Shown piece by piece: positions 1 through 32,000 of a stretch of 32,000 bases of DNA. This stretch comes from Mycoplasma mycoides subsp. capri (GTDB lineage: Bacteria > Bacillota_I > Bacilli_A > Mycoplasmatales > Mycoplasmataceae): NCBI RefSeq assembly GCF_018389705.1, contig NZ_CP065581.1, positions 660,001 through 692,000 of the forward strand, given 5' to 3'. The position numbers and the translations under genes are program-made. Every line of letters starts with the position of its first letter. Positions within the stretch are counted from its first letter, which is position 1. A model generated the notes under the pieces. It had not been told where the DNA came from and did no database searches. It saw nothing but the letters and a program-made list of their open reading frames with translations.

Positions 1-92
1 ATAACGAATTAGAATACGTTTATAATTCTTTTGAAATAGATGATAAATGAGAAGAATATCAAAAAAGTAATTCTAATAAACATAAGATGTAA
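1..92 (+). CDS. 3' end of a hypothetical protein (C-terminal fragment; the gene starts upstream of the window)
   Basis: Frame 3 is open from the window edge (...NELEYVYNSFEIDDKWEEYQKSNSNKHKM) with one TGA read as Trp. TAA at 90-92, followed directly by a hairpin and T-run. Confidence 0.4.
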
Positions 93-95
93 TTA

Positions 96-119
96 AGACT
101 ATAATATAGTCTTTTTTTT
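96..119 (+). terminator. Rho-independent terminator
   Basis: Stem AGACT (96-100) / AGTCT (108-112), 7-nt loop, T-run 112-119. Confidence 0.6.
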
Positions 120-200
120 ATACTTAATATATACTAAGTAAGTATAAAATATTATAAACATATAAACTTTATGCATATTAAATAATTATTTTGATATTAA

Positions 201-229
201 TTGCAATACCAAAATTATTATGATATATT
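201..229 (+). promoter_or_regulatory. Sigma-70-type promoter of cassette 1
   Basis: TTGCAA (201-206), 17-bp spacer, TG (221-222) plus TATATT (224-229). Confidence 0.5.
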
Positions 230-235
230 TAAAGT

Positions 236-353
236 ATAAATATTTTATATTTATACGTTGAGTGGCAGTGAGTTCATCTGGTCATGGCGGACGATTGGTG
301 AAGCCGAAAATAATTGAACTAAAAATAGAACTCCTTTTAGGGGTTCTTTTTTT
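236..353 (+). ncRNA. Candidate small RNA 1 (unknown family)
   Basis: The predicted start is ~7 nt after the -10 element. It has a conserved AU hairpin leader (ATAAATAT-TTT-ATATTTAT). The core 257-306 is 28/50 G+C. The terminator is AGAACTCC/GGGGTTCT plus a T-run ending at 353. No conserved ORF. Confidence 0.45.
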
Positions 354-434
354 ATACTTAATATATACTAAGTAAATATAAAATATAAGAATAATATAAA
401 CTTTATACATATTAAATAGTTTTCTTGCTATTAG

Positions 435-463
435 TTGCAATACCAAAATTATTATGATATAGT
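435..463 (+). promoter_or_regulatory. Sigma-70-type promoter of cassette 2
   Basis: TTGCAA (435-440), 17-bp spacer, TG (455-456) plus TATAGT (458-463). Confidence 0.5.
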
Positions 464-469
464 TAAACT

Positions 470-588
470 ATAAATATTTTATATTTATGATATCGGTGGT
501 TATAGTTCTTCCGGCCATGTCTACCATTTGAGATGACGAAATTGAGAATAGAACTAAGTTAGAACTCTCTTAGAAGAGTTCTTTTTTT
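470..588 (+). ncRNA. Candidate small RNA 2 (same scaffold, unrelated core)
   Basis: Same leader hairpin as cassette 1. Its GC-rich core (TCGGTGGTTATAGTTCTTCCGGCCATGTCTACC...) is different. Terminator AGAACTCT (561-568) / AGAGTTCT (575-582) plus a T-run to 588. Confidence 0.45.
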
Positions 589-667
589 ATACTTAATATA
601 TACTAAGTAAATATAAAATATATTAGAACGTATAAACTTTGTATATGTATTAAGTATTTTTTTATTT

Positions 668-696
668 TTGCAAGTCCAGAATTAATATGATATAGT
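668..696 (+). promoter_or_regulatory. Sigma-70-type promoter of cassette 3
   Basis: TTGCAA (668-673), 17-bp spacer, TG (688-689) plus TATAGT (691-696). Confidence 0.5.
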
Positions 697-702
697 TAAA
701 GT

Positions 703-820
703 ATAAATATTTTATATTTATAAGTTGAGCGGTAGCAAGTTCATCTAAACCGTGACTTCCGGCGGTGAAGTCTAAATAATTTGAACTAAAAATAGAACTC
801 CTTTTGAGAGTTCTTTTTTT
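703..820 (+). ncRNA. Candidate small RNA 3 (core related to RNA 1)
   Basis: Same leader hairpin. The core GTTGAGCGGTAGCAAGTTCATCT...GGTGAAG resembles cassette 1 and differs mostly by transitions. Terminator AGAACTC/GAGTTCT plus a T-run to 820. Confidence 0.45.
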
Positions 821-934
821 ATACTTAATACGTACTAACTAACTTTAAAATATATTAGAAAAATTAAATTTTATCTATATTAAATAGTTTGCTTGTTATT
901 TATTTAAAATAATATTAAAAATAAATTAAAGATT

Positions 935-1462
935 ATGATGAATAAAATTATAAAACAACCAGTTTATAATACTAATCAAACTGAATGCTTAGAAATTGGA
1001 TATGAATGATATGATAATCAAATATCAATTATTCCATTTCCTCATACTATTAAAAAAGTTCCAAGAGTTTTACCAACTCAAATTACTAGTTTAGAAAATG
1101 CCTTTATTTATAATCAAAATGAATTTATTGATGGAATAGAGTACTGAGATACATCAAATATAACTAATATGTATTCTATGTTTTATGAAGCTAATAATTT
1201 TAATCAAAATATTAGCATGTGAGATGTAAGTAATGTTGTTGATATGAGTTATATGTTTTGTTGAGCTTATAAATTTAATCAAGACATTTCAAATTGAAAT
1301 GTAAGTAATGTTAAATATATGAATGATATGTTTTATTGTGCTAATAATTTTAATCAAAATATTTCTAAATGAAATGTAAGTAATGTAAAAAAGGATTATC
1401 AAAATATTGGTAGTGGTGGGTTTAATTGAAAAGATGAGTTTAAACCTAAGTTTAATAAATAG
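935..1462 (+). CDS. DUF285-type repeat protein (BspA-like leucine-rich repeats), 175 aa, no signal peptide
   Basis: ATG at 935, TAG at 1460-1462, frame verified open with TGA = Trp. Repeated motif W(D/N)VSNV..M..MF..A..FNQ(N/D)IS is typical of the Mycoplasma DUF285 family. Confidence 0.8.
1145..1393 (+). repeat. In-frame 75-bp (25-aa) tandem coding repeats inside the DUF285 gene
   Basis: Repeat units begin at 1145, 1220, 1295 and 1370 (the last is partial). Each opens with a TGA-encoded Trp. Confidence 0.8.
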
Positions 1463-1483
1463 AATTAATAACAAGATATAAAA

Positions 1484-1506
1484 GCAGTCTTAGACTGCTT
1501 TTTTTG
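1484..1506 (+). terminator. Rho-independent terminator
   Basis: Stem GCAGTC (1484-1489) / GACTGC (1493-1498), then a T-run 1499-1506. Confidence 0.7.
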
Positions 1507-1630
1507 TTAAATGTTTTTTTAAAAAAATAATCATTTTTAAATAATAAAATAAGTGTTTATGAATAAAAACAAACTTATTAAAAAAGTAAAATTATAGTAA
1601 TAAAAGGTATTTAAAATATAGAAAGACATT

Positions 1631-3124
1631 ATGAAAAAACTATTATTTATACTTCCAATAACTTTAATACCACTATTAACTATTACTAGTTGTTCAACTA
1701 ATTTTCAATTACCAGAATCTAATAAAAAATATGATAAAAATAATATTAAAAAAGAAATAAAGAATTTTACTTATAATGGTATTACATATAACTTAATTAA
1801 AGAAGATAATATTGATCCAGAAAATGTTTATTATGCTAATGAAGTATTAGAAAATGACGCAAAACAATTTAAATCATATATTCCTGATTATAAAAAATAC
1901 TTTTATAACCAAGTAGATAATAAACTAAAACTTGCCACTCCTGATTTAGGCGCATCTTGATTTGATTTTCCAACTATTGCTAAACTTAGTCAATTTGTCA
2001 GAAGTTTAGAACATTATAATGTAGTAAATTCATTCAACTCATCTTTTATGTTAAAAGACAAGACTACTAAACAACAATTAACAAGTGAAGAATATAATAA
2101 CTTAGTTAATAAAATACTAGAAATTTTAAAAAATCAAAATAACTTAATTAAAACTATTAATAATGAAGAAGTTGATTTTAGTAGTATAAATAATTCTAAA
2201 AATGAAAAAGTTTCTGACCAATTACCATCAACACTAGAACATAGAAAACAAGAAATGGGATTTAATGATACATCATCTAACAAAGATTATTGGGGAACAT
2301 ACACTGAAACTAAATTAGAATCAGGTGCTATTAAAAAAGAATATAGTGAAACTCCATTAAAAGATAGTAAAGCAACAGCATTTCTTGATGGTTCACTAAA
2401 ACAAATTCCTGTTTATTTATGAAAACTTAAAAAGATTTTTGATTTTAATGGTAACTTTAAAAACGAATATTTCTTACAAAGAGAGTTTTTTGAAAAATCA
2501 TCTGAATTTAATAGAGAAAAGCAAGACTTAAATAATGAAATTAGTGATTATTTTTATAGAAATAAAATCAAGATTTATGCAATGCAAAAAGACTTGTGAA
2601 ATATGTTGATTGCATATTTAGAGTTTCAAAAAGCAATGACAACTTTAGGTAATATTAGTGATGAAAATTTAAGTTTAGAAAAGAATTTAGAAAATAATGG
2701 AGTTATAAATGCATTAATTAATTTTGAAAATAAGTTATTAGAGTATATGAAATTATCTCAATTATTTGGTTGATTAATTGATCCAAGTAAAGAAAATTTA
2801 AATTTACAACTATTTCCTGGTGGTACTCATTATTCATTTGAAACTGATTATAGACAAGCTTATATTTGAGCTTATAGAGAATATCACGAAATTATTCAAC
2901 CATTAAGTAAGCAATTTACCAAAACAAACACAAAATCTAAATTTGAAAAAGCATTAAAAACTCCTGAACTAGAAAAATATTATGAGTTTATCTGAGCTAA
3001 CATTAAAGCAATTGATAATGTCGATAAACCTTATGTATTAGGTGAAAGTGAAGCTAAAACTAAATTTAATAAAATAATTGATTATTATGCTAGAACCTTT
3101 AATTGAAAATACAAAAAAGATTAA
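1631..3124 (+). CDS. Lipoprotein of unknown function, 497 aa
   Basis: MKKLLFILPITLIPLLTITSCSTN has a signal peptide and lipobox (ITSC). Track ORFs 1631-1960 and 2048-2422 are in one frame. The rest was translated manually to TAA at 3122-3124 with only TGA interruptions. Confidence 0.85.
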
Positions 3125-3141
3125 TAAAAAAATAAAGAAAT

Positions 3142-4599
3142 CTAAGCTAATAAATATTCTTTATCTTTAAAACTACCAGTAGTAATTAATTTATTCTTTT
3201 TAACTAGTTGATTTAATATTTCTCTACTTCTAGTTGGTGATACATTTAATAGTTTATCAATATCAATTCTTTTAAATTTAGTGTGGTTTTTAGCAAATTC
3301 TAAAACAATTTCTATTTGTTCAGTTGTAGTAGAACGAGACTTGTTTTTATCTGTATCAGTGTCTTGTATAATATCTTGTCTTATATTAGAGTGAATTTTA
3401 GTATTAACTTTATTTAAATATTCACTAACACTAATATTTGATGATTGATCTTGCTCATAATTTAAATTTTTTAAAATAACAATAAATGATTTATCATCAG
3501 ATATAAATTCTGGAGTATGTTTTAAACTGTAATTTTCTTGTATTGCATAAATATTTAAAATTTCTTTAATACCACTACCTCTTCTTTCCATTAGTTTTAA
3601 CATAGAAAAAATGTTTGCTAAAATTGGATTTCTTCTTTTAGATTCGATTCTATAAGGGTCTAATTCTTGTATTTTACTTTTATCAACCATTCCACCAGGT
3701 GAAATTATTTCTAATCTATCAGTATAAATATTAATATTAATTTGATCATAAAACTTAGTGTAATCTCTATGAACTAAAGCATTGACTAAAGCTTCTCTAA
3801 TAGCTAATTTTGGATAATCAGGATATTCTATACGTTTAGTATCTGTTTTTTTAAAGTCTACATTAGATTTGTTTTCTATAAATTGTTGACTATTTTTTAG
3901 TATTTCTAATAAATTTCCATCAAAATTTTCAATACTTTTACCACTTTTTTTATTTGATTTTTCAAAATCGTTTCAATATGTTGCAAAGACTAAAGAATGT
4001 TTAATAAATTTTTGATCTGCTAATAATGCACCTGCATTTGTAAGTACATTATTTTTAGCTAATTCTAGTGAAACTAAATCATTATAATCTTCTATAATTC
4101 TTATACCAAGTTCTTTAAAATAGCTATTAAGTAAATTAAAAGTTGCACTATTTCATGGTATATCTGTTTGTAATGAATCATATGAAAGGTTTTTTCCACT
4201 TAACCCTAAACTAAATATCTCTTCTCTTGAAGCAATATGAGTTTGATCACCATATCTTACATATGCAGTTAAAGTTCCTTGATCAAATAAATAATAAGGC
4301 GTATTATCACCTTTTTCAACTTCTATAATAATTATTGTTTTTTTATTAATAACTTCTGATTTTATGCTAAATTTTGGAATAGGATTTATTTTATCTTTTA
4401 TAAAACTTGATAATTTATTTATTTTATTTTTGACATTATCAATACCAATAATTTGACCATTATCATTAACACCTATATAAATAGAACCATTATTTGTATT
4501 TGCAAAAGCACAGATTGTTTTTAAAATGTTTTTAGGTTTGTTTTCATCAAATAATTCTTTGTTTTCATGTGTTGATGATTCAATAGGTACTTTAAACAT
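3142..4599 (-). CDS. AlbA_2 (Schlafen-like) + HATPase_c_4 + C-terminal winged-helix protein, a putative transcriptional regulator of the 'RecG-like C-terminal' family, 485 aa
   Basis: Track ORFs 4153-4599 and 3142-3690 share a frame, and the gap has only TGA codons. Motifs: N-terminal ICAFANTNNGSIYIGVNDNG (AlbA_2-like), REALVNALVHRDY...ISPGG (HATPase_c_4-like), C-terminal HTH-like segment. AGGAGA RBS lies 7 nt upstream of the ATG. Confidence 0.75.
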
Positions 4600-4644
4600 T
4601 ATATATTCTCCTATATTTTATAGAGCAATTCGATATATTAATTA

Positions 4645-4820
4645 TACCAACACTTATAAAAAATATAAACACTTTTACCAACACTTATTCTGAAATACAA
4701 ACACTTATTAAAAAATGAATGAAAATACAAAAACTTATTAAGAAATACCAACACTTATACTAACACTTCTTGTGAAATACCAACACTTATAGGCAAATAG
4801 ACTAAAATACAAACACTTTT
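4645..4820. promoter_or_regulatory. Array of nine TAC(C/A)AACACTTAT boxes overlapping and upstream of the promoter of the 3142-4599 gene
   Basis: AACACTT cores start at 4649, 4668, 4680, 4700, 4730 (one mismatch), 4750, 4762, 4782 and 4812. On the minus strand an extended -10, TGGTATAAT (4641-4649), overlaps box 1. Confidence 0.6.
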
Positions 4821-4883
4821 ATGTGACTTTTGCATATTAACAAATTAAGATTTCCTTTATTATTAGAGTTTTCACCCTACTAA

Positions 4884-4910
4884 ATAAAAAAAACTTGCTG
4901 TATTGCAAGT
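4884..4910 (-). terminator. Rho-independent terminator of the small lipoprotein gene
   Basis: Stem ACTTGC (4893-4898) / GCAAGT (4905-4910). The A-run 4885-4892 reads as a T-run on the minus strand. Confidence 0.65.
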
Positions 4911-4921
4911 CTAAATTTTAG

Positions 4922-5347
4922 TTATCCATTTATACCTTTTAATCAACTGCTAACTAAAGAAGAGTCATCTTCATTATTAACGCTTCTTGGTGCATGACTT
5001 ACTGAAACTGATCTTTCAGCTCTTTCTTTTTGTTTTTTTAATATATCTTCAGTTTCATTAGTTGGTTTTTTATTTTCAATTGGTTTTGAATCATCCATTA
5101 ATAAAAATAATTCTTTAGTTAATTCTGAAGCAATTTCAGCATCACTTTTAGCTTTTACCTCTTTTTTAGCTACTGTAGTAGTTATTGTTGCTGTTTCAGC
5201 TTTCTTTTCTTCTTTAGTTTCACCATTTTTAGCTTTGTTAGATTCATCTGTTTTTATTTCTTGACTGGGAGTTTTACAAGCAACAGTTATAGCTGCACTT
5301 GATGCTATTAGAGCAAATGAACCTAATAAAGTTAATAATTTTTTCAT
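4922..5347 (-). CDS. Small Lys/Glu-rich lipoprotein, 141 aa
   Basis: MKKLLTLLGSFALIASSAAITVACKT has a signal peptide and Cys. The track ORF ends at a TGA (4943-4945); reading it as Trp extends the CDS to TAA at 4922-4924. Confidence 0.8.
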
Positions 5348-5450
5348 AAATAATTCCTTCTAATAAGGTTAGTTTATTCACACGATTTTTTTGTATATTC
5401 ACACATTAAAAATTGTACTAATTATAAAAATGATTTTTTTAATTTCTAAT

Positions 5451-5485
5451 AAAAAATAAAAAACTTGAATTACAAAATTCAAGTT
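5451..5485 (-). terminator. Rho-independent terminator
   Basis: Stem AACTTGAAT (5462-5470) / ATTCAAGTT (5477-5485). The A-rich run 5451-5461 gives a T-run on the minus strand. Confidence 0.65.
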
Positions 5486-5498
5486 TTTGTTATTTATT

Positions 5499-6296
5499 CT
5501 AATTATTAGTTATAAAATCATCAATTATTTTATTTAGTTTTTCAGATTGATCTTTATAAACCATATGAGAAGCATTATTAATAATAACTGTTTTAACATT
5601 TTTAATAGTTTTATTAAAAAAATCTAATGAATCATCACAATCAATAATTCTATCATTTTTTGCTAAAACTACTAAAGTTGGAATATTAATAGATTGATAT
5701 GCTTTTGTTATTTTATTATGTAAGTTTATATCAGTTAAACTTTTTGCTAATTGAAGTATATATCTATTAGTATAATAGTTTAAATTAAACTTTGACTTAG
5801 CATTATTAACTCAATTTAAATTATTTAATAAATTATCATAATTATAGTAAATATATGGAACAAATTTAGTTAAATAATCATCAAATGAATTAATAAACAC
5901 ATAGTCTTTTGTTCAAAATTCTAAACTTAATTGAGTTTGATTAATTGGAGTAATTAAAATTAATTTTTTAAACAATAAAGGTTGTTTTAAATAAGCTAAA
6001 CTAATAACACCAGCTCCTAGTGATTTACCAATTAAAATCACATTTTTTAAATTATTGTTTTTAACAAAATCAATTAATAAATCTGAAAATTGTTCAACAC
6101 TAATTTGATGATTTTTAATTGGTTTTATTAGATTTGACCCTGGAAATTGTAAAGCATAATAATTTGATTTTGTTCAATAATTACTAAATGCATTTAAACT
6201 AGTAAGCTTAGAATTAAACCCATGACAAAAAACTATATTTTGCTTATCATTGCAATTATTTTTAAAAATAAACTCATAATCATAAATAATTGACAT
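5499..6296 (-). pseudogene. Alpha/beta-hydrolase (esterase/lipase-like), apparently disrupted by a paired +1/-1 frameshift with an in-frame TAA
   Basis: The N-terminus MSIIYDYEF...VFCHGFNS...LIGKSLGAGVI has an HG oxyanion motif and a GxSxG nucleophile. The ATG frame hits TAA at 5967-5969. Between ~6003 and ~5944 only the adjacent frame reads sensibly (GLAYLKQPLLFKKLILITPI). The original frame resumes (SNYQTQLSLEFW...) and ends at TAG 5499-5501. Confidence 0.6.
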
Positions 6297-6304
6297 AATT
6301 TTTA

Positions 6305-9300
6305 TTAATCTATATTAACTTCTATAATTTCTGAAGCTAAAGCATTTTTTAATGGTTTAACTCTGATTTGATAAGTTCCTGAAGCTAAACCTTGAACTTT
6401 ATTTTTAGTTATATCAGTTCAACTACCATTGTTTTTTAATTTATATTGCATTTTATCATTTACACCAGTTAGTGTTTTATTAATTGATTTAATATTGTTA
6501 TTAGTTGGTATTTCTGATCTAATTAAATCAATTTTTTGACTATCTGAACTTAGTTTTTCATCTGATCCTTTATATCTTAAATAAAGAGTTCCAATAGTTG
6601 CACTAGGTATTATAAAGTCAGTTGGAACATCTTTTCAACTAGTGTTATTAAAGTTATATTCTAAATTGTTTAAATTATTAGTAATTTTAATAGAATCATT
6701 ATCTAATATTAAAATTTCAGCATTAGGTTTATTTTGTCTTTGAACGTTAATATTAACTGAAGTATTACCATTTAAATTAAATTTATAATCTTTTTTCTTA
6801 ATTAATTCTAATTGAATATTAACATCATCATAAGAATTAAAATGACCTAAAGTTAAAATATAAGAATTACCTTCTTGTTTTACATCTTTTATAAGAGCAT
6901 TTTTAATACTAAAGTTTCCTGCTTTTAAATCATTAACTTTTTGATCTAATTCAACTTTAATTGCATATTTATTATTATACTGTTGAACACTTTTAACATT
7001 TACATTAGTTAAACTGGTTTTTGTTTGAGTTTCAAAATTATAACTAATAGCTTTATTAGGTCCAATTATTGAAGTAACCTTAAACCCTTTTTCTTTAACA
7101 TCTAATCCTCTTTTATTAAATGCACTATTAACAACTTTGAAGTTTTTAGAATTAGTTATTAAATCTAAATTAGTTATTTGCTGAGTTTCTGTATTTCAAT
7201 TATTATCAATTAAAGCTAAAACATCATCTTCTGTAGTTACAAAGTTTTTAAATTTTAAGTTTCTATAACGTTTACCTTGATTATCAAATTCTTTATTAAA
7301 TTTATCAGAGGTTGTAAAATCGTCATTTGTATTTAAAAAGAAATTAAAGCTAGTGTAAGTATCTGTTCTATCTGAAGTAGCATCAATATGATATCATTCA
7401 TTATCTAATTGAACTAAGTTTCAAGCGTGTTTAGTACTTCTAGTTTCTCTACTACTTTCACCTTCCATAAATCTACATGGAATATCAAGTTCATCTAAGA
7501 TTAATTTTAATCCTTTAGCATAACCAGTACATACTGTATATTTTTTAACTAAAGCTGAATGAGCGTTTTGATTTTTTAACATTGGTCCATCTGTTAAATT
7601 AAAGTCATATTTAACTTCTTTAGTCATTCACTCATAAGCTTTTATAAGTCTTTCTAAAGGTGGTAGTTCATTTCATTTTTTTTCAACAACCAAATCTTTA
7701 GCTGCTTTTTTAGCTAACTCTTCATTATTTGCTAATTCACTTGTGTACTCTGAAAATACTTTAACAACAGCTGAAAATAAATAGCCTTTATAACTTGCTC
7801 ATATTCTAGCTGATTTTTCATCTGGATGATTACCATATGTATCTTTAGTATCTTTTCATTTTAAAGTTCCATCACTTGTTAATGTAAAAGTTACATCTTT
7901 TTGATCGTCATTTGAAGTTATAATTTCATCCTTTGGATAAGAAGTTCTTTGATATCATTTAATTTCATTTCTTGAAATTGGTTTTGAAGTACTTTTATCA
8001 ATAAGCTCTAATTTTACTTCATTATTTGTAAACTTATCTAGTACGATTAGTTCTTTATCAAGTTCAAATCTAGGATGAGAATAGAAATTTGGAGCAACAT
8101 CATTATTTAGCATCATTTCTTTTGCTTTATTTTCATCTAAATCAATTTTATTAAAAGCTTTAAGTGTGCGATCTATATATGTATTGTTAACATCACTAAG
8201 ATTTGCAGATGAACTAATAGTAATGCTTTCAAATGTTTCTGGTTCATATTTAATTGGTTGTGATTTAGGAATTGATGGTTGTGATACACTTGAAGAACTT
8301 ATCGGAGTAGCTGGAGTTAAAGTTATTAAAGGACTAACTTTTTTTTCTTCTGTTAATGGTGTTAAAGCAACATTATTTTTAATTACTTTTTCTTTTTTAA
8401 CAATAGGTTCTTCTTTAATTTCACGTTTTTTTCTTGGTTGTTGTTTAGTTGAACTAGTTGGTTCTAATTTAAATGCAGAAATTAGTTCAGATTCATTTGA
8501 ATTATTTTGTTTAGATTCATCTCTTTTATCAAGAACAGTATTTACAGTTGAACTAGTTGGTTTTGTTATAATAGCTTCAGCTTTTGGTTCTATATTTGGT
8601 TTTTTATCATCAATTGGTTTAATTGAAAGTCCGGGTATAATATCTGATTCATTGTTTAATTGTTCATTAATAGGTTCTTTAATTTCAAAATTAATTTCTA
8701 TTGTTCCAAAATATTTCTTTGAATCTTTGACTTTAATAATTAAAGTAGAACCTTCTTTTTTTATAATTTCAAAATTATTAATAGTTAAATCTTTTAAAAC
8801 AGTTTGATTAACTTTTAAAAACTCGTTTAAAATAGTTGTATTATTAGAATTATTTAAATTTGTTAAATTAGTAATTAAATTTAATGAGTTAATATTAATT
8901 AAAGCAGGAGTTAAATTAGTTCAATTAATAGTATTAGTTATTGTATTTAAATTAGTTTCATTAATTTTATTTTCTTTAGCTTCAAATTTAATATTAGTAT
9001 TACCTATAAATTGGTTTGAATTTTTAATATTAATAATAGCATTAGAATCATTAATCATTTTTACTTCTAATTGGTTTTCATTTAAATTAGATAGTTTGTG
9101 ATTGTTTATATCTAAAAAAGTTTTAATAATAGTTTTTGGAGTGTTATCTTTTATATCATACAAATTAGTATTTAAATCTAATTTACTAATATTTATTTGT
9201 TTATTATGTAAAGTGGTTGTTTTATCATTACTACAAGAAACTACAACAATACTACTAGTTAAAGCAGTTAAACAAGTTAAAATGGATATTAATTTAGTTT

Positions 9301-9307
9301 TTTTCAT
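6305..9307 (-). CDS. Large surface lipoprotein with a transglutaminase-like cysteine-protease core, 1000 aa
   Basis: MKKTKLISILTCLTALTSSIVVVSCSN has a lipobox. The whole frame was checked triplet by triplet and contains only TGA interruptions. Core motif YTVCTGYAKG (Cys codon 7529-7531), HAW (His 7427-7429), YHID (Asp 7382-7384). Confidence 0.85.
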
Positions 9308-9396
9308 TATTTATATTTATTTTCTATTGATCTAATTATTTAATTTTATTTACTAATAAATAAAATGTCGCAAATATATAATATATCATAAAATCA

Positions 9397-10941
9397 TTAA
9401 AAATTAAAAGTTAGATTCTTATATTGAGATTTTAATTTATTAAAATCTTTAGTACTTTTAATAAAGATTTCTGTATTATAAATTTGACGTTTTTGTATTG
9501 AGTCTCACATTGATTTATCTAAATAGTTATCTTGTAAAAACAAATAATAAGTAATTGTGTTTTTTGTTCCAATTCTATGATTTCTTTTTAAAGCTTGAAT
9601 ATGATAACCATAAGTTGCTAAAGAAAATAAAATAGTCTTATCATATTCTTGTCAATTATTTCCTGTACTTGCTGAAAAATAATTTGCAATAATCACACGT
9701 TTTTTACTACTATTTTTATTATTTTGATCTAAATTTAAAAATTCTAAATAATTAGTAATATTTTTTTTATTACCATTTCAAATATCAATTTTATAATCTA
9801 GTTTTTTACAAATTTTATAAATTTCATCAAACTCAGGATCATAGTTATAAAAAATAATATAGTTATCAATCTTATCAGTTAAGAGTTGTTCTAATTTATT
9901 TAATCTTGAATAATCAAATCAATAATAATCTTTACTATTTCCTTGAAATCCAATTGAAATTTGTCTAGTTCTTAATCAAAAAGTAGCATCATCACCAGCT
10001 ATTCATTTATCATCAGGATAACTTAAATTTTTATAATATGGGTTTTTAATAAGATTTAATTGATTTGGTTTGTAATTTGATTTAATGTTATTTTTATTAC
10101 AAAAATTTAATAAATCATATTCTGTTACTTTTTTATTTGTAAATAGTTCAAATTCACTACTAATTGGTAATTTAATACCAATGAATTGTTGTTTTGGTAA
10201 ATAAATAGGTGGGATATTTTTACTAGTTAAAGCAAATTGATTAATTAATTGTTCTAATTGTTTTATATTTTTATATCCATTAATTTTATAAACTCTTCTA
10301 TAAGCATTATTAAATTGGGTTTTAATACAAAACTGATCTTCAAACTGATATCTAGTCATTTTTAAACCTAAAAATCTTAATTGATTAAACATATCAATAG
10401 CCCCAGTTGTTTGAGGAGTGCCACTTAATAAGTATAAATAAGTTTTAAAAGCTAGTTTTTTAACTAAATCAACAAAGTTTTTAATACTAATGGAAATTAA
10501 AGCTCTTGAGTTTTTAATATTTTGACTTTCATCAATAATAATTGCGATTTTTTGATTTTTATGTACACTAATAAATTTAGCTAAATAATTAAAAAAGTTT
10601 TCTTTATTAATATTTAATAAAAATGAATGATAATTAATAATAATTGCTTCTTTTTGATTGTTTCTAAAATCAGCATTTTTTAAATCAGTTTTTAAATAAA
10701 CTTTGAAATTTAAATCATTTTGTAGATAATTTGTAAAACTAGCATTTTGTTCAACAGTTTCTAAAGTTTTACTTCTACTAGCAATTACAATAATTGCATC
10801 AACTTGATTAATTTCACAAAAACCTAAACTTAAAATTGTTTTTCCACTACCCATATCTAAAAACAATCCTAATTGATTTTTATGCTTATTTTTAATAATT
10901 AATTCTTTTTGTCAGTCAAATAATTGATCAATAATTGCCAT
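9397..10941 (-). CDS. SNF2/DEAD-like superfamily 2 helicase, 514 aa
   Basis: MAIIDQLFDW... Walker A LDMGSGKT, motif II IIIDESQNIKN, C-terminal helicase-like region. Frame verified open from 10941 to TAA at 9397-9399 with TGA = Trp. Confidence 0.8.
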
Positions 10942-10977
10942 ATTTTTTTCCTATTTTTATACTATATTTTTAATAAT

Positions 10978-11006
10978 AAAAAAACAAGTACTAGAAAAAG
11001 TACTTG
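10978..11006 (-). terminator. Rho-independent terminator downstream of yneF
   Basis: Stem CAAGTACT (10985-10992) / AGTACTTG (10999-11006). The A-run 10978-10984 gives a T-run on the minus strand. Confidence 0.65.
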
Positions 11007-11008
11007 AA

Positions 11009-11254
11009 TTATTTTGCTCTTTTAATAGCGTTCATAGTTTTTTTAATATCAGCTTCTGATGGTTTTCTTCCCATACTCATATACATAGCTCTAATTTGTT
11101 TTTCAGTAATTGGTGGATTATCTTTTAATTGTTTTTTAACCATATATCTAGTAATTACAAATCCTAAAATTAATCCAATAACAATTGCTGCAATAATCAC
11201 ACCAATTAACATTCCAGCTAAAGCACCTGCTGAAAAAGTTGTTGTTAATAACAT
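11009..11254 (-). CDS. yneF: UPF0154 (YneF-like) small membrane protein, 81 aa
   Basis: One N-terminal TM helix followed by RYMVKKQLKDNPPITEKQIRAMYMSMGRKPSE, which is typical of the YneF/UPF0154 family. Confidence 0.85.
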   Translation of the reverse strand: MLLTTTFSAGALAGMLIGVIIAAIVIGLILGFVITRYMVKKQLKDNPPITEKQIRAMYMSMGRKPSEADIKKTMNAIKRAK

Positions 11255-11269
11255 TAAAATTTCTCTTTT

Positions 11270-13240
11270 CTATTTATTTAAATATTCTAATATTTTTTTT
11301 GTTAGATTTTCTTTTATAAATCCAAATTCTTTAATGACACTATTAGCAGGAGCTGATTCACCAAAACGATCAATTCCAAAAACTAAGCCATCATCACCAA
11401 CATATTTATATCAAATTGCACTTGATCCCATTTCAATAGCAATTCTTTTAGTATTTTTATTAATAATTTGATCTTGATATTGTTTATCTTGTTTATCAAA
11501 TAAATTAGTTGATACCATTGAAATAACTTTTGATTTAATATTGTGATTTAATAATTCTTTTTGCACATCAATTGCTAATCCAACTTCACTACCACTAGCA
11601 ATTAAACTAACAGTTGCATCAGTTTGATCACTAATTATATAAGCTCCACGTTCAACTTGATTTAAAACATCATTGTGTTGTAGTTGTCTTACATTTTGTC
11701 TAGTTAAAATAATTGAAGTAGGAGTTTTAGTTAGTTTTGTTAAAGCAACTTTATAACAAGCAATAGTTTCACTAAAATCAGCTGGTCTTAAAACAACATG
11801 ATTTGGAATAGTTCTTAACATTGATAGTTGTTCAATTGGTTGATGAGTTGGTCCATCTTCACCAACTGCAATAGAATCATGAGTAAAGACATATAATTGT
11901 TGTAATTGCATAATTGAAGCTAATCTCATTGCTGGTTTTAAATAATCTGCAAATACAAAAAACCCACTAGCTACTGGAATTAATCCTTTATGAGCTGCAA
12001 TTCCATTATTAATTGCACCCATTCCAAATTCTCTTACTCCATACATTATATTTCTACCAGTTTTATTTAAACTAGTAAATTGGTTATCAGCACCTTTAAT
12101 TCTAGTTGAACTAGATAAATCAGCACTTCCTCCAATTAGCATTTTTTCATGATTTGCAATTTGTTCAAAAATCTTTCCTGAACTTAATCTTGTTGCTTCA
12201 TCATTATTTGGTATATCTTTTAATAAACTAGAAAAATCAAAAGTGATATTTTTATTAATAGCATTATCTAAATAAGTACTTAATTCAGGATATTTTAAAC
12301 TATATTTAGCTTTTAATTGATTTCAATATTCTTCTTCAATTTCACCTTTTTTAGCATTAATTGATCAGTGTTTATAAACTGAATCTGGAATAATAAAATC
12401 ATCATAATCTCAATCAAAATATTTTTTTACCTTAGTTATATCATCATTTAAAGGAGCACCGTGAACATCTTTAGTTCCTTGTTTAGTTGAACCTAATCCA
12501 ATAACAGTTTTAACTTCAATATATGTTGGTTTATCTGAAAGTTGAGCTTTTCTAATAGCTTTATAAATGGAATTTAAATCTTCTCCATCACTAACTTTTA
12601 TTGTATTTCAATTACATGCTTTAAAACGTTTGTGCATATCTTCAATTTGTACATCAACTACATTTGAATCTAATTGCACATCATTTGAATCATGAATTAA
12701 AATTAATTTATTTAACTTATGTTTACCAGCAAAAGAAATAGCCTCTTGACTAATTCCTTCTTGTAAATCACCATCACCACATAAAACATAAGTATAATGA
12801 TGAATTAAATTAAAATCATGTTTATTATAAACACTTGCTAGATGAGCTTCAGCAACAGCCATTCCAACTCCCATTCCAACACCTTGACCAAGTGGACCTG
12901 TTGTCACTTCAACTCCACATGTTAAAGTTTTTTCAGGATGTCCTGGAGTTTTACTATCTCATTGTCTAAATTGTTTTAAATCATCAATAGATAAATCATA
13001 TCCAGATAAATGTAAAGCTGAATATAATAACGCACTACCATGACCAGCAGATAAAATAAATCTATCTCTATTAAATCATTCTGGATTTTTAGGATTAAAA
13101 TTCATAATTTTATTAAATAAAACATAAACTATTCCAGCTGCTCCTAAAACAATTCCAGGATGACCAGATTTTGCTTTATTAATTGCACTTACACCTAATA
13201 TACGTAATGCATTTAAATTATCATTTTTACTAGTTTTCAT
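11270..13240 (-). CDS. tkt: Transketolase, 656 aa
   Basis: Three track ORFs (13076-13270, 12608-12907, 11411-12142) share one frame, and all gaps were checked (TGA only). Motifs [33 protein letters not shown] precedes the ATG at 13240. Stop TAG at 11270-11272. Confidence 0.95.
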
Positions 13241-13298
13241 TTTTCTCCTTATATTTAATAGATATATCAATTGAATTTATGAATTAAGTTTGAGATTA

Positions 13299-13451
13299 CT
13301 ATTTTAAAACTATTTCTAAATATCAACTTTTTAATAATTCATATTCTTGATTTTGTTCTTCAGTAATTAAATTTTTAGCTTTTAAATCAGCATAGAATTT
13401 AATTCTTTTTATGATTTCATCAAAAGGTAAATCTTTAATATTATCTGACAT
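13299..13451 (-). CDS. Small DUF896/UPF0291 (YnzC-like) protein, 50 aa
   Basis: MSDNIKDLPFDEIIKRIKFYADLKAKNLITEEQNQEYELLKSWYLEIVLK with an AGGAGA RBS. The pattern resembles YnzC (..LITEEQ..EY..L). It sits immediately upstream of tkt, as ynzC does in Bacillus. Confidence 0.6.
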
Positions 13452-13537
13452 TTTTTCTCCTATATATTATTTTATACCATTATAAAGATCAGTTTTATAG
13501 ATTACTAATTAGTAGTTTTTAATATCTTAGTAAATAT

Positions 13538-13565
13538 AAAAAAACACTTTATTTTATTAAAGTGT
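13538..13565 (-). terminator. Rho-independent (near-bidirectional) terminator
   Basis: Stem ACACTTTA (13544-13551) / TAAAGTGT (13558-13565), flanked by an A-run (13538-13543) and a T-run (13565-13568). Confidence 0.6.
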
Positions 13566-13572
13566 TTTAAAA

Positions 13573-14307
13573 CTAATTTGAAGCTTGACTAGTTATTATC
13601 GGTTTATTTTGAGTAATTTTTAAATCTTTTTTAGATTTCTTTTCTTGTTTATTTAAAAATTCTAAGCTATCAAATCTTGTACATCATAATTGATTTCAAG
13701 TATTTGGCACTCTTTTTAAAACTAAAATAGAAACTTCAAAAGTTGAAATAATTAAAATTGGTTCTATAACAGCATCAATTGGAAAGACAATAAATTTCTT
13801 TACTAAAGTTACATAAACATATGCATTTTTACCAATAGCTAACATAGCAATTGGGTGAGAAATGAATGTTAGTGTAAAACTTGCAATAAATAGTAAAACA
13901 AAAACTGAAATCATAAATGATAATCTTGATTTTTGTTTTTTAATAAAAACTAATGATCCTAACATTGCATAAATCATATATGCAGCCATAAATGAAAAAT
14001 GAATAAAAATACCTGGGTTAACCATTCCAGCTGTATAACTTAAGGCCCCAACTAAAGCTCCACCCATAGGACCAAACAACATACCAGATAAAAATAAAAT
14101 AAAGTTACCAAGCATCAAGCGCGCACCAAAAACACCACTATAACCAAGAAAATTTGTTAATAAAACAATTAATGCTACTTGCATTGCCATCATTGTTATT
14201 TTAGTAGTTGTAATAGTTTTTAAAAATTTTGGATCCATCATGTAAGCTATTGCAAATAATAAAATGATTACACAAATAGCAGCTCCATTTGTTAAGAAAA
14301 ACAACAT
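13573..14307 (-). CDS. Polytopic membrane protein resembling an ECF-transporter S component (substrate not assignable), 244 aa
   Basis: Track ORF 13696-14307 extends through two TGA codons to TAG at 13573-13575. It has ~6 hydrophobic helices and a Gly-rich LSGMLFGPMGGALVGAL segment like ECF S components, plus a basic C-terminal tail. Confidence 0.6.
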
Positions 14308-14411
14308 TTTAGCAGCCTCTCATTAAAATTTAATATTTTACATTAATTATTGTATCAAGTATCTAAACTATTAAAACACATATAAATTATTTTTATTTTT
14401 TAAAAATTATT

Positions 14412-15686
14412 TTACTTATAATTAATTTTTTTTAAATATTGTTTTATTAGTTGAATCGCTCTTTTTGAATAAAATTTTTTACTATTATCAGATAATTCAA
14501 AACCATCAATCATATCAACTAAAGCTCAATTAATTCTCATTGGACTAAAATTAGAATCAGTTTTTAATAAATAATGATAAAGTGAACCTATTGTTGAATT
14601 TTTATTAGGTAGAATCATTTTTTTATTATTTAAATATCTATCTAAATTAATTGCACTAATTAATCCAGAACAAACTGATTCAACATATCCATCAACTCCA
14701 ATAATTTGACCTGCAAAAAAAATATTTTTATGTGTTTTTAATTGCACACCTAAATTTAATATTTTTTTAGTGTTAATGTAATTATTTTTATGCATAACAC
14801 CATATCTCATAATTTTTAAATTTTCTAATCCAGGAATTAAGCTAAAAACTTTTAATTGTTCATTTCACATTAAACTAGTTTGAAAATTAACTATTGAATA
14901 TAAATTATTAATAACACTATCTTTTTTTAATGTAATAGTTATATAAGCATTATTATTAATTGGTTTAAAATTATTAATAAATTCTTGTTTGTTTTTAGCT
15001 AAACTTTCAATGCTAAAATAATTGTTTTTTTCTAGTAATTTAATTTCATTTTTTAATGGTGAATTAAAAGTTTTTGCACTAATTAAAGCATTGTAAAATT
15101 TTTCAAATTGCTCTTTATTTAAATCAGAATATAAATAATCTAAATTATTATCTAAGCTATAACAAATATTTGTATTTATTGATTGTTTTAAAATAGTTGG
15201 TTCTACACTATCAAATAATTTTAAATTCTTCTTATTAATTAAATTTTCTAATTTATTTAAAAAACTTGGTGTTGAAATAGGACCAATTGCTATAATTGTT
15301 GGAATATTTAAATCAATATTTAAATATTCTTGTTCTATAATTTTTAAGTTATTAAAAGTTTTTAAATAATTAGTAATGTATTTACTAAACTCAATTCTAT
15401 TTACAACTAATTCATTATTTTGATTTATACTAGCATATTTTGCTGCTTTTATAATTAGTGAATCTAAAAGTTCTAATTCTTTTTTTAAAGTACCAACACT
15501 AGTGTTTAAATCAATTGATCTAAATGAATCTGAATATGCTAATTCACAAAAATAATCATAATGTTGAATTGGATTTTTTTTAATAGTTTTAATTTCATAC
15601 AATTCAACAAAATAGCCTTTTTTTAATAAATAATAAGCAGCTTCACACCCTGATAGTCCTGCTCCAATGATTCTTATTGTTTTCAT
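14412..15686 (-). CDS. trmFO: Methylenetetrahydrofolate--tRNA-(uracil54-C5)-methyltransferase TrmFO (Gid), 424 aa
   Basis: MKTIRIIGAGLSGCEAAYYL is an FAD-binding GxGxxG. Also FFAGQIIGVDGYVES. Track ORFs 14865-15686 and 14526-14810 are in frame and the tail was translated to TAA at 14412-14414. Confidence 0.9.
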
Positions 15687-15831
15687 AATATTCTCTTTAT
15701 ATTTATAATCATAAAAAAAGTAATTAATAAATTCTATTAAAGTCTTAAATAAAGATAATAATTTTTAATTAAATTATATTTATAGTTTTAGATTCTATTG
15801 TTTTTTTTATTATAAAGTGTAATATTAATTC

Positions 15832-15937
15832 AAATCCTGATTGTGATCAGTTGACAACATCTTGAGTCTAACCGTATGTTAAGTACGGAGCCCACCAGGT
15901 AAAAAGCACCGTGACGTGATACAGGTGCTTTTTTTTA
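15832..15937 (+). ncRNA. Candidate structured small RNA of unknown family (strand assignment tentative)
   Basis: 44/93 G+C over 15836-15928, in AT-rich intergenic DNA. Hairpins at 15837-15850 and 15872-15888. Terminator stem AAGCACC (15904-15910) / GGTGCTT (15924-15930) with T8 (15929-15936). Promoter-like TTGTTT (15798-15803), 16-bp spacer, TAATAT (15820-15825). Confidence 0.4.
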
Positions 15938-16075
15938 TTTAATTTAAAATAATATGAAAAAAAATTATATTTATGATTTTTAATACAAAAAATACTAATT
16001 AATAACTTTTTTATAATATAACTACATATTTTATAGCATTGATAACTATACAAATTATTATTTAAATTAATTACT

Positions 16076-16096
16076 AAAAAGAGCTTTTAAAGCTCT
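16076..16096 (-). terminator. Rho-independent terminator of the C1 peptidase gene
   Basis: Stem AGAGCT (16080-16085) / AGCTCT (16091-16096). The A-run 16076-16080 gives a T-run on the minus strand. Confidence 0.55.
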
Positions 16097-16101
16097 AATT
16101 T

Positions 16102-18810
16102 TTAGTTTTTAGTTTTTTTATTTCTTTTTATTATTCATATTAATAAACCAGTAAATGCAATACTACTCAAGCTTATTAAAAGTGAAATAACTATTCAAAA
16201 TGTATTAGTTTTTTTATATTGTTGTTTTTGAGTTATATTTGAAAGCTTTTCTAAAATTTGATCTTTATTTTCTTTATTAGTAGATATATCATTTGAATTA
16301 TTGTTTAAAACAGAAACATTTTGACTAGAAGTATTGTTATCATTAGAAATAATATCAGATGATAAATCATCAACAACATATCATTCTAATAGCATAGTAT
16401 CTTTTTGATTTTCAAACACATAATTTGGATCTAGAATTTTTAATACTACAGCATACTTACCAATTTGATTTTTTCAATTTTCTCTAATTTCAACTAAATT
16501 AGTATCAATAAGTTGATTAAACTCAGGAGAAACACCATTGATTGGATCATGTTTTAATTTATTACTTATTAACTGTAAACCTTGATAAATAACTTTTTTA
16601 TTAACATTTATATCAACTTTTTGATCATAAACTTTGTTCTTATAGTGATATTGTAAAGTTATTGATTTGTGATCACCTTTAAGAATGCTTTCATTATTTT
16701 GATAAACAATTCTATCTGGGATTAAAGTTATATTTTGACCTTTATCAGTGATATTTATTTCAAAATCAATAGGTTGTACTATATCATTTGCTTGAAAAGT
16801 TTCTTTTAATCTATTAACTTCAACTTTAAAATCAGGAGTATTATTTTCAAATATAGGTTTAATTATAACTGGATAACGATATGAATTAGTTTGATTTGTT
16901 GTTGAACCAATATAATTTAAATTACCATTACCTGTTTGTAGTTTTTTTACTAACTCTTGATCAATATAATATCCTTTTTCATCTTTTAATAAAGTTTGAT
17001 AATTACCATTACTATCAACATATTGATATTCTTTTATTTTTAAATCACTATTTGTATTATTATCTAAATATCATTTAAATGAATTATTATTATTTTCAAA
17101 AACAACTTCATTTACTAAGTTATTTAACTGTCTATTATTTGTATCAAAATACAATTTAGCTATAATATATTGTTTATTTGTATCTAATCTAAAAACTTGA
17201 TATTTTTTAGTATCAGTTTTTATATTATTAACATATTTATCAATATCTATTTTAAAATGATTCTCTTTATATTTGTCATTTAATAAATTTAGGTTTAAAT
17301 TAAAAGCATATGTAGATTTTTCTAAAGACCCAATTTTATCAGAACCGATACGATATTCAATATCATTATCAGCATTTAAATAAGTTGGTGCATAACCATA
17401 ATTTAAATCATAATTAGTTTCATGTTGTTTTTTAGAAGTTAAAAAAACTGGTATTTTATTATTTGCTGAATATGAATTTGAGCTATGAACAACTAAACTA
17501 TAATCATTATTTGAATTTGTATAAACAGCAGAACCTGAATATAAGTTTTCACTACCATCAAATATATAAATTTGTCTTGTTTCTTGTTGAGTTTTTAATT
17601 TGTTAGGTTCAGATTTTGATTTGTATTTATAATTTAATTTAACTGTATATGAACCTGGTTTTAATTTATTATCTTTATTTTCATATGATACGTTAGTAAC
17701 ACTATTATTATTAGTTATTTTAAATTTATCAGTAATATTTAAATTATCTAAATAAATTTGCACATCCATTTTAATTAGATCAGCTATATTTGTATTAAAA
17801 TGATATTCTATTTTAATATCATCAGTTCAATTAAAAACATTTTGATTTAAAGGCTTAGAATCTGAATTTGGTTTTTGATTATTTTGTGAATTATAATAAC
17901 CACTATATTTATTAATAATTGAATTTGTACTTTTTGATGTTATTAATTTATCACCAATATATTTATAACCATACAAGTTCATATATAAAACACTAGTATT
18001 ATATGGTAAATAGTTCACTCCATCACTATTTTCATACTTATTATCACTATTTAAAACAATAAAAGCACCTACTGATCCATCAATACATTTATAATTATCA
18101 TCTCAACCAATAATTGAAACTGCATGTCCATTTGCTCCATAATCACTAACAATTTCACTAGTTTTTTTATTATTAGAATCATTTGATTTTATATTTCAAT
18201 ATTCAATTCCTACCATTAAAGCTGAATTATTAGAAATGTGATACTTTATATCATTTAAATCATTTTTAATATTGTATCTATCAAATATAACCATTTGTAG
18301 TTTATCAGCTAAATTATGAATGAATTTAGGTTTATAAAGATCAAGAATCTTTTTATAATAAGTTCCAGAATTTGGTAAATAATAAAGATCACTAAAGATA
18401 AAATCTGATTCAAAAGATATTCCGTTTTTTAAAGCATTATGAAAATCAAAAAAATTAGCTCCATTTGCGACTCTATTTTCTAATTGAGCAGCTATACTTG
18501 CTTCTGATAAATCATACATCTCATTATTATTAATCATTAAAGCAGTTTCTAAAGCTTTAATTGAAGAAAAATCTCAGCATAATCCACTTTGATCTTGAAG
18601 TTGATGAAATAAAAGATAATCATCTCTTAATGAATAATATTTTCTATTTTCTTTTTTAGATTCATTGTTTATTTTTTGATTATTAAATGTAACTAGATTA
18701 GTTGAATAGTTACTAGTTAGTGTTTTATTTAAAAATAATAGAGCTGGAGTAGTTAGTATAATATTAGAACAAACTAATAAACTTATTTTTTTATATCAAT
18801 ACTTTTTCAT
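16102..18810 (-). CDS. Papain-like (peptidase C1 family) cysteine protease with an N-terminal signal/anchor and a C-terminal TM helix, 902 aa
   Basis: The frame was checked over its whole length (TGA only). Active-site-like QDQSGLCWDFSS (Cys codon 18577-18579), GHAVSIIGWDD (His 18124-18126), FIVLNS. N-terminus MKKYWYKKISLLVCSNIILT. C-terminus FWIVISLLISLSSIAFTGLLIWIIKRNKKTKN. Confidence 0.8.
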
Positions 18811-19026
18811 ATTTTATTAATTTCTACAATTTGTTATTCAATCATTTCTTAATTACTTATAAAATTTCTCATTTTTGCAATGATATTATTATAACTTAAA
18901 GACTGATTTTATCTAATAATAAAATCAAAAATCAATACAAAAGATCAATAAATCTTAAATAAATTAAAACTAAACTAAAAGTTGTTTTTTATATAATTTA
19001 ATTAATAAACAATAAGAAAGGATTAT

Positions 19027-20115
19027 ATGAATTTAACTATCATTTTAATAATTTTAATAAGTATATTAACTATTATTTGTATTAGTATTTTATTTTATTT
19101 AATTAAAACTAAAAATAATGATTCTAAAATTGATCTAACTAGTTTAAAAGATAATTTAAACAATAAATTTGATACTAATAAAGAATTGATTACTAAAGAA
19201 ATAGAAAAAGATACTGAAATTACTAAAACTAATTTAATTAATTTAAAAGAAACAGTTAACAAACAAAAAGAAGATCTAACAAAATCATTAGATAAACTAG
19301 AAGAAAATATTAAAAAATTTAATGAAATTACTAATAATATAAATACAATTGATAAAAAAGTTGATACATCAGTTAAAAACATTAATGAATTATCTTTAAT
19401 TTTTAAAAATAGTAAAACTAGAGGAAACTTAGGTGAGTTTACTTTAGAATGAATTTTGACTAATGTTTTAGGTGAAAAAACAGATAATGGAATTTGACAA
19501 ACTCAATATCAATATAAAAACTCTAAGGTAATAGTTGATGCTATTATTAAAACACAAATTAATGATAAAAAGATTGCAATTGATTCTAAGTTTCCTTTAA
19601 CAAAAGCAAATGTCTTAATTTCAGAAAATACTGATACTTATTTATATAAACAAGCTGAAGATGAATTTAAAAAAACAATTAAAAATATGATTAAAGAATT
19701 AAATAATAAATATATTTCTAATTCTGAAAATGTTTCTAGTGTAATTATGTTTATACCTTCTGAAGCTATATTTGAACTAATTTGATCTAAATTTACTGAT
19801 ATCTTTAGTGAAGCTATTAAAAATAAAATTTGAATTTGTTCACCAACTACTTTACCAGCTGTTTTGTATTCTCAACAAATTAGTATTAAAGAATATAAGA
19901 TTAGTAAAAATATTAATGAAATTCAAAAACTAATTAAAACAATAACTGATGATGTTAAAAGACTATTAGATAGAAATGAAAAAATGTCTAAGATTTATGA
20001 AAAGTATAAAACAGAAACAGAAGAAGTTTTTAAAGAATTTCAAACTTCAGCAAATAAAATTGATAAAAACTATTCTAAACTAGAAGCAATAAATATTGAT
20101 GATAACCAAGAATAA
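19027..20115 (+). CDS. rmuC: DNA recombination protein RmuC, 362 aa
   Basis: An N-terminal TM helix and coiled coil, then SKTRGNLGEFTLEW...VDAII...IAIDSKFPL...IMFIPSEA, the RmuC nuclease-like core. ORFs 19027-19452 and 19864-20115 are in frame and the gap was checked. Confidence 0.85.
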
Positions 20116-20133
20116 TTAAATATTTAATAAAAA

Positions 20134-20154
20134 TAGACCAATAGGTCTATTTTT
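20134..20154. terminator. Bidirectional terminator between convergent rmuC and the 20170-20970 gene
   Basis: Stem TAGACC (20134-20139) / GGTCTA (20144-20149), flanked by an A-run and a T-run. Confidence 0.6.
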
Positions 20155-20169
20155 GATTCAATTCATTAT

Positions 20170-20970
20170 TTATTTAGTTTTTTCAACTTTAATTAATTGG
20201 TTTAAAATAAAGTATTTAAGTGTTGGTGGACCTGCATTAATCACATCTGTTGCTTGTTTTATAAATTCCTTGTTTCCAAATATTAGTGAAAGAGCTAGTT
20301 CAAGATCTTCATATAAATTAATACGGATTTTAGAATTATTAAAAAACGCAAAACAAATATTTATAAAATCTTCTTTTTTGTTCATAATAGTTTGGTCTTT
20401 AAACTCTTTTTTATCTAAATAATTATAAAAATAATTAAAACCATCTCGATTTTTATTTAAATATCATTCAAATGTTTTAATGTCATTTTTATCATTAATT
20501 CATTCTTCTAATTTAGTTATAAAAAGATCAACAAATAAAACATCTTGATACTTTTCACATTCAGTTTTAAATTCTTTTAACTTGTTTATAAAAAGTTGTT
20601 CATAAACTTTTTTAAGATAATCAAACATTCATTGTTCAGTTAAGTCTTTACTATCAATAATAGTTTTTTTAGCTTTAAAATCTTTTAAAAAAATATCTAT
20701 TAATTCTGTTCCAATTCAATGTTTAATAACAGCTATTTGAGTTTCTCATTTTACATCATCATTTTCTATTTTATTTGATTCTATTTGTTTTAACATATCA
20801 TCTATTGAAACTTTAAGTGGATAAGTTAATGTGTATTGTTTTGCAATATCTAAAAATTCTTTTTCTTTATTTGTTAAAGTTTTTTGATTTTTAAATTCAT
20901 ATCTTAAAAGTTCTAATAAACTAAAACGATTAACAAACTCTAATAAATTAAATGATCTAATTTCTTTCAT
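20170..20970 (-). CDS. Hypothetical protein, 266 aa, no recognisable domain
   Basis: ORFs 20746-20970 and 20170-20385 are in frame and the gap was checked (TGA only). True TAA stop at 20170-20172. Predicted soluble, helical and Lys/Glu-rich. Confidence 0.7.
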
Positions 20971-21083
20971 ACTAATCCTTATATAAAAAATACTTTCTTA
21001 ATATTATTTTAAATAATAGAAAATAAGAATTTTTAATAAGATTTAAAATACTAGATTTTAAAAAAGTTTTATATAATCTAAAT

Positions 21084-21953
21084 ATGGAAAATAAGAAAAA
21101 TAATTATTTTAGTGATATTGAAATTTTATTAACATATGATTATGATTCATGTGTGTTATTTTTATTAAATAAATATGGTCAAGTTAAAGGTGATTATATT
21201 AAATATTCTTATAATTGATTTGTTAAAAATATAGAAGAAAATTTAGCTATTAAAAAATCTTGATATGGTTTAGAAATTCATCATATAGATGAAGATAAAA
21301 TCCCTAATTTATCATCAAAAGAAAATAGACAAAAATATATAGAATATCAAAGAGCTGATCGTTTAGTTTATTGTAATTTAATTGAACATTTACTTTTACA
21401 TATTAAAATTTATGAAAAAAATAAAAATAATTTAAGTAAAAATGGGATTAGATTAATTATTAGAAAAATTAATGATTATTATTCTTATCATCAATTTGAT
21501 GATGATAGAAATAAATTGTTTTATCAATCAATTAAAGATAAAAAGTTAGATTATTTTAATTGTTTAGCTTATATTAATGATCATAAAATCTTAACAGGAA
21601 ATAAATGATATGCACGTTCTTTATTAGAAGATGAGCATAATAACTTATACCAATTAAGTGTTTTATATGATGAAATTGATCTTTATTTAAAAGCTAGAGT
21701 TATACCAAGCGAAGTTGATGATAGTATTAATCGTCCTAAAACTTTTAAACTTGAAAAACTTGATGATTTAGATTATTATGTTGAGCAAAGAAAAAGAGAA
21801 ATGCAACAACAAAAACAATCTAGAATTAGAATTTCTAATAATACTACTAAACCAAGTAATTCAAATAAATCAAGTTATAAATGATCAGTTATTATTTTGA
21901 CATTTTTAGTTTTACTTATATTCATATTTATCTTTTTTGTATTTCTTCGCTAA
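21084..21953 (+). CDS. Hypothetical tail-anchored protein with an HNH-like (His-Me finger) motif, 289 aa
   Basis: Translated manually (four TGA = Trp, no TAA/TAG). It is absent from the ORF track because TGA fragments it. Motif GLEIHHIDEDKIPNL...(24 aa)...LVYCNLIEHLLLHIKI. C-terminal TM WSVIILTFLVLLIFIFIFFVFLR. TATAAT at 21072-21077 lies 6 nt before the ATG. Confidence 0.65.
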
Positions 21954-21955
21954 AA

Positions 21956-21981
21956 AGGGCTTAATTTTTTTAAGCCCTTTT

Positions 21982-21983
<2 letters not shown>
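21956..21983. terminator. Bidirectional terminator shared by the 21084-21953 gene and trpS
   Basis: Stem AGGGCTTAA (21956-21964) / TTAAGCCCT (21970-21978), with an A-run before and a T-run after. The trpS stop codon (21982-21984) lies in the T-run. Confidence 0.7.
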
Positions 21984-22992
<1,009 letters not shown>

Positions 22993-23141
22993 AATTTTCT
23001 CCTAAGATATAAATTAATATAATTCTATAAAAAATTTTTACTAAATAAAAATACTTATCTTTATTTGTTTTTATTAAAAACTAAAAATAATAACTTTAAA
23101 TTAATATAATATAATATTAAAAATATGAAATGAGGGCTATT

Positions 23142-24218
23142 ATGACTAAACATGAAATAATTAATGAATTATTAGAAAAAAATAATGCTGATGCAATTTT
23201 GTTATATTCACCTGAAAATAGATACTGATTTTCTAAATTTCACTCTTCACTTGGATATTTAATTATTACAAAAACTCAAAGTCACTTATTTTTAGATGGA
23301 AGATATATAACAGCTGCTAGAAATAATAAAAATATTAATAAAGATATTGAGTTACATCATTTTTCAAAAAATTTAAAACAAGATCTAATAGATATATTAA
23401 ACCAAAATAATGTAAAAACTTTAGCATTCGAATCTGATTGAACTTATTTTGAACAATACCAAGCTTATAAAAACCACTGATTCAAAGATTTTGATTTAAT
23501 TGGAATTAATTGCTCAAAAATAAGAATGATAAAAGATGATTGAGAAATTGCTAACATAAAAAAAGCTTGTGATATTACCGATCAAGTATTTCAAGCAGCT
23601 CTTGATTTTATAAAACCAGGAATTACTGAAAAACAATTACAAAGATTTATTGATGATAAATTTTTAGAATTTGGTGCTGATAAAATCAGTTTTGATACAA
23701 TAATTGCTTCTGGAGTTAATGGAAGTATGCCTCATGCAGTTCCAAGTGATAAAGTAATTAATAATAATGAATTAATCACTATTGATATGGGTTGTTTTTA
23801 TAATGGATATTGTTCAGATCAAACAAGAACAATTGCTTTAGGTGATGTTGATCCAAAACTAGTTGAAATTTATAATATTGTTTATGAAGCTCAAAGTCTA
23901 GGAATTAGCTTAGTTAAAGAAGGTGTAATTGCTGGAGATATTCATAAACAAGTTTATGATTTTATAGATAAAAAAGGGTATGGAAAATATTTTGATCATG
24001 GATTAGGTCATGGAATTGGTGTTGAAATTCATGAAGAGCCAAGTGTTGGATCAACTGGTAGTGAAGTTTTAAAAGAAAATATGACTATTACTATTGAGCC
24101 AGGAATTTATATTCCAGATTTGGGTGGTGTAAGAATTGAAGATGATGTTTTAGTAACTAAAACTGGATGTAAATTATTAACTTCTTCACCAAGAATTTTA
24201 TTAAAATTACAAAAATAA
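23142..24218 (+). CDS. M24-family Xaa-Pro aminopeptidase/dipeptidase, 358 aa
   Basis: C-terminal metal-binding motifs DMGCFYNGYCSDQTRT, HGLGHGIGVEIHE, ITIEPGIY, VRIEDD. GAGGG RBS lies upstream of the ATG at 23142 (an in-frame ATG also exists at 23130). Confidence 0.9.
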
Positions 24219-24233
24219 TAAATAATTACAAAA

Positions 24234-24257
24234 TGACCAAAAATTGGTCATTTTTTT
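24234..24257 (+). terminator. Rho-independent terminator
   Basis: Stem TGACCAA (24234-24240) / TTGGTCA (24244-24250), then T-run 24251-24257. Confidence 0.7.
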
Positions 24258-24416
24258 AATGTCTTTTAATAAATTATTAGTTAATTAAAATCTAGAAATT
24301 AATAAAATAGATAAATAATTTAACAAAAACTCATTTTTTATTTTTTGATTTTAAGCTAAACTAAAAACTATTAGTAAGATGATAAAATATAATCTAGTTA
24401 GAAAGATAGAACTAAT

Positions 24417-25445
24417 ATGAATACAATTATTAATAAAGATGAAAATAAAATCAAACAAATTAAAAAAAATCTAAAAACAAGATTAATTTCAGCAACAATT
24501 TTAGTATTGCTATTAGGTGTTTATTTAGCATTTCCAATATTGTATTACTTTACTAATGATAGTTCTTCTAAACTTATAATTGCTTATAATGTAATTTCAT
24601 TAGTTTTAAGTAGTTGTGTGTTATTTTTATCAATTAGAGAGTTATTAATTTCATTTGAAATTAAAAATTTAGACCAAAAACTATTTATTGAAATTTTAAC
24701 AGTCATTTTATTTTGAATTCCATTTAGTAATATCGAAGCAAAAATTCCAGTTTATAATGATTTAAACTTAAAAGAATATTGATATTTAATAGTAATTGCA
24801 ATTGGTTTATACTTATTTTTAATTACCTTTTTTTTAATGAAATTTTGTAATAAAAACATTTATCAAGTAACTAAAATCATCTTTGTTTTATTAATTATGG
24901 TTCTTGCTTTTAAAGCGATTAATTTTTTAGGTTTTTTAAAAGCATATAACAAAATTTTGTATGGATTTAGTTCTATTATTTGAATATGAGCAACTATTAT
25001 TCTAACTGATAGTTTTGCTTATTTATTTGGAATTAGATTTGGTAGACACAAATTAGCTCCAACTATTAGTCCTAAAAAAAGTTGAGAAGGAGCTATTGGT
25101 GGATTTTTTTCTAGTGTAATTATTAATTTAATTTGAGTTTTAACTATCTTTTTTATTCCATGAACAAAAAGTTTTGCTCCATTTATAGGAATGTATGACT
25201 TATTGTTAAATAAAGATGATAATTTAATGTTAATAACTTATATATTTTTAACTGTTTTAGTTTCTTTATTTACTCAATTTGGAGATTTAATTTTTAGTTA
25301 TATTAAAAGAAGTATCGATATTAAAGATTTTTCTAATTTAATCCCAGGTCATGGTGGAATTTTAGATAGATTAGATTCATTTTATTTTGTCTTTTTTATC
25401 ATTTATATAATTTTACATATTAGTCTAACATTTAATAGAATATAG
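24417..25445 (+). CDS. cdsA: Phosphatidate cytidylyltransferase, 342 aa
   Basis: Polytopic membrane protein with the CDS signature [28 protein letters not shown]. ORFs 24417-24716 and 25191-25445 are in frame and the gap was checked. Confidence 0.9.
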
Positions 25446-25453
25446 GAGGTTTT

Positions 25454-28400
25454 ATGCAAACAAAAATACTTGGTATTTTTAAAAAAATCGGTATTGAATT
25501 AGATCAAACTGATTATATTTATTTTAAAGATGCTATTTTAGTTGAAACTCCTAGAATTTCTCAAATTAAAAATAAAGGTTATTTACATATTGAAATTAAA
25601 GATTTTTTACCAATTGATGTTTTAAAAAAAATTGAAGACAAACTAAAAAATAATCAATATTTTAATTTCAAGTTAATTATTGATGTTAAAAACCAACAAT
25701 TTAATAAAGACTTATTAATTCAGTATTTAGAATTTATTAAAATGCATAAGTCTTTATTTAATAACCGCTCTTCTTGAAAATTATTAGATATTTATAATTT
25801 TGAATTAATTAATAATCAATTAGTATTTTTAGTAAATAGTCAAACTATTAAAAATGAAATTAGTTTAGAACTTGATTATTGTTTAGCTAAATTAAATCAG
25901 TTTGGGTTTAAAGATTTAAGTTATTTAATTAATGTTAATGAAATTAGTTTAGATACTTTAGATACAAAACAACAAATTAATAAAACTTATGATAAACCTG
26001 AATATGAACAACAAATAATTAAACCAATTGAAAAAAAACCTAGTACAAATAATAGTTATAAAAACAAAAGACCTAGTTTAGATAAACCTAGTTATAATTC
26101 TTTATTAGATGTTGAAGATGATGCTCAAAATATTGTTATTCAAGGAATGGTTATTAATAAAGAATTTAAATTATCAAAAACTGGAAGAAAAATTTTTTAT
26201 ATAGATATAACTGATTTTCAATCTTCAATTAGATGTATGTATTTTGCAAAAAGTGATGCGTTATGTGAATTTGATGACTTAACTGAAGATGAACTAAAAT
26301 CAAAAGAAATTGAACAAATTAAAGAAAATAAAATTCAAATTAATGATTGAATTAGTGTTAAAGGAAAAACTAGTTTATCTATTTATGATCAAGAACAAAT
26401 CTTTTATATAGATGATTTTAAAAAAATCAAAAAACAAGTTGATTTGAGAATTGATGATGCAAAAATCAAACGTGTTGAATTACATGCGCATACTAAAATG
26501 AGTGTAATGGATGGAGTTAGTGATCCAATTGATTATTTAGAACTTATTAGTAGTTGAAACCATAAAGCAATTGCATTTACAGATCATACAAATGTTCAAG
26601 CTTTTCCAGATATTTATAAAGCTTTAAGTAATGTTAATAAAAAGCGTAGCGATCAAGATAAAATTAAAGCTATTTATGGATTAGAAATGAACATGTTAAA
26701 TAATGATTTATGATATGTTAAAAATCCAAAAAACCAAAATCTAAAAGATGCTAGAATGGTCTTTTTTGACTTAGAAACTACTGGGTTAAGTCCTGAATTA
26801 GATGAAATCATTGAATTTGGTGCTATTGAATATAATTTAAAAACTGGTGAAAGAAAAAAAATCGATATTTTAATTAAACCAAAAACAAAATTAAAAGCAT
26901 TTACTCAAAAACTAACTAACATTACTGAAAAAATGTTAGAAGATAAACCAAGTATTGAACAAGCTTTTAAACAAATAAATGAAATTATAAAAGATGCTAT
27001 TTTAGTTGCTCATAATGCTAATTTTGACTTTACATTTTTATCTTATTGATCTGAAAAACTAGGTTATGGTAAATTAGAAAATACTATTATTGATACTTTA
27101 ACAATTTCAAGAATTATTTATCCTGATTTAAAATCACACAGATTAGGATCATTAGCAAAAAGAGTAAATATTTCATATGATCCAAGTATTGCTCACCGTG
27201 GAGATTATGATGCTGATATCTTAGCTGATATTTATGAAAGAATGCTAGATGAAACGAGAAAAAAAATCAAAATTATAACAGATAGTGATTGAAATAAAAT
27301 AGATCCAATTAATTATGCTGATAATTTAAATTATTATAAAAACAAAGGTTTTCATACTAACATTTTAGTTAAAAACCAAGCTGGATTAAAAGAATTATAT
27401 AAACTAGTTACAAAATCACATACTACTAATTTTTATGCATTTCCAAAAATCTTTAAAGATGATTTAATTCAAATTAAACAAAATAATAATTTATTGTTTG
27501 GAGCAAGTTGTGTTAATAGTGAAATTTTTGAACTAGCTAGAACTAGTACATTAGAAAATTTAAAACAAGCAATTGGTTTTTATGATTATATAGAAATTCA
27601 ACCAATTAGTGTTTATAAAAACTTATTACAAAATGACTCACTAGATTTAGATCAATTAAAGCAAATAATTACAAATATTATTAATATAGCAAAACAAGAA
27701 AATAAACTAGTTGTTGCAAGTAGTGATTGTCATTATACAAATCCTGAACTAAAACAAATTAGAGAAGTTTATATTAATGCCAAAGGACTTGGTGGAATTA
27801 GACATCCATTATTTGATTTTAATAATAGAGTTAAAGATTATCCTGATCAACATTTAAGAACTACAAAAGAAATGTTAAATGAGTTTGAATGACTTAATGA
27901 TGATGATTTAATTAATGAAATTGTAATCACTAATTCAAATAAAATAGCAGATATGATAGATAGTAATGTCATTCCAATTAAAGATGGTTTATTTACTCCA
28001 AAAATTGCTAATGTTAATGAAAAATTAAAAGATAAATGTTATCAAACAGCAAAACAAATGTATGGAGAAATGCTTCCAGAAATTGTTGAAAAAAGATTAG
28101 AAAAAGAACTAGGTTCAATTACAAAACATGGATTTGCGATTGTTTATTGAATTTCTCATTTATTAGTAAAACAATCACTAGATGATGGTTATTTAGTAGG
28201 ATCGCGTGGATCTGTTGGTTCATCATTTGTAGCAACAATGGCTCAAATTACAGAAGTTAATCCTTTAAAAGCTCACTATAGGTGTTTAAATTGTAAATAT
28301 TCAGATTTTAATACAGATCCAACTTATAAGTGTGGATATGATTTACCAGAAAAAAATTGTCCTAATTGTAATCAAAAATTAATTGGAGATGGTCATGATA

Positions 28401-29902
28401 TTCCATTTGAAACTTTTTTAGGTTTTGATGGAGATAAAGTTCCAGATATTGATTTAAACTTTTCTGGTGAATATCAAAACCAAGCTCATAATTTTACTAA
28501 AAAAATGTTTGGTGAAAATAATGTTTTTAGAGCTGGAACAATCTCAACAGTTGCTGAAAAAACAGCTTTTGGTTATGTAAAAACTTATTTTGAAGAAACT
28601 AAAAAAGATGCAAGTTTACCAAGAAAAACTGAAATTAATAGATTAGCAAAATTAGCTCAAGGAGTAAAAAGAACAACTGGTCAACATCCAGGTGGAATCA
28701 TTATTTTACCAAATGAGTATGAAATTGAAGATTTTACTCCAGTAAATTATCCAGCTGATGATTTAAATTCAACTTGAAAAACAACCCATTTTGATTTTCA
28801 TTCAATTCACGATAATTTATTAAAAATGGATATTCTAGGTCATGATGATCCAACTGCTTTAAAAATGTTAAGAGATTTAACAAATATTGATCCAATCACT
28901 ATTCCAACTGATGATAAAAATGTTTATTCATTATTTTCATCTTTACAAGCTTTAAATTTAACTTCAGATAAAATTAATGATGAAATCACTGGAGCTATTG
29001 GGATACCTGAATTTGGAACTGGTTTTGTTAGAAATATGTTAAAAGAAACTCAACCAAAAACTTTTGCTGATCTAGTACAAATTTCTGGTCTTTCACATGG
29101 TACTGATGTTTGATTAGGTAATGCTAGAGATTTAATTAAAGATAAAAAAGCAGATATTTCTACAGTTATTGGATGTAGAGATGATATTATGGTTTATTTA
29201 ATAAGCATGGGATTAGAAAGTTCTTTAGCTTTTATGATTATGGAATCAGTTAGAAAAGGTAAAGGATTAAAAAAAGAATGAATTGATGTTATGAAACAAT
29301 ATAATGTTCCAGATTGATACATTGATTCATGTTTAAAAATTAAATATATGTTTCCAAAAGCACATGCTACTGCTTATGTGTTAATGGCTTATAGAATTGC
29401 TTGATATAAAATCTATTATCCAACTGAATATTATGCAACCTATCTAACAACAAGAGCTGATGTGTTTGATTTAAAAACAGCGCTTGGTGGTTATGATGCA
29501 GTTTTATTAAAATTAAAATCTCAACAACAAAGAGTAAAAAATGGAGAAAAATTATCTAAAAAAGAAGAAGATTTAGAAGTTGTTTATGAAGTTTTATTAG
29601 AAATGTTTGCAAGAGGAATTAAATTTAGTAATATTGATTTTGAAAAATCTGAAGCTACTAAATTTAAAGTAGACATTTTACAAGATAACTCTAAAATAAT
29701 TATTCCACCATTTAATGTAATTGATTCACTAGGTGAAGCAGTGGCGCTTTCAATAATTAATGCTAGAAACACAAAACCAATTACTTCAGTTAATGATTTA
29801 AAAAACAGAACACAAACTACACAAACTCAAATTAAAATTTTTGAAGAATTTAATATTTTAGATTCATTATCAGTTGATGAACAACTTGCTTTTGATTTCT
29901 AA
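25454..29902 (+). CDS. polC: DNA polymerase III alpha subunit, PolC type, 1482 aa
   Basis: Nine track ORFs lie in one frame and every junction was checked (TGA only). Motifs: PHP domain ELHAHTKMS, 3'-5' exonuclease [10 protein letters not shown]...VAHNANFDF, zinc-finger CLNCKY...CPNC, polymerase core. AGGAGG RBS at 25445-25450. Confidence 0.97.
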
Positions 29903-29914
29903 TAGAAAGATATT

Positions 29915-30565
29915 ATGCAAAAAGAATATATAAAAGAATTAATGTTAAACAGAAAAAGTGCACGTGATTTTGATCTAAATAAATCAATTAGTGATCAAGA
30001 TTTAGAAATAATTTTAACATCTATGAGAATGTCTCCTAGTGCTTTTAATTTGATGAATTTAAGATTATTAATCATTGATAGAAATTGTAGTTTTAAAACT
30101 GAACTTAGTCCTTTATTTTATAATCAGTTAAATTTTATTAATGCTGATAAAGTTATTTTGTTTGTTTCTGATAAAACTAATAAAATTTTAAATCACACTA
30201 TTGATAAAACTGTTAATAAAATGTTTAATGAAACACAAATTGAAATAGCAAATAAATTTAAAAAAAATGTTATTAATGCAACTAGTCAATTAGCACAAAT
30301 TAATGAATTAGATAATTGAAGTAAAACAACTGCTCATATAACTGCTGGAATAGCTACAATTGCTGCTGCTAGTTTAAATATTGATAGTTGTATAATTGGT
30401 GGGTTTAATGCTAAAGTTTTAGAAACTTTCTTTATTCAAAAAAATTACTTATCAGAAGATGAACAAATTGTTTTAACAATGAGTTTTGGATATATGAGTA
30501 AATCAATTAAACCTAAGCCAAAAATTAGAATTGATGAAAATGAATATATTACTTTTGTCAAATAA
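29915..30565 (+). CDS. Nitroreductase-family NAD(P)H-flavin oxidoreductase, 216 aa
   Basis: LNRKSARDFD...SPSAFNLMN... is a nitroreductase-like N-terminal motif, with C-terminal IGGF. ORF 29915-30319 was extended through TGA to TAA at 30563-30565. Confidence 0.8.
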
Positions 30566-30629
30566 TTTGAAAACAATATCATAAGCATATATAATTTATA
30601 TGTATTAAAAATAATATATAAAGCTAGAA

Positions 30630-30660
30630 GCAAGGTTTTTAATACCTTGCTTTATTTTTT
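30630..30660 (+). terminator. Rho-independent terminator
   Basis: Stem GCAAGGT (30630-30636) / ACCTTGC (30644-30650), then a T-rich run 30651-30660. Confidence 0.7.
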
Positions 30661-30677
30661 CTAAACTAAGGAGTGTT

Positions 30678-31172
30678 ATGAAAGATTTTGAATCACTAAA
30701 GTTTCAAATTAATGAATTAGTTAACAAAGAATTAGAAGTTTTAAATCTAAAAGTTTATCAAATTAATAATCTTACAGAATTTGAAAACGATATGATTCAA
30801 ATACTAGTTGAAGATAGCTTACAAGCTAATAAACCATTAGATTTTGATATTTTAATAAAAGCAAATGATTTAGTTTCAAATAAAATAGATCAACTAATTA
30901 AAACTAAAGATAAATACTTATTAGAAATTTCAAGTAGTGGAATTGAAAAACAAATTAGAAGTCAAGAAGAACTACTCAAAGCTTTAGAACAATGAGTTTA
31001 TGTGCAACTAAATAATGAAATAAAAAAAGTTAAAGAATTTGAAGGTTATGTAACTAAATATAATGATCAAACAAATACATTTACTTTTTCATTTTTTATA
31101 AAAGGTCAAAAAAAGAATTTAGATGTTAAGTTTGATGATATTAAATTTATAAGATATGCAGTTAGATTTTAA
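30678..31172 (+). CDS. rimP: Ribosome maturation factor RimP, 164 aa
   Basis: It sits immediately upstream of nusA with a GGAG RBS. The sequence (..IQILVED....[13 protein letters not shown]...) fits RimP/DUF150. Extended through TGA to TAA at 31170-31172. Confidence 0.85.
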
Positions 31173-31180
31173 GGAGATAT

Positions 31181-32000
31181 ATGCTAAACGGAACAGAATT
31201 ATTAGAATCAATTAAATTAATAGAAAAAGAAAAAGGAATTAGTAAAGAAAGTATTATAAATAGTCTTAAAGAAGGTTTACAAAAAGCTTATGAAAGATTT
31301 TATGATACTGATGCAATTATTAAAATTGATATTAATGAAAATACAGGATTAATTACTATGCATCAAGAATTAAAAGTAGTTGATGATGAACAACTTGATG
31401 ATGATTGATTAGAAATTACACTATCAAAAGCAAAACTAAAAAATCCTGATATTCAAATTGGTGATACTATTTATAAACCAATTGAATTTAGTGAAGAATT
31501 TTCAAGAATGGTAGTTAACCAAGTAAGACAAATTTTTCAACAAAAAATCAGAGAAGCTGAAAGAGCAAGAATTTATGAACAATTTGTTAGTTTAGAAGGT
31601 GAAGTTGTTCAAGCTAAAGTAGTTGGAATGAATAGAGAAAATAATTATGTTTTAGATATTAATGGTACAACTGCTTATTTATGAAAATCAAAAACTATTA
31701 ATAATGAAATTTTTCAAATTAATGAAATTATTGATGTTTATATTGAAGTTGTTGAAAAAGAAAGCAAATTATCTCAAATCTCAATTTCAAGAACTGCTCC
31801 TAATTTTTTAACTAAATTAATTGAAAGAGAAGTTCCAGAAGTAAGAATGGGAATTGTTGAAATCAAAGCTGTTAGTCGTGAACCTGGAAAACGTTCAAAA
31901 GTTGCTGTAATTACTCATAATAATAATGTTGAACCAATTGGAGCTATTATTGGAGTTGGTGGTAATAGAATTAATAGAATTAGTGATATTTTAAAAGGTG
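31181..32000 (+). CDS. nusA: Transcription termination/antitermination factor NusA (5' part; continues beyond the window)
   Basis: N-terminal domain LLESIKLIEKEKGISKE, S1 domain GEVVQAKVVG, KH region PGKRSKVAV...EPIGAIIGVGGNRI. AGGAG RBS. Frame checked through 31860 (TGA only) and read as open to the window edge. Confidence 0.95.

Follow-up and report, generated by a model that had tools for sequence, protein, structure and literature searches.

A short stretch at the beginning of the analysed window (32,000 nucleotides of Mycoplasma mycoides subsp. capri) carries three similar cassettes and raises the question of what kind of RNA they encode, and of why their cores differ when their flanks do not. 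The original prediction had described three head-to-tail promoter-to-terminator units, and these are real: Tandem Repeats Finder reports positions 113-890 as a single tandem array (period 234, 3.3 copies, 77% matches, score 755), and the landmarks of the units are spaced 233-235 bp apart, with TTGCAA at 201, 435 and 668, the leader TATAAATATTTTATATTTAT at 235, 469 and 702, and the terminator ends at 343, 578 and 810. In each complete unit of ~234 bp, an extended -10 promoter close to consensus is followed by a 5′ AU hairpin, then by a GC-rich core and an intrinsic terminator, and the units follow each other head to tail. The promoter scan places the promoters at 201-229, 435-463 and 668-696 (TTGCAA, 17 nt, then TATATT in the first and TATAGT in the other two, with TG upstream of the -10). 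Taken as a class, promoter-like sites are no more frequent than expected in this AT-rich window (16 found vs 17 expected); therefore, the support for these promoters comes from their exact in-register recurrence and not from their number. Terminator-like sites amount to 6 found vs 0.1 expected, and those at 327-347, 561-582 and 794-814 have stems of 7-9 bp, each followed by T7. The G+C content of the window is 22.3%, only 4 places in the 32 kb have 50-nt stretches with 25 or more G+C, and the 28/50 G+C given by the prediction for 257-306 is correct. Identity among units is 79-85% in the spacer, 89-95% in promoter and leader, 78-91% in the terminator and 59-68% in the core; thus, the flanks are conserved and the cores diverged, as had been claimed, and cores 1 and 3 are indeed the closer pair.

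The nature of the encoded RNA was clarified by cmscan against Rfam. The prediction had recognised no Rfam family in these units, yet all three fall into RF02713 (MCS4), with 58.6, 58.3 and 42.7 bits for units 1, 2 and 3, respectively; the gathering score of 56 is reached by units 1 and 2 and not by unit 3 (E 1.6e-4). Unit 3 is assigned to MCS4 because it is homologous to the other copies, scoring 106.5 bits with our own covariance model (R1), and not by virtue of the Rfam threshold. Within the window, R1 recovers these three units; it finds no further copy on the sense strand. From end to end, all three align with the 123-position RF02713 model, with the 5′ hairpin, the nested core helices and the terminator in order. 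The cassettes are almost certainly three paralogous MCS4 small-RNA genes, namely gene 1 of type B (235-354, comprising the 5′ AU hairpin at 235-255, the core, and the terminator at 327-354), gene 2 of type A (469-589, terminator 561-589) and gene 3 of type D (702-821, terminator 794-821). Each is predicted to be a separate transcription unit that starts near 235, 469 or 702, driven by a strong extended -10 promoter and ended by an intrinsic terminator, and the predicted products are RNAs of ~120 nt. This agrees with the earlier view of three independent non-coding sRNA genes of ~120 nt, given the in-register promoters and terminators and the lack of a conserved ORF. A coding reading was rejected: no frame is conserved, and in the frame opened by the ATG inside the -10 box, codon 3 is TAG in both cassettes 2 and 3, not in cassette 2 only as first noted.

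A tRNA, an rRNA or another Rfam family was ruled out by ARAGORN, which finds no tRNA, and by cmscan, in which the remaining matches within positions 1-1000 all have E of at least 1.3. The MCS4 family was assembled by Rfam from described RNAs (PMC5753348). What is already known here is the RNA family, whose full-length architecture the units share; what is new is the strain-specific array, in which three diverged paralogue types stand side by side and type D lies below the curated threshold. In 1993, Ushida and Muto reportedly described an abundant ~125-nt RNA of Mycoplasma capricolum with sequence resemblance to U6 snRNA, and to our knowledge no function of MCS4 has been known since. The likeness to U6 is said to concern only a short core sequence, whereas the MCS4 gene is bacterial and ICE-linked (see below); no U6 match is found by Rfam in 1-1000 at E up to 10. 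We regard the resemblance as coincidental.

All features of the array and its flanks lie on the + strand. An Mbov_0400-family ICE-element gene reaches into the window with its 3′ part at 3-92 (stop at 90-92), its remainder lying upstream of the window; its table-4 translation, which ends in NELEYVYNSFEIDDKWEEYQKSNSNKHKM before the stop, matches the C-terminus of the 245-aa genes in the related loci L127 and L001 (family NF045891, NCBIfam). This gene is followed by a terminator hairpin and T-run at 95-119, read from the sequence as AAGACTAT-AAT-ATAGTCTT and then T8. The first repeat unit begins within this T-run, and the ICE locus L133 has the same junction. AT-rich spacer copies occupy 120-200, 355-434 and 590-667, as delimited by the inter-unit alignment, and a fourth copy (822-934), without MCS4 promoter or RNA, forms the 5′ flank of a DUF285/PARCEL surface-protein gene at 935-1462 (TGA = Trp; NCBIfam PARCEL repeat), whose product is 98% identical to a protein of M. 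mycoides subsp. capri 95010. The same segment, 112-113 nt long, precedes the DUF285 gene in L127, L001, L004 and L006. The DUF285 gene is regarded here as a neighbour of the array.

Conserved scaffolds around differing cores could be the mark of a trans-acting antisense or targeting RNA family, in which a fixed 5′ handle and a terminator enclose an exchangeable segment that recognises different mRNAs by pairing; this is how the original prediction read the locus, and core 2 was held to be unrelated, or swapped. The structure of the cores argues otherwise. The predicted fold comprises a 5′-terminal hairpin, a GUUC/GAAC helix which closes the core around an inner helix of 3-4 bp, and the terminator hairpin. 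Over 22 copies, 92% of the cells are paired, vs 32-47% with the partners slid, and one pair of the inner helix is GC in 9 copies, UA in 7 and AU in 3. A further test used a MAFFT alignment of 13 diverse cores, fitted to no model: again 92% of the cells are paired (16-44% when slid), both sides change in 5 of the 9 pairs, and the covariation score is 0.40 vs 0.19 ± 0.04, a value reached by none of 500 shuffles. The two nested core helices are common to types B, A and D through compensatory changes; core 2, far from being unrelated, fits the same covariance model. Most of the core variation falls in paired positions, while the unpaired motifs CUGG, GUGAAG and GAAAUAAAU are conserved; a variable single-stranded seed would show the reverse pattern. 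M. bovis and an M. yeatsii-like contig (L137) retain the 5′ hairpin, although its sequence there is unrelated. The TTCATC/GGTGAA pairing noted earlier does include one covarying pair; however, this alternative helix (UUCAY/GUGAA) shares the core UUC with the outer GUUC/GAAC helix, the two are mutually exclusive, and, although each shows covariation, the outer helix is the better supported.

The search for targets gave a similar picture. In M. mycoides capri 95010 (L127), a duplex is possible between the type A core and the adjacent gene for a 248-aa Mbov_0400 paralogue, where it would cover the 5′ UTR and the start codon; its energy is -36.8 kcal/mol vs -20.5 ± 3.5 for shuffles, and none of the 3786 windows in this locus has a better one. 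However, this site is only marginally above unrelated sites (-35.7 vs -34.9) and belongs to one of 7 pairs tested, and no signal is seen for types C, B and D (z between -1.4 and +0.3); we consider the type A pairing a weak lead. The window units have no complementarity to the 5′ region of the downstream DUF285 gene (z about 0), and antisense pairing with it was discarded. The array has no blastn match in the phage or plasmid collections, which also speaks against the antisense reading and led us to drop a plasmid or phage origin of the array. Listeria LhrC1-4 and Pseudomonas PrrF1/2 are likewise head-to-tail sRNA genes which arose by duplication, each with its own promoter and terminator; those paralogues work by base pairing, with a single-stranded seed that is conserved among them, whereas in MCS4 the unpaired motifs are conserved, the helices covary and no targets are evident. 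Overall, an antisense function of MCS4 seems improbable.

Comparison with relatives indicates that the cores are not swapped modules; types B, A and D are old paralogues, each with near-identical copies in other strains of the Mycoplasma mycoides cluster, as seen in the alignments. Type B is found at L127:8096 and L001:18915. No MCS4 type is commoner in related strains than type A, which has copies scoring 67-74 bits in L001, L002/L127, L004 and the ICE L133. Type D has a copy at L001:20174, cut by the end of the locus, with a 1-nt difference in the shared core, and a decayed one at L005:5318. A search pattern of the form TATAARTAT..ATATTTAT..GTTC proved too loose, as the matches listed include chance ones in unrelated AT-rich genomes. 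In the related loci MCS4 genes stand alone or in groups of two or three, and array copy number and order differ between strains. We infer that this variation is due to unequal recombination between homogenised scaffolds (spacer, promoter, leader and terminator), which would change copy number and order; the core types would persist while the scaffolds homogenise, giving the pattern of a conserved scaffold with different cores.

The genes interleaved with these copies belong to NF045891, the 'Mbov_0400 family ICE element protein', and the array forms part of a larger ICE-derived cluster in which MCS4 genes alternate with Mbov_0400-family genes. The same context recurs in chromosomal ICE remnants, an M. 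mycoides ICE, M. feriruminatoris, the M. yeatsii-like contig and an M. bovis ICE. In the bona fide M. mycoides ICE L133, MCS4 copies lie alongside Mbov_0398, ParA and Mbov_0401 transposase-like genes. M. feriruminatoris has a copy upstream of its Mbov_0400 orthologue, and L137 a divergent one upstream of an Mbov_0400 homologue. In the M. bovis ICE a copy is located between CDS19 and Mbov_0400 and scores 59.3 bits, above the Rfam gathering score. The distance from the RNA end to the ATG of the Mbov_0400 gene is 37-41 nt in 9 of the 10 listed mycoides-cluster copies, representing 8 distinct sites, and 50 nt to the first ATG in the tenth (L006). The linkage is frequent and not obligatory, because one MCS4-like copy of L137 precedes dinB-like fragments; the gene downstream of the window array, moreover, is DUF285 and not Mbov_0400. 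A linkage of MCS4 to ICEs is very likely, with the qualification that the copies surveyed were a limited sample near these genes, so that the association may be overestimated. The M. agalactiae PG2 locus gives no match to our MCS4 model; an RNA of like architecture is visible there (promoter, 5′ hairpin, GC-rich core, terminator, TATAAT, gene) and was not counted as MCS4. In JCVI-syn1.0/syn3A, a highly expressed transcript without annotation, located downstream of MMSYN1_0884 (bioRxiv 10.1101/2025.10.23.681674), is a candidate for a further MCS4 copy. The accessible literature searched for it does not mention an ICE or Mbov_0400 context of MCS4, nor does the accessible literature on mycoplasma ICEs or on M. 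mycoides toxin-antitoxin systems mention an ICE-borne RNA.

The order of promoter, structured domain, terminator and, 37-41 nt further on, a gene could also be that of a cis-acting leader or attenuator. In such a riboswitch-like arrangement a ligand or protein would be sensed by the core, which would thereby determine how often transcription passes the terminator into the gene behind it; the abundant ~120-nt RNA would be a by-product of termination. The two mutually exclusive, covarying helices which share the core UUC could serve as the switch, and the L137 terminator without a following TATAAT fits this scheme as well. On the other hand, every member of a doublet or triplet has its own promoter and full terminator, and these terminators are strong (7-9-bp stems, then T7). 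A conserved TATAAT box follows most MCS4 terminators and may provide the protein gene with a promoter of its own; adjacency, then, need not mean co-regulation. Furthermore, the GAACU repeat of the mycoides type, a possible anti-terminator, is absent from the M. bovis copy, and with it the candidate pairing of AGUUC to the GAACU of the terminator that a riboswitch anti-terminator would involve; the downstream gene, finally, varies by copy (Mbov_0400, DUF285 or dinB-like). An attenuator is, in our opinion, very improbable.

A further possibility concerns the protein encoded next to the RNA. Mbov_0400 might be a distant endoribonuclease of the ToxN/AbiQ type, bound and neutralised by MCS4 made in excess from its own promoter; the role of such a module would be to stabilise the ICE or to exclude phages or elements, and the triplet of the window would represent spare or orphan antitoxin genes left after the loss of one toxin gene. 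As in the type III toxin-antitoxin systems ToxI/ToxN and antiQ/AbiQ, an RNA gene, an intrinsic terminator and a protein gene follow each other on one strand of a mobile element, and the RNA is tandemly repeated; the fixed spacing in the relatives agrees with this order, which is not found in the window. A ToxN/MazF-like motif had been spotted by eye before any fold search. The AF2 model of the Mbov_0400 N-domain is confident (pLDDT 93.2, pTM 0.88), and AbiQ (4glk), the only notable fold match of this protein, is its top Foldseek match in the PDB, at a level that is not significant (probability 0.85, E 0.14, TM 0.40/0.38); the other N-domain matches listed have a probability of 0.15 or less. 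With the full-length model, ToxN (4ato) and AbiQ have the two highest probabilities (0.23 each); however, ToxN structures are missing from the best 50 PDB matches of the better, N-domain model. By hhalign, RPyVVFySndKVYYLsvKT of Mbov_0400 is set opposite KPFVGIiv..YfIPLTSaK of ToxN, again without significance (probability 0.75%); the aligned ToxN segment includes the invariant Ser and Lys of the family, which we take to be catalytic.

Several observations weigh against this toxin-antitoxin reading. Mbov_0400 has no match in Pfam, PADLOC or the PDB, either by sequence or by profile, and a search of 1.84 billion representatives returned only 36 relatives, presumed to be family members; a sequence-level tie to ToxN, MazF or a defence family was dropped, as all searches were negative or non-significant. 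The protein, at most a putative homologue of these toxins, has an extra helical C-terminal half. Type III antitoxins are 34-42-nt repeats processed from one transcript, whereas the MCS4 units are 120-nt RNAs in 234-bp units, each with its own promoter and terminator; a textbook ToxIN, with 2.8 repeats of 42 nt, is present in L137. MCS4 also occurs without a downstream Mbov_0400 gene, as in the window. In favour of the reading, the ICE named ICEA is still transferred when the non-coding region after CDS19, or the gene that follows, carries an insertion (PMC6030558); this would fit an accessory module if the positions are equivalent. An equivalence of Mbov_0400 to CDSE of ICEA, considered with that paper, was not adopted. 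That MCS4 is the RNA half of an unrecognised ICE module whose protein is a very distant AbiQ/ToxN-like endoribonuclease, forming a new and structurally distinct type III branch, is unlikely. If true, this branch would use a 120-nt RNA with its own promoter instead of processed short repeats, and the triplet of the window would be a bank of antitoxin paralogues.

Taken as a whole, the locus is best explained, with moderate confidence, as an array of MCS4 paralogues from an ICE-derived cluster, together with the proposal of a protein partner. In this proposal MCS4 would be a folded, probably protein-binding RNA and not an antisense guide; its likeliest partner would be the product of the ICE-linked gene, the Mbov_0400-family protein, and the two may constitute an accessory RNA-protein module of the ICE. 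This mechanism, based on synteny and on a non-significant fold match, is put forward tentatively.

As stated, the finding is ordinary, since the units belong to a known Rfam family which the original prediction had missed. Its value comes from the context: MCS4 emerges as a multicopy, multi-type family carried by ICEs and their remnants and, even in distant mycoplasma lineages, linked to a single ICE gene family with a constant spacing. The function of MCS4 can now be recast as a concrete question, namely whether it binds or neutralises the Mbov_0400 protein, and the link to ICEs and to a protein partner is a testable lead. These observations are relevant to the annotation of ICE borders and to the engineering of M. 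mycoides-derived chassis strains.

All three units match the Rfam family RF02713, 'Mycoplasma sRNA MCS4' (cmscan, Rfam 15), with alignments that span the full 123-position model. Units 1 (235–354) and 2 (469–589) reach 58.6 and 58.3 bits, respectively, against a gathering score of 56; unit 3 (702–821) remains below it with 42.7 bits (E = 1.6e-4 within 1 kb). In the first 1000 nt of the window, all other Rfam matches have E values of 1.3 or worse, and no tRNAs were found in the window. The original prediction, which did not recognise the cassettes as any Rfam family, was therefore wrong on this point. The triplet is a new, strain-specific array, but the RNA family, created by Rfam from a described RNA (PMC5753348), is already known, and the identification is routine.

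The layout of three in-register promoter-to-terminator cassettes is real: Tandem Repeats Finder returned a single tandem array (positions 113–890; period 234, 3.3 copies, 77% matches). TTGCAA recurs in register at 201, 435, and 668 and is followed in all three units by a 17-nt spacer and by TG plus TATATT or TATAGT; the leader TATAAATATTTTATATTTAT is found at 235, 469, and 702, and a hairpin with a T7 terminator at 327–347, 561–582, and 794–814. Terminator-like sites are strongly enriched (6 vs 0.1 expected). The DNA of the window, with 22% G+C, shows no such excess of promoter-like hexamers, so that the promoters owe their credibility to exact recurrence and not to their count. The figure of 28/50 G+C at 257–306 is correct, and 50-mers as GC-rich as this occur at four places only in the 32 kb. 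Identity between units is 79–85% in the spacer, 89–95% in the promoter and leader, 59–68% in the core, and 78–91% in the terminator; the spacer occurs a fourth time, by itself, at 822–934, where it continues into the next gene. The TAG at the third codon after the ATG of the -10 box, which had been assigned to cassette 2, is indeed there but is present in cassette 3 as well.

A covariance model built from seven MCS4 copies retrieved many further copies in six related loci, which sort into recurrent types. Type A, the commonest, comprises unit 2, while units 1 and 3 are of types B and D, respectively; a further group is type C with its variants. Every window unit has a counterpart elsewhere with at most 1 nt difference in the shared core: unit 1 at position 8096 of the locus from M. 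mycoides subsp. capri 95010 (L127) and at 18915 of the related locus L001, unit 3 at L001 20174, and unit 2 at several loci, one copy lying within an ICE. An additional type D copy, at position 5318 of the related locus L005, is decayed. Hence the cores are not swapped modules, as initially proposed, but recurrent paralogue types having near-identical copies in relatives and helices in common. Recombination between homogenised scaffolds would reshuffle old core types and would generate the pattern of conserved scaffold and different cores that had attracted attention.

Two helices are common to all types, the outer one being (A/G)GUUC...GAAC(U/C) and the inner one having 3–4 bp. The middle pair of the inner helix is U-A in type A, A-U in type D, and G-C in both B and C. 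In 22 model-aligned copies, 92% of the cells are paired vs 32–47% with slid partners. A second set of 13 diverse cores, including the M. bovis and M. yeatsii-like members, was aligned by MAFFT with no model fitting and gave 92% vs 16–44%; here both sides change in 5 of the 9 pairs, and the covariation score is 0.40 vs 0.19 ± 0.04 (0/500 shuffles). Single-sequence folding yields a modest gain over shuffles (z = -2.6, -0.9, and -3.1). The conserved stretches are the unpaired ones (CUGG, GUGAAG, and GAAAUAAAU), which, together with the covarying helices, argues against the variable targeting segment postulated for the cores: the pattern in the alignments is that of a folded RNA whose shape and sequence are recognised, and not that of a free variable seed. 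An antisense RNA is likewise quite unlikely: the complementarity of the type A core to the start of the neighbouring gene ranks first among 3786 windows, yet this site leads by 0.8 kcal/mol only and the complementarity is confined to type A. As for the proposed TTCATC/GGTGAA pairing, it is possible (83% paired, with one pair AU in 8 and UA in 4 cases), but it would use the UUC that the outer helix also needs. In window 256–320 and homologous cores, this UUC is common to two mutually exclusive helices, GUUC/GAAC and UUCAY/GUGAA (columns 21–25 with 47–51 of the core alignment), each with at least one covarying pair; the two may represent alternative conformers.

The window has 22.3% G+C and TGA is a sense codon throughout (0–13 TGA per ORF, one TGG in all 21 ORFs). 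The sole TGA-free protein, the 81-aa UPF0154, is identical in several complete genomes, including FQ377874 (strain 95010), and the DUF285/PARCEL protein encoded 3' of the array is 98% identical to its 95010 counterpart. These features assign the window to the M. mycoides cluster, with subsp. capri as the most probable source. Three 75-bp tandem repeats within the DUF285 gene (1167–1390) encode 25-aa PARCEL repeats and are no separate element. An 82-bp repeat made from the short motif ATAC(A/C)AACACTT, present in about 2.1 copies (4644–4818), is intergenic, upstream of a SLFN/AlbA_2-HATPase gene (3142–4599, minus strand), and could be operator-like. Finally, a GC-rich intergenic stretch at 15810–15942 (+) that ends in a terminator (AAAAAGCACC...GGTGCTTTTTTTT) weakly matches the DUF3800-I RNA motif (RF02969; 26.6 bits vs a gathering score of 44.2, local E = 0.048). 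The equivalent intergenic position of the related strain L003 has a DUF3800 gene that the window lacks; the window stretch may be an sRNA or motif that has been orphaned.

In strain 95010, two MCS4 copies precede a 245-aa gene, two a 248-aa gene, and two the DUF285 gene, while in the window the end of a 245-aa-type gene is followed by types B, A, and D and then by DUF285, which indicates that one protein gene is missing relative to 95010; MCS4 number and order also vary among other strains. Upstream of the main 95010 cluster (L127 3642–3785), a type C copy has the end of an IS3-family element in place of its terminator, the switch to CCCCCCGCTACC... indicating truncation by IS insertion. The interleaved proteins are mutual paralogues of NCBIfam NF045891, 'Mbov_0400 family ICE element protein' (E = 1e-34 and 8e-31). 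A bona fide M. mycoides ICE (L133), encoding a TraG-like ATPase, Mbov_0398, a 1663-aa protein, ParA, and the transposase-like Mbov_0401, carries MCS4 copies at 8369, 8602, and 9842 directly upstream of two Mbov_0400 paralogues. One copy precedes the family's orthologue in M. feriruminatoris, and a divergent one lies 38 nt upstream of the homologue on the M. yeatsii-like contig L137. In an ICE of the phylogenetically distant M. bovis (L132), the RNA between CDS19 and Mbov_0400 scores 59.3 bits, above the Rfam gathering score. This association was seen in loci reached via neighbouring proteins only, a sampling that is its main weakness. Of the 10 copies listed for the mycoides cluster, 9 (8 distinct sites) have the end of the gene-proximal RNA 37–41 nt upstream of the ATG, and the tenth is 50 nt from the first ATG; the distance to DUF285 is 112–113 nt. 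A TATAAT box is found 3' of each terminator in this cluster. A role as cis-attenuator is very unlikely, as every unit of the array comes with a promoter of its own and conservation is lacking for the candidate anti-terminator pairing. Phage and plasmid collections contain no match to the array, and no ICE-borne RNA is mentioned in the accessible papers searched for one, either those on ICEs or the M. mycoides toxin-antitoxin study.

Other RNAs were seen alongside. M. bovis (L132 9866–9990) and M. agalactiae PG2 (L136 5866–5980) have, immediately 5' of Mbov_0400, a second RNA type of MCS4-like architecture (extended -10 promoter, 5' hairpin, GUUUC/GAAAC helix, terminator), with a GGUGG/CCACC or GGUAG/CUACC helix that is compensatory between the two species; neither Rfam (L132 search) nor our covariance model detects it. 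Between two RNA units of the M. bovis ICE (CP061873, 9730–9835), the short ORF MSKLLIGRVYKQRNKENKLPIAKDRNKVYILITN* is an N-terminal fragment of a Mbov_0400-like gene; an RNA-plus-gene module has therefore undergone duplication, with decay of one of the two genes. A preprint on JCVI-syn1.0 (bioRxiv 10.1101/2025.10.23.681674) describes an unannotated transcript 3' of MMSYN1_0884 that is apparently non-coding, reaches a very high expression level, and is retained in syn3A; the authors found no identity for it, and it may be an MCS4 copy or another sRNA.

We propose that MCS4 would be the folded partner of a protein, for which the product of the linked Mbov_0400 gene is the most plausible candidate. 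Taken furthest, the proposal leads to a type III toxin-antitoxin-like module of the two, which we consider doubtful. A ToxN/MazF-like motif (RPyvvFYSDDkVYYL...) had been noted in the protein ahead of the structure searches, and for the full-length AF2 model (pLDDT 79) ToxN (4ato) and AbiQ (4glk) have the highest Foldseek probabilities, 0.23 each. The much better N-domain model (31 sequences, pLDDT 93.2, pTM 0.88) has AbiQ as top match (probability 0.85, E = 0.14, TM 0.40/0.38, 110 columns), all other listed matches being at or below 0.15. With hhalign, the motif falls opposite PLTSaK, the segment with the invariant Ser and Lys of the ToxN family, but at a probability of only 0.75%, and all sequence-family searches with the protein were negative. 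Moreover, the canonical RNA of a genuine ToxIN is very unlike MCS4, and it is this mixed evidence that keeps our estimate low. Such a textbook type III locus lies on L137 (JAFJYK010000014.1, 10200–10916), 2 kb from the Mbov_0400 homologue: about 2.8 direct 42-nt repeats (AAGAAGGTGTCCCACTACCTATATCCCAAAGGTGGCCGATTG), a terminator, and a ToxN gene (PF13958; 87% identity with M. yeatsii MYEA_0800). This 58-kb contig, from an assembly labelled Vibrio harveyi (GCA_019846575.1), is Mollicute DNA, with genes broken by TGA codons and nearest proteins in M. yeatsii and M. mycoides, and is probably a contaminant.

In M. capricolum, MCS4 is reportedly an abundant RNA of about 125 nt that somewhat resembles U6 snRNA and to which no function was assigned, an account attributed to Ushida and Muto (1993). 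Its genes are mobile-element cargo of variable copy number and conserved fold, belonging to a known sRNA family, and the linkage to ICEs and Mbov_0400 provides a testable hypothesis for this old orphan RNA.
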